Shown one piece after another: positions 1 through 64,000 of a DNA stretch of 64,000 nt. The translations under genes were made by a program, and so were the position numbers. The notes under the pieces were generated by a model. The model worked only from the letters and a program-made list of their open reading frames with translations. It had not been told where the DNA came from and ran no database searches. The DNA lies in NCBI GenBank assembly GCA_965214705.1, contig CBDCCI010000002.1, positions 2,016,001 through 2,080,000 of the forward strand, in the 5' to 3' direction. Every line of letters begins with the position of its first letter. Within the stretch, counting starts at the first letter, position 1. The DNA comes from Alphaproteobacteria bacterium (GTDB lineage Bacteria; Pseudomonadota; Alphaproteobacteria; UBA828).

Positions 1-1
1 C

Positions 2-1117
2 GCCGCAGCGCGGGAACGCGAGGAACGCCTGCGCTCGATCACCCGGACCGCCCCAGACGCCATCGTCATCATCGACGAGAACGGCGTCATCGATACGGTC
101 AACCCGGCGGCGGAACGCCTCTTCGGCTATTCCAGCGCCGAGCTGGTGGGCCAGAACGTCAAGATGCTGATGCCCTCGCCTCATCGGGAAGCCCACGACT
201 CCCACCTGGCGCGCTACCGCGAGACCAGCGAGAAGCGCGTTATCGGCATCGGCCGCGTCGTGGTCGGCAGGCGCAAGGACGGCACCACGTTCCCGGCGCG
301 TCTCGCGATCGGCGAAATCGAGCTCGATCAGGGGCGGCTCTTCACCGGGTTTCTCCACGACGTCACCGAGCGGGAGAACATTCAGCGCCGCGCCGGCATC
401 CTCCAGCAGGAGCTCATGCACGCCTCGCGGCTCTCCGCCATGGGGGAGATGGCGTCGGGCATCGCGCATGAGCTAAACCAGCCGCTGACAGCCGTCATGA
501 ACTACACGCGGGCGGCGCGAAGGCGACTTGATCGCGATGAAGTGGATCCCACGCCCATCGCCGATCTCGTGGACAAGGCCGGGCAGCAGGCCGAGCGAGC
601 GGCAGAGATCATCAAGCGGCTGCGGGGCTTCATCAAGAAGGATGAGAGCGTGCGCCGCCTGGAGCCGATCAACGCGATCGTCGAGGAGGCGGCGGCGCTG
701 GCCCTGATCGGCGCGAGCGACCGCGATATCGAGTTGATCTTCTCGCTAGACGACGCGCTGCCGTCCGTCCTGATCGACCGCATCGAAGTTCAGCAGGTCG
801 TGCTCAACATCCTACGCAACGCAATCGAGGCGTTCGAGGGGCCGGGGGAGCGAAAGATTCGCATCGCGACCTGGGCAGCCAGCCCCCGGCAAATCCAAGT
901 CGATATCGAGGACAACGGCCCCGGCCTTGCGCCGGGCGTCGAGGACAATCCCTTCCGCCCCTTCCAGACCACCAAGGCGGATGGCCTAGGGATCGGCCTC
1001 GCCATCAGCCGCACGATCATCGATGCCCACGGCGGGCGGCTCTGGGCCGAGAACGCACCGGAGGGCGGCGCCGCCTTCCACTTCCTGCTGCCGGCCGGGG
1101 CCGGGGCCAATGAATGA
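2..1117 (+). CDS. fixL: PAS-domain sensor histidine kinase, FixL-like (5' truncated by window edge)
   Basis: Frame open from base 2 (TAPDAIVIID PAS start); heme-PAS motif LMPSPHREAHDSHLARY; H-box AHELNQPL; G-boxes DNGPG and GLGIGL; followed by fixJ and fixK. Confidence 0.85.
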   Translation, partial: AAAREREERLRSITRTAPDAIVIIDENGVIDTVNPAAERLFGYSSAELVGQNVKMLMPSPHREAHDSHLARYRETSEKRVIGIGRVVVGRRKDGTTFPARLAIGEIELDQGRLFTGFLHDVTERENIQRRAGILQQELMHASRLSAMGEMASGIAHELNQPLTAVMNYTRAARRRLDRDEVDPTPIADLVDKAGQQAERAAEIIKRLRGFIKKDESVRRLEPINAIVEEAAALALIGASDRDIELIFSLDDALPSVLIDRIEVQQVVLNILRNAIEAFEGPGERKIRIATWAASPRQIQVDIEDNGPGLAPGVEDNPFRPFQTTKADGLGIGLAISRTIIDAHGGRLWAENAPEGGAAFHFLLPAGAGANE

Positions 1118-1736
1118 CCGGGCCGAGGCCGTCGCCGTCATCGACGACGACGATGCGGTGCGCGATTCCCTGAGCGCGCTGCTGGAGGCCGCCGGCTACG
1201 ACGTCGACACCTATGACTCGGGGCGGGCTTTCCTGAACGCCCTGCCCCAGGCCTTGCCTGCCTGCGCGCTCGTCGACGTGCGGATGCCGGAAATGGACGG
1301 GCTGGAGCTGCAGCAGCGTCTGACGGACGTCGCGCCGGCGCTACCAGTCATCATCATCACCGGCCACGGCGACATCGCGATGGCAGTGAAAACGATCAAG
1401 GCGGGCGCTGTCGATTTCGTCGAAAAGCCGTTTACGGACCGCACCATCCTCGACGGCATCGCGCAGGCTCTGGCATTGCGCGAGGAGACGCTGAGCCGCG
1501 AGGCGCGACGCCTCGACGTGGGCCGACGGCTCGATCGGCTCACCGCGCGGGAGCGTGAGGTCTTCGAGCGGCTCGCCCGCGGCAGTGCCAACAAGGTCAT
1601 CGCTCGCGAGCTCGGCATCAGTCCACGCACCGTCGAGGTGCATCGCGCGCGGGTCATGGAGAAATTGCAAGCACCGAGCCTCTCGCACCTGGTCCGCATG
1701 GCCATGATCGCGCAGGTGGATATGGGCGACATCTGA
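1110..1736 (+). CDS. fixJ: LuxR/FixJ-family response regulator
   Basis: ATG at 1110 overlaps the kinase stop; receiver motifs IDDD, DVRMP, ITGHGD, EKPF; LuxR HTH NKVIARELGISPRTVEVHRA. Confidence 0.9.
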   Translation: MNDRAEAVAVIDDDDAVRDSLSALLEAAGYDVDTYDSGRAFLNALPQALPACALVDVRMPEMDGLELQQRLTDVAPALPVIIITGHGDIAMAVKTIKAGAVDFVEKPFTDRTILDGIAQALALREETLSREARRLDVGRRLDRLTAREREVFERLARGSANKVIARELGISPRTVEVHRARVMEKLQAPSLSHLVRMAMIAQVDMGDI

Positions 1737-1790
1737 TTACCCGCGGCGCATAGCGGCGTGCCGCCACCGGATGCCATTGGTGCTGCCCCG

Positions 1791-1806
1791 TAGGGAGAAT
1801 TCCTTA
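1791..1806. promoter_or_regulatory. Putative FixJ-type binding site upstream of fixK
   Basis: Imperfect 16-bp palindrome TAGGGAGAATTCCTTA about 90 bp upstream of fixK; assignment inferred from context. Confidence 0.4.
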
Positions 1807-1893
1807 CGCAACCACCCCAATTGCGCGGCCACGCGAAAACCACGAAATACCCGTCCGGGAAGCCCGCAACTGCTGCGGGAAGGGAAGATCACC

Positions 1894-2628
1894 ATGAGCG
1901 TTGCCGCTAGGAATCGGGCGGTGCATCCGGCCGCTGCCGGGGAGCCGCCCGCCGGGTTCGACCGGCTCGACGGAATTGGCGTCATCAAGCATCTGGTACC
2001 GCATGAATCGCTGGCGCTCGAAGGCGATTCCGCAGATCGCTTCCATCGGGTGCTGAGAGGCACCATCGCCGGCTACAAGGCGACGGCGGACGGGAGACGG
2101 CAGATCATCACGTTCTTCTTCCCCGGTGATCTGGTGGGGCTCACGGTGGGCGAACGTTATGCCTACAGCGCCGAGGCGGTCGATCGGGCCAGCGTCCGTT
2201 CCGTCCCGCAAGCCCGGCTGAGAGAGCTCGCGGCATCGGCGCCGGCTCTGCGCGAGAGCCTGCTCGACGCCTTGCACCGGGAGCTCTCGGCTGCACAGGA
2301 GCGGCTGTTGTGGATCGGGCGAAAGACGGCGCGAGAGCGACTCGCCGGCTTCCTCCTGGAATGCGACGGCCGCGTCGGGCTGCACGACAAGGACGGGCGG
2401 CGGATCGTTCCGCTGCCGATGAGCCAGCTCGAGATCGGCGATTATCTGGGTCTCGCCTCCGAGACGGTGAGCCGGGCTCTCGCCGAGCTGGTGCGGGATG
2501 GCACCATCGAGATCGTGCGTCCCTTCGCCGGCGTCATCATCCGCGACCACCGGTGTCTGGAGCGCGCGGCGGACGAGGGCGGCCCTCCCACCTACTCTGC
2601 CCCGCTCTTCTCAGAATCGAAGCCGTAG
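1894..2628 (+). CDS. fixK: Crp/Fnr-family transcriptional regulator, FixK-like
   Basis: DGRRQIITFFFPGD; HTH IGDYLGLASETVSR; no N-terminal Fe-S Cys cluster; adjacent to fixLJ. Confidence 0.8.
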   Translation: MSVAARNRAVHPAAAGEPPAGFDRLDGIGVIKHLVPHESLALEGDSADRFHRVLRGTIAGYKATADGRRQIITFFFPGDLVGLTVGERYAYSAEAVDRASVRSVPQARLRELAASAPALRESLLDALHRELSAAQERLLWIGRKTARERLAGFLLECDGRVGLHDKDGRRIVPLPMSQLEIGDYLGLASETVSRALAELVRDGTIEIVRPFAGVIIRDHRCLERAADEGGPPTYSAPLFSESKP

Positions 2629-3163
2629 CGCGCCGCCGCCGCAGCGGAGACATAGCCCTCACGGAGATCCTCCGCGACCATCTCGGGCGCTCTCGTGCCC
2701 GGCTTGCCGTACCCGCCGCCGCCGCAGGTCGTGAGTCGCACCCGGTCGCCGCGCCGGATCGCCACATTGGCGAACTTCGACGGCGAGACCTTGCCCCAGG
2801 CCGCGCACGCGTCCTGCCAGCTCTCTGAATTCGCTCGCCGAACGAGGAGCGAGGCGGCTCCTCCCTCTCCTCCCCCCAGCAGCCCCCACGGCCCGGTCCG
2901 ATGGCGGTCCCCCATGTGGCTGATCGTGATCTCGTCGGCCTGGCAGACGAGGGTTTTGGTGCTGCCGAGACCGCCTCTGTAACGGCCGGGACCGCCGGAA
3001 TCTTCAACCAGGGAAAGGGTCTCCACCAGCCACGGAAAGCGCGTTTCGTAGACCTCGACGGGTACGGTGCGGCAGTTGCCGTTGATGCAATTACAGGTGT
3101 CGTGGCCGTCGGCGAACGGGCGCCCGCCCCAGCCGCCGATCATGAAGTCGTAGCAAACGTAGT

Positions 3164-5187
3164 GTGTGCTGGGCAGCGCCCAGATCAGGTGGGTTCAAGT
3201 CCCACTGGCGCTCGGGTAAGGGGCGCCATATCCAAAAGTGGGGGTAATTCCTCACTGGCCGGAGTGAGCCGATAAGCGAAACTCTAAACGGGCACGAAGC
3301 CGGAAACGGCGGAGACAGCCAAGGGAGGAGCTAAGTTGGTCCACTGTCGAAAGACAACCGGAAGGCAGGGTGTCCACCGCGAGGTGGAATCTGAAGGGCT
3401 TGCGGAGAAGTACCGGGCCGTAATCGAGGGGGCCACCCCATGATGAATCGGTCGGCCAAAGACGGGGCAAGGTCGAGCCGGCACTATGGCGGCGAAGGCG
3501 TTCTTACCCACCCGTCGCACCAAGGTGTTTGCGAGCGGCACGGTACGGAAGATCTGGACGTGACCCCAGGAGGGCTCGCCGCGTTCCCGGGTGGCACCGG
3601 GATAACGGACCCTATAAGCCGAAAGGCGAAATGGGAAAGGATGCGCGGCGAGCAATCGGACAACCGAATAGTACCTGAAGCCCGGCGAAAGCCGGGTGAC
3701 CGCGCGAGCGGCGGCCGTGTGGGCCGGGGAAGTCGGTTGGCAGAGGTGGTCGGCGAGAGACAGCGATGAGTGAGTAAGGACCATGACGCGGACAAGTTCC
3801 TTGAGCGAAAGACCCGGACATCATGGCCCGAGGAGACTCATCGACTGGATCAACCCGGCGGGTGACAGGAAGGTCCACTCACTGGTGGACAAGGTGTACA
3901 AGCGGAAGAACCTTGAGGTGGCCTGGGAAAAGGTGAAGCGCAACCGGGGTGCCGGTGGCGTGGACGGAGAGGATTTAGCGGCGTTCGAGGCATCGCTGGA
4001 TGCAAATCTCGATCGCCTGCACCGGGAGTTGCGGGACGGTGAGTATCACCCGCAGCCGGTTCTCCAATGCCTGATCCCCAAGGCGGGCCAGCCGGGGAAG
4101 TTCCGCCCGCTCGGCATCCCGACAATCTACGACCGGGTGTGCCAGCAGGCGCTGCTGAACCGGCTGGAACCGATCTTCGAGCCGGTGTTCGACGATGCCA
4201 ACTACGGGTACCGGCAAGGAAGGTCTGCCCATGGAGCGTTACGCAAGATATGGAGGGAACTGGACGAGGGCAACGAGTGGGTTCTCGATGCGGATTTGAA
4301 AGACTTTTTCGGGTCCGTGGACCACGAAAAGCTCCTCGAACTCGTCAACCAGCGAGTCTCGGATGGCCGGGTATTAGGTCTGCTCAGGCAGATGCTCACG
4401 GCCGGGGTGGTGGCCGACGGTAAGAGGCTGCCGACCGAACAGGGCACTCCGCAGGGCGGCATCGTTTCACCGCTGCTCAGCAATATCTTGCTGACCCCGT
4501 TCGATTGGGAAATGCGTCGTCGCGGCTATCGACTAACGCGATACGCCGATGATTGGCTGATCACGTGCCGCACACGCGGGGAAGCCCGCGCAGCACTGGA
4601 GACGGCCAGGCGGATTCTGGCAAAGCTGGGTGTGTCCCTCAACGCCGGGAAGACCCGCATTGTCCATGTCAGGCACGGGTTTGAGTTCCTCGGCTACAAG
4701 ATCAAGCAGGGCGAGCGGCCTCTCCGGCTGTCGTCCTCCAAGATCAAGAGCGGGGTTCGCGGGGGAGCGCGCTACGCGGTTCCGCGTGAGAAATCCATCC
4801 GGCACTTCAAGGACCAGATTCGCCAGCGTACCCGGCGCAAGGCTCCTGTCAGCACGCAGGAGCTGATTGACGAGATCAACCCGATCATTCGGGGATGGGG
4901 CCAATACTATTGCAAGGCCCACGTCCGCGGGCTCTTCCACCAGCTTGACGGCTGGATCGTGCGGCGGCTCTGGTCGCATCGTCGCAAGCGCTGGCGCAAC
5001 GCTGGCTGGAAACAGTTGCCGGAGCGCAAGCTGATCGACGAATACGGGCTTGTTCGCCTGATCTCACTGGTTCCGTCCTTGAACCTTCGTTGAGACACCT
5101 TTGTGAAAGCGGCTTACGGGAAAACCGTACGGGCCGTTTGAGCGGCGGACGGAGGCTAGCCTCGCGGGGCGCCTCCTCCGACCCGAC
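3164..5187 (+). mobile_element. Group II intron (2024 nt) with RT/maturase ORF
   Basis: Starts GTGTG and ends ...CCCGAC; domain V near 5105-5140 with AGC triad and GAAA loop; loop ACTATG (3483-3488) pairs with exon end CGTAGT (EBS1/IBS1); exact exon rejoin. Confidence 0.9.
3783..5093 (+). CDS. ltrA: Group II intron reverse transcriptase/maturase, no C-terminal endonuclease
   Basis: GAGGVDG, RPLGIPTIYDR, GTPQGGIVSPLL, RYADD, FEFLGY, thumb domain INPIIRGWGQYY; no HNH. Confidence 0.93.
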   Translation: MTRTSSLSERPGHHGPRRLIDWINPAGDRKVHSLVDKVYKRKNLEVAWEKVKRNRGAGGVDGEDLAAFEASLDANLDRLHRELRDGEYHPQPVLQCLIPKAGQPGKFRPLGIPTIYDRVCQQALLNRLEPIFEPVFDDANYGYRQGRSAHGALRKIWRELDEGNEWVLDADLKDFFGSVDHEKLLELVNQRVSDGRVLGLLRQMLTAGVVADGKRLPTEQGTPQGGIVSPLLSNILLTPFDWEMRRRGYRLTRYADDWLITCRTRGEARAALETARRILAKLGVSLNAGKTRIVHVRHGFEFLGYKIKQGERPLRLSSSKIKSGVRGGARYAVPREKSIRHFKDQIRQRTRRKAPVSTQELIDEINPIIRGWGQYYCKAHVRGLFHQLDGWIVRRLWSHRRKRWRNAGWKQLPERKLIDEYGLVRLISLVPSLNLR

Positions 5188-6489
5188 ATTCGCCGGTCGC
5201 AGGGTGCTGACCGCCGAACAGGAAGTTGCAATGGGTGCCCGCGTCGGGGGCAAACGTCCGATCGGGCACGCGCTCCGATAGCGCGGCGATGACGGCGTAG
5301 CAGAGCCTGAGATGGGTCTCGGTGTTGCCGCCGACCTCAGGCGCGGGATAGTCCACATTGGCGACGCTGCCGGGGCGCGCAAGAACGCGGATGGGGCGAT
5401 AGCACCCGGCGTTGCGCGGGATCGACGGGTCGGTGACGTGGAGCATCGCGTTGAAGGTGGCCGACCAGGTGACTCCGAGTGTCGCGTTGATCGCACCGCG
5501 CGCCTGCGGGTCGCTGCGTGCGAAATCGGCAACCAGCTCGTCTCCCTGCACGAAGACATCGACCGCGACCTTGCGCGGCCGGTCCTCGATGCCGTCGTCC
5601 TCCATGTGGTCCTCGAAGCTGTAGCGTCCGTCCGGGATGGCCGCTATTTCCGCGCGCATGCGGCCCTCGGAATAGCGGATGAGCGCGTCGGTCAGCGCGG
5701 AGAAGCGCGCCTTGCCGTATTTCTCGATCAGCGCGCTCATGCGGCTCGCGCCGGTCTCGCAGGCGCTGATCATTGCGCGGTAATCGCCGTAGTTGTGGCG
5801 CGGCGTGCGCACGTTCGCGAGGACGAGCTTCCAGACTTCCTCGACATCCCCGCCGCGCCGCTTGATGTGGACCGGCGGCACACGCATGCCTTCGTGAAAG
5901 ATTTCCGTGCCTTCACTGGCGAAGCTGCCGGGCACCATGCCGCCGATCTCCGCCACATGACCGATGGAGACGGCGTATCCCATCAACTCGCCGTCCACGA
6001 AGAACGGCATGAAGAAGGTGTGGTCAGGCGTGTGCAGGCCGCCCCGGTAGGGGTCGTTGTGCATGATGACATCGCCCTCGGCCAACCCCTTGCACGCCAT
6101 CTCGCGCACGCAGCTCTTGATGACGACTGGCATACCGCCGATATGCGCCGGGCAGAAGTCCGCCGCCGCGATCATGTCGCCCTTCGCATCGGCGAGGACG
6201 CAGGTGAAGTCGAGGGCCTCGTTGAAGATCGTCGAGTACGACGTCTTCATCAGGGTGATACCCATTTCCCGGCAAATGGAGAGCATCGTGCCCTCGAGGA
6301 TGCTCATCGCCACGACATCCTCGGTCGGCCGCTCACTCATGATGGGCCCCTTTGCGCGTCGTCCCGATACCCGCTGGGGGCTCATGCGCCCCGAGGGTGT
6401 CGGAATGGTTCACGACCATACGGAAGCCGTCAAATGGCTGGAGCGGGCCGCGCAAGCCCGCTCGCCGCCTCTACGCTACCGGGACTTAG

Positions 6490-7691
6490 GGAAGGTCTGA
6501 TCAAGTCGGGTGTGCCATGATTTTCGTAGGAGTCGCAGATTGGATGATCGGGTCATGGCACAGGCGAGCTTTTCGGAACTGGAGCACGACTTGAAGAAGC
6601 GCCGGACGCGGCGCGAGCTGTTCCTGGAGAAGATGGACAAGCTGGTTCCCTGGGAGCGGCTGGAACGGCGGATCGAGCCGTTCTATCCGAAGGCGGGGCG
6701 CGGTCGGCGCCCGTACCCGCTTGCGGTGATGCTGCGCGTTCACTGCGTGCAGCTGTTCTACAACCTGAGCGATCCGGGGATGGAGGACCTGCTCTACGAG
6801 GTGGAGTCGGTGCGGCGTTTCGTGGGGCTGCGGCTGGCGGAGGCGTTGCCTGACGAGACCACCATCCTGAACTTCCGGCATCTTCTGGAGAAGCACGGCC
6901 TGGGCGAGGGTCTGTTCGAGGAGATCAATGCGCACCTGGCGTCGCGCGGCCATTGGCTGCGCACGGGGACGATCGTTGACGCGAGCATCATCGAGGCGCC
7001 GTCGTCGACGAAGAACCGGCGCCGCGCACGGGACCCTGAGATGCGTCAGACGAGGAAGGGCAAGCAGTGGTATTTCGGGATGAAGGCGCACATCGGGGTG
7101 GACGCCGGGTCGGGTCTGGCACACAGCGTGGTGACGACGGCGGCCAACGCAAGCGACGTGACGCAGGCGGGAGCGCTGCTGCATGGCGCTGAGACGACGG
7201 CGTGGGGCGACGCGGGCTACCAGGGGGTGGAGAAGCGTCCCGAGCACCGGGATGGCGGTGTCGAGTGGCGTGTGGCGATGAAGCCGGGGCGGCGCCGGCT
7301 GCTGGCCGGGGGTGGCGCCGAAGCGGCGGCCGAGACGCGCAAGGCGTCGGTGCGGGCGAAGGTGGAGCATCCGTTCCTGTACGTGAAGCGGCACTTCGGC
7401 TACGCCAAGGTGCGCTACCGGGGCGTGGCGAAGAACAGGCAGCGCATCGCGTTGCTGCTGGGGTTCTCGAACCTGCTGATCGCCGGCCGCTACGCGACGC
7501 AATGACAGGGGAGCAGTCCGCCCGCCGCCGGCGGGACGACGGGGAATGCGGCGGATCGACGCGGATATCGCCCGTTCGCTCCGTATCCCGCGACAAAAGC
7601 AGCCCCCGGCCTGCCGGCAATATCGTCGAGCTTCAAATCCAAGCCCCCTCTCCCCCTCGAAGCCGCCAAGATGGGGTTGTTCAGACTTTCC
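6490..7691 (+). mobile_element. IS5-family element, copy 1 (1202 bp)
   Basis: Ends GGAAGGTCTGA.../...TCAGACTTTCC; TSD TTAG at 6486-6489 and 7692-7695. Confidence 0.93.
6555..7505 (+). CDS. IS5-family DDE transposase
   Basis: PDETTILNFRHLLE, IVDASII, WYFGMKAHIGVD, GDAGYQG, RAKVEHPF. Confidence 0.93.
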   Translation: MAQASFSELEHDLKKRRTRRELFLEKMDKLVPWERLERRIEPFYPKAGRGRRPYPLAVMLRVHCVQLFYNLSDPGMEDLLYEVESVRRFVGLRLAEALPDETTILNFRHLLEKHGLGEGLFEEINAHLASRGHWLRTGTIVDASIIEAPSSTKNRRRARDPEMRQTRKGKQWYFGMKAHIGVDAGSGLAHSVVTTAANASDVTQAGALLHGAETTAWGDAGYQGVEKRPEHRDGGVEWRVAMKPGRRRLLAGGGAEAAAETRKASVRAKVEHPFLYVKRHFGYAKVRYRGVAKNRQRIALLLGFSNLLIAGRYATQ

Positions 7692-8117
7692 TTAGCCGTC
7701 GCGGTGGGTGCGCTCGTGGCGCTCGTGACGCTCCTGCGCCTCGACACTAAGGGTCGCGATCGGGCGGGCTTCCAGGCGGCGGATGCTGATGGGCTCGGCG
7801 GTCTCCTCGCAATAGCCGTAGGAGCCGTCGTCGATCCGCTGCAGCGCAGCTTCGATCTTCGAAACGAGCTTGCGGGCCCGGTCCCGAGTGCGAAGCTGGA
7901 CCGAGCGTTCCGATTCGACGGCGGCGCGATCCGCCAGATCGGGCTCCTGCGCGGTATCGAGCCTGAGCTTCTCGAGGGTTGCGTCGGTTTCGTCGAGGAT
8001 ATCCTGCCGCCACATTTCCAGCTTGCGCCGGAAATACTCCCGCATCCGCGGCGACATAAACTCCTCCCGGCTCGTTGGCCGGTACTTGTTCGGGAGCTTA
8101 ATTTGCTTCTGCGCCAC
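7692..8117 (-). CDS. dksA: RNA polymerase-binding protein DksA
   Basis: EPDLADRA coiled-coil tip; YGYCEETAEPI...RLEARPIATLSVEAQERHE (alphaproteobacterial 1-Cys type); GTG start inferred. Confidence 0.92.
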   Translation of the reverse strand: MAQKQIKLPNKYRPTSREEFMSPRMREYFRRKLEMWRQDILDETDATLEKLRLDTAQEPDLADRAAVESERSVQLRTRDRARKLVSKIEAALQRIDDGSYGYCEETAEPISIRRLEARPIATLSVEAQERHERHERTHRDG

Positions 8118-8378
8118 TGTCTTGCCGCGTCCCCCTTGAAATGGGCGCGGAGTATAAGAATGCACCGGCGCCTCGGCAAGCCATTCCGACGCTCTTCCCC
8201 GCTCGTGTTAGAGAATTTGTCTTGGCGAGCATTTCATTACAATTCAATGAATTACCTGAAACTCTTGAGATCGTGAGGAGTATCGGGACGCCCGGAAATG
8301 GCCGACGGAGCATCGCACGGCTATCATGGCCGGGGGCGAGCAGGACCTCGCGGCCTGCCGGTTTGAGAGAGGAAAGAG

Positions 8379-8576
8379 ATGGTCGAGGGCCTCGCGCCAG
8401 GCGACTGGGTCACGAACCCGCACGCACCGGAATGGGGCCTCGGGCAGGTGCAGTCTGTGATCGGCGACCGGGTGACGGCGAATTTCGAAAATGCGGGAAA
8501 ACGTCTGATTAACGCCGCCGTGGTCAGCCTTACTAAAGTCGATTCACCCGCACCGCTCGACGAGGACCCGTTCTGA
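8379..8576 (+). CDS. Small conserved protein, DUF3553-like
   Basis: PGDWVTNP..PEWGLGQVQSVIG..VTANFENAGK; upstream RBS GAGGA. Confidence 0.75.
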   Translation: MVEGLAPGDWVTNPHAPEWGLGQVQSVIGDRVTANFENAGKRLINAAVVSLTKVDSPAPLDEDPF

Positions 8577-8724
8577 GCGCCCCGGTCGCCGCCTCGCGAC
8601 GCGGCGCACCTGGATCGACATTCAAACTAATTCTCGACCGTCGACCGACTAGGTGTTAGGCATCGGGGCAGCTCGTCATACCGCCCGCCGAACTCGGTGG
8701 AACAACAATCGTCGGAGACCGTGA

Positions 8725-10425
8725 GTGGCCCTATCGGCCGGAAATCAGGCGCCCAGACACCCCGGAAGCGGAAGGCGCAGGGCGCGTTACACCGAGAAGG
8801 GCCGGCAGGTCGAACCTGCTGCGCAGGCCGAGATCCGCGCGCTGCTGGGAGACGAGCCCAGGCGCCAAGACCTGCTGATCGAGCACCTCCACAAGATCCA
8901 GGACCACTACGGCTGCCTCGCGGCCCGTCACTTGGCGGCGCTCGCGGCCGAGATGCGCCTCGCCATGGCCGAGGTCTACGAGGTCGCGACCTTCTACGCC
9001 CACTTCGACGTGGTGATGGAGGGCGAGAGCCCGCCGCCGCCGCTCACGGTCCGGGTCTGCGATAGCCTTACCTGCGAATGTCTCGGCGCGCCTCAGCTGC
9101 TGGAGGCGCTCCCCGTCGCTGTAGGCGATGCCGTGCGGGTCGTGCGCGCACCCTGCATGGGCCGTTGCGAGGAAGCGCCGGTGGCCGAGGTGGGCCATCG
9201 CCACGTGACCGAGGCGACAGTCGATTCGGTCCTCGCCTGCGTCAGAGGGGCGGACCATTCGCCGGTCAATCCGCCTTACGTTGATTTCGGCGCCTATGTC
9301 GCTGCTGGCGGCTACACCGTGCTCAAGGAATGCCTCTCGGGCGCGCGGTCCGTGAACGACGTGATTGCGGCACTGGAGGAGAGCGGCCTCAAGGGCAAGG
9401 GCGGCGCGGGCTTCCCCACCGGTCGCAAGTGGCGCTTCGTCCGCGCCGAGACCGGCCCCCGGCTGATGGCGGTAAACGCTGACGAGGGCGAACCCGGCAC
9501 CATCAAGGACCGGGTCTACATGGAGCAGGACCCGCATCGCTTCCTCGAAGGCTCGCTGATCGCCGGTTGGGCGGTGGAAGCCGCCGAGTGTTACATCTAC
9601 CTGCGTGACGAGTATCCGGGCATCCGCGAGGTGCTGCTGGAGGAGATCGCGAAGCTCGACGCCGCGGGCCTTACGGCCCGGACCAAGCTCATCCTCCGCC
9701 GGGGTGCGGGCGCATACATCTGCGGTGAAGAGTCCGCGATGCTGGAAAGCATCGAGGGCAAGCGGGGCGAGCCCCGGCACAAGCCCCCCTTCCCGTCCCA
9801 GGTCGGCCTCTGGGGCCGGCCCACCCTCATCAACAATGTCGAGACGCTGCACTGGGTGCGCGACATTCTGGAGCGGGGACCGAGCTGGTTTGCGGACGAA
9901 GGCCGCAACGGGCGCTCCGGCTTCCACAGCTTCTCGGTGTCGGGCCGGGTGAAGGAGCCGGGCGTCAAGCTGGCGCCCGCAGGCATCACCATGAATGAGC
10001 TGCTGGCCGAGTATTGCGGTGGCATGGCGGACGGCCACACCTTTCGCGCCTACCTGCCCGGCGGCGCGTCGGGCGGCATCCTGCCAGCCTCGATGGCCGA
10101 CCTCCCGCTCGACTTCGGCACCCTCGAGGAGCACGGCTGCTTCATCGGCTCGGCTGCGGTCATGGTGCTTTCCGACCAGGACGACCTGAAGGGCGCGGCG
10201 CTGAACCTGATGCGGTTCTTCGAAGACGAGAGCTGCGGACAATGCACGCCTTGCCGTGTCGGCTGCGAGAAAGCGGCCGTCATGATGAGTAACGGCCACT
10301 GGGATGCGCCGCTCTTGCGCGAGTTGAGTGCCGCCATGGCCGACGCCTCGATCTGCGGGCTCGGGCAGGCCGCGCCAAACCCGTTGCTCTCCATCCTGCG
10401 CTACTTCCCGGAGGAGCTCGCATGA
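8725..10425 (+). CDS. NAD-dependent formate dehydrogenase diaphorase subunit (NuoE/NuoF-like fusion)
   Basis: GKGGAGFPTG, NADEGEPG, GAGAYICGEESA, ESCGQCTPCRVG; N-terminal 2Fe-2S module; coupled to the alpha subunit. Confidence 0.88.
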   Translation: MALSAGNQAPRHPGSGRRRARYTEKGRQVEPAAQAEIRALLGDEPRRQDLLIEHLHKIQDHYGCLAARHLAALAAEMRLAMAEVYEVATFYAHFDVVMEGESPPPPLTVRVCDSLTCECLGAPQLLEALPVAVGDAVRVVRAPCMGRCEEAPVAEVGHRHVTEATVDSVLACVRGADHSPVNPPYVDFGAYVAAGGYTVLKECLSGARSVNDVIAALEESGLKGKGGAGFPTGRKWRFVRAETGPRLMAVNADEGEPGTIKDRVYMEQDPHRFLEGSLIAGWAVEAAECYIYLRDEYPGIREVLLEEIAKLDAAGLTARTKLILRRGAGAYICGEESAMLESIEGKRGEPRHKPPFPSQVGLWGRPTLINNVETLHWVRDILERGPSWFADEGRNGRSGFHSFSVSGRVKEPGVKLAPAGITMNELLAEYCGGMADGHTFRAYLPGGASGGILPASMADLPLDFGTLEEHGCFIGSAAVMVLSDQDDLKGAALNLMRFFEDESCGQCTPCRVGCEKAAVMMSNGHWDAPLLRELSAAMADASICGLGQAAPNPLLSILRYFPEELA

Positions 10426-13178
10426 GCGACGTCATCCGCTTCACCCTCGACGGCCGCGCCGTCACCGCGCAGCCGGACGAGACCATCTGGCAGGTAGCCA
10501 AGCGGAACGGGATCGACATTCCTCACCTCTGCTACACGCCGGAGCCGGGCTATCGGCCGGACGGCAACTGCCGGGTCTGCATGGTAGAGATCGAAGGCGA
10601 GCGCGTGCTCGCGGCTTCGTGCATCCGCAAGCCGGCGGATGGCATGGTGGTCCGCGTCGATACGGAGCGTGCGGTGCGCTCCCGCGACATGGTGATGGAG
10701 CTGCTGCTCGCCGATCAGCCCCCGCCCGAGTCCAGCCACGATCCGTCCTGCGAGCTCTGGGACTGGGCGGAGACCATGGAGCTGTCGGCGAGCCGCTTCG
10801 AACCGCGACAGTCCCCTGCCCCCGATTTCAGTCATACCGCGATGGCGGTCAACCTGGATGCCTGCATCCACTGCACACGCTGTGTGCGCGCCTGCCGCGA
10901 GGTGCAGGTCAACGACGTGATCGGCATGGCGGGCCGGGGCGCGCGCAACAAGATCGTCTTCGACTTCGACGACCCGATGGGCGAGAGCACCTGCGTCGCC
11001 TGCGGCGAATGCGTTCAGGCCTGCCCCACCGGCGCGCTGATGCCGGCCAAGGAGGTCGGCAAGGAGACACCGGCCAAGCAGGTCGACAGCGTCTGCCCCT
11101 ATTGCGGTGTCGGCTGCCAGCTCACCTTCAACGTCAAGGACAACAAGATCCTGTGGGTGGACGGCAAGGACGGCCCGGCCAACCACGGCAGGCTCTGCGT
11201 CAAGGGGCGCTTCGGCTTCGACTACGTGAATCACCGGCACCGGCTGACGACGCCGCTGATCCGCCGGGAGGACGCGCCGAAATCGGCCGATATCGATATC
11301 GACCCGGCAAACCCCTTCACCCACTTCCGGGAGGCCACCTGGGACGAAGCGCTCGACGTGGCGGCGGCGGGCCTCAAGCGAATTCGGGATGAGCACGGCC
11401 CCGGCGCGCTCGCCGGCTTCGGCTCCGCCAAGGGATCGAACGAGGAAGCCTATCTCTTCCAGAAGCTCGTCCGCGCAGGCTTCGGCACCAACAACGTCGA
11501 TCACTGCACCCGGCTCTGCCATGCCTCATCGGTGGCGGCGCTGCTGGAATGCATCGGCTCCGGCGCGGTCACCGCCAGCTTCAACCAAGTCGAGCATTCC
11601 GACGTGATCATCGTGATCGGCGCGCAGCCCACCGCGAACCATCCGGTGGCCGCGACCTTCTTCAAGAACGCGGCGAAGCGCGGCGCGAAGCTGATCGTGA
11701 TCGACCCACGCGGCTCGGCGCTCTCCCGCCACGCAAGCCACTTCATGCAGTTCAAGCCCGGCACGGACGTGGCGCTACTCAACGCACTGATGCACGTCAT
11801 CGTCGAGGAAGAGCTTTACGACCGTCAGTACGTCTCGGCCCACACGGAAGGGTTCGAGCAGCTCCGCAACCATCTCAAGGACTACGCGCCGGAGGAGATG
11901 GGGCCGGTCTGCGGCATCGAGCCCGACGTGCTGCGCGAGGTCGCGCGCCTCTACGGGCGTGCCGAGGCCGCGATCATCTTCTGGGGCATGGGCATTTCCC
12001 AGCACATCCACGGCACCGACAATGCCCGCTGCCTGATCTCGCTGGCGCTGATTGCGGGACAGGTGGGCCGCCCCGGCACCGGCCTGCACCCCCTGCGCGG
12101 GCAGAATAACGTACAGGGTGCCTCCGACGCCGGGCTCATCCCGATGATGTACCCGGATTACCAGCGGGTGTCGGACCCTGAGCCGCAAGCGAAATTCACG
12201 GAGTTCTGGGGCACCGAGCTCGACCCCAACGCCGGCCTCACCGTGGTGGAGGTGATGAACGCCGCCCACGAGGGCCAGGTCAGGGGCATGTACATCATGG
12301 GCGAGAACCCGGCGATGTCGGACCCCAACCTGCACCACGTGCGTGAAGCGCTCGCCTCTCTCGACCATTTCGTCGTCCAGGAGCTCTTCCTGACCGAGAC
12401 CGCATGGCACGCCGACGTGGTGCTGCCGGCGTCCGCGTGGCCGGAGAAGGACGGCACGGTCACCAACACCAACCGCCAGGTCCAGATGGGCCGCGTCGCG
12501 CTCACCGCGCCCGACGGCGTCAAGCAGGACTGGTGGATCATCCAGGAGATCGCGCGCCGCATCGGGCTCGACTGGAACTATGGCAGCCCAGCCGATGTCT
12601 TCGCCGAGATGAAGGGCTGCATGCCCTCGCTCGACAACATTAGTTGGGAGAGGCTGCGCCGCGAAGGCGGCGTGACCTATCCCTGCGAGGGCGAAGAGGA
12701 GCCCGGCCGCGACGTGATCTTCGAGGACGGCTATCCGACCCCGAGCAAGCGCGGCAAGCTGGTACCCGCCGGCATCGTGCCGCCGGACGAATCGCCCGAC
12801 GACGAGTTTCCCATGGTGCTGACCACGGGCCGCATGCTCGAGCACTGGCACACAGGCGCCATGACCCGGCGTGCCGCGGTGCTCGACCACCTCGAGCCCG
12901 AAGCCGTCGCCCACCTCGCGCCGGCGGAGCTTGAGCGCATGCACATCGCGCCGGGCGCGCCGATCACGGTGGAGACCCGGCGCGGCGCCATCGGCCTTCG
13001 CGCCCGCGCCGATGCGGGCGTTCCTGCCGGCGTGGTCTTCGTCCCGTTCTGCTTTGCCGAGGCCGCCAGCAACATGCTGACCAACCCGGCCCTCGACCCC
13101 TTCGGAAAGATCCCCGAGTTCAAGTACTGCGCCGCTCGCGTCACCCCGGCCGTGGCCCCTGCCGAAGCGGCTGAGTAA
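10422..13178 (+). CDS. fdhF: Formate dehydrogenase alpha subunit (Mo/W-bisPGD, Cys ligand)
   Basis: Fe-S motifs CRVC, CIHCTRCVRAC, CPYCGVGC; active site DHCTRLCHAS; PLRGQNNVQG. Confidence 0.92.
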   Translation: MSDVIRFTLDGRAVTAQPDETIWQVAKRNGIDIPHLCYTPEPGYRPDGNCRVCMVEIEGERVLAASCIRKPADGMVVRVDTERAVRSRDMVMELLLADQPPPESSHDPSCELWDWAETMELSASRFEPRQSPAPDFSHTAMAVNLDACIHCTRCVRACREVQVNDVIGMAGRGARNKIVFDFDDPMGESTCVACGECVQACPTGALMPAKEVGKETPAKQVDSVCPYCGVGCQLTFNVKDNKILWVDGKDGPANHGRLCVKGRFGFDYVNHRHRLTTPLIRREDAPKSADIDIDPANPFTHFREATWDEALDVAAAGLKRIRDEHGPGALAGFGSAKGSNEEAYLFQKLVRAGFGTNNVDHCTRLCHASSVAALLECIGSGAVTASFNQVEHSDVIIVIGAQPTANHPVAATFFKNAAKRGAKLIVIDPRGSALSRHASHFMQFKPGTDVALLNALMHVIVEEELYDRQYVSAHTEGFEQLRNHLKDYAPEEMGPVCGIEPDVLREVARLYGRAEAAIIFWGMGISQHIHGTDNARCLISLALIAGQVGRPGTGLHPLRGQNNVQGASDAGLIPMMYPDYQRVSDPEPQAKFTEFWGTELDPNAGLTVVEVMNAAHEGQVRGMYIMGENPAMSDPNLHHVREALASLDHFVVQELFLTETAWHADVVLPASAWPEKDGTVTNTNRQVQMGRVALTAPDGVKQDWWIIQEIARRIGLDWNYGSPADVFAEMKGCMPSLDNISWERLRREGGVTYPCEGEEEPGRDVIFEDGYPTPSKRGKLVPAGIVPPDESPDDEFPMVLTTGRMLEHWHTGAMTRRAAVLDHLEPEAVAHLAPAELERMHIAPGAPITVETRRGAIGLRARADAGVPAGVVFVPFCFAEAASNMLTNPALDPFGKIPEFKYCAARVTPAVAPAEAAE

Positions 13179-13185
13179 CCCCTAA

Positions 13186-14387
13186 GGAAGGTCTGATCAA
13201 GTCGGGTGTACCATGATTTTCGTAGGAGTCGCAGATTGGATGATCGGGTCATGGCACAGGCGAGCTTTTCGGAACTGGAGCACGACTTGAAGAAGCGCCG
13301 GACGCGGCGCGAGCTGTTCCTGGAGAAGATGGACAAGCTGGTTCCCTGGGAGCGGCTGGAACGGCGGATCGAGCCGTTCTATCCGAAGGCGGGGCGCGGT
13401 CGGCGCCCGTACCCGCTTGCGGTGATGCTGCGCGTTCACTGCGTGCAGCTGTTCTACAACCTGAGCGATCCGGGGATGGAGGACCTGCTCTACGAGGTGG
13501 AGTCGGTGCGGCGTTTCGTGGGGCTGCGGCTGGCGGAGGCGTTGCCTGACGAGACCACCATCCTGAACTTCCGGCATCTTCTGGAGAAGCACGGCCTGGG
13601 CGAGGGTCTGTTCGAGGAGATCAATGCGCACCTGGCGTCGCGCGGCCATTGGCTGCGCACGGGGACGATCGTTGACGCGAGCATCATCGAGGCGCCGTCG
13701 TCGACGAAGAACCGGCGCCGCGCACGGGACCCTGAGATGCGTCAGACGAGGAAGGGCAAGCAGTGGTATTTCGGGATGAAGGCGCACATCGGGGTGGACG
13801 CCGGGTCGGGTCTGGCACACAGCGTGGTGACGACGGCGGCCAACGCAAGCGACGTGACGCAGGCGGGAGCGCTGCTGCATGGCGCTGAGACGACGGCGTG
13901 GGGCGACGCGGGCTACCAGGGGGTGGAGAAGCGTCCCGAGCACCGGGATGGCGGTGTCGAGTGGCGTGTGGCGATGAAGCCGGGGCGGCGCCGGCTGCTG
14001 GCCGGGGGTGGCGCCGAAGCGGCGGCCGAGACGCGCAAGGCGTCGGTGCGGGCGAAGGTGGAGCATCCGTTCCTGTACGTGAAGCGGCACTTCGGCTACG
14101 CCAAGGTGCGCTACCGGGGCGTGGCGAAGAACAGGCAGCGCATCGCGTTGCTGCTGGGGTTCTCGAACCTGCTGATCGCCGGCCGCTACGCGACGCAATG
14201 ACAGGGGAGCAGTCCGCCCGCCGCCGGCGGGACGACGGGGAATGCGGCGGATCGACGCGGATATCGCCCGTTCGCTCCGTATCCCGCGACAAAAGCAGCC
14301 CCCGGCCTGCCGGCAATATCGTCGAGCTTCAAATCCAAGCCCCCTCTCCCCCTCGAAGCCGCCAAGATGGGGTTGTTCAGACTTTCC
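13186..14387 (+). mobile_element. IS5-family element, copy 2 (1202 bp)
   Basis: Same ends as copy 1; TSD CTAA at 13182-13185 and 14388-14391. Confidence 0.93.
13251..14201 (+). CDS. IS5-family DDE transposase
   Basis: Translation identical to 6555-7505. Confidence 0.93.
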   Translation: MAQASFSELEHDLKKRRTRRELFLEKMDKLVPWERLERRIEPFYPKAGRGRRPYPLAVMLRVHCVQLFYNLSDPGMEDLLYEVESVRRFVGLRLAEALPDETTILNFRHLLEKHGLGEGLFEEINAHLASRGHWLRTGTIVDASIIEAPSSTKNRRRARDPEMRQTRKGKQWYFGMKAHIGVDAGSGLAHSVVTTAANASDVTQAGALLHGAETTAWGDAGYQGVEKRPEHRDGGVEWRVAMKPGRRRLLAGGGAEAAAETRKASVRAKVEHPFLYVKRHFGYAKVRYRGVAKNRQRIALLLGFSNLLIAGRYATQ

Positions 14388-14630
14388 CTAAAGCGCGCCT
14401 CCTCGCGCCACCGCCGACCCGACCGATTTAACGCCCCGCACCATCGTGCGGTGCACGGCACGCGGCGGCTGCGTCAAGATCGCGCCATGCAGGGCGAGAG
14501 CAAACAAGTCGCAGCAGGCACGATGAGCTGGGGCGCGAGACTCATCTTCACGCGCACGACCTTCAGGCGTGCGGCACCGTCGCCACCGCTATCGGCGTCG
14601 GCCGCGGCTCTGGATCGAGAGACGCCGTCT

Positions 14631-14740
14631 TGAGCCACTGTGAGCCACTTTGGGCCGGAATGAGCCGCTTCGAGAGAGGCCGCCCTGGACCACCTTGGGC
14701 CACTTTGAGCCACTTTGGGCCGGCGTAGGCCGGAATAGGC
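14631..14740. repeat. Degenerate 10-bp-period tandem repeat (TGRGCCACTT)
   Basis: tgagccactg tgagccactt tgggccggaa tgagccgctt ... tggaccacct tgggccactt tgagccactt tgggccggcg taggccggaa. Confidence 0.75.
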
Positions 14741-14777
14741 GTAAGCGCTGCGAGCGCCCCACCTTACGGCTTTCTCT

Positions 14778-15260
14778 GTGATGAGGTTCGATGATCCTCT
14801 GGCTGTGGAGGATCATGCGATGGATGGTTTCGATATTCTGCGTGGGTCGGTTCCGCGACAAGCGAAGGAAGAGGTTGGCGACGAGGACGAGGCAAGCAAG
14901 GCCTCGGAGGGTTCGCAGGACGGCGCGCGTCAGCGAGAGTGGTCGGACGAAGAGAAGGCGTGGATCGTCCAAGAGAGTTTTGAGCGGGGGACGACCGTAG
15001 AGGAGGTGGCCGAGCGCCACGGGGTACCCCCTCGTCGGCTTTCGTACTGGCGCAAGCTGGCTCGCAAGGGCGAGCTCGTGGTTCCCCCGGCGGCGCCGAG
15101 CGAGGGACCGTTTGCCACCGTTGAGGTGGAGTCTGCCCCCGCACCTGCCCATGTGGGCTCGGTCTCGATCGAGGCACGCGGCGTGACGGTACGCCTCGAC
15201 GGCGACGTGAGCACGGTGCGCATCACGTCGATCGCCTCGGCGTTGCGAGCGCTTCGATGA
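14778..15260 (+). CDS. tnpA: IS66 accessory protein TnpA (HTH)
   Basis: REWSDEEKAWIVQES...VAERHGV...LSYWRK; start uncertain. Confidence 0.8.
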   Translation: MMRFDDPLAVEDHAMDGFDILRGSVPRQAKEEVGDEDEASKASEGSQDGARQREWSDEEKAWIVQESFERGTTVEEVAERHGVPPRRLSYWRKLARKGELVVPPAAPSEGPFATVEVESAPAPAHVGSVSIEARGVTVRLDGDVSTVRITSIASALRALR

Positions 15261-15610
15261 TCGTTCCGGGCTCCGGCCTGCGGATCGTGGTGGCGACGCG
15301 GCCGGTTGATTTCAGGAAGCAGCACGACGGGCTTGCTGCGATCGTCGCGAGCGATCTCGGTCTGGACCCCTATTCGGGGCTTGTCGTGGTGTTTCGCTGC
15401 AAGCGCGCGGACCGGATCAAGGTGCTGTGGTGGGACGGCACGGGCTTGGTGTTGGCGCACAAGCGTCTGGAGGAGAGCCGCTTTGCCTGGCCCACGGTTC
15501 GCGACGGCACGATGCGTCTGTCGCGCGCGCAATTCGAGGCGCTGTTCGAGGGCCTGGACTGGCGCCGGGTGTGGAGCCGGCGGGCGCGCAAGCCGCTTGC
15601 GGCGGCGTGA
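15257..15610 (+). CDS. tnpB: IS66 accessory protein TnpB
   Basis: PVDFRKQHDGL, DRIKVLWWDGTGL..KRLE. Confidence 0.92.
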   Translation: MIVPGSGLRIVVATRPVDFRKQHDGLAAIVASDLGLDPYSGLVVVFRCKRADRIKVLWWDGTGLVLAHKRLEESRFAWPTVRDGTMRLSRAQFEALFEGLDWRRVWSRRARKPLAAA

Positions 15611-15684
15611 TGCAGGGGCGGCACAGCCCACTTTTGCGCTCTCTCTTCTTTACTAAGTAGCTGATTCCGTGATAGTATTCTGCG

Positions 15685-17340
15685 ATGGAGACGGGCACCG
15701 GCAACGTCGATCTCGGCGCGCTCGCACGCCCCTACCGGGCGCTGTTCGAGGCGCAGCAGGCGGCTCTTGAGGCGCTTCGCGCCGAGAATGCGGCGCTGAG
15801 CGCTCGCAACCGCCGTCTCGAGGAGCAAGACCCGGAAGCGGCGGTCGAGACCCTGCGCGCCAAGGTCGCCTCGCTCACCGAGCAGAACCAGCGTCTTGAA
15901 CATCTGCTCAACGAGTTGCGCCGGGCGATGTTCGGGAAGAAGTCCGAGAAGCTCCATCCCGACCAGCTCCTGCTCGCCTTCGAGGAGCTCGAAGGCGCGC
16001 TTGCCGAGGCCGAGGAAGAGACCCCGGCGAGCACGACGCGGCCGCCGCGCGCGAAGCGCCCCGCTGCGGAACGCAACATCGGTCATCTGCCGGCCCACTT
16101 GCCGCGCACCTACGAGGTTGTCGAGCCCGAGAGCAGGCTGTGCCCGTGCGGCTGCGGTGAGATGGTGAAGATCGGCGAGGACCGCACCGAGCGGCTCAAC
16201 ATCGTTCCGGCGCAACTTCAGGTCATCGTCACGATCCGGCCGAAGTACGCCTGCCGCAGTTGCGAGGAAGGCGTCACCCAGGCGCCGGCGCCGGCGCACC
16301 TCATCGAGGGCGGGCTGCCCACCGAGGGCATGCTCGCCCACGTGCTGGTGTCGAAGTTCGCGGACCACCTCCCGCTGTACCGGCAATCGCAGATCTACGC
16401 CCGCTCGGGCATCGAGCTGCACCGTTCGACGCTGGCCGAGTGGGTCGGCAAGGCGTCGTTCCACCTGCGGCCCGTGTTCGACTGCCTGAAGGGGGAGTTG
16501 AAGACGTCGAGCAACCTCGGCCTGGACGAGACCACGGTTCGGGTTCTCGACCCGGGCCGGGGCAAGACCAAGACCGGCTACATGTGGACGATGGCGCGCG
16601 ACGAGCGGGCATGGTGCGGGGCCGATCCGCCGGGCGTGGTGTACGATTATGCGCCCAGCCGCAGCGGCAAGCATGGCGAGAAGCTGCTCGCGGGCTTCAA
16701 GGGAACGGTGCAGGTCGACGGCTATTCCGGCCACAACCGGCTGCGCCGGCCGGATCGATCCGGAGGAGCACTGACGCTCGCGGCGTGCTGGGTCCACGCC
16801 AGGCGCGGCCTCAAGGAGGTGTTCGACAGCAACGCCTCGCCGATCGCCAAGGCCGGTCTGGAGCGCATCGCTCAGCTCTACAGGATCGAAGATAAGATCC
16901 GGGGCGAGCCGCCGGCGACGCGCCAGTTCGTTCGATGGACCGAGTCCGCGCCGCTGGTGAACGCCTTCGGCGTCTGGCTCGACGAGCAGCGCTCGCTGGT
17001 CTCGCCGCGCTCGCGCCTCGGCGAGAAGCTGACCTACATCGCCAACCAGTGGGAGGGGTTGCTGGAGTTCCTGTACGACGGGCGCGTCGAGATGGACAGC
17101 AACTTCGTCGAGAACCGAATCCGTCCGATCAAACTCACGGCCAAGAACGCGTTGTTCGCCGGCCACGACGAAGGCGCTATCTCTTGGGGCCGGATCGCTT
17201 CGCTGATCGAGACCTGCAAGATGAATGGGGTCGAGCCCTACGCCTGGCTCAAGAGCACGCTGGAGAAGATCGCCGCCGGCCACCCCCAATCCAAAATCGA
17301 CGAACTCCTGCCCTGGAACTTCGACCCGGCGTCAAGCTGA
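15685..17340 (+). CDS. tnpC: IS66 transposase TnpC
   Basis: FGKKSEK, CPCGC zinc finger, KFADHLPLYRQ, DETT, ACWVHARR, ELLPWNF. Confidence 0.95.
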   Translation: METGTGNVDLGALARPYRALFEAQQAALEALRAENAALSARNRRLEEQDPEAAVETLRAKVASLTEQNQRLEHLLNELRRAMFGKKSEKLHPDQLLLAFEELEGALAEAEEETPASTTRPPRAKRPAAERNIGHLPAHLPRTYEVVEPESRLCPCGCGEMVKIGEDRTERLNIVPAQLQVIVTIRPKYACRSCEEGVTQAPAPAHLIEGGLPTEGMLAHVLVSKFADHLPLYRQSQIYARSGIELHRSTLAEWVGKASFHLRPVFDCLKGELKTSSNLGLDETTVRVLDPGRGKTKTGYMWTMARDERAWCGADPPGVVYDYAPSRSGKHGEKLLAGFKGTVQVDGYSGHNRLRRPDRSGGALTLAACWVHARRGLKEVFDSNASPIAKAGLERIAQLYRIEDKIRGEPPATRQFVRWTESAPLVNAFGVWLDEQRSLVSPRSRLGEKLTYIANQWEGLLEFLYDGRVEMDSNFVENRIRPIKLTAKNALFAGHDEGAISWGRIASLIETCKMNGVEPYAWLKSTLEKIAAGHPQSKIDELLPWNFDPASS

Positions 17341-17492
17341 AAAGCAGGGTGGGGCGCTCGCAGCGCTTACGAATAGGCCGCAATAAATTAGTCTTTGAAC
17401 ATATCCCAGATTCATCCCTTCACGAGGACGGGTCACAGAGACGGGTGAGAACAGGCAATATGCGTCGCGCAACTTGCGCCTCACAGGTGCAT

Positions 17493-17634
17493 AGAGCGTT
17501 TCCGTTTCACACGGAAACGCTCTCGCATTTTATCGCTCACGGCAGCCGGCCTTCGGCCGGCGCCTCCGCGAGGGCGCCGCAGGAGCGGCGGGCCGCAGTC
17601 GCGGCCTGCGCGTGTCCGTCAAAGACGGACACGC
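17493..17634. repeat. Pair of related palindromes (REP/RIME-like)
   Basis: 13-bp stem AGAGCGTTTCCGT-ttcac-ACGGAAACGCTCT (17493-17523) and 11-bp stem GCGTGTCCGTC-aaa-GACGGACACGC (17610-17634). Confidence 0.5.
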
Positions 17635-17713
17635 TATAGGCACGCGGAGCAGGCCGCGTTCGCGGTGGAACTTCGGGTCGGGGGTGGTGGCGGTTCTGCG
17701 TTTTCCGGCTTGC

Positions 17714-18442
17714 TTACGGCGACCCGCCCCGGCCGGAGAGGGGCACGACCGTCGTGGAGACCGCCTCGGCGGGGTCGTCCTCTTCGGTGTCTTCGGGCAC
17801 ACACCTGCCCTCTTCCTCCGACGACAACCGAGCGGACGCCTCGTCTTGTCCTTCCGCCGCCGGGTCAGGGCTGTCGAGCAGGCCCGCAGCCTCCAGCTCG
17901 TCGACGCCGGGAAGGTCGTCGAGGCTTTCCAGCCCGAAATGCTCCATGAATGACGGCGTGGTCACCCAGGTGACGGGGCGGCCGGGCGTGCGCCGGCGCC
18001 CCTTCGGCGCGATCCAGCCGGCCTCCAGCAGGATGTCGAGCGTGCCCCGCCCCAGGTGGACACCGCGAATCTCTTCCACCTCCGCCCGCGTCACCGGCTG
18101 GTGGTAGGCGATGATCGCAAGCGTCTCCAGAGCCGCGCGCGACAAACGCCGGCGGACCACCCTGTGTACGGCCAGGTGGTCGGCCAAATCCTGGGCGGTG
18201 CGGAAGGTCCAGCCGCCGGCGACCTTCACGAGATGGATGCCGCGGTGCTCGTAGAATGCGGCGAGCGCCGCGAGCTCCCCCTCGACATCGATGCCGTCCG
18301 GCACCTGCGCCGCGAGCGTCGCGGCATCGACCGGCCGGCCGGCCGCGAAGATCATCGCCTCCATGATGCGGCGCGCTCGGGCCGCACGCTCCTCGTCCTC
18401 GGTGGGCTCTGCGGACAGTGACGGCTCGGGCGAATCGGTCAT
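17714..18442 (-). CDS. scpB: SMC-Scp complex subunit ScpB
   Basis: LSRAALETLAIIAYHQPVTRAEVEEIRGV; GRRRTPGRP. Confidence 0.95.
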   Translation of the reverse strand: MTDSPEPSLSAEPTEDEERAARARRIMEAMIFAAGRPVDAATLAAQVPDGIDVEGELAALAAFYEHRGIHLVKVAGGWTFRTAQDLADHLAVHRVVRRRLSRAALETLAIIAYHQPVTRAEVEEIRGVHLGRGTLDILLEAGWIAPKGRRRTPGRPVTWVTTPSFMEHFGLESLDDLPGVDELEAAGLLDSPDPAAEGQDEASARLSSEEEGRCVPEDTEEDDPAEAVSTTVVPLSGRGGSP

Positions 18443-19260
18443 GTCTCTTCCCGCCTCCGGCGGAGGTAGATCGGGCCGAACGGTTCCAACTGGCGAAGCT
18501 GCAACTGGCCCTCGCGCGCAAGCTCCAGCGACGCAGCCAATGTACTCGCCACGCCCGAGCGCGCGGCCGCATCGCTCTCGGGGCCAGGGCCGCTCGGCAG
18601 AAAGCGCTCCAGGATTTCCCAGTCCGGCGTGCTGCCCAGCAACTGAGTCAACCGCTTGTAGGCGTCTTCCATCGAGTGATAGGCGCTGAGCTCGATCAGC
18701 AGACCGCGGGGTTTACGGCGGATGCGATGGGCGGCATAGGCGCGCAACAGCTCGACGAGCGTGCCCTCGTGCAGCGCTTCCTCATGCACGGGCAGGCCCT
18801 CGGCGGCGCCGGCGGCGAAGACGTCCCGCCCGAGCTGCGGTCGGTCCATCAGGATCGCAGCGGCGTCGCGCATCGCGGCCAGGCGCCGCAGCCTGAGGGC
18901 GAGCGCGGCGGCCATCTCGGGCCCGCTCGGCTCCTCGGCGTCCTCCCCCTCGTCAGGCAGGAGCAGGCGCGACTTGAGGTAGGCGAGCCACGCCGCCATG
19001 ACCAGATAGTTGGCCGCAAGCTCCAAGCGAAGCCGGCGCGCTTGGGCGACGTAGTCCAGATACTGCTCGGCCAGCGCCAGTATCGAGATGCGGGCGAGGT
19101 CGACCTTCTGGTTGCGGGCCAGCGTGAGCAACAGGTCGAGCGGCCCCTCGAACCCGTCGAGATTGACGATCAGCGTAGGCTCGTCGCCGGCCGCGCTTGG
19201 GTCGCGCGCGGCCGAGCCCTCCGCGCTCGCGTCGTCTTCAAACGGTGTCAGATCGACCAT
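18439..19260 (-). CDS. scpA: Segregation/condensation protein ScpA
   Basis: FEGPLDLLLTLAR, YLVMAAWLAYLKSRLLLP; ATG at 19260. Confidence 0.93.
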   Translation of the reverse strand: MVDLTPFEDDASAEGSAARDPSAAGDEPTLIVNLDGFEGPLDLLLTLARNQKVDLARISILALAEQYLDYVAQARRLRLELAANYLVMAAWLAYLKSRLLLPDEGEDAEEPSGPEMAAALALRLRRLAAMRDAAAILMDRPQLGRDVFAAGAAEGLPVHEEALHEGTLVELLRAYAAHRIRRKPRGLLIELSAYHSMEDAYKRLTQLLGSTPDWEILERFLPSGPGPESDAAARSGVASTLAASLELAREGQLQLRQLEPFGPIYLRRRREET

Positions 19261-19952
19261 GACACCAGTGCCTCCACGCCGAATAGGCCGACGATCAACT
19301 CGAAGGCCGCTGCCGTTGGCGGCAGGATGATCGCCGCCAGCGGGTTGAACGCGCTGCCGAACTCGGCCGCGGCCAGCGGCACGAGAAAGAACGCGACCAG
19401 CACGGCAATTATACCGAAGCGCTCGAGTCGCGCGAAACGCTCGGCATGGCGCGGCGGCAGCAGGCCGTGCACCACGCGGCCGCCGTCCAGCGGCGGCACC
19501 GGCAGCATGTTGAAGATGGCCAGCACCAGATTGATGACGATGCCGAGGGTGAACGTCGCCTGCCACCACTCCGCCAGCGATGCCGGAAGGGCCGTCGCCA
19601 CGTGGAGCAGCAACGCCGAGACGCAGGCCAGCAGGATGTTCATCCCCGGCCCCGCGAGCGCCACCAGGACCATGCCGCCCCTGGGGTTGCGCAGCCGCGC
19701 CGGGTTGACCGGCACGGGCTTCGCGAAGCCGAAGACGAAGGGCGCGCCAACGGCGATGAGCGCGCCCGGCAGCAGGATCGTGCCCACCGGATGAACGTGC
19801 TTGATCGGATTGAGGGTGATTCGACCAAGCCTCTGCGCCGTGTCGTCGCCGAGCTTGAGCGCCGCCCAGCCGTGCGCGGCCTCGTGCAGGGTGATGGCGA
19901 ATAGCACCGGTATCACCCAGACCGATGCGGCGAGGAGCCACGCCTCGATCAC
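19248..19952 (-). CDS. Site-2 protease (M50) family membrane metalloprotease
   Basis: HEAAH zinc motif, LAGPGMN, FNMLPVPPLDGG. Confidence 0.92.
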   Translation of the reverse strand: MIEAWLLAASVWVIPVLFAITLHEAAHGWAALKLGDDTAQRLGRITLNPIKHVHPVGTILLPGALIAVGAPFVFGFAKPVPVNPARLRNPRGGMVLVALAGPGMNILLACVSALLLHVATALPASLAEWWQATFTLGIVINLVLAIFNMLPVPPLDGGRVVHGLLPPRHAERFARLERFGIIAVLVAFFLVPLAAAEFGSAFNPLAAIILPPTAAAFELIVGLFGVEALVSWSI

Positions 19953-20983
19953 GGAGGGGTCACTCGAGCCAGCAGGGCGTCCAGTTCACATCGGCCGGCG
20001 GCTTGATCGAAGGGGTCGGGTTCGTGCCGCGACGCCAGCATGAGCTCGAATCTCTCCCGCGCGCGGCCGTCGAGTCGGGGCACGGCCGCCGCGACATCCT
20101 CCATTTCGTCGCGGTTTCCGTTGCAGTGAAGGTCCAGGTCGCAGCCGGCCGCGAGCGCGGCACGGGCTCGCTCGCCGATCGGCCCGGTCAGGGCGCCCAT
20201 GGAGAGATCGTCGCTCACCAACAAGCCGTCGAAGCCGATCGCGCCCCTCACAGTCTCCTCGATCACGGTCCTGGACAGCGTGCCGGGCCGCTCGGGGTCG
20301 AGCGCCTCATAGCATACGTGGGCCGTCAGTCCCGCCGGCACGTCGCGAAGCGCGTGAAATGGCTCGAAGTCGGAGGCGCCCATCACTTCGAGCGACGCGC
20401 GCACGCGTGGCAACACCGCGTGGCTGTCGGCAGCTGCGCGTCCGTGCCCAGGCAAGTGCTTGATGGCCGGCACGATGCCGCCCGCGGCAAGGCCGTCACA
20501 GACGGCCCGGCCCAATCGCCCCACCAAGTGCGGATCGGCGCCGAGCGAGCGGTCGCCGATGGCATTGCCAGCGTGGCCGAAGTGAAGGTCCAGCACCGGC
20601 GCGCAGTTGACCGTGATTCCGAGCGGATGCAGGTCGGCCGCCACCAGGCGGGCATTGAGCCATGCCGCGCGCGCGCCGGCGGTCTCGTCGATCTTGGCCA
20701 GCGCGCCGAGCAGTGCCGGCGCCGGCGGCACGCGCCAATGCGGCGAGCCGAGACGCGCCACGCGGCCACCCTCCTGGTCGATCAACACCGGCGCATCGGG
20801 CCGAACGATAGCCTCGCGCAGTGCCGTGATTAGCGCCCGTAATTGTTGCGGGGTCTCGCAGTTGCGCTTGAACAGGATGAAGCCTGCCGGATCGACATCG
20901 GCCATGAAGCGGCGCTCGTCCGCGTCAAGAACCGGGCCCGCGCAGCCGAGAATCACCGCTCGTGGCGCGGCGTGCTGCGTCAC
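19949..20983 (-). CDS. nagZ: Beta-N-acetylhexosaminidase (GH3)
   Basis: IDQEGGRVARL, KHLPGHG..DSH, SDDLSM; GTG start inferred. Confidence 0.93.
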   Translation of the reverse strand: MTQHAAPRAVILGCAGPVLDADERRFMADVDPAGFILFKRNCETPQQLRALITALREAIVRPDAPVLIDQEGGRVARLGSPHWRVPPAPALLGALAKIDETAGARAAWLNARLVAADLHPLGITVNCAPVLDLHFGHAGNAIGDRSLGADPHLVGRLGRAVCDGLAAGGIVPAIKHLPGHGRAAADSHAVLPRVRASLEVMGASDFEPFHALRDVPAGLTAHVCYEALDPERPGTLSRTVIEETVRGAIGFDGLLVSDDLSMGALTGPIGERARAALAAGCDLDLHCNGNRDEMEDVAAAVPRLDGRARERFELMLASRHEPDPFDQAAGRCELDALLARVTPP

Positions 20984-20990
20984 GCCGTCC

Positions 20991-22262
20991 TCAATCGCGC
21001 GCCACGAAGCACTCGCGCCCACGCGCCTTCAGCCGCTCGCAGACCCTCTGCGCCGCAGCCACGTCGGTGAGCGGACCGGCGCGCAGTCGATAGAAGATGC
21101 CGTTGTCGCCGCGATCGACCGGCATGATCAACGGGCTGAGGCCGGTGAGCGCATCGTCGTTGCGGCGGCGGAGCGTCTCCCAGAGCGTCTCCAATGGGCC
21201 TCTGGCGTTCGCGGTGCCGAGCTGAACGTAACGCCAGGCGCGGGGTTGATCCGTTGCCGATGAAGCGGGCGCTTCGCGAGCCGGCTCGGCCCGCGCTAGG
21301 CGGCGCGGTTTGTAAGGGGGCAGAGGCACCGGGTCTGCCTCTTCAGCCTGGGGGGACACGGGAGGCGCCCCAGAGTCTCGCTGCAGTACTTCTTCCACCA
21401 GAGCCAGCGTATCAGCCTCCAATTCCGGCGATTCCTCAACTGCGGATGTTGGCGCGCTTTCCCGCGTGGGGACTTCGACCGTGGCCGGCTCATCGAGCTC
21501 AGACAGTCGTGCCTCCTCGGCCAGTATTGCCGCAAGTGTTCCGGGCTTGGGCGGCGGAGGCAGCAGAACTCCGTCGATTTCCGAAATCCTGGGTTCGAGG
21601 GGGGCCGCTTCCTCGACCGCCGCGAACTCCGGGGGTCCGTCCGGCTCGAGCGGAGGTGCCTCTTCGAGCGAGATGGGCTCCGTCAGTGCCTCGGGTTCTG
21701 GGGGTGTCGCCTCTCCAGTCGTCGGGGAGAGCGCCGGTTCTTCGACGCCGCCTGTATCGGGTTGAAGCGCCGCCACCGCGGTATCTGCGCCAGACCCGGC
21801 CACTGCGAGCGCTTCGGCGCTGTCGGGCTCCGGCTTCGGCGGAGCCAGCGGTTGCTCCGGCGGCGGCAGGACTCGCTCCGGCGCTTCCTCGGGCTCGTCC
21901 GTCGTCAGCGTCTCGTAGATCAGCGTGCCCTGGTTCGGGATTTTCAACCCGCCGGGATCGTCGGGGCGCACCTTCCAGGGCTCCGCTGAAGCGGTGATGA
22001 GTGGCACCGAAGCCTCGTCCGGAGGCGGCCCTCCTCCGCCCCCCACCCGCTCGGTCACCGCCCAGGCGCCGCCCGCGAGCGCGGCAGCGCCCAAGAGTAT
22101 CCACACCGGAAGCAGCCGGGGGCGCCGGCTTTCCGCCCGCCCCTCGTCGGCTTGCTCGACTGGCTCCTGAGGTGCCGCCGGCGACTCCGCTTCCGGCGAC
22201 TCGGGCGCGGGCGGAGTCTCGGACGCCGACGGGGTCTCCGAGCCGTCTTCGCCGCCGCTCAT
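20991..22262 (-). CDS. Membrane-anchored SPOR-domain protein (FtsN-like)
   Basis: Single [13 protein letters not shown], Pro/Glu-rich linker, C-terminal VQLG...FYRLRAGP...C..LK....CF; between argS and nagZ. Confidence 0.85.
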
Positions 22263-24013
22263 CGCATCTCCTGCACCGGCTCGACTCCGAACAGCGCCAG
22301 CCCCTCCGCAATAACGATCCTGGCGCCGCTGATCAACGCAAGGCGCGCGCGCGTCTCCGACGGTCGCTCCGCATCGACGAAGCGCAGCCGTGCGTCGTCC
22401 TTCCCTCTGGTCCAGAGCAGATGGAAGGCGCCCGCAAGCTCTTGCAGATGATAGGCGATCCGGTGCGGTTCATGCGCTATAGCGGCGCCCGCCAGCACCC
22501 GAGGCCACTGGCAGAGCCGCCGGATCAGGTCAAGCTCGGCCGGGTCGTCCAGGCATGTGAGATCGGCGCGGGCAAGAGCGGCAGGCGTGAGCTCGTTCTC
22601 GGGCACGATCTCGGCCCCGCGGCGCAATGCCGAACACGCCCTGGCGTGGGCGTACTGGACGTAGAAGACCGGGTTGTCGCGCGACTGCTCCAGGACCTTG
22701 CGAAGGTCGAACTCAAGCGGGGCGTCGTTGCGGCGGGTCAGCACGATGAAGCGCACCACGTCACGGCCGACCTCGTCGACGACATCGCGCAGCGTCACGA
22801 AGCGCCCGGCGCGCTTCGACATGGCCACCGGCTTGCCGTCGTCGAGCAGCTTCACCATCTGGCAGATCTTGACGTCGAGAGTCGCCGAATCGTTGGAAAT
22901 CGCCGCAACGGCGGCCTTCATCCGCTTGACGTAGCCGCCGTGGTCGGCCCCCCACACGTCGATCAGGTCGGCGAAGCCGCGCTCGATCTTGTCGCGGTGA
23001 TAGGCGATATCGGTGGCGAAGTAGGTCCAGGCGCCGTCCGATTTCTTGAGCGGCCGGTCCGTGTCATCGCCGAATTCGGTAGCGCGGAACAGGCTCTGCT
23101 CGCGCGGCTCCCAATCCTCGTCACGCTTGCCCTTGGGCGGCTCCAGCACGCCACTGTAGATGAGCCCGGCACCCTCCAGCGCCGCGTACGAGTCGTCGAC
23201 CCGACCCTCGCCGACCAACGCGCGCTCCGAGCGGAAGAGATCATGCCGCACCCCGAGTGCGTCGAGGTCTTCGCGCACGAGGTCCATCATAGCCTTGATG
23301 GCGAAGCTGCGGACTTCCGGCAGCCAGACCGCCTCCGGCTCTGCCAGCCAACGTTGGCCGTCGCGGGCCGCAAGCGCCTCGCCCACGGGCACCAGATAGT
23401 CCCCCGGATAGAGCCCTTCGGGGATGTCCCCGATTGCCTCCCCGCATGCCTCACGGTAGCGGGCATGGACGGAGCGAGCGAGGGTGTCCACCTGCGCGCC
23501 GGCGTCGTTCACGTAGTATTCCCGCGTCACCGCGAAGCCCATATGGGCGAGCAGGTTGGCAAGCGCGTCGCCCACCACCGCCCCTCTGGCATGGCCGACG
23601 TGGAGTGGCCCGGTGGGGTTGGCGGAAACATATTCCACGTTGATGCGCTGCCCTTGACCCAGGTCATCGGCACCGTATCCGGGCCCGGTCGCGAGCAGCT
23701 CGGCCAACCGTGCCCACCAGAAATCGTCCGTCAGCCTCAGGTTGACGAAGCCGGGACCGGCCACTTCGATCGAGCGAATTTCCACGTGCTCTCGCAACCT
23801 CTCCGCGAGTTGCTCGGCGATCTCGCGCGGCTTGCGGCGCGCCTGCTTGGCCAGCACCAGCGCCGCGTTGCAGGCCGCATCGCCGTGCTCCGCCTCGCGC
23901 GGCGGCTCCACCTGGACTGCCGAGAGATCGATCCCGGCGGGCAACGCGCCGGCATCGCACAACTCCTCTATTTCTTTGTGAATAACCTCTGACAAGTGAC
24001 TGAAAACATTCAT
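22259..24013 (-). CDS. argS: Arginine--tRNA ligase
   Basis: [33 protein letters not shown]. Confidence 0.97.
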
Positions 24014-25206
24014 CTCCACAGCACCGTATCGAAGAGATTGCGATGTTCCTGGATGGCGAATCGATCCGTCATCCCGGCGACGTAGTCGGCAACGACGCGC
24101 GCCGTGCTCAGCGTTCGCGGTCCGTCGCACCGGGCCCGCCACTCCTCGGGCAGGCATTGCGGCTCGTCGATGAAGAGCTCGAAAAGCTCGCCCACCGTCC
24201 TGCGTGCCTTGCTGGCCATCCGGTTGACCTTGTGATGTCGATACATGCGCTCGCGCAGGAACGCCTTCAACCCCTCACCGTGGGCCTGCATGGTGTCCGA
24301 GAAGGCAATCAGTGGAGTGCCGTGGCGGCGCACAGCCTCGACATTCGCCGGCCTTGCCTCCTCCAGGCGTTGCCGGCTGGCATCGATCACGTCCTCAACC
24401 ATGGCGCCGATCATGCGCCGAACGGTCTCGTGAATCCGGCGGCTCTCCTCGCCTTCCGGGTGATCGGTGGCGACCTCATCCAGTATTTTGCCAACCAGTG
24501 GGACGTCCCTCAGATCCTTGACGGCGAAGAGGCCCGCGCGCAGCCCGTCGTCCACGTCGTGATTGTTGTAGGCGATATCGTCCGCCAGTGCCGCGATCTG
24601 AGCCTCCAGGCCGGCGTGGGTGTGAAGCTCCAGGTCGTGACGGGCCGAATAGGCCTCGATGGCACCGGGGGTTGCTTCCTCCGGGCGCGGACCATTGTGC
24701 TTTGCCACTCCTTCCAGGGTCTCCCAGGTCAGATTCAGACCGTCGAAGTCGTTATAGCGCTGTTCCAGTGCGGTCAGGATGCGCATGGTCTGCGCGTTGT
24801 GATCGAAACCGCCGTAGGGTTCCATCGCCTGGTCGAGCGCGCTCTCGCCCGCATGGCCGAAGGGCGGGTGCCCGAGGTCGTGCGCCAGCGCCAGCGCCTC
24901 GGCGAGGTCCTCGTCCACCCCGAGAACACGACTGATCGAGCGCGCGATCTGCGCCACCTCCAGGCTGTGAGTGAGGCGCGTGCGGTAGTGATCCCCCTCG
25001 TGATAGACGAAGACTTGCGTCTTGTGCTGGAGCCGGCGGAACGCCGCGCAGTGGATGATGCGGTCGCGGTCGCGCTGGAAGGCGGTCCGCGTGCGGCTTT
25101 CCGGTTCTGGGTAGAGACGCCCGCGGCTCCTCTCGGGAAACGAGGCGTAGGCCGCAGCCGCGCGGGGCATGGCCGGCGCAGTAGCGTTGCTGGTGCTCAC
25201 GCTCAC
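24010..25206 (-). CDS. dgt: Deoxyguanosinetriphosphate triphosphohydrolase
   Basis: [37 protein letters not shown]; GTG start overlaps the upstream stop. Confidence 0.94.
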
Positions 25207-25715
25207 ATCTCGCCCGCAGGACCGCGGATGGCGTGGAGCCGCTTCGTCGGCAGCAGGAGCGGCGGCGGCACCGCGTAGAAGTTGTTGGCCCCTGTCGCTT
25301 CCTCCTCCGGTGCGTCCACGTCGCTGCCCTCTTCCGCCCTCTGGATTACCACATCGTGACCAGAGCGCCGGGTCTCGCGCATGACGGACTGGAGCCGCTG
25401 GGCTGCCGCCTGGTCCCACGGCAGTGCATAGAAGCGGGGCGTCCCATCGACGGAAAGCCAGAGATAGATCGCCTCGTCCTCGCGCAGTGCGGCCGAAAGC
25501 ACATGCGCTCCGGACACGTCCATCATGTCCAGAGAAAGCGGCTTCGGCCGTGAGAGCAGCATGGAATAGCTGAAATAGCCGATCACGACGAGGGCGGCGA
25601 GCAGGCCGACGGCAACGGCCTTCCACTGCGCCCTGCGCCTGGACCAGACCGCAATGCTGGCCAGCGCGGCTCCCACCAGCGCAAGGGCGACATAGAGATA
25701 GGCGAAACTATCCAC
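25203..25715 (-). CDS. Hypothetical protein with two N-terminal TM segments
   Basis: Hydrophobic N-terminus then LSRPKP...AIYLWL...PRFYALPW; coupled to neighbours. Confidence 0.65.
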   Translation of the reverse strand: MDSFAYLYVALALVGAALASIAVWSRRRAQWKAVAVGLLAALVVIGYFSYSMLLSRPKPLSLDMMDVSGAHVLSAALREDEAIYLWLSVDGTPRFYALPWDQAAAQRLQSVMRETRRSGHDVVIQRAEEGSDVDAPEEEATGANNFYAVPPPLLLPTKRLHAIRGPAGEM

Positions 25716-26352
25716 CCGGCCGCCCCTCGAGCAGGCGGTTGTGGGCCCGGGCGTACTCCATAATGAGGGAGTGTTTGACGTCGTTGACGCTGCCGTGCAC
25801 GAGCGCACCCTTGCCGGTCAGCGCGAAGCGGAACACGGTCAGCTCGTGGCGGAGAAAGCGCAGCTCGACCTCCTTCTTCAGGATCGGAGTCGGCCTGTCC
25901 TCGCCCTCCCGCTTGACACTGACGACCACCTGAACTGCGACCGGCGTCGGCTGGATCGGGTCCTCAAGCCGGTAGGCCTGAACGTTGACGATCCATTCGC
26001 CTGCCACGATGCCGCGACTGTAGACAATCTCGTAATTGATGTCGGTAAGGTCTTGAAACAGGCCGAGATCGTCACGCAGAAGATTGACCACCTCGTTGCC
26101 CTTATTGGGGAAGCCCACCGGCGCCCGCTCCGGCGCCTTGACCCAAAGATCGATGTCGGCATCGCGGTCCGACGCCCACAGGAGCTCGATGATCACGTTA
26201 CCGGGATCGCTGATCCCGTCGGTCTCGCTCTCGACCTCCGCACCTGTATTGAGAAACGGCAACAGCATGAGCACCATCGCGACGAAGGCGGCGAGCGCGA
26301 GCAGCGTGACGTCGCGAAAGATCGTGCCGCTGTCGTCGTCAAACTCTTCCAT
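25708..26352 (-). CDS. Single-TM protein with membrane Asp (FRD) and extracytoplasmic beta-rich domain
   Basis: IFRDVTLLAL TM; GNVIIELLW..DIDLWVKAP, LLRDDLG, NYE. Confidence 0.7.
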   Translation of the reverse strand: MEEFDDDSGTIFRDVTLLALAAFVAMVLMLLPFLNTGAEVESETDGISDPGNVIIELLWASDRDADIDLWVKAPERAPVGFPNKGNEVVNLLRDDLGLFQDLTDINYEIVYSRGIVAGEWIVNVQAYRLEDPIQPTPVAVQVVVSVKREGEDRPTPILKKEVELRFLRHELTVFRFALTGKGALVHGSVNDVKHSLIMEYARAHNRLLEGRPGG

Positions 26353-26932
26353 TGGCCGCAAGGAGCTCGCTGTAGAGGGTGGAGGTACCGGTTGCCAGCA
26401 TACGGTAGTTGACGGTGAGCCAGAGGCCCAGAACGGCGCCTTCGAGAGTCGTGTAGAGCGCGACCGACATGCCGCTGATAAGGGTCGAGATCATCGGCTG
26501 CACGGCGGCGAGGGTGCCGGCTTCCTCCGCCGAGACGCCGGAGAGCGCGATGATGAAGCCCGCCACCGTGCCGATCAGCCCGAGCACGACCAGCGCGGCC
26601 GCGATCTGCCGGACTACCGCGATACGGCTGAAGAGCCGCGCCTTGAGCGCCTCGGCCATCAGCTCCGGGCGGACGGACGGACTGGTCCAGTCGGCGGGGA
26701 GGTCGACCGTCTCGCCTTCTTCCAGCCTGTTGAGGGCAGCGCTTGTCTTGAACAGACGGTAACCGCAGAGCGCGAGGCCCACTGCGAAGACGCCGAAGAT
26801 CACGAAGACGAGGCCGGTGGGGTCCGCCTCGGCAATCCGTGCGATCCAGCCCTGGGCGCCGGCGAGCCCGAGCAGCGCCGCGCCTACGATATTGACGATC
26901 AGGAACCGGTAGAGGAGCAGATAGCGGCGCAA
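26339..26932 (-). CDS. MotA/TolQ/ExbB proton-channel family protein
   Basis: LGLIGTVAGFIIAL...GMSVALYTTL helical-hairpin signature. Confidence 0.8.
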   Translation of the reverse strand: MRRYLLLYRFLIVNIVGAALLGLAGAQGWIARIAEADPTGLVFVIFGVFAVGLALCGYRLFKTSAALNRLEEGETVDLPADWTSPSVRPELMAEALKARLFSRIAVVRQIAAALVVLGLIGTVAGFIIALSGVSAEEAGTLAAVQPMISTLISGMSVALYTTLEGAVLGLWLTVNYRMLATGTSTLYSELLAANGRV

Positions 26933-27075
26933 CCGGTCGACTCCTGGGTCGTGGCGGCGGCCCGCGCGGGCGCTACGCGCCCAGACCAGCGCTCCCGACC
27001 GTCTATCGAACGTAGGCGCCTGTCAATGGTGGCGTCCCTGTCCTACAGACGATGCTAAAGGAGGATGCCGGGCCA

Positions 27076-27363
27076 TCAGGCCGCTGCAAAGCGCTCTACT
27101 TTAATTCGCTGAGCGCGGTCGCGGGCCTGCCAAAGATCATAAGCCATTTGCATCCCAAGCCAGGTCTCGGGTGTGGAGCCGAACGCCTTCGACAGCCGTA
27201 TTGCCATATCGATTGAAACGCCCGTGCGCTCGTTAATCAGTTCGGAAAGTGCTTGGCGTGTGACCCCAAGTCCCTGAGCAGCCCGTGTCACGCTTAGCCC
27301 CAGTGGCTCCAGACATTGCCGCTTCACGATCCCTCCCGGATGCGGCGGGTTGTGCATCGCCAT
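27076..27363 (-). CDS. higA: HigA-family antitoxin
   Basis: MHNPPHPG, HTH, MAIRLSKAFGSTPETWL.MQ..YDL. Confidence 0.92.
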   Translation of the reverse strand: MAMHNPPHPGGIVKRQCLEPLGLSVTRAAQGLGVTRQALSELINERTGVSIDMAIRLSKAFGSTPETWLGMQMAYDLWQARDRAQRIKVERFAAA

Positions 27364-27374
27364 GTCCCGTCTCC

Positions 27375-27653
27375 TCAGTGATAGTCGACGTAATCGACGT
27401 CGACCGCCGACCCGTCCACGAACCGAAAGGTCACACGCCAGTTTCGCGATACCGAAACTGCGTAGTGCCCCTTCAATCGTCCCCTCAACTCATGCAGCCG
27501 GAAACCCGGCATCTTCATGCTTTCGGGCCTGCGACTGTTGTCGAGCGCTGCCAATATATCCCTCAGTCTTTGGACGTGCTCCGGCGCCACCCATCGGTCC
27601 GTTCGGCCATCGTAGAGCGCGTTCAAGCCCCGATGCCGGAACGACTCAATCAT
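27375..27653 (-). CDS. higB: HigB/RelE-family toxin
   Basis: MIESFRHRGL...PGFRLHELRG...VSVSRNWRVTFRF...DYH; upstream of the antitoxin. Confidence 0.92.
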   Translation of the reverse strand: MIESFRHRGLNALYDGRTDRWVAPEHVQRLRDILAALDNSRRPESMKMPGFRLHELRGRLKGHYAVSVSRNWRVTFRFVDGSAVDVDYVDYH

Positions 27654-27665
27654 CGTCTAAACCTA

Positions 27666-27695
27666 AACTGTCGCCTGACAGTTGACAACTGTCAG
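27666..27695. promoter_or_regulatory. Overlapping palindromes, probable HigA operator
   Basis: AACTGTC-gcct-GACAGTT (27666-27683) and CTGACAGTTG-a-CAACTGTCAG (27675-27695) just upstream of higB. Confidence 0.6.
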
Positions 27696-27775
27696 CGCCC
27701 CCCATTCGGACAAGTGCCGCCCAGCCTTGTGCGGGTCTATCATGTCCCAAGCTTCTAGTTGCCGGAGAAACCCAG

Positions 27776-28915
27776 ATGATTGCGGCCGACGCCTTCCTCC
27801 AACCCGCGCAGGAACGCGGGTTTTCGTTCTATACCGGCGTCCCCTGCTCCTTCCTCACCCCGCTGATCAACCGGGTGATCTCCGATCCGGCACTCAACTA
27901 CGTGGGCGCGGCGAGCGAGGGCGAGGCGGTGGCGGTGGCGGCGGGCGCCTGGCTCGCGGGCCGGCACACGGTTGTGATGTGTCAGAACTCGGGCCTCGGC
28001 AACACCGTCAATCCGTTGACGTCCCTCAACCATCCCTTCCGCATTCCGACGCTCTTGATCGTCACCTGGCGGGGGCAACCGGGGCTGAGTGATGAACCGC
28101 AGCATGAGCTCATGGGCGAGGTGATGGGATCGCTCCTCGATACCATCGCCATAGGCCATGCCGGCTTCCCCAAAGATGAAGAAGCCGTGTCGGTGGCGCT
28201 CGACCGGGCCGAGCAGGCCATGGCAAGCGATGAGCTTCCCTTCGCGCTGATCATGGAGAAGGGCAGCGTGCGCGACGACGGCCTCGATCAGCCGGACCAG
28301 CCGATTCGCCCGCGCGGCACGATTGAGGACTTGCGCCAGGGCGAAAAGCGCCCGGCGCGGATCGACCTCTTGCGCTGCGTTCAGACACTCGTGCCGGCGG
28401 AAGCCGCGGTGGTCGCGACCACCGGCAAAACCGGACGCGAGTTGTTCACCCTCGAAGACCGCCCGCAGCAGCTCTACCAGGTGGGCTCGATGGGCTGCGC
28501 CTCGGCGATGGGCCTCGGCATCGCGCTCAACTCGACACGGCCGGTGCTGGTGCTGGATGGCGACGGTGCCGCGCTGATGAAGCTCGGCACCATGGCGACC
28601 ATCGGCGCCTACGCCCCCGCCAATCTGATCCACGTTCTGCTCGACAACGGGGTGCACGATTCGACCGGCGGGCAGGCGACCGTCTCGCCCAACGTCGATT
28701 TCGCTGCCGTCGCCCAGGCCTGCGGCTATCCCGTCGCTTACCGCTGCGACACGGAAGCAGGCTTCGCCTGCGCCGTGGAAGCGGCGCTCGCCGGCGGCCC
28801 GAGGCCGGTACTGATCCATGCGAAGATCGCGCCCGGCTCCCTCGCCGAACTGGGCCGGCCCACGATATCGCCCCGCGACGTGGCGCGGCGCTTCCGCGCC
28901 TTCATAGCAGGATGA
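27776..28915 (+). CDS. aepY: Phosphonopyruvate decarboxylase (ThDP-dependent)
   Basis: YTGVPCSFL, SEGEAV, QNSGLGNTVNPL, DEPQHELMG, GSMG, DGDGA, NGVHDSTGGQ. Confidence 0.82.
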   Translation: MIAADAFLQPAQERGFSFYTGVPCSFLTPLINRVISDPALNYVGAASEGEAVAVAAGAWLAGRHTVVMCQNSGLGNTVNPLTSLNHPFRIPTLLIVTWRGQPGLSDEPQHELMGEVMGSLLDTIAIGHAGFPKDEEAVSVALDRAEQAMASDELPFALIMEKGSVRDDGLDQPDQPIRPRGTIEDLRQGEKRPARIDLLRCVQTLVPAEAAVVATTGKTGRELFTLEDRPQQLYQVGSMGCASAMGLGIALNSTRPVLVLDGDGAALMKLGTMATIGAYAPANLIHVLLDNGVHDSTGGQATVSPNVDFAAVAQACGYPVAYRCDTEAGFACAVEAALAGGPRPVLIHAKIAPGSLAELGRPTISPRDVARRFRAFIAG

Positions 28916-29007
28916 GCCGAATCGGTTCGACCCGCGAACCACCATCATGTACCTGGTCAACTTTGACGTATAATGTAAGGACATCGAACTCACTGGGAGG
29001 ACAGATC

Positions 29008-30006
29008 ATGAAGATACTCAGACTCACCACATGCGCGCTGGCCGCCGTCGCCCTCATGGGCGCGACCTTCAGCGCTGCCGACGAGGCGAGCGCGCAGGAG
29101 AAGAAGTTCATTTCGATCGGTACAGGTGGACCCACCGGCGTTTATTTCGTGGTCGGCAACTCGGTCTGTCGCATGGTCCACAAGGAGGCCGCCGAGGGCC
29201 GCAAGTCGGGCCGTAAGCACGGCATCCGCTGCGCGGCACCGTCGACCGGCGGCTCCACCTACAACATCGGCCAGATCTGCCAGGGCGAACTCGACTTTGG
29301 CGTCGCCCAATCTGACTGGCAGTTCCATGCGGTCAACGGCAGTTCCGAAAAGGTCACGAACTGCCCCGGTCTGCGCGCGGTCTTCTCCGTGCACGGCGAG
29401 CCCTTCCACCTGATCGCCGCCGAAGGTTCAGGCATCGGCTCCTTCACCGATACCAAGGGCAAGAGGATGAACATCGGCAACCCCGGCTCGGGCCAGCGCG
29501 GCACGACCGAGGTGTTGATGGAAGGCTACGGCATGACCACCGACGACTTCGCGGCGGCGACCGAGCTAACCTCGACCGAGCAGTCGCAGGCACTCTGCGA
29601 CGGCAAGATCGACGCCTACGGCTACACGGTCGGCGTGCCCAATGCCGGCGTGTCCGTGGCGACTGACGGCTGCGGTGCCTACATCGCCAACCTCAACGGC
29701 GAGGTCGAGCAGAAGCTGGTGGCCGATAATCCCTACTACGCCTTCACGACCATCCCGGCCGGCACCTACAAGACCACGGCCGCCGATGTGACGACCTTTG
29801 GCGTGATGGCGACCTTCGTCAGCCACGAGAACGTGCCCGAAGATGTCGTCTACGAGGTCACCCGCGCGGTAATGGAGAACCTGGACGACTTCAGGTCGCT
29901 GCATCCCGCCTTCGCCAACCTCGATCCCGCGAACATGATCAAGAATGGTCTGTCCGCACCGCTTCATGCGGGTGCGGCCAAGTACTACGCGGAACAGGGC
30001 TGGTAG
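29008..30006 (+). CDS. TAXI-family TRAP solute-binding protein
   Basis: Signal peptide; IGTGGPTGVYF, STGGS, NIGNPGSGQR, PLHAGA; RBS GGGAGG. Confidence 0.92.
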   Translation: MKILRLTTCALAAVALMGATFSAADEASAQEKKFISIGTGGPTGVYFVVGNSVCRMVHKEAAEGRKSGRKHGIRCAAPSTGGSTYNIGQICQGELDFGVAQSDWQFHAVNGSSEKVTNCPGLRAVFSVHGEPFHLIAAEGSGIGSFTDTKGKRMNIGNPGSGQRGTTEVLMEGYGMTTDDFAAATELTSTEQSQALCDGKIDAYGYTVGVPNAGVSVATDGCGAYIANLNGEVEQKLVADNPYYAFTTIPAGTYKTTAADVTTFGVMATFVSHENVPEDVVYEVTRAVMENLDDFRSLHPAFANLDPANMIKNGLSAPLHAGAAKYYAEQGW

Positions 30007-30023
30007 CAGCCCCCGCGATCATG

Positions 30024-30055
30024 ACGGCCGGCACCCCTGAACGGGTGCCGGCCGT
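30024..30055 (+). terminator. Intergenic hairpin (terminator or mRNA stabiliser)
   Basis: 13-bp stem ACGGCCGGCACCC/GGGTGCCGGCCGT followed by TCGCTTT. Confidence 0.55.
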
Positions 30056-30118
30056 TCGCTTTCGGATTGTCCCGAGGCGTATAACGCTAAGGGGCGCACG
30101 CGCCGGACAGGGGCGCCC

Positions 30119-32494
30119 GTGACAGATAGTGAGCCGAGCGCGGCGGCCACGCCCGCCGATGTTCAGAAAACCCTGGAGAAGGTCGAGTACCAGGGGCGCC
30201 GGCAGGGGCCGCGCCTGGCACTGCTCATAAGTTTGCTTTGCTTCCTGTGGTCGGTCTACCAGCTGTGGATTGCCTCGCCTCTGCCCTTCATGTTCAATTT
30301 CGCCATTATCGGTGACGTGCCGGCACGCGGCATTCACCTGTCGTTCGCGCTGCTGCTCTGCTTCCTGATGTACCCGCTGACGCGCCGCTGGAGCGAGCGC
30401 GGACTGCCGCCCTGGGATATCCTCTGCGCGCTGGCCGGCTGCGTTGTGGCCCTCTACCTGTTCTTCGGTTGGGACGGCCTCGTCTCCCGCCACGGTCTCC
30501 TCTACGTCTGGAACGGTATCCCGGTCGAAGCCATCCTCGGCGGCGTCGGCATCCTGCTGCTGCTCGACGCGACGCGGCGCGCCATTGGGATACCGCTCGT
30601 CATCGTCTGCGCCGTCTTCCTGGTCTATTCGATTTTCGGCCAGTCGATGCCGGACGTCATCTCGCATAAGGGGCTGAGCCTGAACCGGCTGATCGGCTAT
30701 CAGTGGCTCACGGGCGAGGCGATCTTCGGCATTCCGCTCAGCGTCTCGGTCGGCTTCGTCTTCCTGTTCGTGCTGTTCGGCGCGTTGCTCGACAAGGCCG
30801 GCGCCGGGCAGTACTTCCTCGCGCTTTCCTTCGCCATGGTGGGACGCTTTACCGGCGGGCCGGCCAAGGCAGCAATTCTCGCGTCGGGCATGACCGGCAT
30901 GGTCTCCGGCTCGTCGATCGCCAACGTCGTCACGACCGGGACCTTCACGATTCCCGTCATGCGGCGGATCGGCATGCCCGCGGTCAAGGCCGGCGCCATC
31001 GAGGTCGCAGCGTCGACCAACGGCCAGCTCATGCCGCCGATCATGGGGGCGGCCGCCTTCATCATCGCCGAGTTCATCGGTATCTCTTATTTCGACGTGG
31101 TAGCGGCGGCAGCGATTCCCGCCGTGCTCAGCTATCTCGCGCTGCTCTACATCTCCCACCTGGAGGCCAAGAAACTCGGGCTCAAGGGTCTACCGCGGGT
31201 CGAGATTCCGCCGTTTCGCAAGACCTTTCTCAGCGGCGCCCACCACCTGATACCAATCTTCATTCTGGTCTATCTGCTAATGGTCGAGCGCTGGAGCGCG
31301 CACAGCGCAGTCTTCTACTCGATCCTCTCGGTGATGGTGATTATCGTCGTCAGACGGATCATCGCGTCCGTCCGCGGCGGCGGCCAGCCGATGGGCGAGG
31401 CAGTACGCGACGGCTTCACCGAAATCTACATCGGCATGGTCGCGGGCGCGCGCAACATGGTGGGAATCGCGGTTGCCGTCGCCGCCGCCGGCATCATCGT
31501 CGGCGCGGTTTCCTCGACCGGTCTCAACAATGCCATGGTGGGCGTCGTCGAGGCGATCGCCGGCGGCAACGTCTACATCCTGCTCGGACTGACCGCGATC
31601 CTCTGCATCATTCTCGGCATGGGCCTGCCGACCACCGCCAACTACCTCGTGGTCGCCTCCCTGCTGGCCGGCGTGCTGGTGGAGCTGGGCAATGCAGCGG
31701 GTCTTGTTTTGCCGCTGATCGCCATCCACCTCTATGTCTTCTATTACGGCTTGCTGGCGGATTCGACACCACCCGTCTGCCTTGCCGCCTTCGCGGCCTC
31801 GGCCATATCCAGAGCGGATCCGCTCAGGACTGGCGTGCAGTCTTTCATGTACGACATCCGCACGGCCATCCTGCCGCTGGTCTTCCTGTTCAACACGGAG
31901 CTGCTGCTGATCGGTGTGGAGAGTATCTGGCACGGTGCCCTGGTCGCGGTCATGTCGCTGCTCGCAATCCTCGCCTTCAGCTCGCTCACACAGGGCTGGA
32001 TGTTCGTCAAGGTGCGCTGGTACGAGGCGATTCTGCTGGCCGCCGCCTGCTTCATGCTGTTCCGCCCCGGCTTCTTCATGGATCATATCGCGCCGCCCTT
32101 TGAGCCGGTCGCGTTCCAGTCTTTCGTCTCCAGCACATTCACCCCGGAGCCTGGCCGCCAGGTCCGCCTGCACGTGACGCGGGAGACCGACTACGGCGAG
32201 CGCTACAAGCTATTCGTGCTGGAGACTCCGGTGGAGCAGGCAACGACGCCGGCGGAGACCTTCGGCGTCGGGCTCGAGCAGGAAGAGGACGGCCGCTACG
32301 CCGTGGTCGACCTCGCCTGGAACGGGATGGCGGAGCAGGCCGGTATCGACTGGGGCGATTACGTCACGGGCGTGGACGTGGAGCAGACCGACCTGCCGCC
32401 CAAGGAACTGATCTATCCCGCCGGCCTCGCGTTGCTGGGCCTGGTCTTCCTGTCGCAACTCGTGCGTGGGAGGCGTGCCGCCCGCGCGTCATAG
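30119..32494 (+). CDS. TRAP transporter fused 4TM/12TM permease
   Basis: GGPAKAAI, SGSSIANVVTTG, MPPIMGAAAF, LGMGLPTTANY, TPPV. Confidence 0.92.
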   Translation: MTDSEPSAAATPADVQKTLEKVEYQGRRQGPRLALLISLLCFLWSVYQLWIASPLPFMFNFAIIGDVPARGIHLSFALLLCFLMYPLTRRWSERGLPPWDILCALAGCVVALYLFFGWDGLVSRHGLLYVWNGIPVEAILGGVGILLLLDATRRAIGIPLVIVCAVFLVYSIFGQSMPDVISHKGLSLNRLIGYQWLTGEAIFGIPLSVSVGFVFLFVLFGALLDKAGAGQYFLALSFAMVGRFTGGPAKAAILASGMTGMVSGSSIANVVTTGTFTIPVMRRIGMPAVKAGAIEVAASTNGQLMPPIMGAAAFIIAEFIGISYFDVVAAAAIPAVLSYLALLYISHLEAKKLGLKGLPRVEIPPFRKTFLSGAHHLIPIFILVYLLMVERWSAHSAVFYSILSVMVIIVVRRIIASVRGGGQPMGEAVRDGFTEIYIGMVAGARNMVGIAVAVAAAGIIVGAVSSTGLNNAMVGVVEAIAGGNVYILLGLTAILCIILGMGLPTTANYLVVASLLAGVLVELGNAAGLVLPLIAIHLYVFYYGLLADSTPPVCLAAFAASAISRADPLRTGVQSFMYDIRTAILPLVFLFNTELLLIGVESIWHGALVAVMSLLAILAFSSLTQGWMFVKVRWYEAILLAAACFMLFRPGFFMDHIAPPFEPVAFQSFVSSTFTPEPGRQVRLHVTRETDYGERYKLFVLETPVEQATTPAETFGVGLEQEEDGRYAVVDLAWNGMAEQAGIDWGDYVTGVDVEQTDLPPKELIYPAGLALLGLVFLSQLVRGRRAARAS

Positions 32495-32534
32495 TGACGG
32501 GCGCGGTCGGCACGGCTGCGCCCTACCCCACCCT

Positions 32535-34583
32535 CTACAACGTCCGGCAGAGGCGGAAGGCGTCGAGCACGGCGGCATAGATGTTGCGGCTGGAGACCGC
32601 GTCGCCAACGCGAAAGAGCCGGAAGCCTCCGTCCGCAGCCCCCGGCTGCGGCGCGCCCGCGAGCAGGGCCTTCTGATCCACCACGCCGCGGTTGGACGCG
32701 TGATCTGCCAGCCCGTGAAAGAGCGCGTCGGCGGGGCGCGTCCCGTGCTCGACCACGATCCGCCCGGTCTCGTGTTCCTCCGCTTGGTCGGTGAGCTCGT
32801 TGCGGAATGTCACGCGCAGCCGGTTGCCGTCGCGTTGGACGCGCTCCAGGCGTCGGTCGAGCCGGGGCTCGATGCCGAGCTCATAGGTGCGCCGGCGCCA
32901 GATGACCTGCTCCGCGTAGGACATCTCCATCGCGAGATGGCCATCGAGGCCGAAGAAAGCGACCTCACCGCCGGCTTGCCTGATCGCCTCCGCCGCCGTG
33001 AGCGCCGCATGGCGGCCGGTCCCGTCATAGACGATCGAGTCCTCGGCGGCGTTTGCCGCGCCCGAGAGAATGTCCCGGACGCTGGTGCAGTGCTCCGCGC
33101 CCTCGATCCAGTCGAGGTCGGGAACGCCGCCGGTCGCCACGATGACGACGTCGGCATCGTCCAGGGCAATCGTGCTCGGCTCGATGGGTGAGTTGAGGCG
33201 CACCGCGACACCGAGCCGTTCCAGTTCGCGGGCTCGCCACTCGACGATACCCGTGAGTTCGCCGCGCCAGCTTGCCTGCGCCGCCAGCAGCACCTGTCCG
33301 CCGAGCCGCCCTGCTGCCTCGCAAAGCCGTACGTCGTGGCCGCGCTCAGCGCACACCCTGGCGGCCTCCAGCCCGGCCGGCCCTCCGCCCGCGACCAGTA
33401 CGCGGCGCTTCGTCGTCGCTCGATCGATCGCGTGCGGCAACGCAGACTCGTGGCCGGTGGAGGGATTGTGAATGCAGGTCGGCCGCAGCGGGCTCATGCA
33501 ATGGGTCGCGCCCACACAGGGGCGCACGCGCGTCTCCTCGCCGCGCGCGAGCTTGGCCACCAGCTCGGGGTCCGCAATGTGCGCGCGGGTCATCGCCACC
33601 ATGTTGAGCAGCCCGTCGCGGATCGCGTGCCGCGCCATCTCCAGCGAGGTGATGCGCGTGGCATGAAAGACCGGAAGCCCCACCGCCTGCTTGAAGGCGC
33701 CGGCGCGGGCCAGGAACGGCGCCTCGGGCGAGGCCATACCCGGCATGCAGTCTGCCGCGAGCTTGAACTCCGTGTCGATGCGGCCGTAGATCGCGTTGAA
33801 GAAGTCGATGGTACCCGACGCCTCGAAGATGGCGGCGATTTTCAGGCCGTCCTCGAACGTGAGGTGGTTCGGGCCTGCCTCGTCGATCACGAAGCGGATG
33901 CCGACGACGAAGTCGTCGCCGACGCGTTTGCGGATCGTCTCGTGCACCATCAGCCCGAAGCGGCAGCGGTTTTCGACAGAGCCGCCGAACTTGTCGGTGC
34001 GCTGATTGGTAGCGGGCGAGAGGAACTGGCCGATCAGGTGCGCGCCGGCGAATGTCTCGATGCCGTCGAGCCCACCCTCCTTGCACCGCGCCGCCGCCTC
34101 GGCGAAGTCGGCCACCACGCGCGCGATGTCGTGCTCGTCCATCTCCCTGGCGAAGGCCCGGTGCAGGGTCTCGCGCACGGGCGACGGGCCGATGGGCGCA
34201 AGCGCCGCCCCGGCGTAGGACTCGCCCCGCCCGCCGACATGACTCACCTGGCACATCAGAGCTGCGCCGTGGGCGTGGATGCGCCGCGAGAACCGCTGAA
34301 AATGCTCGACCACGCGCTCGTCGTACAGGTTGATTTGCGGTAGCTGCCACGCGGACTCGGGCGATACGTTCGACGAGCCGCCGAACATGGTGAGCGCCAG
34401 CCCGCCTCTCGCCTTCGCCTCGTGGTAGCGCTGGTATCGCTCGCTCGGCATGCCATCCTCGACCAGCCCGCACGCGTGGCTGGTGCTCATGATGCGGTTC
34501 TTGAGAGTGAGGTGCTTCAGTCTGAAGGGCTGCAGCAGCGGATCGCTTGTAGCGTCATGAGATACCGGCGCCGTTTCGGTCAT
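32535..34583 (-). CDS. NADH:flavin oxidoreductase (OYE/TMADH-like, N-methyl demethylase-like)
   Basis: LKNRIMSTSHA, QFLSP..NQRTD.FGGS.ENR, RPCVGATHC, GGGPAGLEAA. Confidence 0.85.
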   Translation of the reverse strand: MTETAPVSHDATSDPLLQPFRLKHLTLKNRIMSTSHACGLVEDGMPSERYQRYHEAKARGGLALTMFGGSSNVSPESAWQLPQINLYDERVVEHFQRFSRRIHAHGAALMCQVSHVGGRGESYAGAALAPIGPSPVRETLHRAFAREMDEHDIARVVADFAEAAARCKEGGLDGIETFAGAHLIGQFLSPATNQRTDKFGGSVENRCRFGLMVHETIRKRVGDDFVVGIRFVIDEAGPNHLTFEDGLKIAAIFEASGTIDFFNAIYGRIDTEFKLAADCMPGMASPEAPFLARAGAFKQAVGLPVFHATRITSLEMARHAIRDGLLNMVAMTRAHIADPELVAKLARGEETRVRPCVGATHCMSPLRPTCIHNPSTGHESALPHAIDRATTKRRVLVAGGGPAGLEAARVCAERGHDVRLCEAAGRLGGQVLLAAQASWRGELTGIVEWRARELERLGVAVRLNSPIEPSTIALDDADVVIVATGGVPDLDWIEGAEHCTSVRDILSGAANAAEDSIVYDGTGRHAALTAAEAIRQAGGEVAFFGLDGHLAMEMSYAEQVIWRRRTYELGIEPRLDRRLERVQRDGNRLRVTFRNELTDQAEEHETGRIVVEHGTRPADALFHGLADHASNRGVVDQKALLAGAPQPGAADGGFRLFRVGDAVSSRNIYAAVLDAFRLCRTL

Positions 34584-35063
34584 GTTCCTGCTCTCCACTA
34601 CAAGGCGCGCACCTGTCGTCTATCGGCGCGTGCAGGATAGCCGCGCCGGGTTCCGGCAGCGACCGTGGGCCTCCGGAATCAGGTTGCGCACTTTCGATAA
34701 CCCTGCGCCAAATGCGCCGCCTCCTCTCCTGAGCCTGACGCATGGAACGGTATCTCGGGCGCCTGGGCGCCGCCGCCTTCGAGGACGTGCCGCACTTCGG
34801 GCACTACGACGTGGTGGTCGTCGGCGGCGGGCCGGCCGGGATCGCCGCGTCCACCACCGCTGCCGTACTGGGCCACAAGACACTCCTGATCGAGCGCAGG
34901 GCGAATTTGTCCAAGCCTGATTTTTGAGTTCTGCGCTACGAGTTGACCTTGGGTCTGGTCAGCGCGCGCCAACCCTGCTATGGATTGAGGCGACTGGATT
35001 CGCGGTGTTCTGCTGCGGATCGGCTTCGAGCAGGGGGACGGTTTCTACGGTGGATCTTTCCGA

Positions 35064-37159
35064 CCCATCTTTGCCACTTTTCGGTCCCGAAGGCCTGATT
35101 TTGGGTAGCCTTTGGGATCTAAGGCACTGATTTTGTTGGATTGTGTTTTGGGAAGTCCATTGTAGTGCCATAATCTTTGGTCTGTGGGCCGGCGCTCCTT
35201 GACAGTCCGCAAACTGTCCGTGACCCTGCCGCCATGTTCATTCGCAAAACCCTCACCGGTCGCGGAGACGGTGGCGAGCGCTATGCCACCTACCGCCTCG
35301 TGCGCAGCGAACGCATCGGCGGAAGGGTGCGCCAGGTCACGCTCCTCAATCTCGGCGCCGACTTCGGTGTGCCCGAGGAGCAATGGCGCGAATTGGCGCT
35401 TCTGATCGAAACCCTTCTCGCCGGCAGCGAGCCGCTGCTGGAGCCGGATGCCGCCTTGCGCCCCGTCGCCGAGGACGTCGTACGGCGGCTTCACGCCCGC
35501 GATCTCGGCGCGTCGCGGCCCGGGGACGAGAGCGACCTGGCCACGGTCCGTCTCGATAGCCTCTCCCACGAACAGGTCCGCTCGGTGGGCTGCGAGCGCC
35601 TGGCTCTCGCCGCGCTTGACGACCTTCGCTTCATCGAGACGCTGGAGAGGCTGGGCGCAAGTGAGCGCGACGCACGCATCGCGGCGGCACTGGTGGTCGC
35701 GCGCATGATCCATCCCTCCAGCGAGCGCGAGGCCTTCCGCTGGCTGAGCGCGAACAGCGCGACCCTGGAGTTGCTCGATGTCGACAGCGGCAAGTCGCTC
35801 ACGCTCAGCAAGCTCTACCGCATCGGCGACCTCTTGTGGCGTCACCGCGCGGCGCTTGAAGAGGCGCTGTGCGCCCGGGAGCGCGATCTCTTCGGCATCC
35901 CCGACACCATCGTCTTCTTCGACCTGACCAACACCCATATGACCGGACGGCCCAGCTCCGCGCTGGCCCGCTTCGGGCGCTCGAAGCAGAGGCGTGACGA
36001 TTGTCCGATCGTGACCCTGGCCCTGTCGCTGAACCAGGCCGGCTTTCCGCAGCACAGCGAGATCCTGCCCGGCAACATCTCCGAGCCGGCCACTCTCGCC
36101 GACGCCATCGGGCGGCTGGAATGCCAAGCGCGCGGCAGCAACGCCCCCAGGCCCACGGTCATCATGGACGCCGGCATCTCCACCGAGGCCAACCTCGCCT
36201 GGCTGCGGGCGGGCGGCTATCACTGGATCACCGTTCGCCGCGGCGTCTCGGCGCCGCCCGGGCGCGAAGCCGATGCCGCCTTCGAAACCCGGGCCGGCCA
36301 CGATGCCCGCGCCTGGCGTCTCGCGGCAGGGGACGACGAAGCGCACCTGTGCGTCTGGAGCCATGAGCGCCAGCAGAAGGACGAGGCCGTGCTCGCCCGT
36401 CAGCGTCACAACTTCGAGGACGCCCTGCGCGCCCTGCATGGCGGGCTGTCGAAGAAGAACCACATCAAGCAGTTCACCAAGGTGATGGAGAAGCTGGGCC
36501 GGCTGAAGGAAAGGTACAGGCGCGTCCACCGTCAGTACGACATCGAGGTCGAGCCCGGAGAGAAGGGGCGGGCCAGTGCGGTCCGCTGGAGGCGCAACGC
36601 TCTCCATGCCGAGCGCGACCGCCAAGCGGGCATCTATGTGCTGCGCACCAGCCACGTCGAGTGGGATCTTGAAACCGTGGTCCGAACCTACTGGAAGCTC
36701 ACAGAGCTCGAGGCCACCTTCCGCAGCCTGAAATCCGAAATCGGCCTGCGCCCGGTCTGGCACTCCAAGACCTCGCGCATCGCCGCCCACCTGTTCATCG
36801 CCGTCCTCGCCTACCACGCGGTTCATCTGCTGCGAACCCGTCTGGCGGCGCACGGCTTGCATGACCGCTGGAGTACGATCCGCGACAAGCTCGCGGGCTG
36901 GGTGCGTCTCACCTCCACCATCCGGGAGGTGGACGGAAACCGCATCGTCATCCGCCAGGATGCTCAACCCGACGCCGAGGCGCGCGTCATCGCGCAGGCG
37001 GCGGGCCTCACGGTGGATCCCCACAGGCGCCGGGCGGTGCTCCCGGGAGTGTCGCGATGAGCGCACAAACGTAGTGCCATAATCCCAGATGGGCCAGAAA
37101 ATCAGCCCATCATCGCAACTACTTAGGTCGCAGGCGCGCGCCAAAATGGCAAAGATGGG
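35064..37159 (+). mobile_element. IS1634-like element
   Basis: IR CCCATCTTTGCCA; TSD CCGA (35060-35063, 37160-37163); subterminal GTAGTGCCATAATC near both ends. Confidence 0.88.
35234..37060 (+). CDS. IS1634-family transposase
   Basis: FFDLTNT, FGRSKQRRDDCP, PGN.SE, MDAGI, EATFRSLKSE.GLRPVWH, AHLFIAVLAY. Confidence 0.9.
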   Translation: MFIRKTLTGRGDGGERYATYRLVRSERIGGRVRQVTLLNLGADFGVPEEQWRELALLIETLLAGSEPLLEPDAALRPVAEDVVRRLHARDLGASRPGDESDLATVRLDSLSHEQVRSVGCERLALAALDDLRFIETLERLGASERDARIAAALVVARMIHPSSEREAFRWLSANSATLELLDVDSGKSLTLSKLYRIGDLLWRHRAALEEALCARERDLFGIPDTIVFFDLTNTHMTGRPSSALARFGRSKQRRDDCPIVTLALSLNQAGFPQHSEILPGNISEPATLADAIGRLECQARGSNAPRPTVIMDAGISTEANLAWLRAGGYHWITVRRGVSAPPGREADAAFETRAGHDARAWRLAAGDDEAHLCVWSHERQQKDEAVLARQRHNFEDALRALHGGLSKKNHIKQFTKVMEKLGRLKERYRRVHRQYDIEVEPGEKGRASAVRWRRNALHAERDRQAGIYVLRTSHVEWDLETVVRTYWKLTELEATFRSLKSEIGLRPVWHSKTSRIAAHLFIAVLAYHAVHLLRTRLAAHGLHDRWSTIRDKLAGWVRLTSTIREVDGNRIVIRQDAQPDAEARVIAQAAGLTVDPHRRRAVLPGVSR

Positions 37160-38208
37160 CCGAGGTCGATGTCGCTGCTGTCCGGCCGGAGGACGAGGCC
37201 CGGTTCCGCGCGCTGATGGAGGGGCATCACTACCTGGGTGCGTCTGCGAAGGTGGGGGCGACGGCGTGGTACGTCGCCCATCGGCGCGGCGAGTGGCTGG
37301 CGCTGGCCGTGTTTTCGGCTGCGGCGCGCAAGTGCCGGGCGCGGGACGAGTGGATCGGCTGGGACTTCCGCACGCAGCACGGGCGGCTGCATCTGATCGC
37401 GAACAACGCGCGCTTCCTGATCCTGCCGGGACGGGGTGTTCCGAACCTCGGCTCGCGGGTGCTGGGGCTTTGCGCGCGGCGCTTGGCGCGCGACTGGCCG
37501 GCCCGCTTCGGCCACCCCGTGCTGATGCTGGAAACATTCGTGGACGCGGCGAGGTTCCGGGGCACGGTCTACCGGGCGGCTGGATGGCTGGCGGTCGGCC
37601 AGACCCGCGGCTTCCGGCGCCACCGCTCGGGCTATGTCGCCGGCTCGACGCCGAAGCTTGTGCTGCTGCGCCCCCTGGTTCCCGACGCCTGCCGCCGGCT
37701 GTCCGCTGCCGGGCTGGATCGGGAGTTGTGGAAGAAAGGAGTTCCGAGAACCATGATCAGCGCCGCTCAGCAAGAGTCGCTCTACGCCTACTTCAAGGAC
37801 ATCGACGACCCCCGCACGCGCAAGGGACGGCGGCATTCGCTGCCCAGCGTGCTCGCGCTTGCGAGTGGCGCGACGCTCTGCGGCATGCGAGGCTGGAAGG
37901 CCATGTCCGAGTGGGTCGACGATCTCGGCGAGAAGGCGCTGGCCCGCTTCGGCGTGCGGCTGCGCGACGGGGTGCGCCGGCCGCCTTCGATGTCGACCAT
38001 CCGCAATGTGGTGATCCGGGTGGACCCGGACCAGTTGGACGAGGCGTTGCGCAAGTGGCAGGAGGCCCACGGCTCAGGCGACGCGGCGCTTGCCATCGAC
38101 GGCAAGACCCTGAGGGGGGCCATCGACGAGGACGGGACCCAGGCTCATGTCATGAGCGCGGTCGGGCACGAGACCAAGGCCACGCTCGCCCAAAAAAACT
38201 TCTCCTGA
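37160..38208 (+). CDS. DUF4338/DruA-like domain plus DDE-associated HTH (ORF A); 5' end (GTG near 35050) cut off by IS1634
   Basis: HHYLG, RDEWIGW, NNARFLILP..PNLGS, ETFVD..RFRGTVYRAAGW, then DPR.RKGRRH and IDGKTLRG; removing the IS restores VDLSEVDVAAVRPEDEARFRALMEGHHYL. Confidence 0.8.
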
Positions 38209-38942
38209 AAGTCGGGGCCGACGAGGAGACAAAGCGCACCAACGAGATCGGCACCGTGACGGCGCTGGTGGACCTGATCCCGAACATCGCGGGCAAGACG
38301 GTCACGACGGACGCGCTGCTAACCCAGCGCAAGTTCGCCCGCTACCTGCTCGACCGGGGCGCGCACTTCATGTTCATCGTGAAAGGGAACCAGAAGACCA
38401 TGCGGGACGATGTGACGCTGCTCTTCGAAGAGGCGCCGGAGCGTGAGCCCGACTTCGAGGAGGAGGCTGCGCTGTCGCACGGACGCATCGAGCAGCGGGC
38501 AATCTGGACGAGCACGGAGTTGAACGGCTTTCTCGACTTCCCGGGCGTCGGCCAGGTCTTCATGATCGAGCGCTCCCGCCAGGACAAGAAGACCGGCGAG
38601 ACCGGCACCGAGACCGCCTACGGGATCTCCAGCCACACGCCCGGCACGGCCAACGCGCAGAGCCTGCTCGCCCTCAACCGCGGCCACTGGTGCATCGAGA
38701 ACAGCTCGCACCACTGCCTCGACTGGACCTGGGACGAGGACCGCAGCCGCATACGCACAGGCTTCGGCCCCGAGAACATGACCCGCCTGCGGCGCTTCGC
38801 CATCGGCCTGATCAAGGGCCGGGGGCTCGAGGTCGCCTCGACCGTGCGCAGGCTCGCCCGCAACGTCCGCGCCGTCCTCGACTTCCTGAAAATGACCGGG
38901 AACACCCAGCCGAGGACCGCAAAGCGCGCCGCGCCGGCCTGA
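38193..38942 (+). CDS. ISAs1 transposase catalytic part reached by -1 frameshift (ORF B)
   Basis: Slippery A AAA AAC at 38193-38199; -1 frame gives KRTNEI, TTDALLTQ, VKGNQ, HGRIEQR, RGHWCIEN, DEDRSR. Confidence 0.8.
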   Translation, partial: KKLLLKVGADEETKRTNEIGTVTALVDLIPNIAGKTVTTDALLTQRKFARYLLDRGAHFMFIVKGNQKTMRDDVTLLFEEAPEREPDFEEEAALSHGRIEQRAIWTSTELNGFLDFPGVGQVFMIERSRQDKKTGETGTETAYGISSHTPGTANAQSLLALNRGHWCIENSSHHCLDWTWDEDRSRIRTGFGPENMTRLRRFAIGLIKGRGLEVASTVRRLARNVRAVLDFLKMTGNTQPRTAKRAAPA

Positions 38943-40456
38943 ACCCCGGCGCCCGGCAAGCCGGGCGCAAAGATCGTACCTGCCCTCGCTCCCGACCACG
39001 CCGGTGGCGCGATCCATCATGTCGGGGCACCGCCAAATCGCGACGGCACCGCCCGCACCGCCCACACGGTAATGCCAGAACCGTCTGACCGAACCGGATG
39101 CTCGGCCAGACCCCGCCGCAAACCCCGTAACAAAGCCGATCCGCACAACCCGTGGCCAGAACTCAACCGCCTACCAGCCGCTTGGACAAATTTGCCCTGG
39201 ATCGAGCGTCTGGGCTATTGCGGGGGCGCGGCGGTCTCCGGCATGTCGGGCACCGTTTGCGGGCTCTACATGACGGTGGACGAGCCGCGCATGGCGCAGC
39301 CGCAGCAGGTCATCTTCGGCTTCGCCGAGCGTTTTCGCGCGGCGCTCGAGGCCGAGGGCGGCGTCACCCGGCCGCAGATTTACGGCAAGACCTGGGTCGT
39401 CACGCACGACTGCGCCACGTACAAGCGCGTCGCCACCGATCTCGTGCGCGGTGCCGGCGTGGATGCCCTCTATCACACCCAGATGATCGACGTGATCGTC
39501 GAGGACGACGCCCTCGCCGGCCTCGTCCTCCACACCAAGTCCGGTTACACCAGAGTGAGCGCCGAGCGGGTCATCGACGCCAGCGGCGATGCCGATGCCG
39601 TCTTCAAGATGGGTTTGCACACGACCAAGGGCAACAACGGTGTCATCCAAAATCCAACGATGATGTTCAAGATCGGCAATGTCGATGTCGAGCGCTATCT
39701 CGACTATTGGGGGGAGGATACTATTTCGCCGCCCAAGGTCATTTCGATGCTGGAAGCGCGCGATGAACTCGTGCGCAAGAAAGTTTGGTTGTTTCCCACC
39801 GTCAATCCGCGCGAACTCTTGGTCAACGCGACCAAGATTACCGGCTTCGATGGGCGCGCGCTCGATGTGACAGATCCGGTGGATCATACCGAGGCTGAGC
39901 AGTTTTCCATCTATCAAGCACGAGCCTTTTTCGATTTTCTCAAAAAGCACGTTCCCGGCTGCGAAGACGCCTATTTCATCGATTACGGTGCGGAAGTCGG
40001 CGTGCGTCAGACCCGCTCCATCGACGGCATGGCGCGCCTCATGAACAGCGATGTGGTGGGCACGAGCAAGAGGGCCGACGCCATCGCCCGCTCCAGCTGG
40101 CCGATCGAGCTTCACTACGGCGCCAAGCCGAAGACGGAATGGCTGGTCGACGACTACTACGAGGTGCCCTTTGGCACCCTGGTGCCCAAGGAAGGCCGTA
40201 ACGTCATCGTCGCCGGCCGCTGCCTCAGCGCCGAGCATGAAGCGCTGGCGAGCTGCCGCGTCACGGCGCAATGCTTCGAGTACGGCCGCGCTGCTGCGAT
40301 CGCCGCCGACATGTCCATCAGGGACGACTTGGCATTTCAAGAGATCGACGGCATAGCGGTCGCCGGGCGAATGAAGGCCGGAACATTTGTATAGAAATAA
40401 AATTCATTTTTAAGTGATGATTACGTGAATTTCTTCACTTGGTGAGATAGCATCCC

Positions 40457-41581
40457 ATGACCCCTGTAATCGTCGAACGAATCGAGTTGCTGGCGATCGG
40501 GCCCGACAGCGAAAGGGTGACGTGGTCGTCGCTCCTCGGGCCCATGTACGAGGCGCTGATCGTCGCGCGGCTCTTCCTCTCCAATGGCGTGGAGGCGATT
40601 GCCGGGACCACGACTTATACCGAGCACGAGTTCGACAGGGCGACGTTTCACGCCGCAGCCCTGATGGCGCCGTTCGTGCTGGGACGCGATGCGTTCGACA
40701 CTAGGGCCGCCTACGCGGATATGAGAAAGCGTTACGTCCCTCTCGGGCATACGGCGACGTCGCTCCTCGACATCGCGCTGCATGACGGTACGGCCAAGTC
40801 GGAAGAGCTGCCGCTATACCGAATGCTCGGCGCCGCACGGCACGCAATTCCCGCCTATGCGTCGAGCCCATTACTGCCGACGGATCAGGCCTATATCGAC
40901 TATTGTCGAGACATGCGGGCGCTTGGGTATCGGACGGTCAAAATCCATCCCTATTGCGTGTTCGACGATGACATGCGTTTGGTCAGATTACTCGTGGAGG
41001 AATTCGCTGAACGGAACATTAAGATGAGCCTGGATGTGGATGGAACGTACTCGTTCGATCAGGCACTCCGTATGGGGGAAATTTTGGACGCTGCCGGTTG
41101 GGAATTCTTCGAGGCGCCGCTCCCCGACACAGATTTGTCCGGCTACAAGAAGCTCGCCGATGCACTCGATCTCGACGTGATCTGCGGTGGAAACAGCCTT
41201 CCCCATCCACAGCTCATCGAGTTCGCGTTGGAGATGGGCGCGTGGGACCGCAGCCGCTTCGACGTGACCGGTATCGGCGGGTTCACCGGCGCCGGCGAGG
41301 TGGCAGAGGTCACGCGCGCTCACGGCAAGGCGTGCGAAGTGCAAAGCTGGGGGTACACGCTCACGCAAGCGGCGAACCTGCACTTCATGCTTGCTCATCC
41401 GCACTGCACCCATTTCGAACAAGCGGCGCCGTTCGAGAAATACGAGTTCGGTGCGGGGCAGGTCATTCGCCCGGACGCGGACGGCTTCGTCCGACCGAGT
41501 GATCTGCCCGGACTGGGAGTCGGGATGGACTGGGACCAGATCAGGCCGTTCGTCTATGCCCGGCGCGTGTTCTCGACGTGA
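40457..41581 (+). CDS. Mandelate racemase/muconate lactonizing enzyme family protein
   Basis: LDIALHD..K...PLYRMLG, AYAS, KIH, LDVD, FEAP. Confidence 0.85.
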   Translation: MTPVIVERIELLAIGPDSERVTWSSLLGPMYEALIVARLFLSNGVEAIAGTTTYTEHEFDRATFHAAALMAPFVLGRDAFDTRAAYADMRKRYVPLGHTATSLLDIALHDGTAKSEELPLYRMLGAARHAIPAYASSPLLPTDQAYIDYCRDMRALGYRTVKIHPYCVFDDDMRLVRLLVEEFAERNIKMSLDVDGTYSFDQALRMGEILDAAGWEFFEAPLPDTDLSGYKKLADALDLDVICGGNSLPHPQLIEFALEMGAWDRSRFDVTGIGGFTGAGEVAEVTRAHGKACEVQSWGYTLTQAANLHFMLAHPHCTHFEQAAPFEKYEFGAGQVIRPDADGFVRPSDLPGLGVGMDWDQIRPFVYARRVFST

Positions 41582-42735
41582 CTGTGACGATCGAACGTAT
41601 CGAGGTCCTCTGCCTGCAGGACCCGCAAGCCTCCTATTATCGCTTCGAGGGCAGCTATCGGAACGTCGTCGTGCTCGCGCATGGCGACAACGGGCTTGTG
41701 GGCATCGGCGAGAGCGATGCGCCGCCCGAGATCGTCAAGTCCCTGATCGAGATGCCGCCCTACAACCAGCGGTCCGAGGGACTGGCCGACATCGTCACCG
41801 GGCTGGCGGTGGACGACCCGCGCCGCCTCTGGGACGAGATGTACGCGCGCACGCAGTGGCACGGCCGTCGCGGCGCCGCGATGCACGCGATCAGTGCGCT
41901 CGATATCGCCATCTGGGACCTCTTCGCCCAGTCGCAGGGCATTCCGGTCTGCGAGGCGCTTGGCGGCTCCCATCACGACCGCCTCCACGCCTACGCGACC
42001 ATCTATCCCCTCGAAGACACACCCGCACGCATCGAGGCGCAGGTCGTGCCGTTGCTGGAACGGGGCTTCCGCCACCTCAAGGCTTGCGTCGAGCCGTGGT
42101 GGAACGAGCCGGACCGGGTGCGCCGAAACCTGACTCACTTGCGCGATTTGGTGGGGCCGGAGCGAAGCCTGATGCTCGATGTCGCGCAGGAGTACACCCG
42201 CTTCGAGCAGCTTGAACCTTTCCTCGACCTGCTGGCCGATTTGGACTTCGGCTGGATCGAAGCGCCCTTCTCCCTCGACAATGTGGCCGACCACGCGCGG
42301 CTGCGTACCGCCACACACATCCCCGTCGGCGTCGGCGATCTGGCCCTCACCACTTGCAGGGAGTTCGAGCCCTTCCTCGCGGCCGACGCGTTCGATATTG
42401 CGCAGCCGGACCTCACCAACTTCGGCGGGTTCACCGAAGCGCAGCGACTCGCGCAGATGCTGGACGGCACCGGCCGGCGCATCGTTCCCCACGCCTACAA
42501 CACCGACATCACCATCGCGGCCAACCTGCAATTCCTGGCCGCGCAGTCGGAACCCGAACTTGTCGAGTATTCGACGAGTCCATCGCGCCTGCGCCAAAGC
42601 CTGGTGCGAGGCCTCGAACCGATCGACGCCGATGGGATGATCCCGATCCCTACCCGCCCCGGCCTCGGCGTGATGTTGAATCCCGACGCGGTCGCGGAAC
42701 TCGCGGTCAGTCGCGCCGCTGAAGCATCCCGTTGA
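41578..42735 (+). CDS. Mandelate racemase/muconate lactonizing enzyme family protein
   Basis: GIGE, AISALDIAIWDL, LMLD, WIEAP, AQPD..GGFT, PGLG. Confidence 0.88.
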   Translation: MTVTIERIEVLCLQDPQASYYRFEGSYRNVVVLAHGDNGLVGIGESDAPPEIVKSLIEMPPYNQRSEGLADIVTGLAVDDPRRLWDEMYARTQWHGRRGAAMHAISALDIAIWDLFAQSQGIPVCEALGGSHHDRLHAYATIYPLEDTPARIEAQVVPLLERGFRHLKACVEPWWNEPDRVRRNLTHLRDLVGPERSLMLDVAQEYTRFEQLEPFLDLLADLDFGWIEAPFSLDNVADHARLRTATHIPVGVGDLALTTCREFEPFLAADAFDIAQPDLTNFGGFTEAQRLAQMLDGTGRRIVPHAYNTDITIAANLQFLAAQSEPELVEYSTSPSRLRQSLVRGLEPIDADGMIPIPTRPGLGVMLNPDAVAELAVSRAAEASR

Positions 42736-43504
42736 TGGTGAGCCCGACCGCCAAAATGATTCCGCCCAGCACCACCGTGATGAGCCCGACCGCCGGCACC
42801 ATGGGCGTATAGCCGCCGATCATCTTGCCGTATAGCCATTCGGGCACGGTGACATCGGCCCCGCTGGTGAAATAGGCGAGCGGGAAGTTGCCCCAGGAGA
42901 GCAACACCGCGAACAGGAACCCGGCGAAGATTCCGGGCCCGAGCAAGGGCAACGTGATGGTTCGGAAAATCTGCCAGCGGGAAGCGCCGAGGTCATAGGC
43001 CGCCTCCTCCACCGCCGAATCGTAGCCATAGGCCTGGATCGCGATCACCAGCGTCACGATGGGAACGATCCAGACGAGCTGAGCGAACACCGTCGACTGC
43101 CAGGACATCTGGATGCCGATGGAGTTGAACCAGAGCTGCAGCGCGAGCCCGAGCACCGCCTGGGGAAAGAAGATCGGGATCAGGAGCACCTGCTGGAAGA
43201 GCTTGCGTCCGCGCCAGTCGTAGCGGGCATAGGCTAGCGCACCGAAGAAGGCCAGGATCACCGAGATCAGCGCCACACAGACGGCGATCGTCAGCGACGT
43301 GAGGAAGCTCTCGTGCACCTGCAGCGAGTCCCACGTCATCTCGTACCATTTCGACGAGGTTCGCTTCATCGGGAACAGGAAGAAGCGCGACTTGGAGATC
43401 GACGCCAGCCCGACGATCACCATCGGGATGTACATGATCACCAGGATGACGGCGATATAGGCGGCCAGCAGTCGGCGGGTGAGCAGCCTGTCGATAGTGC
43501 CCAC
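42707..43504 (-). CDS. ABC transporter permease, PotC-like
   Basis: Six TMs; EAA loop EEAAYDLGAS. Confidence 0.88.
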   Translation of the reverse strand: MGTIDRLLTRRLLAAYIAVILVIMYIPMVIVGLASISKSRFFLFPMKRTSSKWYEMTWDSLQVHESFLTSLTIAVCVALISVILAFFGALAYARYDWRGRKLFQQVLLIPIFFPQAVLGLALQLWFNSIGIQMSWQSTVFAQLVWIVPIVTLVIAIQAYGYDSAVEEAAYDLGASRWQIFRTITLPLLGPGIFAGFLFAVLLSWGNFPLAYFTSGADVTVPEWLYGKMIGGYTPMVPAVGLITVVLGGIILAVGLTINGMLQRRD

Positions 43505-43507
43505 GGC

Positions 43508-44416
43508 CTAGCGTCTTCCCAGCATTCGATCGAGGTTCACCCGTCGCATCGCGAGCCACACGGCGGACCCCGCCAGCACGATCATCAGCACCGACAGCGC
43601 GGAGCCGCGCGGCCAGTTCTGCCCGAAGGTGAAGGCGGATTCGATGTCCTGCGCGACGGTGACGATCACGCCCTTGCCGAGGAACTTGGCCTCGTTGAAG
43701 GCGCCGAGCGAGATCACGAAGCAGAGCAGCGAGCCGATCAGGATTCCGGGCATCGCCAGCGGCAGCTCGATGTCCCGAAAAACCCGCCAGCGCGATCCGC
43801 CCAGGTCGTAGGCCGCTTCGCGCGCCTCCCTGGGTACGTTGCCGAGCCCCAGCAGGATCGGGAACAGCATGAACGGCAAGTAGATGTAGCAAATGCCGAA
43901 GACGATCGCCGGCACGTTGTTGACCAGGCTTCCGGTCTCCAGCCCCGTCACCACCTCGAGCGCACCGTCGAGGAAGCCGCCCTTGTCGAAGAAGAGCACC
44001 CAGCCTTGCAGCCGGATGTTCTCGGCGACGAAGAGCGGCGCCACGATCAGCAAAGTCAGCAGATGGGCCCGGCGCCCCTTGATCCGCCTCAGCGCGACCG
44101 CCAGCGGATAGCAGACGATGAGCAGGATCACGACGCTGATGAAGGCGAGGAAGAGCGACCAGGCGAAGGAGATGTAAAAGTCCTGCTCGACGATATCGAC
44201 GTAGTTCTCCAGTGACGGTGACCCCGGAATGGAGAAGCTGCCGCGTGGCATGAAGCTGTAGATCAGCACCAGCGCCATCGGTCCGATGAAACCGATGAAC
44301 AGGAGGATGATGATCGGCAGCGCCGCGACGAAGCCTTCGGACACCTTCCACGGCAATAGCCTTAGCCGCGGGCGCTCCGGCTCCTCTGTCAGGGTCTCAA
44401 TCGCCGCCTCGGTCAT
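43508..44416 (-). CDS. ABC transporter permease, PotB-like
   Basis: YIYLPFMLFP, EAAYDLGG, NWPRGSALS; ATG at 44416. Confidence 0.88.
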   Translation of the reverse strand: MTEAAIETLTEEPERPRLRLLPWKVSEGFVAALPIIILLFIGFIGPMALVLIYSFMPRGSFSIPGSPSLENYVDIVEQDFYISFAWSLFLAFISVVILLIVCYPLAVALRRIKGRRAHLLTLLIVAPLFVAENIRLQGWVLFFDKGGFLDGALEVVTGLETGSLVNNVPAIVFGICYIYLPFMLFPILLGLGNVPREAREAAYDLGGSRWRVFRDIELPLAMPGILIGSLLCFVISLGAFNEAKFLGKGVIVTVAQDIESAFTFGQNWPRGSALSVLMIVLAGSAVWLAMRRVNLDRMLGRR

Positions 44417-45489
44417 TCCGGGAAGACCATCGAGTCGCCCGGTTGCCACGAGAGCGTCACCTCGGCACCCGGCAGGCGGGCGACGGCATCGGCACGCAGT
44501 TCCTCGATGAGGAAGACCATCGCGCCGGTTCTCACCTGGTACTGGATGCGCGAGCCGAGCAGGTACTCGTTGAAGAGCTCGCCCCGAATCAGGTTCCCGC
44601 CCGCAGCCGGCGCGGCGTCGTCCGAGATCGCGACGTTTTCCGGCCGCACGATCAGCACACCCCGGCTGAAGCCCGGCGGCATTCCGGCGGGCGGCTCGAA
44701 GCTGGCGTCGAGCGCCTCGCAGTGGAGCCTCCCGTCTTCGGCAAGCTGCACGGGAAGCGAGTTCACCTCGCCCATGAACTCGGTGACGAAGCGGTTCTCC
44801 GGTTGAGTGTAGATCGTCGCCGGACTGCCGACCTGGGAGAGCTTGCCTTCGCGCATGACGCCGATGCGGTCGGACATCACCATCGCCTCCTCGAGGCTGT
44901 GGGTGATGTAGACGAAGGTCTTGCCTGTCTCCCGCTGGATGTCCTTGAGCTCCTTCTCCAGCGTCTTGCGGAGGCGGTAATCGATGGCGGACAGAGGCTC
45001 GTCGAAGAACAGGATCTCGGGGTTGAAGGCCAACGCGCGGGCCAAGGCGACCCGCTGCCGTTCGCCGCCCGAGCACTGCGTCACCGGCTTGTCGTAGTAA
45101 CTCTGCGGCAGGTGGGAGAGCTTCAGGCACTCGGCGGCGCGCTGCCGCCGCTCCTTCTTGCCGATGCCCTTGCACTTGGCCGAGTACTCGACGTTCTCGC
45201 CAACGCTCATGTGCGGGAACAGCGCCAGCGATTGGAACACCATGCAGGTCGGGCGCTTGTTGGCGGGCACGTCGTTGATCCGCTTGCCCCTGAGCAAGAT
45301 GTCGCCGGCGGTCGGCTTGTCCATGCCCACCAGCATGCGGATGAGCGTCGTCTTGCCGGAGCCCGAGGGGCCGACGATGGTGAAGAGCTCGCCCTCCACG
45401 ATGTCGAGGCTCACGCCGTCGACCGCATTCAGGCTGCCGAAGCTCTTGACGATGTTCCTGAGTTGCAAGATGGGCGGGGCTGCGGCCAT
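44413..45489 (-). CDS. ABC transporter ATPase, PotA-like
   Basis: GPSGSGKTT, SGGERQRVALARA, FFDEP, ITH; TOBE tail. Confidence 0.92.
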   Translation of the reverse strand: MAAAPPILQLRNIVKSFGSLNAVDGVSLDIVEGELFTIVGPSGSGKTTLIRMLVGMDKPTAGDILLRGKRINDVPANKRPTCMVFQSLALFPHMSVGENVEYSAKCKGIGKKERRQRAAECLKLSHLPQSYYDKPVTQCSGGERQRVALARALAFNPEILFFDEPLSAIDYRLRKTLEKELKDIQRETGKTFVYITHSLEEAMVMSDRIGVMREGKLSQVGSPATIYTQPENRFVTEFMGEVNSLPVQLAEDGRLHCEALDASFEPPAGMPPGFSRGVLIVRPENVAISDDAAPAAGGNLIRGELFNEYLLGSRIQYQVRTGAMVFLIEELRADAVARLPGAEVTLSWQPGDSMVFPE

Positions 45490-45559
45490 CGCGCACTGAG
45501 CTCCCGGTATGCACGGGTGCCGGTGCGGGCAGCGGACCGCCCGCACCGACAGGTAGCGA

Positions 45560-46870
45560 TCAGGCGCCGCGTGCGCGCTTCGCCTGGGTGTAAAGGTCGT
45601 GCATCGCGTCGTAATCGGGGTTGATGTCGAAGTCGATGCAGCGATCGACCAGCGAGGCCAGCCAGCTGCCCTCCTCGCCCCAATGCACGGCCTCGAGCTC
45701 GTCCTGGGAGAACTGGCTCAACACCTCCGGCGCGCCCATCTGCACCACCGGGTTCAGCGTGCCCGGCGCCTTGGCGGCCACCTTGTAGGCGGCCTCGGGC
45801 GTGTGACAGTAAATCAGGAACGCCTCGGCCAGCGGCGTCGGGTTGGGGTTGTTGACCAGCGAGGTGATCTCGATCCAGACGATGCCGCCCTGGCCGTTTG
45901 GCCGCTCGGCGGTCTTGGTCTCCTCCGGACCTTCGGCCGGTACAACGTTCACGAGTTGGGTCTCGCCCTCGAGCCTGGCGGCCGAGACGGTGTAGACCGA
46001 GCCGGGATAGGTCCCGATGATCTCGCCGGTGATCATGTCGCGGGCCAGCGCCGCCTGGTCGTCGGACACCTTCTTGGCGTTCTCGAAGAGCTTGAAGATG
46101 TTCTCCTCGAAGGCGGCCATTTCGTCGGCGGTGTGCTCGCGGAAGGGGATGAAGCCCGACGCGATGCAGGTGTGCATGATCACCCAATTCTCGTAGTCGA
46201 GGATGCCGTACTGGCCTTTGGCGCCCTCGATCATCTCCATGTAGCCACCGCTCTCCATGGTCTGCGGATCGACGGCGTCGGTACTGACCGCCAGGCCCGC
46301 GGGACCATAGCGCTGGAGCATGCCGAGCAGGTGCTCGCCGCTGTCGTCGAGCGCCCAGTGATAGGGCCACTCGAAGCCCCCCACGTTCATGTCGTAGAGC
46401 GGCGCGAACTTGTCCTTGTCGAGTGGCGTGATCAGCCCCTCAGGGAACAGCTGATTGCGCTGCCAGGAGTTGTTGAGGTTGATCACGTCCCAGGTCGAGG
46501 TGCCGCCGCCGCGCAGGTTATTCACGGCCGCGGGGTCGGAGATCAGCATCTGCGGGTTGACGTTCGCCCCGGTCTGGCGGCTGAAGGGATCGAGCACCGG
46601 CTCTTCGGTATAGCCCTCCCATGAGTGCAGGTTGAGGTCCATGCGGATATCGCTCATGCCGGCGAGATCGGCCTTGGTCTTTTCCCAGAGCTCGTCCGCA
46701 TAGGCCGCGCCCGTCGCCGCGTTGGCGCCGCCCCCGCCTGCGCTAAGCGCCGCCGGCGCCACGCCGACCGCCGCAGCCAGCGCCGCCGACTGCTTGAGGA
46801 ACTGCCGGCGCGAAGAGCTGAAGTTCCTGAAGATGTTTCCGCTGTTCATGTCTTCCTCCCAGTTTGCCAT
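45560..46870 (-). CDS. Tat-exported solute-binding protein, PotD/PotF-like
   Basis: SRRQFLK twin-arginine signal; SWEGY; first gene of the ABC operon. Confidence 0.82.
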   Translation of the reverse strand: MANWEEDMNSGNIFRNFSSSRRQFLKQSAALAAAVGVAPAALSAGGGGANAATGAAYADELWEKTKADLAGMSDIRMDLNLHSWEGYTEEPVLDPFSRQTGANVNPQMLISDPAAVNNLRGGGTSTWDVINLNNSWQRNQLFPEGLITPLDKDKFAPLYDMNVGGFEWPYHWALDDSGEHLLGMLQRYGPAGLAVSTDAVDPQTMESGGYMEMIEGAKGQYGILDYENWVIMHTCIASGFIPFREHTADEMAAFEENIFKLFENAKKVSDDQAALARDMITGEIIGTYPGSVYTVSAARLEGETQLVNVVPAEGPEETKTAERPNGQGGIVWIEITSLVNNPNPTPLAEAFLIYCHTPEAAYKVAAKAPGTLNPVVQMGAPEVLSQFSQDELEAVHWGEEGSWLASLVDRCIDFDINPDYDAMHDLYTQAKRARGA

Positions 46871-47366
46871 TCTGTTTCACGCAGCGTAGTTAGCCTCGAA
46901 TGCTAATTGATGCTCGGGCCTGTCTCTAGCCCGCATTTCTCACCACGGTCATGGTCTGCGCGGCGCTGTCCGGCCGACAGGGTAGGAACGGCGCGCAGCT
47001 CGATGCGGGGACATCGGGCAAGGGCCGTGACGCACCCTGTCGGCCGGACGGCGCCGCCCTTCGGGTCGTGCCCGGGCGCCCGCCCGCGTCGTCGCGGGCC
47101 TCAACCGTATTCCCTGATACGCTTTTCGGTCCGCTCCTGGCGGATCGAACGCCTGGGCGCGACGCAGGCCGTGACCCTGATGAGAAACAACAGTCAATCG
47201 TGTTCCACCCTATTCCCATGAGATTTCTGGAGTTCCTCGATTCTGTCTAATACAATGACATGGAGGAGATTTTAGCACTCCGTGGACCTGGTGAGCACTC
47301 CTGGAATACACTTCGCGTGTTGTGGAAGGTGTTGATTTTGAGGACAAGCCATGTCATCATGCCTCC

Positions 47367-48638
47367 ATGAGACACTCACCCGGGAAACGCGTCGCACGCG
47401 TCAAGATCACCATCGCAAAGCGCGCCATCGACAGCCTGAAGCCCGACGATAAACCTTGGATCGCATGGGACGACAAGCTGACCGGCTTTGGCGTCCAGGT
47501 CCACCCCTCGGGCATCAAGTCTTACATCGTCAACTACCGCCTCGGTGAAGGAGGCAGGGCGGCGCCCAACAAACGCCTTGTCATCGGACGGTGCGACAGG
47601 ATGGCCCCCGAGCAGGCCCGCCGCGAGGCACACAGGCTGCTCGGCATGGTCGCCGTCGGCGAGGACCCCGCTGCCGAACGCGCCAAGGGCCGCCGCATGC
47701 CGCCGCTCGGGAAGGCCTTCGAGCAGTACATGAAGGCCAACCCCAAGCGCAAGGACAGCACCAACGCGTCCTACCGCGACCGCTTCGAGCGGCCTCTCGG
47801 TGACTGGCTTGGCCGATCGCTGGACACCATCAGCCGCAGCGACGTGGAGGAGCGCTTCAACCGCATCACCGAGCAGCACGGCTGGGCGGTCGCCAACCAG
47901 TGCATGTCTCTGCTGCGCTCGGTCTATCGTCGGCCCTGCGTGGACTTTCGAGGGCTGGATAATCCTGTTGATCTCTGGCTCGCAGGCGGCGGCAAGTTCC
48001 ATCCCAAGCCGCGCCGCAAGATCCCGCCGCCGGCGGAGGTCCTGCCGCGCTGGCGGAAGGGCATCGAGGCGGTGGTGAGCAACCCCGCCCTTCGGGATGT
48101 GTTCTGGTTCGGAATGTACACGGGCATGCGGCTTGGCGAGGTGCTGCCGCTGCGGTGGGAGCGTGTGAACAGGGAGGCAATGGTCTTCCGCGTGGAGGAG
48201 ACAAAGACGGGCGCGCCGCTGGAGTTGCCCATCACGCGGCAGTTGGCGGCCATTCTCGACCGGCGGTGGGCCGAGAGCGGGAGTTTGCCGGACGGCTGGG
48301 TGTTTCCGTCGGCCACCAGCCGCACGGGCTACTTCGTGAAGCTGACCTATTTTCACCGCCGCATCAGCGATGCCGGTGGCGCGAAGTTCTGGTTCCACGG
48401 CTTGCGCAACTGCTTCATCACGGTGGCAGAGCGAGAGTTGATGCTGCCGCACGCGCTGACCAAGCGGCTGGTGAACCACGCGCCGCCCAACGACGTGACC
48501 GAGGGGTATGCCGCCGCCTGGACGATCGGACAGTTGCGCGAGCCGGCTCAACGCATCGCGGATCGCATCGAGGACTTGATGGGAGAAGAACCCGACCACC
48601 TCAGCGGGGGAACAGCGGCGATGGCCGTCACTACCTGA
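47367..48638 (+). CDS. Tyrosine integrase with arm-binding N-terminal domain
   Basis: WDDKLTGFGVQVHPSG; catalytic TGMR, KT, HGLR, NH, GY all present. Confidence 0.9.
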   Translation: MRHSPGKRVARVKITIAKRAIDSLKPDDKPWIAWDDKLTGFGVQVHPSGIKSYIVNYRLGEGGRAAPNKRLVIGRCDRMAPEQARREAHRLLGMVAVGEDPAAERAKGRRMPPLGKAFEQYMKANPKRKDSTNASYRDRFERPLGDWLGRSLDTISRSDVEERFNRITEQHGWAVANQCMSLLRSVYRRPCVDFRGLDNPVDLWLAGGGKFHPKPRRKIPPPAEVLPRWRKGIEAVVSNPALRDVFWFGMYTGMRLGEVLPLRWERVNREAMVFRVEETKTGAPLELPITRQLAAILDRRWAESGSLPDGWVFPSATSRTGYFVKLTYFHRRISDAGGAKFWFHGLRNCFITVAERELMLPHALTKRLVNHAPPNDVTEGYAAAWTIGQLREPAQRIADRIEDLMGEEPDHLSGGTAAMAVTT

Positions 48639-48668
48639 AGGTTGTAGGTTCAAGTCCTGATCCGCTAA
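48628..48668 (+). other. Degenerate 3' half of tRNA-fMet (att relic)
   Basis: ACCTGAAGGTTGTAGGTTCAAGTCCTG resembles ACCTGAAGGTCGTAGGTTCAAATCCTG with a T-loop; no 5' half. Confidence 0.6.
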
Positions 48669-48820
48669 TCGCCGAGACCGATATTTTCGGCGAGGGGTGT
48701 GTCGGTTTCGTTATCCCTGCCGGTCCCCGCCGTCCACCGGATGATTGTACCCAGTTCGCCATGAAGCGTCGTGTTCAGCCGGCCCCATAACAGGCCAGGA
48801 GTGAGCACGATTCGCTCGAC
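48631..48820 (-). pseudogene. C-terminal relic of a tRNA-targeting serine recombinase
   Basis: VERIVLTPG...TLHGELGTII.W...DTP then, frameshifted, SVSAISGSGLEPTTFR* reading into the tRNA relic. Confidence 0.5.
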
Positions 48821-49035
48821 TGGTTCCTCCTGTCGCCGGCATCCGTAGCGACCTAGGCATGGAACCACTTCGTGATCGCGCTTTCTGGTTGCAGATTCAG
48901 CCAGCGCCAAGCCATCTGGGTCATGTGCTTCATAAAGCGCAAGAGGCCGCAGGCCGGCCTTGCTGATGGCGAGATCGTGATCGATATCTCCGCTCGCCCA
49001 AGGTACCGACGTCAACCCGGCCCAGCTGTATAACG

Positions 49036-49085
49036 CGTAGCGCGTCGATCTGGATGAGAGCCCGCATCCAGATCGACGCGCTACG
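49036..49085 (-). terminator. Perfect 21-bp hairpin abutting the terminal CRISPR repeat
   Basis: CGTAGCGCGTCGATCTGGATG-agagcccg-CATCCAGATCGACGCGCTACG; function inferred. Confidence 0.5.
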
Positions 49086-50128
49086 GGCTATCCCCGCGCG
49101 AGCGGGGGAACCTGACCGGCCTGATAGTCGCCCCGGTCAAACTGGGGGCTATCCCCGCGCGGGCGGGGGAACTACGGAGGGTTGGTGATGCAACAGTGCA
49201 CGCTGTTGTCCGGCAGCGTCCGCAACTGCTCGCGAGCATCGCCGACGAGGATTTTGGCAGCCACCAGCGCGTCATCCGCTCGATGCAGAGGGCGAGCATC
49301 TGGTCGTAGATGTGCTGGCGCACGCCGACGGCCACGTCGGGAATGATCGCCTCCACGCCGCCGCCGATGCCGACATCACGCTGGGCGATAAAGCCCTCAA
49401 CCAACTCGTGCACCGGGTCGATATCGTCCCTAAGCGCACTATGAAGGAAGACGAGTTGCGTCTCCTGATGCTCAAGCTCGTCAATCCACAGCGGCTTGTC
49501 GGCCGCGATCAGGCAGGGATTGATGACCTCGGCGTCGATCTCGGCCTCGTGCGGCCCGGCAAGGGCGAGACGCACGCTCGCCATCCCCAGCAACAGGATC
49601 AGCAGCGCGACGACGCACGCCTGCGCCCAGCCAGCCGGCCTGGTCAGTCCTGCGATCATGTCGCCTCCTATTTCGGCACGACCAGCGTACACCCTCCGCC
49701 GGCGTCGCGCTTGGTTGCGTGCGTGATCAGGTAGGGGCTATCCCCGCGCGGGCGGGGGAGCCACCCGCCGGTCTCGGCCCCGGAGCCCGTGCCAGGGGCT
49801 ATCCCCGCGCGGGCGGGGGAGCCGAATCCGAGCAGGTAGGTGAGAGACACCCAGCGGGGCTATCCCCGCGCGGGCGGGGGAGCCCCGGCGGAGAGTACCG
49901 TGCAGCCGGTTATCGGGGGGCTATCCCCGCGCGGGCGGGGGAGCCGTCGTTGCGTTCCATGTCTGAGTCCCTTCATTGGGGCTATCCCCGCGCGGGCGGG
50001 GGAGCCGAGCGGCGCCGGCCTTGCCCGTTCGATGGCCCGGGGCTATCCCCGCGCGGGCGGGGGAGCCTTGAGCCGTACCTCACCCGTCCAGACCGGCCCG
50101 GGGCTATCCCCGCGCGGGCGGGGGAGCC
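49084..50128 (-). CRISPR. Orphan type I-E-like CRISPR array: 9 repeats of 29 bp, seven 32-bp spacers and one 560-bp inter-repeat insert
   Basis: Repeat GGGGCTATCCCCGCGCGGGCGGGGGAGCC at 49734, 49795, 49856, 49917, 49978, 50039, 50100 (61-bp period); variant repeats at 49084 and 49145; reverse complement resembles the I-E repeat ending GGGGATAnnCC. Confidence 0.95.
49174..49659 (-). CDS. Hypothetical exported protein inside the 560-bp inter-repeat insert, running into repeat 2
   Basis: RBS AGGAGG then ATG (MIAGLTRPAGW...), signal-peptide-like VVALLILLLG...ALA; preceded by the tail of another ORF. Confidence 0.5.
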
Positions 50129-50420
50129 CAAGCCGGCCAAGGCATCACCTCGAACGTCCAGTTCGTGCCGACCTCGCAGCTCGCGGTCTACCGGCCGGAG
50201 CACCGGCTGGAGGACACGATCCTGGGCGAATACACCCAGGCGGGCGGCTTCGACGCCGCCGTCGGATAGGGCAGTAGCCCATGGGAACTCTGCGGGACCT
50301 CGCCGACGCGGCGATGGTCGTCGAAAATGCGGTGGAGGGAGTGGGCGATATCTCCCTCCGCTTCCCCACCTCCGTTCAGCGCCGCGATCTGCTGGCCCGC
50401 CTGAAGCGGGTCAAGCTCAA

Positions 50421-51572
50421 CCCAAGTTGGCAGTGCGCCGTGGAAAGGCGCTCTCTTTCAGCGGGTGCGAATCCCGCCCAACAACTGTCGCTCCGGTTGG
50501 TAGCAGCCAGGGCGGTTCATGGAGGTGACGACATGGGCTGAAGCACCTTGGTGGAAAAGGGCCACCGTTGGGTGGCTCAGCGACCGTGCGGGCCGGAACG
50601 TGAGTGAACGCTGAGCAGGCCTCGAAACGGGTAATGCGAGTGTCGACCCTCCTGCCAAAAGGGGAAGACCGTCGCCGATCGGGAAGAGAGCGACATGCGC
50701 ACCGATCGCGGCTCGCCGGGGTAGTGGCGCCGGCACGCACGGAAGAGGAAGAGAGCAGCAACACGGGAAGCCCTGACGGTGGTGCGCGCACATCAACCGG
50801 AAGCCCGCGAGGGACAGGCCGGGCCGTCAGGGTGGCGGAGAGGCCCGTAAGACTGAGGACGCCGGGTAATGCCGGCCGAGGAAAGGGGCCTCAGGTGTGG
50901 AGGGGTGCCTTGAAGGGAGAAGGGCCAGGGAGTGGCTAAGCCTGTAACCCCGAGAATGGCCGGAGATCCCGGCGGCATCACATGCAAATGGAAGCGAAGG
51001 GGCCGCCCGGAGCAAATCTGCGCGGTACCGCCGGGGCATCGACAGGCCCGGCGGTCAAGGCGGACGACGAATGGACCGCGATGGTTGAGGGGATGCGCAC
51101 CCTTGCGACCGGATCGGAGGTTCCGATCACGTGCGCCATCGTCGCGAGCTTTGCCTGTGTGCGAGATGCATGATCCCACTGGAGAGCTCGGTGCTCGAAA
51201 TGGGCACGCCGGGTTCGGAGAGCGGGGACCGGAAACGCGGCCAAGGGAGCCGGATTGAGGCCCGCAGCGAAAGCGGCGGAATTGCCACCGGACCCTACAG
51301 CAGGCGCGCCAGTCCTCGACTCTACCTTTTTCCGACCGGCCGAGCCTGATCGAGCCGGTTTTGCGGCGCTGAATCACTAGATGTTGGGGTTGGAAGACCC
51401 CTGACCCCCACATTTGCGATCTGTGGTCCTGGAGGTCGATTGTGGGGCCAGGACTTTGGGGTTGAGTCGATATCCCTCTTGCCAGACGCCGCGCCCGCCG
51501 TGTATGCGAAACAGGCATCGCAGAAACGGCGCCGCCATGTACATCAAGGCAACCAGGACGCACACCGACAAG
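50421..51572 (+). mobile_element. Truncated left end of an IS1634 (same type as 61489-63648), split by an intron
   Basis: CCCAAGTTGGCA (50421-50432) plus CTTTTTCCGACC...MYIKATRTHTDK (51326-51572) match the reverse complement of the left end at 63648. Confidence 0.88.
50433..51325 (+). mobile_element. ORF-less group II intron (893 nt)
   Basis: Starts GTGCG and ends GACTCTAC; domain V GAGCTCGGTGCTCGAAATGGGCACGCCGGGTTC near 51184; long domain VI; EBS1 TGCCAA (50653-50658) pairs with exon TTGGCA; no RT ORF. Confidence 0.88.
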
Positions 51573-51693
51573 CGCACCTTCGGTGCTAATGTACTGACAT
51601 AGCGTTGCTTTTTCCTCCTGTTCTTGGCCGACAAGGGCGAATTCGTTCGCCGTTTTCGCCCCGGCTGCAACAGGAAGTGCAGGAGGAGAATCT

Positions 51694-52815
51694 ATGGCAA
51701 CGCTTCGTCTCCACCAAGGCCGCGTCGATGCGCTCAAGCCTCGTAAGTCTGCATACGACATCCGAGACCGGGAACTCAAGGGCTTCGGCGTCAGGGTTCT
51801 GCCCTCGGGCGCCAAGCGCTACTTCATCCATAGCCAGCACGATGGCCGGCGGGTCTGGAAGATGCTCGGCAAGGGCGAGGCCATCGGCGTGGACGAGGCC
51901 CGCGAACGGGCCCAGGCCATACTGGCCTCAATACGGGCTGGAAACGACGACGAGACTGCGGCGGTGCCTGACACCCCGTTCGAGACAGTCGCCGACGAAG
52001 TCTTCCGCCGCTACGCCCGGAACTGGAAGCCGTCGACGCTCAAGGTCAACCAGGGCTACTACCGCAAGCAGATACTGCCTTGGTTCGAGGGACGTCCGAT
52101 CACCGGCATCACCGCCCGCGACGTTCAGCAGTGGTTCGCATCTCTCCACGAGACCCCCGTAGCGGCGGACCGCTCGGCCCCCGTCCTGTCCGTCATCATG
52201 CACCAGGCCGAGGTCTACGGCTACCGGCCCGAGGGGACAAACCCTTGCGCCGGCATCAAGCGCTACCGGCGCCAGGGGCGCGAGCGCTTCCTGTCGACGG
52301 CCGAAGTCAGCCGGCTAGGCTCGGTGTTGGCGAGCCATGAGGCGGGCCACCCGCAGGCTGTGGCGATCATTCGGCTGCTGCTGCTCACCGGATGCCGCAA
52401 GGGCGAGATCATATCCTTGAAGTGGCGCTACTACCGCGAGGGCAAGCTCTTCCTCCCCGATAGCAAGGTCGGGCCGCGCACGGTCTGGCTCTCCTCCCCC
52501 GCGCGCGCCATCCTCGACGGCCTGCCTCGCACTGCCGTCTGGGTCTTCCCCTCGCCAAGGAACGGCCTCCTGCATGCAGCGTCGGTTGGCAGCGTCTGGC
52601 ATCGTGTAAGGGAAGAAGCTGACCTGCACGATGTCCGCCTTCACGATCTCCGACATACGCATGCCAGCATGGCCCTGGCGCAGGGCGAGACGGTGCTGAC
52701 CATCGGCCGGCTTCTCGGACACCGCAATCCGGCGACGACGCTGAAGTACATCCACCTGTCCGACGCCATGGTGCGCGAGGCGGTGGACGTTGTCGGCGCA
52801 GCCCTCGAGGGTTGA
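51694..52815 (+). CDS. Tyrosine recombinase/integrase, first of a tandem pair
   Basis: RBS AGGAGG; GFGVRVLPSG arm domain; TGCR, K, HDLRH, LLGH, Y. Confidence 0.9.
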   Translation: MATLRLHQGRVDALKPRKSAYDIRDRELKGFGVRVLPSGAKRYFIHSQHDGRRVWKMLGKGEAIGVDEARERAQAILASIRAGNDDETAAVPDTPFETVADEVFRRYARNWKPSTLKVNQGYYRKQILPWFEGRPITGITARDVQQWFASLHETPVAADRSAPVLSVIMHQAEVYGYRPEGTNPCAGIKRYRRQGRERFLSTAEVSRLGSVLASHEAGHPQAVAIIRLLLLTGCRKGEIISLKWRYYREGKLFLPDSKVGPRTVWLSSPARAILDGLPRTAVWVFPSPRNGLLHAASVGSVWHRVREEADLHDVRLHDLRHTHASMALAQGETVLTIGRLLGHRNPATTLKYIHLSDAMVREAVDVVGAALEG

Positions 52816-53975
52816 TCCGTGGCCGTGAGGAGGAGGCGTCTGACTGACGCAAGTGTCGCGAAGCTGGTACCGGCGGCCCGCGAGTATACCGTTTGGGACA
52901 CGCGCCATGCGGGTCTCGGCATTCGGGTGCGGCCGTCGGGGCACCGGAGCTTCATATACTGGCGGAAGGGCGAGGACAGTGCGCGCAGGATCACGCTCGG
53001 GCCTGCGTCGTTGATGAAGATCGAGGAGGCGCGCAGCCAGTGCGTCTCCATCGAGAGCGGCGCACGATCCGGCCAGGCACGGCGCGACAAGGTGCCCACC
53101 TTCGAGGAATTTGTCGCGGGTCCGGGGCGGACGTGTTTCGAGCGGGGCAAGCCGTCGACGCGGAAAGTCTTTGCCAGGGTCGTCTCCGTGCGACTGCTGC
53201 CCGCCTTCGGCTCGTTGCCGCTGGACCGGATCACCCGCGCCGACGTGACCCGCTGGTTCGACGAATGCAGCCGGACCACGCCGGGCGCGGCCAACAAGGC
53301 GTTGAACCTGCTCAGCCGGGTTCTCAATCATGCGATCGTCTGCGGCCATATCCAGGCGAACCCCGCGCGTGGCATCCAGTGGAACCCCGGTGCCAAGCTC
53401 ACCCGCTTCTTGTCGCGCGAGGAAGTCCGCCGACTTCATCACGCCCTGGATCGCCACAATCACGCGCGACCGTCGCGCGCGCGACAGGCGGACGTCATCC
53501 GTCTTCTCTTGCTCACCGGCTGCCGGAAGAGCGAAATCCTGACTCTGCGCTGGCAGGACGGGGACGGGGACACGCTTAATCTAATCGATGCGAAGACTGG
53601 ACCGAGGCGGGTCTTTCTGAATGCGCCGGCCCGCGCCATCCTTGAGAGGCAGCCGCGCTCGGGGAGCACCTACGTCTTCCCTGCGCCGTCGAATCCCGGT
53701 CGACCGCTTTCGCATCACCTGCCCCTCTGGCGTTCGGTACGCAGGGAAGCCGGGATCGAAGACGTGCGCATCCACGACCTCAGACACACGCACGCCAGCC
53801 ACGCCGTTCTGCAAGGCGTCCCGCTTCCGGTGATCTTTCGTTCATTGTGCCACTCCATTGCAGGTCATTGTAATTGCGAGACTTTTGTGTTCGGACTTGC
53901 CGCGACACGGAGATTTTCCCGTCCGGGGAGCCCGAGAATGCCGATGCTGTGCGTAGCCGCATGATCGGCGTTTCC

Positions 53976-56033
53976 CTAACTCGCTGTAAACATTGAGAGC
54001 TGCCCGTCTTCAGCGGCGCGACACGGACGCCTGCGGCGCTGGCACGCCTCAAGCACCTTCGGGTCTTCGATAGCCGCCGCACGGATCCGCCACGGCGCCT
54101 GTGGCACCGCCTGTTCGGCGGCCAGAACGCCGTCCTTGATCAGGCGGCGGATCACGTGGCTGGTCACGCCGAGCTTCGCGGCGGCCTGTGACATCGTCAG
54201 CCAAGCCTCCTGCATCTTGTCGGAGCGCGCGCCGCGAATGCGGTGATGAATCCGAACATTCTTGACAATGGATCCGGTCCAGGTGTTACCCATGCCGCTC
54301 CGCATCCCCATGCGATTGAGCGTGGCGGCGATCTCGGCGTCCGACCACGGCCCGGCCATGCTGCGGATCACCTTGAGCGCATCTTCGGGCGTGCGACGGA
54401 AAGTTCCGCCGCGTGCCTGTTTGCGAACGCGAAGCTGTGAGTGTCGGCCACCCCGCCAGCGGATCACCAGAACCACCTCGCGTGCGGCTTCATCCACGTC
54501 GGCGACGATGTCCTCGATGACGCCGCGCAGCAGTTGCTGGCGGGCGCGCATCGTGGTCCCCGGCGCCTCCCACGCGGCTTCGAGATCGTCGGCGAGGGAG
54601 GTGAAGTCGGGAACCTCGCCGCAGCCCTCCGGCGGCTCGCTCAGGCGCGCCTCGAACGCCGCCACACGCTGCAGCGCGGCCTCCCAGGTCTTTTCCAACT
54701 GCGCCGCAATCAAGCGATTGTCGGGATCGCAGGCCGCGTAGCGGCGTTCCGCCAGTGACGCATCGTAGCGGGCTTGCTCCAACTCCAATTCCATCAGCCG
54801 CCGGCCTTCGCTGCGCTCCTCCATACGCCTCCTCTCTGCCTCAAGGGCTGCCTCGACCGCGAGCGGCGACACCGCCCGAAGGACCTCGCCGACAACCGCC
54901 TTCTCGACACGGCGCCCGCCGAAGCTCAGACAACGCTTGTGGCCCTCGTTCTGCCGACTGCGGCAGCCATAGTAGGGTGCAGGCGTCCTGCTGCCGTAGG
55001 ACACCACCAAGCGGTTCCCGCAGCGCGCGCAGGTCAGCAGCCCTGCCAGCAAGGCCGACCCACCGCGCCCCGACTTGACGCCGTCACTGCGTGCGTAGTT
55101 GTTGGCCCGAAGCTGCTCGCGGTTTCGCTTGAACTCCTTCCAGTCGATGAAGCTCGGGTGATGATCTTCAATCACGACTTCCCAGTCTTCAAGCGGTTTG
55201 GCGCAGCCATAGATCTTCCGCAGGCGGCCGTCGACCACGGTCGTGCGCGTGCCGCTCTTGCCGTAGACGTAGGTCCCGGCATAGAACGGGTTCGTCAAGG
55301 TCGACAGGACGTTGTAGTAGCGGATCGGGCGCCAGTCGAAGCCCGTCCCGCCACGCTTGTCGGACGGCTTCGGGAAGTGGAACCTGTCTTCCTTCATCGA
55401 GAGCAGCACTTGGCGTGCGCTGCCGAGTCGGCGGAAGCGCTCGAAAATCTCCCGGATCGTCGCCTGAAGCCGCTCGTCCGGATCGAGGGCGAGCCCGGTC
55501 TCGCGGTCCCAGATGTAGCCCGGCGGCACTGGTATGCGCAGCTCGCCGCGCCGCGCCTTGCCGCGCGCCGCCTCGGACATGCGGGCGCGCAGCTGGCTGA
55601 GCTCGAAGGTCGAGATGCTGCCCTTCATCCCCAGCAGAAGCCTGTCATTGGGCAGGTTCGGGTCGTAGACCCCATCGAGATCGATGATCCGTCCGCCGAC
55701 GAAGCCGCAGACCTCGAGGAGATGCTCCCAGTCCCGGCCGTTGCGCGCCAGCCTGGTGGCATCGAGGCAAAGCACGGCACCGACCATGTTCTCGTACATC
55801 AATGCCAGCAGCCGCTCGAAGCCCGGCCGCTCTGCCATGCCGCTGGCCGTGCGGCCGAGGTCGTCGTCGATCGCCTCGACATCGCGGAACCCGTGATGGC
55901 GGGCGGCTTCGACGAGTTCATACTGACGCCGCCGGCTTTCAGGGTTGTTGATTATCTGCCCGGGCTTGGACTGGCGGATGTAAACGACCGCCTTGCGCTT
56001 CAACAGCACGGCCGGGAGATCAGCGCTCCTCAT
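53976..56033 (-). CDS. Large serine recombinase with zinc ribbon and C-terminal HTH
   Basis: YIRQS catalytic Ser, DDLGRTASG..RPGF, RLARN, LLTCARCG, excisionase-like HTH LTMSQAAAKLGVT. Confidence 0.92.
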   Translation of the reverse strand: MRSADLPAVLLKRKAVVYIRQSKPGQIINNPESRRRQYELVEAARHHGFRDVEAIDDDLGRTASGMAERPGFERLLALMYENMVGAVLCLDATRLARNGRDWEHLLEVCGFVGGRIIDLDGVYDPNLPNDRLLLGMKGSISTFELSQLRARMSEAARGKARRGELRIPVPPGYIWDRETGLALDPDERLQATIREIFERFRRLGSARQVLLSMKEDRFHFPKPSDKRGGTGFDWRPIRYYNVLSTLTNPFYAGTYVYGKSGTRTTVVDGRLRKIYGCAKPLEDWEVVIEDHHPSFIDWKEFKRNREQLRANNYARSDGVKSGRGGSALLAGLLTCARCGNRLVVSYGSRTPAPYYGCRSRQNEGHKRCLSFGGRRVEKAVVGEVLRAVSPLAVEAALEAERRRMEERSEGRRLMELELEQARYDASLAERRYAACDPDNRLIAAQLEKTWEAALQRVAAFEARLSEPPEGCGEVPDFTSLADDLEAAWEAPGTTMRARQQLLRGVIEDIVADVDEAAREVVLVIRWRGGRHSQLRVRKQARGGTFRRTPEDALKVIRSMAGPWSDAEIAATLNRMGMRSGMGNTWTGSIVKNVRIHHRIRGARSDKMQEAWLTMSQAAAKLGVTSHVIRRLIKDGVLAAEQAVPQAPWRIRAAAIEDPKVLEACQRRRRPCRAAEDGQLSMFTAS

Positions 56034-56500
56034 TGCTGTCCTCCTGCATCGCAGGTTCGGCCGCTTGTGTCAGAAGAGTGGCCAACCGTTCCGTCACGAT
56101 CATGCGTTCGGCCAGGCTCAGCCCCTGAAGCTCGGTCGATTCGAACGCCAGTGCGATCTGGCGCGGGGATGGTGGAAGAACTTTCAAGGCGGACGTCATC
56201 GGTCTCCCCTCGGGAAAGATTCGTAGCTTCCCGAGAGTCCTGCCTGACGCCGGTGTCGATCAACAGACTGTGGAGTTCTGCCAATGCAGAAAGAGAGATC
56301 TCCGGTTCGCCCAACTCCATTCCCGCGCAGGCCGCTGCATCGAGCATCCAGCTCGGGATCAGGGTCAACTCGCCGGAGGGGGCCTCGACCCGAACCGCAG
56401 GATCGGAAGCGCGCTGCTCACGCTGGACTACGCGAACCGAAAGCCCGTGAAAGCGGTGCCAAGGATAATGGACCTCCGCAATCTGCCCGATATGGGCAGA
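56030..56500 (-). CDS. Small accessory protein upstream of the recombinase (Y4bD/DUF5372-like); start uncertain
   Basis: VHYPWH.FHG...IPSWMLD...LSALAEL..LL; stop overlaps the recombinase ATG. Confidence 0.55.
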   Translation of the reverse strand, partial: SAHIGQIAEVHYPWHRFHGLSVRVVQREQRASDPAVRVEAPSGELTLIPSWMLDAAACAGMELGEPEISLSALAELHSLLIDTGVRQDSREATNLSRGETDDVRLESSSTIPAPDRTGVRIDRASGAEPGRTHDRDGTVGHSSDTSGRTCDAGGQQ

Positions 56501-56849
56501 AAGGCTTATCCCCTTACATCCGGCTTCTCCATATGTGGGGTGCCGGATCGCTGGGCACTTTACGGGCAACCCATTGAGACACGGAAGGAACTGCGACCGT
56601 GTCGGATACCGCCGCCGAGGTGGCCGGTACAACATGTTGGGGAACCGGAGCCAGAGGGATAAGCCTTTGGGCAGAATGTAAGGAAGACGGTCGTCTCCCG
56701 GCTGCTTGGCCACTCCAATTCGCGCATGACGCTCCGCTATGTTCATGTCGGCGACCGCGAGATCGAGGCGGCGGCAGAACGCATCGGTGTAGCCATCAGG
56801 GCGGCATTGGACGCTGGTACCACAAACTCGGGCGACTAACCTAGTGTTG

Positions 56850-58936
56850 CAGGACCATTTCTTAGTCCGGGCTGAGACCACGAGATGAGGAAGAGCGCGT
56901 CCGGTGGAGGGGATTTGGGGCATTCCCGAGCTCGGCTCGGCCGATTCAATGGACGCTGTCGAAGCTGCCGAACGGCGTTCTCGGGCTCTTCGGGCGTGAT
57001 TATCCGGCGTCGGCAGCGGACGCGCCGCGACCCACGTGCTTCTGTGGTGGCGCCTGCGGGATCAGGCGCCGGGCGTGCTCAGGATGACGGCGAGGGCGTC
57101 CTGCGCGCGGGCGGCATAGTGGCGGTTGGCCTCGGGCAGATAGCGGAAGCGGCCGTCGCTGCGCACGATGGCGATGGCCGCGTTGGTCAGGCAGGCGAGA
57201 TTGCGGGGCATGTGGCGCACGTACGCCCGGCAGCGGTCTTCGTCGTAGGTGAAGTCGCGCACGTAGTGCAGCCTGTTTTCGATGTGCCAGTGGTTGCGGA
57301 CCAGGGTCAGCAGCTCCTCGGGCCCGGCGCGGTCTGCGCTGAGCGAGGTGAGGCTGTAGGCCACCTCGATGCTGCGCTTGCCGGTCTTGAGGATCTCGCG
57401 CTCGCGTTCGATGCGCACCGCCTGGCGGCGACCATGGAGATTGGCGTAGCCGTCCCACTCGGCGCCGGAGAGGTCGACGACGGCACAGCGTCGGCGCTCG
57501 ATGCGGCCATGTCCCTTGTCGACGGTTTCGTGCCAGGGCGCGTCGCTGAAGTCGATCGCCTTGAGGTCTTCGAGGATGGTCTCCTGATTGTCCTTGATGG
57601 CGCTGACCACATAGTCGGCGCGGCGTCCGAGCAGGCAGCGCGCGGTTTCCTGCTGGGCGTGCATCGCGTCCATGGTGACGATGCGCTCGGTCAGGTCGAG
57701 GCTGCTGGAGAGCTCGCGCACGGCCGGGATTTCGTTGCTCTTGCTGTCGACCTCGACCTGTCCGAGGACCAGACCGCTGTCGTGCTCCACCGCCGCGACC
57801 ATCATCCGGCGTCCGTTCTCGGTCTGCGCAGACGCGCCGCGCAGGTCCTTTCCGTCCAAGGCGATCGGCGCATGCGAGGTGCTTTGCTGGGCGGTCCACT
57901 GGCCGATGGCATTGTCCAGGGTCTCGGGAGGCAGGGCTGCGAGGATTTTGTGGAAGGTGGTGATCGAAGGCGCGGTATAGCACTTCCTGGAAGGGCTCCA
58001 GAACGCGCCCACCGCCTCGAGCTGGTCCTGGCTGAGCAGGGCGGCGAACTGGGCGAACGCGGTCACGCCGCGATAGCCGGCAAGCCGGGCCGCGACGGCG
58101 AGCGCGAGCACGGTGCTCAAGGGGTAGCGCTTGCCCCGCGCGAAGCGGCACTCGGGTACCTCGCCCAGGCACTCGAACAGACTGCGCAGCCCAGGCGCGG
58201 CCATCGGCTCGGTGTGTTGCTCAGCGTTCCAGTGCGCCGGCATCTCGGTCCGGCTCAGCGCCTCGGCGGCGCCTTCGCTCAGTTCGAACACGAAGACCTC
58301 CTTGGGCTGGCCGTGGTGGCGCCAGCGCGGCGCAGCCCCGGGGTCGCGGGCAAAGCCGCGCGTCATCCCCAGCGAGCGCCAGTTCGACGCGCGGTAGCAG
58401 GTGCCGGCGAACCTCGAAGGGTCCACGAAAGTCTCGGCCAGGAGCACCGGGTAGCCGTGCACCGCCTGCATGTCCGCAGACAGCCGTCTCAGGCTCAGCC
58501 CCAGCACCCGCGAGGCCAGGTTGGGCACCCGGTGCGGCGTCAGGATGACGAAACGCGAGTTGTTGGCGATCAGATGCAGGCGCCGGAACTGCTGCTCCGT
58601 CGACCAACCGATCCAGCCGTCGCGCGCGGCCAGCTTGAACGCGCCCGGCTGCCAGCCGATCAGAGCAACCCAGCTCTCGCCGTGTACCGCGACATGGCGC
58701 AGGCCTTTGCCGATGACGCCGTGAAACGCCAGGTAGTGATGCTCCGACACCAGCCGGTCCCAGCGCCGGTGTTCCCGCGCGCCCCAGGTCGGACGCACCG
58801 TGACCGCGCGCAGATCAATGGACCAATCCTCGACCAGCAGCGGCGCCATCAACGGCACACTGCCACGCCGAGAACGAAATGACCAGCCCGGAGTTCAGAT
58901 CACGACGCCCGCGGGGCGAACAAAAAACTAGCCCTG
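56850..58936 (-). mobile_element. ISAs1-family element
   Basis: CAGG ends; 10-bp TSD CCTAGTGTTG (56840-56849, 58937-58946). Confidence 0.85.
57062..58858 (-). CDS. DUF4338/DruA-like domain fused in frame to an ISAs1 transposase
   Basis: HHYL, RDGWIGW, NNSRFVIL, ETFVD..RFAGTCYRASNW; then LDGKDLRG, KSNEI, TMDAMHAQ, IKDNQ, HGRIERR, RNHWHIEN, EDRCR. Confidence 0.88.
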   Translation of the reverse strand: MPLMAPLLVEDWSIDLRAVTVRPTWGAREHRRWDRLVSEHHYLAFHGVIGKGLRHVAVHGESWVALIGWQPGAFKLAARDGWIGWSTEQQFRRLHLIANNSRFVILTPHRVPNLASRVLGLSLRRLSADMQAVHGYPVLLAETFVDPSRFAGTCYRASNWRSLGMTRGFARDPGAAPRWRHHGQPKEVFVFELSEGAAEALSRTEMPAHWNAEQHTEPMAAPGLRSLFECLGEVPECRFARGKRYPLSTVLALAVAARLAGYRGVTAFAQFAALLSQDQLEAVGAFWSPSRKCYTAPSITTFHKILAALPPETLDNAIGQWTAQQSTSHAPIALDGKDLRGASAQTENGRRMMVAAVEHDSGLVLGQVEVDSKSNEIPAVRELSSSLDLTERIVTMDAMHAQQETARCLLGRRADYVVSAIKDNQETILEDLKAIDFSDAPWHETVDKGHGRIERRRCAVVDLSGAEWDGYANLHGRRQAVRIEREREILKTGKRSIEVAYSLTSLSADRAGPEELLTLVRNHWHIENRLHYVRDFTYDEDRCRAYVRHMPRNLACLTNAAIAIVRSDGRFRYLPEANRHYAARAQDALAVILSTPGA

Positions 58937-59421
58937 CCTAGTGTTGTGTCCCTCAAATACGAGCAATATAATGATGCCCTCTCAACCCATCTTCGTCATT
59001 TTGGTCCGAGCGCGAGGGCTAAGTTGTTGAAAGGGCGGCGTTAAATAATTCTCGGCCCTGGATTATGGCACTACGTTTGTGTCCTCACCACCGTTCTCGG
59101 CTGACACCGCGCAGCGTCAGCGAGGTCGGTACTTGGCTTGAAGGATGTGACTCAGCGCACCTTTCCGCCGACGCGTTCGCTGCGCAAGAGGCGCCAGTGT
59201 CATACCTGCCTCTGCCGTCCCTGCGACCGGTGGAAGCGCTGAGGATCAACATGGCAGCAGGGTTCCGCATTACATGCGGCCAGTCAAGCCGCCATGGGGC
59301 CGACGGACGCGATTATGGCGCTACTTTCGATTTCCTAAATAACAATCCAATAAAATCAGTGCTTTAGGCTCTCTCGACTACCCGAAATCAGCCAATCCGG
59401 CCCGAAAAGTGGCAAAGATGG

Positions 59422-60923
59422 GAGCCACTTGCAAAACTCCCAGGCGCGGTCTGCTTTTCCCGAGAGCCCGGCGTGAGGACATTGACGGTCGGAACGTAAC
59501 ATGAACTTCGGGACGAGCGGACGTCGCTGGCTGCCGCCGGGGCGCCGATTCGCCGCAAACCGATGCCCATGCGGGCGCATTTTGGACCCGCCGTCGCGAT
59601 GCGGACATGGCTTTTTGCGCCTCCGCGGAGGGAGGCGTGCCGGCGTGACAGCGACGGAGGCGCCGCTCAGGCCAGGAGGCGCATCAGCTGGTCGACCGTC
59701 AGCACCAGGATGCCGAACATCAGGTGGCAATGAACCTTGGCATGGCCGCACACGCGGACATGGCGGCCCCCGCAGTTGTCCTTCAGCCCACCGTTGATGC
59801 GCTCGATGTTCGAGCGCTCGTTGTAGCGCTCGTCCGCCGGGTGGCGGTGACCGACGCCTCTCTGCGCCCTGGCCTCGCGCGCCAGCTCCTCCTTGTACTC
59901 CTTGTCGCGAGGGTTGACGTCGATGATCGGGACGTGGCCCAGCAGGTAGCTGTGCCAGCCGATCTCGGGCGCGTCATAGGCTGAGTCCATGAGGTCGTAC
60001 AGATTGGTGACGCGGTCGGCGGTCATACTCGCCAGCGGGATCGCGGCCTGGCTGTCGTGCAGCGAGGCGGACGTCAGGATGCAACTGATCGGAATGCCGC
60101 CATCGGCGGCGTCGATGTGCAGCTTGTAACCGATCCACGATGTGGTATGGCCCCTGGCGTTGCGCTTGGTGCCGACGTCGCAGGCTTTCGGCAGGTCGTC
60201 GAGCATCTGGGGCAAGCTCATCGTGAGCTGGCGTTTCACGCGGCGCTCCTCCTTGGGCCGCTCCTCGCCCTTGCGCGGGCGGCCGCGCTTGCGCTTCGGC
60301 TTCTCCGCCTTGGGCTTGGGCTGAGGCTTCTCGCGCGCCTCGATCGCCGTCGAGTCGCGCGAGACGTGCCCGACCAGATGGTCTCCGAGGGTCTGCTTGA
60401 TCAGCGCCTCATGCACGCGAGCGGGCAACGCACTCTCGGAGAACTCCGCAAACGCCCGCGAAAACGTCGCCTCGCTCGGGATCTCTGCGGCATAGGTCCA
60501 GCCGCAGAGACGGCGTAGCGTCTTGTCGTTCTCAAGGCGCTCGATCAGGGCGCGCGTCGTGGGTACGTCGAACACCGCCTTGGCGATGAAGGCGCGGGCC
60601 AAGGCCGCCCGATCCTCGACCGGCCGACCGGGCAGGCCATGGAAATGGGGAAGGAAGCTCTCGACCCGCGCAAGCTCAAGCACGGTGACGAAGCGCCGGT
60701 ACCTCTCGCCGAGCGGCCCGAGCTCCTCCTCAAGCCACGGGAAAAGATCCGCTTGAATGTGATGCCAGAATCCGGATAGTGTCTGTCCCAGCGACATGGG
60801 GCCGCCCTCTCCGTCGACGTTGTCCGAAACCCGACAGGAACAGAGAGCGGTCCCGATTTCCAGGACAATCTGACCGCCACGGCGGCAAAATCCCGCTCAA
60901 ATGCGGAATTTTGCAAGTGGCTC
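59422..60923 (-). mobile_element. IS1182/IS5-like element
   Basis: Perfect IR GAGCCACTTGCAAAA; TSD ATGG (59418-59421, 60924-60927). Confidence 0.85.
59667..60797 (-). CDS. DDE transposase (IS1182/IS5-like)
   Basis: PSEATFSR, SRDSTAI, GYKLH, ASLHDS, MDSAYD, YNERSNIER.N..LK. Confidence 0.85.
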   Translation of the reverse strand: MSLGQTLSGFWHHIQADLFPWLEEELGPLGERYRRFVTVLELARVESFLPHFHGLPGRPVEDRAALARAFIAKAVFDVPTTRALIERLENDKTLRRLCGWTYAAEIPSEATFSRAFAEFSESALPARVHEALIKQTLGDHLVGHVSRDSTAIEAREKPQPKPKAEKPKRKRGRPRKGEERPKEERRVKRQLTMSLPQMLDDLPKACDVGTKRNARGHTTSWIGYKLHIDAADGGIPISCILTSASLHDSQAAIPLASMTADRVTNLYDLMDSAYDAPEIGWHSYLLGHVPIIDVNPRDKEYKEELAREARAQRGVGHRHPADERYNERSNIERINGGLKDNCGGRHVRVCGHAKVHCHLMFGILVLTVDQLMRLLA

Positions 60924-60948
60924 ATGGGTCAAGCGCCAGGAGGTCGTC

Positions 60949-61488
60949 ATGCCGCGCGGACGCCCACTCCCCCCACTGGTTCTCACTGACGATCAACGCG
61001 ATCAGTTGGTGGCCGTTTCCCGATCGACCTCGATGCCGCACGGCCTGGTCCAGCGGGCCCGCATGATCCTGGCCTGTGCGGAGGGCTTGACCAACACCGC
61101 GGTGGCCGAACGACTGGACGTCTCGCTGTCGGCGGTCGGCAAATGGCGCCGCCGGTTCCTGGATCGGGGGGTTCAGGGGTTGCATGACGAACTTCGCCCG
61201 GGACGCCCCCGCAGCTATGGCGACGAGAAGGTGGCCGGACTGATCACCCGCGCCCTGCACAACAAGCCCGACAACGCCGACGCCTGGAGCGTCCGCTTGA
61301 TGGCGGAAGCAGAGGGTGTGTCAAAGAGCACCGTGCAACGCTGGTTCTCGCTGTTCGGGGTCAAGCCGCACCGGAGCGACACCTTCAAGCTGTCCAGCGA
61401 TCCGTTCTTTGTCGAGAAGGTTCGGGACCTGACCGGTCTGTACCTGAACCCGCCGGATCACGCGATGGGTGCTGTGCGTCGATGAAAA
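60949..61488 (+). pseudogene. IS630 transposase N-terminal part (frameshift near 61468, then IS1634 insertion)
   Basis: RARMIL..A.G, KWRRRF, RPGRP, WS.RLMA, FKLSSDPFFVEKV, LYLNPP; rejoins as VLCVDEKSQIQALNRTQP at 63653. Confidence 0.85.
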
Positions 61489-63648
61489 CCCAAGTTGGCA
61501 CTTTTCCGCTGCCTGTGTTCCCTATTGGTTTGATTCAACGCGATATTTTTCTCGGTCGATTCCAACATGGCCCCACATTTTGTGAGATTCTGTCAGCTCA
61601 TCAGACGGGTCCTCGTGCGGTGGATGGCGGGGTCCACGCCCGCCGCCGAGGAGATTGCGGCAACCTCGGCGGCCGGGCGCGTGTCCTGGCGGTTGACGAT
61701 CAAGGTGCCGTCGGTCTGGCGCAGGCGCGTGGTGATCCGCACCCAGGTCCGCATGCTCTCGCGGATCGACGCCCAGCACTTGTGGATGCCGCGCGCGGCC
61801 AGCCGGGTACGGATCAGATGCACGGCGTGGTAGGCCAGCACGGCGATCAGCAGGTGGGCCGCGATGCGCCGGTCGAGCTGGTGCCAGATCGGGCGAAGGC
61901 CGAGCTCGGATTTCAGGCTCCGGAATGTCGCCTCGATATCCGTGATCCGCCAGTACGTCCGCAGGACCGTCTCGATGTCCCAGTCGACGTGGCTGGTGCG
62001 CAGCACATAGGCACCGGCGCCCTCATCGGCCTCGTCGTATCGCGGCCTGCGCTTGAAGCGCACGGCGGTGGCATTGGGGCCGGTTTTCGCCCTCTCGACC
62101 GTGATCTCGTAGTGCCTGGCGACGGCGGAGAAGCGCTGCTTGAGGCGGCCTATGCTCTCCAGCACCTTGTCGTAGCGCTTGAGGCGGCCCTTGACCGGGA
62201 GGCCGCCGTGGAGCCTTTCCAGCGCCGCCTCGAAGCGGTTCCGCCTCAGGCCGATGATCGCGTTCTCGGCCTTCTTCTTGCCCTCGCTGACGACGTAGAG
62301 CCGCGCCTCGCCGTCCTCGCTGGCAAGCCGCCAGGCCCGCACCTCGTGGCGCGCGCTGGTGATCAGCAGGGCCTCGGGTCCGCCCTCGGGCGGCGCAGGC
62401 CTGGCACCGCGGCTGACCGCGATCCAGTCGTAGCCCTGCTCGCCCAGCCACGCGATGTTTTTCTCGGTGGCGATGCCCGCGTCCATGACCACCGTGGGCT
62501 TCGCCGCCGTGCCGCCGCACACCGCCTCGAGCCGCGCCAGCGCCTCGTGCAGCGTGCCCGGCTCGCTCACGTTGCCCGGCAGGATCTCGCAACTGCGCGG
62601 GAAGCCCGCGCCGTCGAGCGCCAGCGCCAGCGTGATGAGGGGACAGTCGTCGCGCTTCTGCTTGGAGCGCCCGAACCTGGGAAGCTCGCCGCCCGTGTGG
62701 CCGTGGTAGTGGACGTTGGTGAGATCGTAGAAGGCGATCGTCTCGGGCAGGTCGAGCAGTGCGCGCTCACGGTTGAACAGCTCCCGCTGGATGGCGGCGC
62801 GGTGGCGCCAGAGCAGGTCGCCGATGCGGTAGAGCGTCTTGCGCCGCAGCGCCTTGCGGTCGCCCTCCAGGCCCAGGAGCTCGGCGGCCGCGCTGTCGTG
62901 GCGGAGCCAGCGGCTGGTATCACGCTCGCTGGCGGGATGGACCATCCTGGCGACGATCAGCGCGCTGGCGATGCGCCCGTCGCGGCCCTTGATGTCGAGG
63001 CCGTGGAGGATTTCGGCGAAGCCGAGGGCGTCGAGGGCCTTGAGGCACAGGCGCTCGCAGCCGACCGTGCGCGGGTTCTCGTGCTCCAGGGTATCGAGGT
63101 CGACGGTGGCGATGTCGGGCTTGCGCGCCTCTTCCTGCATCGCCTCGACGCGGAACCCCCTGGCCCTGAGCTTGGCGACGATGTCCTCGGCTGCGGCCCG
63201 CACATCCGCCTCGCCCTCGAACAGCGGCGGCTTGCCGTGAAGCAGCGCCTCGGCGAGTTCGGTGACGGCCTTCCACTTCTCGCGCGGCACCGGATAGTCG
63301 GTGCCGAGATTGAGCAGCGTCCTGTGGCGCACCTTGTCGCCGACGCGCTGGGCGAGCACGAGGCGATGGCTTCGGACCGGCTGGCCGGCCTTGTCGGTGT
63401 GTGTCCTGGTTGCCTTGATGTACATGGCGGCGCCGTTTCTGCGATGCCTGTTTCGCATACACGGCGTTCGCGGCATCTGGCAAGAGGGATATCGACTCAA
63501 CTCCAAAGTCCTGGCCCCACAATTGGCTTCCAGGACCACGAATGGCAAATGTGGGTCTCAGGTGTCCTCCAACCCCAACATCTAGTGGTTCAGCGCCGCA
63601 AAACTGGCTCGAACAGGCTCGGCTGGTCGGAAAAAGTGCCAACTTGGG
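61489..63648 (-). mobile_element. IS1634-like element (second type)
   Basis: IR CCCAAGTTGGCACTTTT; TSD AAAA (61485-61488, 63649-63652). Confidence 0.9.
61593..63425 (-). CDS. IS1634-family transposase
   Basis: FYDLTN, FGRSKQKRDDCP, MDAGI, EATFRSLKSELGLRPIWH; ATG at 63425. Confidence 0.9.
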   Translation of the reverse strand: MYIKATRTHTDKAGQPVRSHRLVLAQRVGDKVRHRTLLNLGTDYPVPREKWKAVTELAEALLHGKPPLFEGEADVRAAAEDIVAKLRARGFRVEAMQEEARKPDIATVDLDTLEHENPRTVGCERLCLKALDALGFAEILHGLDIKGRDGRIASALIVARMVHPASERDTSRWLRHDSAAAELLGLEGDRKALRRKTLYRIGDLLWRHRAAIQRELFNRERALLDLPETIAFYDLTNVHYHGHTGGELPRFGRSKQKRDDCPLITLALALDGAGFPRSCEILPGNVSEPGTLHEALARLEAVCGGTAAKPTVVMDAGIATEKNIAWLGEQGYDWIAVSRGARPAPPEGGPEALLITSARHEVRAWRLASEDGEARLYVVSEGKKKAENAIIGLRRNRFEAALERLHGGLPVKGRLKRYDKVLESIGRLKQRFSAVARHYEITVERAKTGPNATAVRFKRRPRYDEADEGAGAYVLRTSHVDWDIETVLRTYWRITDIEATFRSLKSELGLRPIWHQLDRRIAAHLLIAVLAYHAVHLIRTRLAARGIHKCWASIRESMRTWVRITTRLRQTDGTLIVNRQDTRPAAEVAAISSAAGVDPAIHRTRTRLMS

Positions 63649-63725
63649 AAAAGAGCCAGATCCAGGCCCTCAACCGTACCCAGCCCACGCTGCCCATGGG
63701 GCTGGGCTACGTCGAGGGCTACACC

Positions 63726-64000
63726 GTAAGCGTTACGCAGACCCCATGCCGGAATCTGGGTTGACTACGAGGGGGACTTGTTGAGGAGCGCCGTGAGCGC
63801 GCGAGTCAATTTGTCTCGGGCTCGAAGTTCCACGGCAGCAGTTCCTGGATTTTGGACTGCGGGTGACCCTTGGCGATCTTCTCGAGCGTGCTCCGCATCC
63901 AGGCGTAAGGCTCGACGCCGTTCATCTTGCAGGTCTCGATCAGCGATGCGATGCGGGCCCAGGCTTGCGCACCCTCGTCGTTGCCGGCGAAGAGCGCATT
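63726..64000 (-). mobile_element. Right end of an IS66 element with tnpC C-terminus (63806 to window edge)
   Basis: Terminal GTAAGCG; ...ASLIETCKMNGVEPYAW...GHPQSKIQELLPWNF. Confidence 0.88.

Follow-up and report, generated by a model that had tools for sequence, protein, structure and literature searches.

Structure of the CRISPR array

The array lies in a 64,000-nt stretch of DNA, the whole of which was analyzed and is called the window here. A repeat search located nine repeat copies on the minus strand, with start-to-start distances of 61, 589, 61, 61, 61, 61, 61, and 61 nt (Table 1). The repeat is 29 nt long and partly palindromic (GGCTCCCCCGCCCGCGCGGGGATAGCCCC as read on the minus strand), and seven of the eight intervals are 32 nt, which fits a type I-E array. 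The remaining interval measures 560 nt. Seven 32-bp spacers and one 560-bp interval had been described in the original prediction, and the repeat search and the parse of the array confirmed them.

The trailer-side pair, R1 and R2, is a sequence variant with T in place of C at repeat position 3, and the change of variant coincides exactly with the insert. The two repeats that flank the insert also differ at their beginnings (GGCT in R3, AGTT in R2), for which a later mutation is possible. R3 is perfect over its 29 nt and borders the insert directly, and both R3 and R9 are intact to the last base. R2 can alternatively be parsed as a 28-nt repeat, its A at 49173 being part of the insert.

The flank at the leader end showed no likeness to the leaders of the main arrays of this genome and consists of GC-rich, coding-like DNA. 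The cas operon is 650 kb away. Because a leader and nearby cas genes are lacking, the array is an orphan, leaderless relic. No sigma-70-like promoter was found in positions 48800 to 50700. A hidden leader serving R2-R1 was considered and rejected, as no resemblance to the main-array leaders was seen. A CreTA-like mini-array was likewise rejected, since the rest of the window gave no partial match to the R2-R1 spacer (20/32 at best).

Table 1. Features of the array, its insert, and the adjoining DNA (positions in the window)
Feature	Position	Strand	Basis or remark
Truncated multicopy-element (IS) fragment, ~85% identity	48812-49028		23 matches among those listed
Repeat R1, trailer-most, degenerate T-variant GGTTCCCCCGCTCGCGCGGGGATAGCCCG	49084-49112	-	
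Normal 32-nt spacer, R2/R1 interval	49113-49144	-	
Repeat R2, T-variant, base 1 = A not G	49145-49173	-	
Proposed former spacer S_b, 32 nt counting A at 49173	49173-49204	-	Preceded by AAC
560-bp insert, single copy, without IS features, contiguous operon slice	49174-49733	-	
Start of phage-type N4/N6 DNA methyltransferase, 30 codons, GTG, VAAKILVGDAREQLRTLPDNSVHCCITNPP	49175-49264	-	PHROG profiles
ORF2, AGGAGG (49664-49669), ATG at 49659, signal-peptide-like N terminus	49267-49659	-	
geneX' (putative gene end), last 21 codons and TAG stop, frame starting at repeat edge	49668-49733	-	Frame-0 translation
Repeats R3 to R9, C-variant, all identical, and six 32-nt spacers	49734-50128	-	
32 nt at leader-side edge of R9 (proposed spacer S_0, 50129-50160) and AAC	50129-50163	-	
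Unique flank, 3' end of one gene (stop 50267-50269) and start of a second (ATG 50281)	50129-50419	+	
Group II intron, 5' part	50420-51330	+	Rfam RF02003 at 50459-50603

Reality and copy number of the insert

The junctions were recovered in Logan contigs, which support the assembly. One 906-nt Logan contig from run X1 spans positions 48950 to 49761, covering R1, R2, the entire insert, and R3, with 0 differences. In a second study (run X5), a 120-nt Logan contig spans positions 49642 to 49761, and in a third (run X7), a 151-nt Logan contig spans positions 49154 to 49304, again with 0 differences in each. A misassembly was rejected, since contigs from three studies carry the junctions without a difference.

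The insert matched only itself in the 7.9-Mb genome and is the only repeat-bounded insert of such size in it. Besides the CRISPR repeats, neither terminal inverted repeats nor a target-site duplication was found at the insert, in agreement with the earlier observation that IS ends and a duplication are missing, and no Pfam family was assigned to its ORFs. A multicopy mobile element was therefore rejected. This and a misassembly had been named at the outset as findings that would overturn the prediction, and it withstood both. A series of degenerate repeat-spacer units was also rejected, as a length of 560 does not fit 32 + 61k and the stretch has the structure of genes. So was an array piece inserted into one gene region, with the insert continuous with the right flank, as the plausible genes of that flank lie on the opposite strand.

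Gene content of the insert

The borders of the insert fall exactly at the repeat edges, and methyltransferase-coding bases extend to no more than 1 nt from R2. On the minus strand, the insert shows an operon order of a gene stop, ORF2 with AGGAGG and ATG, and a methyltransferase start. The three-frame translation of this strand bore out the start in mid-gene (YLITHATKRDAGGGCTLVVPK*), the AGGAGG-ATG, and the ORF that runs into the next repeat. The reading as a contiguous slice of a foreign operon was also upheld, with the 3' end of a gene, a ribosome-binding site with a small secreted-protein gene, and the start of a phage-type methyltransferase. The assignment of the last 90 nt to a methyltransferase N terminus adds to the earlier account. 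Across the first 70 nt, the region of geneX', GC3 is 0.83.

ORF2 has the same orientation as the array, and its AGGAGG lies 5 nt upstream of the ATG. It belongs to an uncharacterized family of ~105-aa secreted proteins with the motif VIxPC...Y...CI, of which 177 cluster representatives were retrieved at E <= 1e-3. Pfam held no family for ORF2, for its relatives, or for the genes at the trailer of the main array. The stop codon of ORF2 is missing, and the frame stays open for 37 more codons to the end of the insert and then through the repeats; in 96 of 112 family representatives, the stop lies within 15 residues past the last conserved Cys. A coding-strand A for G at position 49264 would yield an overlapping stop and start (TGATG) of ORF2 and the methyltransferase gene.

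The methyltransferase fragment, in a reading frame different from that of ORF2, is cut inside the NPPY motif at the repeat edge. It matched PHROG 67 (E 8.6e-7) and PHROG 6025 (E 6e-5), and 89 of 176 candidate viral stretches were confirmed by tblastn; Pfam gave no match for this short piece. The residue after PP is Y in 78 of 80 viral homologues, and in 62 of the 80 the ORF starts no more than 11 codons, mostly 3 to 5, from the residue aligned to I22. The GTG of the insert is 3 codons upstream of I22, and a start 3 to 5 codons before ILVGD is typical of the viral homologues. The fragment thus includes the N-terminal region leading to the (D/N/S)PPY motif of N4/N6 methyltransferases, and the complete catalytic and SAM-binding domain is absent.

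The searches of phage, plasmid, and metagenome data that had been proposed as a check of the prediction did not reveal a source element. The 560 bp gave short, weak matches only (E >= 7e-6) in 5 relatives among 44 family genomes, and no source was found in plasmids and phages. For ORF2, there were 2 weak matches besides the own genome in 49 genomes of the order, only itself in a 5.8-billion protein index, and, in viral and metagenome contigs, none confirmed among either 5 or 271 pattern hits. A back-translated methyltransferase motif had 0 matches in viral contigs, and the ORF2 profile had none across 80 viral methyltransferase loci.

Genomic surroundings and the complete I-E locus

The array is part of a unique island (49029 to 50419) between the IS fragment and the group II intron, which interrupts the unique right flank at position 50420. 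The intron is 99 to 100% identical to three other genomic copies, at C3:1417931, C3:383376 (over 537 nt), and C1:1331321; the first of these is 1.3 kb beyond the main array. A hairpin with a 20-bp stem (about 49040 to 49087) follows the IS fragment and adjoins R1. Three tyrosine integrases and one serine recombinase are encoded near the island, and the genome is saturated with multicopy elements. No homologues of the right flank were found among 300 genomes of the class (own genome excluded), 17 of which gave weak short matches, none confirmed at the protein level.

The repeat of this array occurs in 30 further copies at C3:1412815-1416584, with a cas operon upstream. This type I-E operon encodes Cas3, Cas7, Cas5, Cas6e, Cas1e (280.8 bits against a cutoff of 215.6), and Cas2e. 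Cse1 scored below its cutoff (50.8 against 70), and Cse2 was not detected in the ORF examined for it. The two main arrays lie 2 kb apart, and the gap holds an ORF that reads from its sequence as transposase-like. The main arrays and G037 have AT-richer leaders, those of main array 1 and G037 being conserved. Main array 2 has, at its trailer end, a paralogue of the ORF2 family followed by the 5' part of another gene, which is cut at a repeat edge. One spacer common to this end and the R9 junction was considered and rejected, since the 32-nt segments differ.

The repeat was present in only 2 of the 44 family genomes. Arrays sharing this repeat core were surveyed, and 291 of their 327 intervals were 59 to 62 nt start to start. 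The original prediction had called for such a survey, and no further gene-sized, repeat-bounded insert was seen in the regular arrays; two irregular actinomycete records were encountered besides.

PAM-like signature at the junctions

The trinucleotide AAC lies directly before the 32 nt that abut R2 (minus strand; GTT on the plus strand at 49205-49207). This register, in which the A of the NPPY codon is counted, requires either a 28-nt R2 or a 31-nt S_b together with a G-to-A change in R2. At R9, which was checked after the R2 junction, AAC precedes exactly 32 nt abutting the repeat (GTT on the plus strand at 50161-50163). With a genome-wide AAC frequency of 0.0085, the joint chance is ~2e-4 even when three registers are permitted at R2; for any trinucleotide common to both junctions, in three registers, it is ~0.07.

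In 12 regular same-family arrays (257 repeats), the 29th repeat base is C in 168 copies, G in 56, T in 26, and A in 7, and in relative G033 it is C in 21, G in 16, and T in 5. In this genome, it is C in every listed repeat except R1, which has G. The 29th base varies and is mostly C, indicating that it is PAM-derived, with C preferred. PAMs of type I-E systems generally have AA at positions -3 and -2. We regard AAC as the putative PAM of the system.

Protospacers of 35 ordinary spacers were not found in the own genome, phages, plasmids, or the 44 family genomes, nor were any found for 105 spacers from three relatives. The phage collection likewise gave no match to the arrays of two MAGs. The single partial protospacer-like match (L070, 27/32) has ATG upstream rather than AAC and may be due to chance.

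Discussion

The original prediction had offered three origins for the 560 bp: an oversize acquisition, a product of spacer-protospacer recombination, and the capture of a gene cassette. Among these, recombination is favored because two separate junctions have AAC directly before their terminal 32 nt and the 29th repeat base is PAM-derived and mostly C in this repeat family. The chances are about even that the insert is target DNA of a mobile element that became lodged in the array through spacer-protospacer homologous recombination, and not a spacer integrated by Cas1-Cas2. The third origin, with an expressible ORF, found no support.

According to the favored explanation, the array would once have held two ordinary spacers, S_a and S_b, that targeted one element. 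S_a would correspond to the first 32 nt of the insert (49702-49733) and S_b to the last 32 nt, from the methyltransferase start, so that both protospacers would be on one strand at a distance of 528 nt. Nearby protospacers on the same strand are a tendency of primed I-E adaptation. A double crossover or gene conversion via the two 32-nt homologies, perhaps promoted by a phage recombinase or by cuts that Cascade-Cas3 made in the element, would have replaced S_a-repeat-S_b by a continuous target stretch including both protospacers, with a product bounded exactly by repeats. In a variant of this scheme, the target would have bridged two different arrays, the T-variant (R2-R1) and the C-variant (R9-R3). 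A one-sided event of a similar kind may have set target DNA against R9 on its leader side, with loss of the leader. Later decay would account for the lost stop of ORF2 and the GTG now found at the methyltransferase start, and the orphan relic would then have been hemmed in by the IS fragment and the group II intron. We infer the former spacers S_a and S_b as well as the recombination event itself.

Methyltransferase-coding DNA runs continuously through the spacer-length segment abutting R2, as recombination predicts. The complete I-E operon could have acquired spacers and cut targets, and the similar arrangement of the ORF2 paralogue at the trailer of main array 2 lends further support. The switch from T- to C-variant at the insert counts against recombination, being left unexplained if there was a single array. 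For recombination of the RecA type, 32-bp homologies would be short. A single crossover at one spacer with an internal deletion was rejected, since the terminal 32-nt segments of the insert are not the same sequence.

The variant switch is instead expected if two array remnants, an old T-variant trailer (R2-R1) and a leaderless C-variant (R9-R3), were juxtaposed with a scrap of a mobile element. Their joining could have been illegitimate or associated with an IS, an intron, or an integrase in a heavily rearranged island, and the repeat-exact edges would be partly definitional and partly due to chance. The absence of a leader, unlike in the main arrays and G037, the position of the island between an IS fragment and an intron with integrases and a serine recombinase nearby, the abundance of multicopy elements, and the separation of the main arrays by 2 kb with a transposase-like ORF all agree with such a history. 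We nevertheless consider it rather unlikely, because methyltransferase coding reaches to within 1 nt of the R2 edge (which a random breakpoint would do in an estimated ~3 of 61 cases), both R3 and R9 are complete to the final base, AAC in spacer register at two junctions is not accounted for by chance, and the junctions are devoid of an IS end, inverted repeat, or duplication. That repeats 1-2 and 3-9 might be independent arrays in related genomes had been foreseen as an objection to the prediction. Comparison did not substantiate it, because no relative carries the present array, and none carries the ancestral S_a-repeat-S_b form; the T/C switch still leaves room for it.

Integrase chemistry yields junctions at both repeat borders. 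In an oversize acquisition, the I-E Cas1-Cas2 would have joined a 560-bp fragment to both borders of the then leader-proximal repeat and duplicated the repeat. Such a giant spacer by full-site integration, ~17 times the ruler length, with the R9 junction arising when a still longer fragment was integrated at a half-site and took the place of the leader, is improbable in our judgment. The junctions are placed as this chemistry would place them, the flanking repeats are complete but for 1 nt, the 29th base after R3 is C as in normal spacers, and intact Cas1e and Cas2e are encoded in the genome. However, 560 nt stands against a ruler of 32 to 33 nt, and gene-sized inserts are lacking in the surveyed regular arrays. 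Duplication also predicts identical repeats, whereas R3 is a C-variant and R2 a T-variant with an altered base 1. The AAC 32 nt before the R2 edge is not predicted, and the second junction at R9 is left unexplained. I-E Cas1-Cas2 measures prespacers of ~33 bp, as described in PMC9699676. A functional repeat-bounded cassette, in which ORF2 would be carried on the array transcript and expressed or released by Cas6e cuts in the flanking repeats, is highly improbable, because no promoter was found and the ORF2 stop is lost, at odds with most of its family. The orientation and AGGAGG of ORF2, its membership in a real family, and a genome-encoded Cas6e would suit a cassette, but the region also lacks a leader, both genes beside ORF2 are fragments, and the genome has no other such insert.

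If recombination took place, the locus would be a natural fossil of spacers acting as homology arms, which pulled stretches of a targeted element into the array, and spacers could also strip an array of its leader. This would bear on array decay and the origin of orphan arrays, on the entry of mobile-element genes into chromosomes via immunity loci, and on the interpretation of "aberrant spacers" in array-detection pipelines. If the integrase made the insert, it would be a striking exception to the accepted length ruler of Cas1-Cas2.

A search of the literature at the level of abstracts found no description of a gene-sized, repeat-bounded CRISPR insert. The locus resembles canonical I-E acquisition in that repeats of the I-E family bound the insert and R3 is followed by C, as is usual, but it differs in length (560 versus 32 to 33 nt), in its nonidentical flanking repeats, in the gene structure inside, and in the lack of a leader. 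As with an IS or transposon inserted into an array, there is a long interruption between repeats of the same orientation (compare the 2-kb gap of the main arrays); unlike such insertions, the single-copy insert has no transposase, inverted repeats, or target duplication, and its borders are repeat-exact. Viruses and mobile elements can carry mini-arrays and solitary repeat units, which are proposed in a passage of PMC8616872 to recombine with host arrays. R2-spacer-R1 resembles a one-spacer mini-array of a variant repeat beside mobile-element genes, and an element could enter an array by recombination between repeats. The adjacent methyltransferase gene, by contrast, is truncated at the repeat, and no element with such a unit was found.

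Recombination between a spacer and its phage target is a described phenomenon (Varble et al. 2019 and Watson et al. 2018, as cited in PMC8616872). In the staphylococcal case, as outlined in that source, spacer and target provide the homology and the joint lies exactly at the spacer, as proposed here, and CRISPR-cas is transferred by escaping or transducing phage particles. In contrast to staphylococci, the locus described here would be a chromosomal fossil in an orphan I-E array, with a piece of the target between repeats, two crossovers, and a one-sided junction at the leader end.

Array architecture and reality of the insert

The repeat search of the window detected nine copies of a 29-nt repeat (minus-strand sequence GGCTCCCCCGCCCGCGCGGGGATAGCCCC) with start-to-start spacings of 61, 589 and then six times 61 nt. 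These spacings bear out the original prediction of seven 32-nt spacers and one repeat-bounded interval of 560 nt, the insert between repeats R2 and R3. At the main locus of the same genome, this repeat lies on the plus strand downstream of cas1e-cas2e, indicating that the window array reads from right to left. R1 and R2 share a repeat variant with T for C at position 3; the first base of R2 is A, not G, and R1 carries two more changes. In distant phyla, the GGTT... form carried by R1 and R2 is the usual one. By its features the array is of type I-E, and it is orphan and leaderless.

One window spacer and two from main array 1 represent versions of a single sequence with a shared start position (24 of 32 nt identical between two of them), and their motif resembles a ribosome-binding site followed by ATG. 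They appear to be repeated acquisitions at the same site of related targets.

The sole match of the 560 bp across the 7.9-Mb, three-contig genome was the insert itself, which disposes of the multicopy mobile element that had been named as a possible refutation. Misassembly, another such possibility, was excluded by contigs holding the structure in public runs of three studies. In run X1, possibly the genome's own sample, one 906-nt contig covered 48950-49761 with 0 differences and takes in R1, R2, the entire insert and R3. Runs X5 and X7 are independent of X1 and cover parts of the insert only, the uncovered parts carrying no weight either way. X5 gave a 120-nt contig over the insert/R3 junction (49642-49761), with the right flank and the six downstream spacers all present on other contigs; X7 gave a 151-nt contig over the R2/insert junction (49154-49304). 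Very short X7 contigs (depth 60 to 130) also matched the R2 region at 49142-49171 with one difference, suggesting abundant similar-repeat arrays in another organism of that sample. The insert showed none of the four features that define an insertion sequence and is not classed as one, in agreement with the predicted lack of IS ends and target site duplication. Neither is it classed as a spacer, given its length and the nonidentity of its flanking repeats.

Coordinates of the features discussed (window positions unless a contig is named)
Feature	Coordinates	Strand	Remark
Repeat array	49084-50128
R1	49084-49112	-	trailer side
R9	50100-50128	-	leader side
Junction, R9 5' edge	50128/50129
Junction, R3 3' edge	49733/49734
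Junction, R2 5' edge	49173/49174
Insert	49174-49733
ORF2	49267-49659	-
Variant spacer, window	49946-49977	-
Variant spacers, main array 1	C3:1412841-1412872; C3:1413512-1413543	+
Group II intron	50420-51330		5' part, 911 bp; Rfam RF02003, 80.2 bits
Intron copies elsewhere	C3:1417931-1418841; C3:383376-382840; C1:1331321-1330405
Multicopy elements, window examples	46918-47187; 48812-49028; 51326-51572; 56499-56667
Paralogue and cut ORF at main array 2	C3:1416590-1417300 (L030 1530-2240)	-	cut ORF with own RBS
Cas1 gene	C3:1659136		Cas4g/Cas1g fusion (764.8 bits), beside type I-G Cas3-extension protein
Cas1 gene	C1:1944956
Cas1 gene	C3:494463
Cas1 gene	C1:406199		Cas1c-like, below cut-off

Coding content of the insert

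Three-frame translation of the minus strand resolved the insert into three pieces. The first is a frame already open at the repeat edge, YLITHATKRDAGGGCTLVVPK, and closed by TAG; GC3 across its initial 70 nt is 0.83, and at 21 residues it is too short to name the gene. The second begins with AGGAGG, and the ATG at 49659 opens ORF2, with a hydrophobic, signal-like N terminus. ORF2 aligned with two paralogues in its own genome and one protein of the relative G037, with V-I-x-P-C, Y and C-I positions invariant. A profile of these four members found 177 cluster representatives at E <= 1e-3, mostly of about 105 residues, and a Pfam search of nine family members returned no family. This unnamed family, to which ORF2 belongs, consists of signal-peptide proteins that conserve two cysteines.

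The last 90 nt, in a different frame, read VAAKILVGDAREQLRTLPDNSVHCCITNPP. This piece matched PHROG 67 (E 8.6e-7) and PHROG 6025 (E 6e-5), each carrying the annotation DNA methyltransferase. Of 176 candidate stretches taken from viral contigs, 89 encoded relatives. In 62 of the 80 kept viral loci the ORF starts within 11 codons, mostly 3 to 5, of the residue aligned to I22; PP is followed by YG in 66 of these loci and by Y plus any residue in 78. These matches, the viral relatives, the start position and the Y after PP identify the piece as the authentic 5' end, 30 codons long, of a phage-type methyltransferase gene. Its frame breaks off two bases into the Y codon of NPPY, precisely at the start of R2. 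The mid-gene start, AGGAGG-ATG and signal-like ORF had been recognized from the start; the methyltransferase had been missed.

In the ORF2 family, the tail past the last conserved cysteine has a median of 8 residues and is shorter than 15 in 96 of 112 motif-bearing representatives. The ORF2 frame of the insert stays open for 37 further codons and then onward through the repeats. At 49264, the coding-strand G serves as third base of an ORF2 TGG codon and also opens the GTG of the methyltransferase. Were it an A, the result would be TGATG, a common overlapping stop/start, with ORF2 ending in ...CIERMTR and the methyltransferase starting with ATG. The slice is probably, as proposed, a contiguous operon piece (gene end, ribosome-binding site with ORF2, and methyltransferase start in series), later hit by at least one point mutation.

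Junctions and the AAC register

Gene-like non-CRISPR DNA meets a repeat edge at three places. At the R2 junction (...GGAC-AAC-AGCGTG...CCTCCGT(A)-(G)TTCCCCC), AAC precedes exactly 32 nt if the tyrosine-codon A is counted. The R9 junction, examined afterwards as a test, reads ...GGCACG-AAC, exactly 32 nt, then GGCTCCCCC. The frequency of AAC in the genome, 0.0085, is the probability of the R9 register alone; the joint chance of AAC at R9 and R2 with three registers allowed is about 2e-4, or about 0.07 for any shared trinucleotide in three registers with no motif preset.

The type I-E PAM of Escherichia coli is AAG, of which the G ends up as the final base of the repeat. The window repeat ends in C. 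A public-genome scan for the repeat core gave 28 loci, and in 12 regular arrays of the repeat family (257 repeats) the 29th base was C in 168, G in 56, T in 26 and A in 7. Arrays with a variable 29th base include L080, L081, L085, L087, L091, L093, L096, L102 and L103 from public MAGs and L055 from the relative G033 (C 21, G 16, T 5). This variation, mostly C, indicates that the base arrives with the spacer as a PAM-derived base with C preferred, supporting the last base of AAC; its two A's would correspond to those of type I-E PAMs. A search for protospacers that could define the PAM found no reliable one; a weak candidate, L070 (27/32), has ATG upstream.

Genomic surroundings

The window array is an orphan relic; the complete I-E operon lies 650 kb away on the same contig. 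The right flank at R9 is GC-rich, with the 3' end of one plus-strand gene and the start of another, and showed no similarity to the AT-richer leaders of both main arrays. The leader of main array 1 is conserved in G037. On the left, a multicopy-element fragment ends at 49028, followed by a hairpin with a 20-bp stem. Three tyrosine integrases and one serine recombinase lie within 6 kb.

The 911 bp of the group II intron share 99 to 100% identity with three further genomic copies, and the upstream flanks differ from copy to copy; one lies 1.3 kb beyond main array 2, and two copies have a CRISPR array end no more than 1.4 kb away. Multicopy elements are exceptionally abundant in this genome, where several 170- to 260-bp segments recur dozens of times in near-identical form, and so are tyrosine-integrase pairs. 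The main arrays, with 21 and 9 repeats, are 2 kb apart (C3:1414061-1416069; L030 1-1010), with a 285-aa ORF, a putative transposase, in the gap; main array 2 has its own AT-richer upstream stretch. Four further Cas1 genes indicate several CRISPR systems besides I-E.

The closest ORF2 paralogue (32% identity over 107 residues) lies 230 bp past the last repeat of main array 2; behind it come the initial 64 codons of a different gene, cut at the edge of that perfect repeat. The genome thus holds two instances of an ORF2-family gene whose downstream neighbor is truncated to its 5' part by a CRISPR repeat, alike in layout but opposite in orientation with respect to the array. Given only two paralogues across 7.9 Mb, the chance of such proximity is roughly estimated at about 1e-3. 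Elements bearing ORF2-family genes may be habitual targets recombined with arrays.

Origin of the insert

Among the three mechanisms originally offered, recombination is the most likely, with oversize acquisition and an expressed cassette held less likely. Recombination between two spacers and one target has, in our judgment, about an even chance of being the origin. It would leave target DNA, PAM, a genuine 32-nt spacer and then the repeat at a 5' edge, and would explain why the borders are exact, the slice contiguous and co-oriented and AAC in register, as well as the one-sided R9 junction and the loss of the leader. The 1-nt anomaly at R2 is left unexplained, as is, for recombination within a single array, the T/C repeat switch at the insert; had the target instead connected two distinct arrays, the switch would be accounted for. 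That switch is also explained by two array remnants joined through random rearrangement, which fits the wrecked neighborhood but leaves unexplained the AAC registers and the precision of the edges (an estimated 3 in 61 or so for the R2 junction); we consider this origin possible but clearly less probable.

Oversize integration by Cas1-Cas2 is improbable. Although it explains borders at the repeat edges, it conflicts with the ~33-bp prespacer ruler described in the abstract of PMC9699676, the flanking repeats are nonidentical, and 291 of 327 intervals in the surveyed arrays were 59 to 62 nt, the others being multiples of 61 or lying in two irregular actinomycete records. The proposed capture of a functional, expressed cassette is the least credible: ORF2 is damaged, its probable point mutation argues against selection for expression, and no sigma-70-like promoter was predicted over 48800-50700. 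The structure is real and rare, and is most likely a fossil of recombination, not of giant acquisition.

A literature search at the level of listings and abstracts turned up no description of an insert that is gene-sized, repeat-bounded and not an IS, although one may still exist in print. The structure is of moderate interest and offers a clean experimental test. Its nearest described counterpart is the spacer-target recombination of staphylococcal phages (Varble 2019 and Watson 2018, as cited in a passage of PMC8616872).

Follow-up and report, generated by a model that had tools for sequence, protein, structure and literature searches.

An ORF-less group II intron that has probably spread by retrohoming into the inverted-repeat tips of IS1634-family elements in an alphaproteobacterial genome

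A non-autonomous group II intron without an ORF was found in an alphaproteobacterial genome, where it has very likely multiplied by retrohoming into the tips of the terminal inverted repeats of IS1634-family elements. The window, meaning the whole 64,000-nt stretch of DNA that was analyzed, corresponds to G000:C3:2016001-2080000, G000 being a 7.9-Mb genome in three contigs, and it harbors one intron copy at 50433-51325 on the plus strand (893 nt, starting with GTGCG and ending with CTAC). Judged by its sequence and predicted fold, this element is an ORF-less group II intron; copies of it with different surroundings recur in the same genome, always behind the same 12 nt of an IS tip, and its putative exon-binding loop is complementary to that tip.

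The ribozyme anatomy of the element was assessed with Rfam models, local folding and comparison with relatives. The RF02003 family (group-II-D1D4-4) matched a domain I segment at 50459..50603 (+) over the entire model (positions 1-138/138) with 80.2 bits (gathering score 49, E 6.1e-16), and this was the sole gathering-level RNA family match across the 64-kb window. Under relaxed thresholds, RF00029 (domains V/VI) was aligned to 51182-51325 with 36.9 bits (E 2.8e-5), narrowly missing its gathering score (40) owing to an insertion of about 100 nt in domain VI. According to the local fold and the Rfam alignment, domain V occupies 51184..51216 (+) and comprises 9 bp, a 2-nt AC bulge, 4 bp, a GAAAU loop and the AGC triad, while the extended domain VI occupies 51219..51323 (+) and contains one bulged A (51319), the presumed branch point, at a distance of 7 nt from the 3' splice site. 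The GUGYG 5' and AY 3' consensus ends are both present, as GUGCG at 50433 and CUAC at 51325, respectively, and a consensus fold of 11 relatives contained 94 pairs, with compensatory changes in 61 of them.

The remnant of domain IV (intron nt 459-749, window 50891..51181, +) holds no frame with a family match. The longest frames within the intron are 111, 108 and 63 aa in length and none of them is an RT gene; the 108-aa and 63-aa frames matched no family in Pfam, and tblastn of 20 RT frames of G000 against the intron gave no match (best E 0.056). An RT/maturase encoded in domain IV was thus found neither by tblastn and Pfam nor by a nucleotide profile. The Rfam matches, the lack of Pfam families in the internal frames and the lack of RT similarity agree with the original prediction of an ORF-less group II intron. 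The same prediction had domain IV keep the decayed start of an RT gene, and this likeness turned out to be indistinguishable from chance: the local alignment of nt 459-640 to the 5' RT region of the relative in G005, a genome of the same genus, scored 19 and was equalled by 111/500 shuffles, the 3' part also scored 19 and was equalled by 103/300 shuffles, and an nhmmer profile of five relatives, run with 300 shuffles alongside, left the real domain IV sequence unmatched. A resemblance of domain IV to RT sequence seen by eye in a MAFFT alignment was discounted in view of the shuffles and the nhmmer result. Intron nt 633-749 are similar to an intron 3' fragment at C1:287705. Because the intron encodes no RT of its own, one is required in trans, as had been proposed.

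The intron splits an IS1634-family terminal inverted repeat exactly between CCCAAGTTGGCA and CTTTTTCCGACC. Its 5' exon, at 50421..50432 (+), consists of the outermost 12 nt of the repeat, and its 3' exon, at 51326..51572 (+), comes from a decayed IS left end (positions 13-259 of the IS, 247 bp, 92.3% identical to the intact copy) that holds the first transposase codons, with the ATG at 51537, and then breaks off. A search of the window for the joined 24-mer, with up to 3 mismatches allowed, gave one occurrence, at 63625-63648 (-), against 0 expected by chance. That occurrence is one end of an intact, unoccupied IS1634-family element of 2160 bp (61489..63648, -), which is inserted into an IS630-type transposase gene with a 4-bp duplication (AAAA); the opposite end of the same IS, at 61489, has only the first 17 nt in common, CCCAAGTTGGCACTTTT. 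The two unoccupied target copies announced at 61489 and 63648 are indeed empty, but both are ends of one IS element. The transposase of the intact element (610 aa, 61596-63425, -) scored 258 bits on NF033559, the NCBIfam IS1634 model with a cut-off of 100, and also matched DDE_Tnp_1. Transposase model, inverted repeats sharing 17 nt and 4-bp target duplication place the element in the IS1634 family and, with the exact split, identify the host of the intron as it had been predicted. The further claim that the insertion destroys the transposase-binding end is moot for the window copy, since its IS had by then been reduced to a relic of 247 bp with 92.3% likeness to the consensus.

When the intron alone was used as a BLAST query, three full copies were obtained from G000, namely those in the window, at C3:1417944 (100% identical) and at C1:1330418 (99.55%), together with three 3' truncated copies with an intact 5' end (nt 1-524, 1-179 and 1-106) and more distant intron fragments of 82-85% identity. 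All of the G000 copies that retain a 5' junction (6/6) have CCCAAGTTGGCA directly in front of them, each with a different sequence beyond this 12-mer; the predicted targeting is not refuted by this census, as none of these junctions lies at an unrelated site. The IS interiors beside the full copies are a diverged left end of subfamily A (in the window), a right end of A and a right end of subfamily B, A and B being 94% alike. In G000, the intron is found at either IS end and in both subfamilies, and it always points into the IS. Three different end types call for at least three separate insertions, which one ancestral insertion cannot explain, and the identical or near-identical copies with different flanks are separate insertions.

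These observations bear on whether the intron was instead carried about as DNA, by the IS, by segmental duplication or by recombination, with the match to the IS end reflecting one ancestral insertion. We regard this as extremely unlikely: the genome is extremely repeat-rich and rearranged, with many IS families and with identical flanks between replicons (for instance C1:23950 and C2:24900), which would suit such spread, yet the outer flanks differ in 6/6 copies, the three IS interior types include opposite ends and are impossible from one ancestral insertion, and an IS with 893 nt inserted between its tip and the remainder of the repeat would hardly move as one unit. The covariation of EBS1 with the exon across relatives, described below, is moreover a signature of RNA-guided targeting.

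The age of the insertions relative to their hosts was also considered. The other full introns are 100% and 99.55% identical to the window copy and the adjacent relic is only 92.3% identical to the intact IS, so the insertion is younger than the decay of the window relic. Beside the remaining two full introns, the IS copies end prematurely at positions 248 and 734; all of the IS hosting full-length introns (3/3) are truncated at the far end and none is complete, and insertion may be either a cause or an effect of IS death. Empty IS ends, counted as the exact 12-mer followed by CTTTT, number 117 in G000, corresponding to an occupancy of 6/123.

The EBS1 of the window intron (UGCCAA, 50653..50658, +) is located in domain I, in a hairpin whose terminal loop has 9 nt, and is predicted to pair with IBS1 (TTGGCA, 50427-50432, +) in the 5' exon through 6/6 Watson-Crick pairs. 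The relatives aligned were C3:604468 from G000, G005 and G004 from the same genus, G047 from the same class, and L046-L049 and L053, which are more distant RF02003 matches, and their loop-exon pairings were read by eye from the alignments at the same columns. The loop carrying TGCCAA is the most variable stretch of domain I among these relatives. Six pairs join the loop to the exon end in C3:604468 (GCGGAA and TTCCGC) and in G047 (TTAAAC and GTTTAA), five pairs and one G-U in G005 (TGGTGT and GCACCA), seven pairs including one G-U in L047 (TGAGTAA and TTATTCA) and five pairs in L046 (AACGG and CCGTT), with four pairs each in G004, L049 and L053; L048 shows no EBS1-exon pairing at the aligned columns. 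The closing stem of EBS1 is also predicted with compensatory changes. With correct positions, a perfect complement and covariation of loop and exon in the relatives, the EBS1/IBS1 pairing is as first proposed, and the identification of EBS1 is well supported.

A second pairing had been proposed between EBS2 (UUGGGU, 50568..50573, +), at the tip of a hairpin with a covarying stem, and IBS2 (ACCCAA, 50420-50425, +), which lies mostly within the 12-nt 5' exon. Here the position and the complement proved correct, TTGGGT being a perfect 6-nt Watson-Crick complement of ACCCAA at -13 to -8, with the usual spacing, but a nearly identical loop (CUUGGG) is found in G005, G004 and L047 despite unrelated exons, and in the most stable local hairpin UUG alone is unpaired (about half of TTGGGT), with GGU buried in the stem. 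The target variant CCCGAG in G012, a sister species, could still pair with EBS2 via G-U wobble, and L049 and L053 show 5-bp matches of the same hairpin loop to exon positions -15 to -10. More distant relatives carry UUCG or UUUG tetraloops at this hairpin. In a complementarity scan of exon positions -18 to -6 in 10 introns, the hairpin column scored 4/10, and two other bins likewise scored 4/10. The assignment of UUGGGU as EBS2 is plausible but uncertain. The exon of G047 (AACCCAAGTTTAA) resembles the IS tip, but this copy is a 5' fragment with a different hairpin loop, and nothing was inferred from it.

As the intron depends on an RT from elsewhere, candidate helpers were sought. The full-length relative in G005 is 1983 nt long and aligns to intron nt 1-458 and about 734-893, and its IEP contains RVT_1 and GIIM domains with an intact YADD motif and no HNH domain. 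The intervening 275-290 nt of the ORF-less intron resembled no RT gene in either protein or nucleotide comparisons. A total of 57 RVT_1 matches were detected in G000, and no intact cognate RT intron of this lineage was found among its RT introns, so that the cognate RT-encoding parent to be identified according to the original prediction does not exist there in intact form. Broken relatives are present. At C3:604468-601879, domains I-III contain a nested insertion of another intron, which has 18 copies and a 439-aa IEP, and are then followed by the first RT codons, while C2:25571-26993 and C1:24607-28191 hold the remainder and share one break point (G005 nt 562-565), with the C1 copy additionally split by an IS1634 element. 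The closest RT in G000 is encoded at C2:25403-26836, an open frame of 478 codons that is 80% identical to the G005 IEP and has YADD and a maturase domain; the other IEPs are at most 37% identical. The C2 copy is devoid of domains I-III, domain IVa and the native start. The first 57 codons of its frame are foreign, and translation could start at GTG/TTG (codons 47-52) or at the ATG of codon 78, the sole ATG ahead of the RT domain. The dN/dS of the C2 versus the C1 RT is 0.10, a value uninformative on present function: the 57-codon leader is identical in both and the RT part has a dS of 0.42, so the divergence predates the break, and selection on the C2 RT after truncation was accordingly rejected as a reading of this ratio. 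Candidate helpers are the C2 frame, a heterologous IEP and a since-lost parent.

The presence of this frame also raises a stronger version, in which the ribozyme-only 893-nt intron and the RT-only C2:25403-26836 form a working two-part system that homes into IS1634 ends and acts as an IS brake. We consider this distinctly unlikely; if true, a split retroelement would be braking an IS present at about 60 copies by severing the 12-nt tip from its repeat.

To survey the distribution of the intron, 61 genomes were searched, comprising G000, 20 congeners and further members of its family, order and class, and some intron match was observed in 11 of the 61. Among these genomes, the only full ORF-less copy outside G000 is that of G012, which is 95.5% identical and lies at CCCGAGTTGGCA; nt 1-37 of a second copy adjoin it in a head-to-tail arrangement. 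Empty IS ends number 14 in G012 and 15 in G005, with none in G004, G013 and G009, and the RT search of G012 gave only a broken match of 34% identity. The G000 and G012 copies show 40 differences in total, with 13 in the 458 nt of domains I-III (2.8%), 21 in the 291 nt of the domain IV filler (7.2%) and 6 in the 144 nt of domains V-VI (4.2%). Between these two copies, domain IV changes 2.5 times faster than domains I-III (Fisher p 0.0065), and the slower change of domains I-III suggests that constraint has acted on the RNA rather than on a protein.

This pattern has to be weighed against a family of dead relics, which would have been mobile only while a full-length parent was present and whose copies would now be immobile, with an inactive ribozyme, and kept alike by gene conversion among the IS. 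Such a history would fit the lack of an intact cognate RT intron in both G000 and G012, the truncation of half of the G000 copies and of all host IS copies, the RF00029 score of 36.9 below the gathering 40 and the occupancy of 6/123. It is nevertheless unlikely, since two copies are 100% identical and the third 99.55%, as against 92.3% for the adjoining IS relic, which makes the insertion much younger, and since the three full copies lie in three end types. The ribozyme parts being 2.5 times better conserved than the filler between species also speaks against it, as do the intact domain V, branch A, EBS1 and 5' and 3' consensus ends.

Further loci came from a scan for the exact 24-nt junction, which retrieved G012 only among species-representative genomes and five contigs among metagenomes. 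The latter represent two further loci, both 3' truncated, and in one of them a deletion has joined the intron directly to the IS interior. Independent insertions at the IS-tip target were thus seen at 6/6 junctions in G000, at one in G012 and at the two metagenome loci, for which the CCCA ahead is the sole independent evidence, the search pattern having contained AGTTGGCA. Five of these nine junction loci are 3' truncated; 3' truncation is not a product of reverse transcription, so later deletions are needed, one of which is shown.

Contigs from four public runs, which were either DNA runs or of unrecorded kind, were compared with the window. Of the words sampled, at most 0.05 occurred in any of four RNA runs, none of which was usable for this organism. 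Those of run X1 confirm the occupied junction of the window. In runs X5 and X7, which represent two other strains, the intron 3' end is joined to non-IS sequence absent from G000, and the 3' end in X5 is near-identical over 50927-51326 (2 differences, 1 gap); the X5 and X7 copies may be ectopic insertions or rearrangements. No contig among those of the four runs bridges an empty form of the window locus. In a plasmid collection, 76 records matched, none covering ≥80% of the intron, and no ORF-less homologue was found there; the plasmid matches listed cover domains I-III at 67-73% identity.

Retrohoming, the preferred reading, would begin with recognition of a short stretch of DNA at the very tip of the IS1634 terminal inverted repeat, where EBS1 UGCCAA would pair with the last six bases of the 12-nt tip and the second pairing, UUGGGU with ACCCAA, would probably add specificity. 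The excised lariat would then reverse-splice into this DNA site, and an RT supplied in trans by a related intron would copy the inserted RNA, with priming presumably from the replication fork, because the protein of this lineage has no endonuclease domain. The helper would most likely be the near-cognate RT frame at C2:25403-26836 or a since-lost full-length relative, and an IS end interrupted 12 bp from its tip should no longer be usable for transposition. Points against active homing are the lack of an intact cognate RT intron in G000, the broken RT match in G012, the 6/123 occupancy, the doubtful EBS2, the non-IS 3' joins in X5 and X7, the 3' truncation of five of the nine junction loci and the truncated state of all three IS that host full-length introns. 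As for a bias toward one replication strand, which introns without an endonuclease should show, the cumulative GC skew of the three contigs followed a weak, irregular course throughout, with local skews staying within +-0.011, and no replichore was assignable.

Both habits of this intron, the lack of an ORF and homing into IS inverted repeats, are already known in other bacteria. RmInt2 of Sinorhizobium meliloti GR4, a bacterial class D (IIB) intron, is described as having all its copies in ISRm17 inverted repeats, and its authors state that inverted-repeat homing doubles its sites and guarantees one on the lagging-strand template; head-to-tail copies were seen and four EBS2 pairs were tolerated (PMC4615759). 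The intron described here resembles that account of RmInt2 in lying within IS terminal inverted repeats, with two sites per IS in opposite orientation, in belonging to an IEP lineage without an endonuclease domain, in a putative EBS2 pairing that is relaxed or short and in the head-to-tail arrangement, here the G012 copy and 37 nt of a second one (PMC4615759). RmInt2 has an IEP of its own (419 aa), whereas the window intron encodes none; host and IS also differ, and the mobility of RmInt2 is experimental whereas that of the window intron is inferred (PMC4615759). A further difference is that the G005-type and C2 IEPs are without the class D C-terminal motif in the form given for that class, LX3AX3PXLF[V/A]HW, as searched by regular expression (PMC4615759).

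The other habit is represented by the ORF-less TeI3-type introns of Thermosynechococcus elongatus, which are reported to be spliced and mobilized in trans by the IEPs of related introns (PMC2882425). As in the published description of that system, several near-identical ORF-less copies occur here in a genome rich in related RT-encoding and nested introns, and a protein supplied in trans would be relied upon; TeI3-type introns, however, have diverse sites and intact helpers, whereas here a single IS-end site is used and no intact cognate helper intron is present (PMC2882425). More generally, ORF-less bacterial introns are reported to occur in genomes with related IEPs, as in the catalogue of Simon et al. 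2008 cited by Zimmerly and Semper 2015, where trans splicing is also said to have been demonstrated in a cyanobacterium (PMC4424553). A literature search of titles and abstracts retrieved no paper that places an intron of this ORF-less kind at the end of an IS1634 element.

The accepted view of such elements is left unchanged by this intron, which offers a natural test case: an 893-nt ribozyme and a target of about 25 nt, with 117 empty beside 6 filled sites in one genome. It bears on how far a non-cognate or fragmentary RT can serve an intron RNA, on whether an insertion 12 bp inside an IS end disables transposition and on the need for EBS2, and the most useful remaining point is which protein, if any, still serves the intron. 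As a separate observation on the filled and empty sites, CTCAA was present just outside the IS tip at 3/6 occupied versus 8/117 empty ends (Fisher p 0.009, a post hoc comparison with six occupied sites).

The IS1634-type element, located at 61489–63648 of the window, is present in about 60 copies in the source genome, which belong to two subfamilies that are 94% alike, and 117 of its ends were counted genome-wide. Insertion generates a 4-bp duplication, and a target preference of C-T-N-N-A was observed: of the 117 ends, 105 carry C at −17 and 74 carry T at −16. The window copy interrupts an IS630-type transposase gene on the forward strand (parts at 60901–61485 and 63649–63764), the frame of which stays open over the 4-bp duplication. 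Immediately outside the IS tip, the outermost 12 nt of the inverted repeat, CTCAA was found at three of the six intron-occupied ends of this genome versus eight of the 117 empty ends; this enrichment, noted post hoc on six sites, may reflect a distal 5′-exon preference of the helper protein.

In the sister species (L044, G012:C8, around 236041–236077), the ORF-less copy runs straight into the opening 37 nt of another copy, a head-to-tail remnant that resembles the tandem products reported for RmInt2 of Sinorhizobium meliloti. In two other strains, represented by sequencing runs X5 and X7, an intron 3′ end joins non-IS sequence at window position 51326, and this sequence is absent from the source genome; the X5 intron end is near-identical to the window copy across 50927–51326. 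Three tyrosine-recombinase (phage integrase) genes (47322–48638, 51694–52815 and 52819–53964, all forward) and a large serine recombinase gene (53976–56033, reverse) flank the ORF-less intron on both sides, and a repeat with 42 BLAST matches in the source genome includes the sequence directly 3′ of the IS relic.

Within the lineage cognate to the ORF-less intron, each RT-bearing member in the source genome (C3:601879, C2:25571 and C1:24607) is broken at one common point, nt 562–565 in the coordinates of the same-genus G005 intron. The two right halves have identical upstream sequence and an identical 57-codon leader. This pattern suggests that another mobile element aims at that intron site.

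Another group II intron, which starts with GTGTG and has an RT frame of 439 aa, lies at C3:604053–602021 and in 17 other places in the source genome, with one copy in the window (~3786–5066, forward). It was repeatedly found immediately upstream of the RT genes of other introns, and in one case it is inserted in domains II/III of the closest relative of the ORF-less intron. This placement is intron-in-intron homing.
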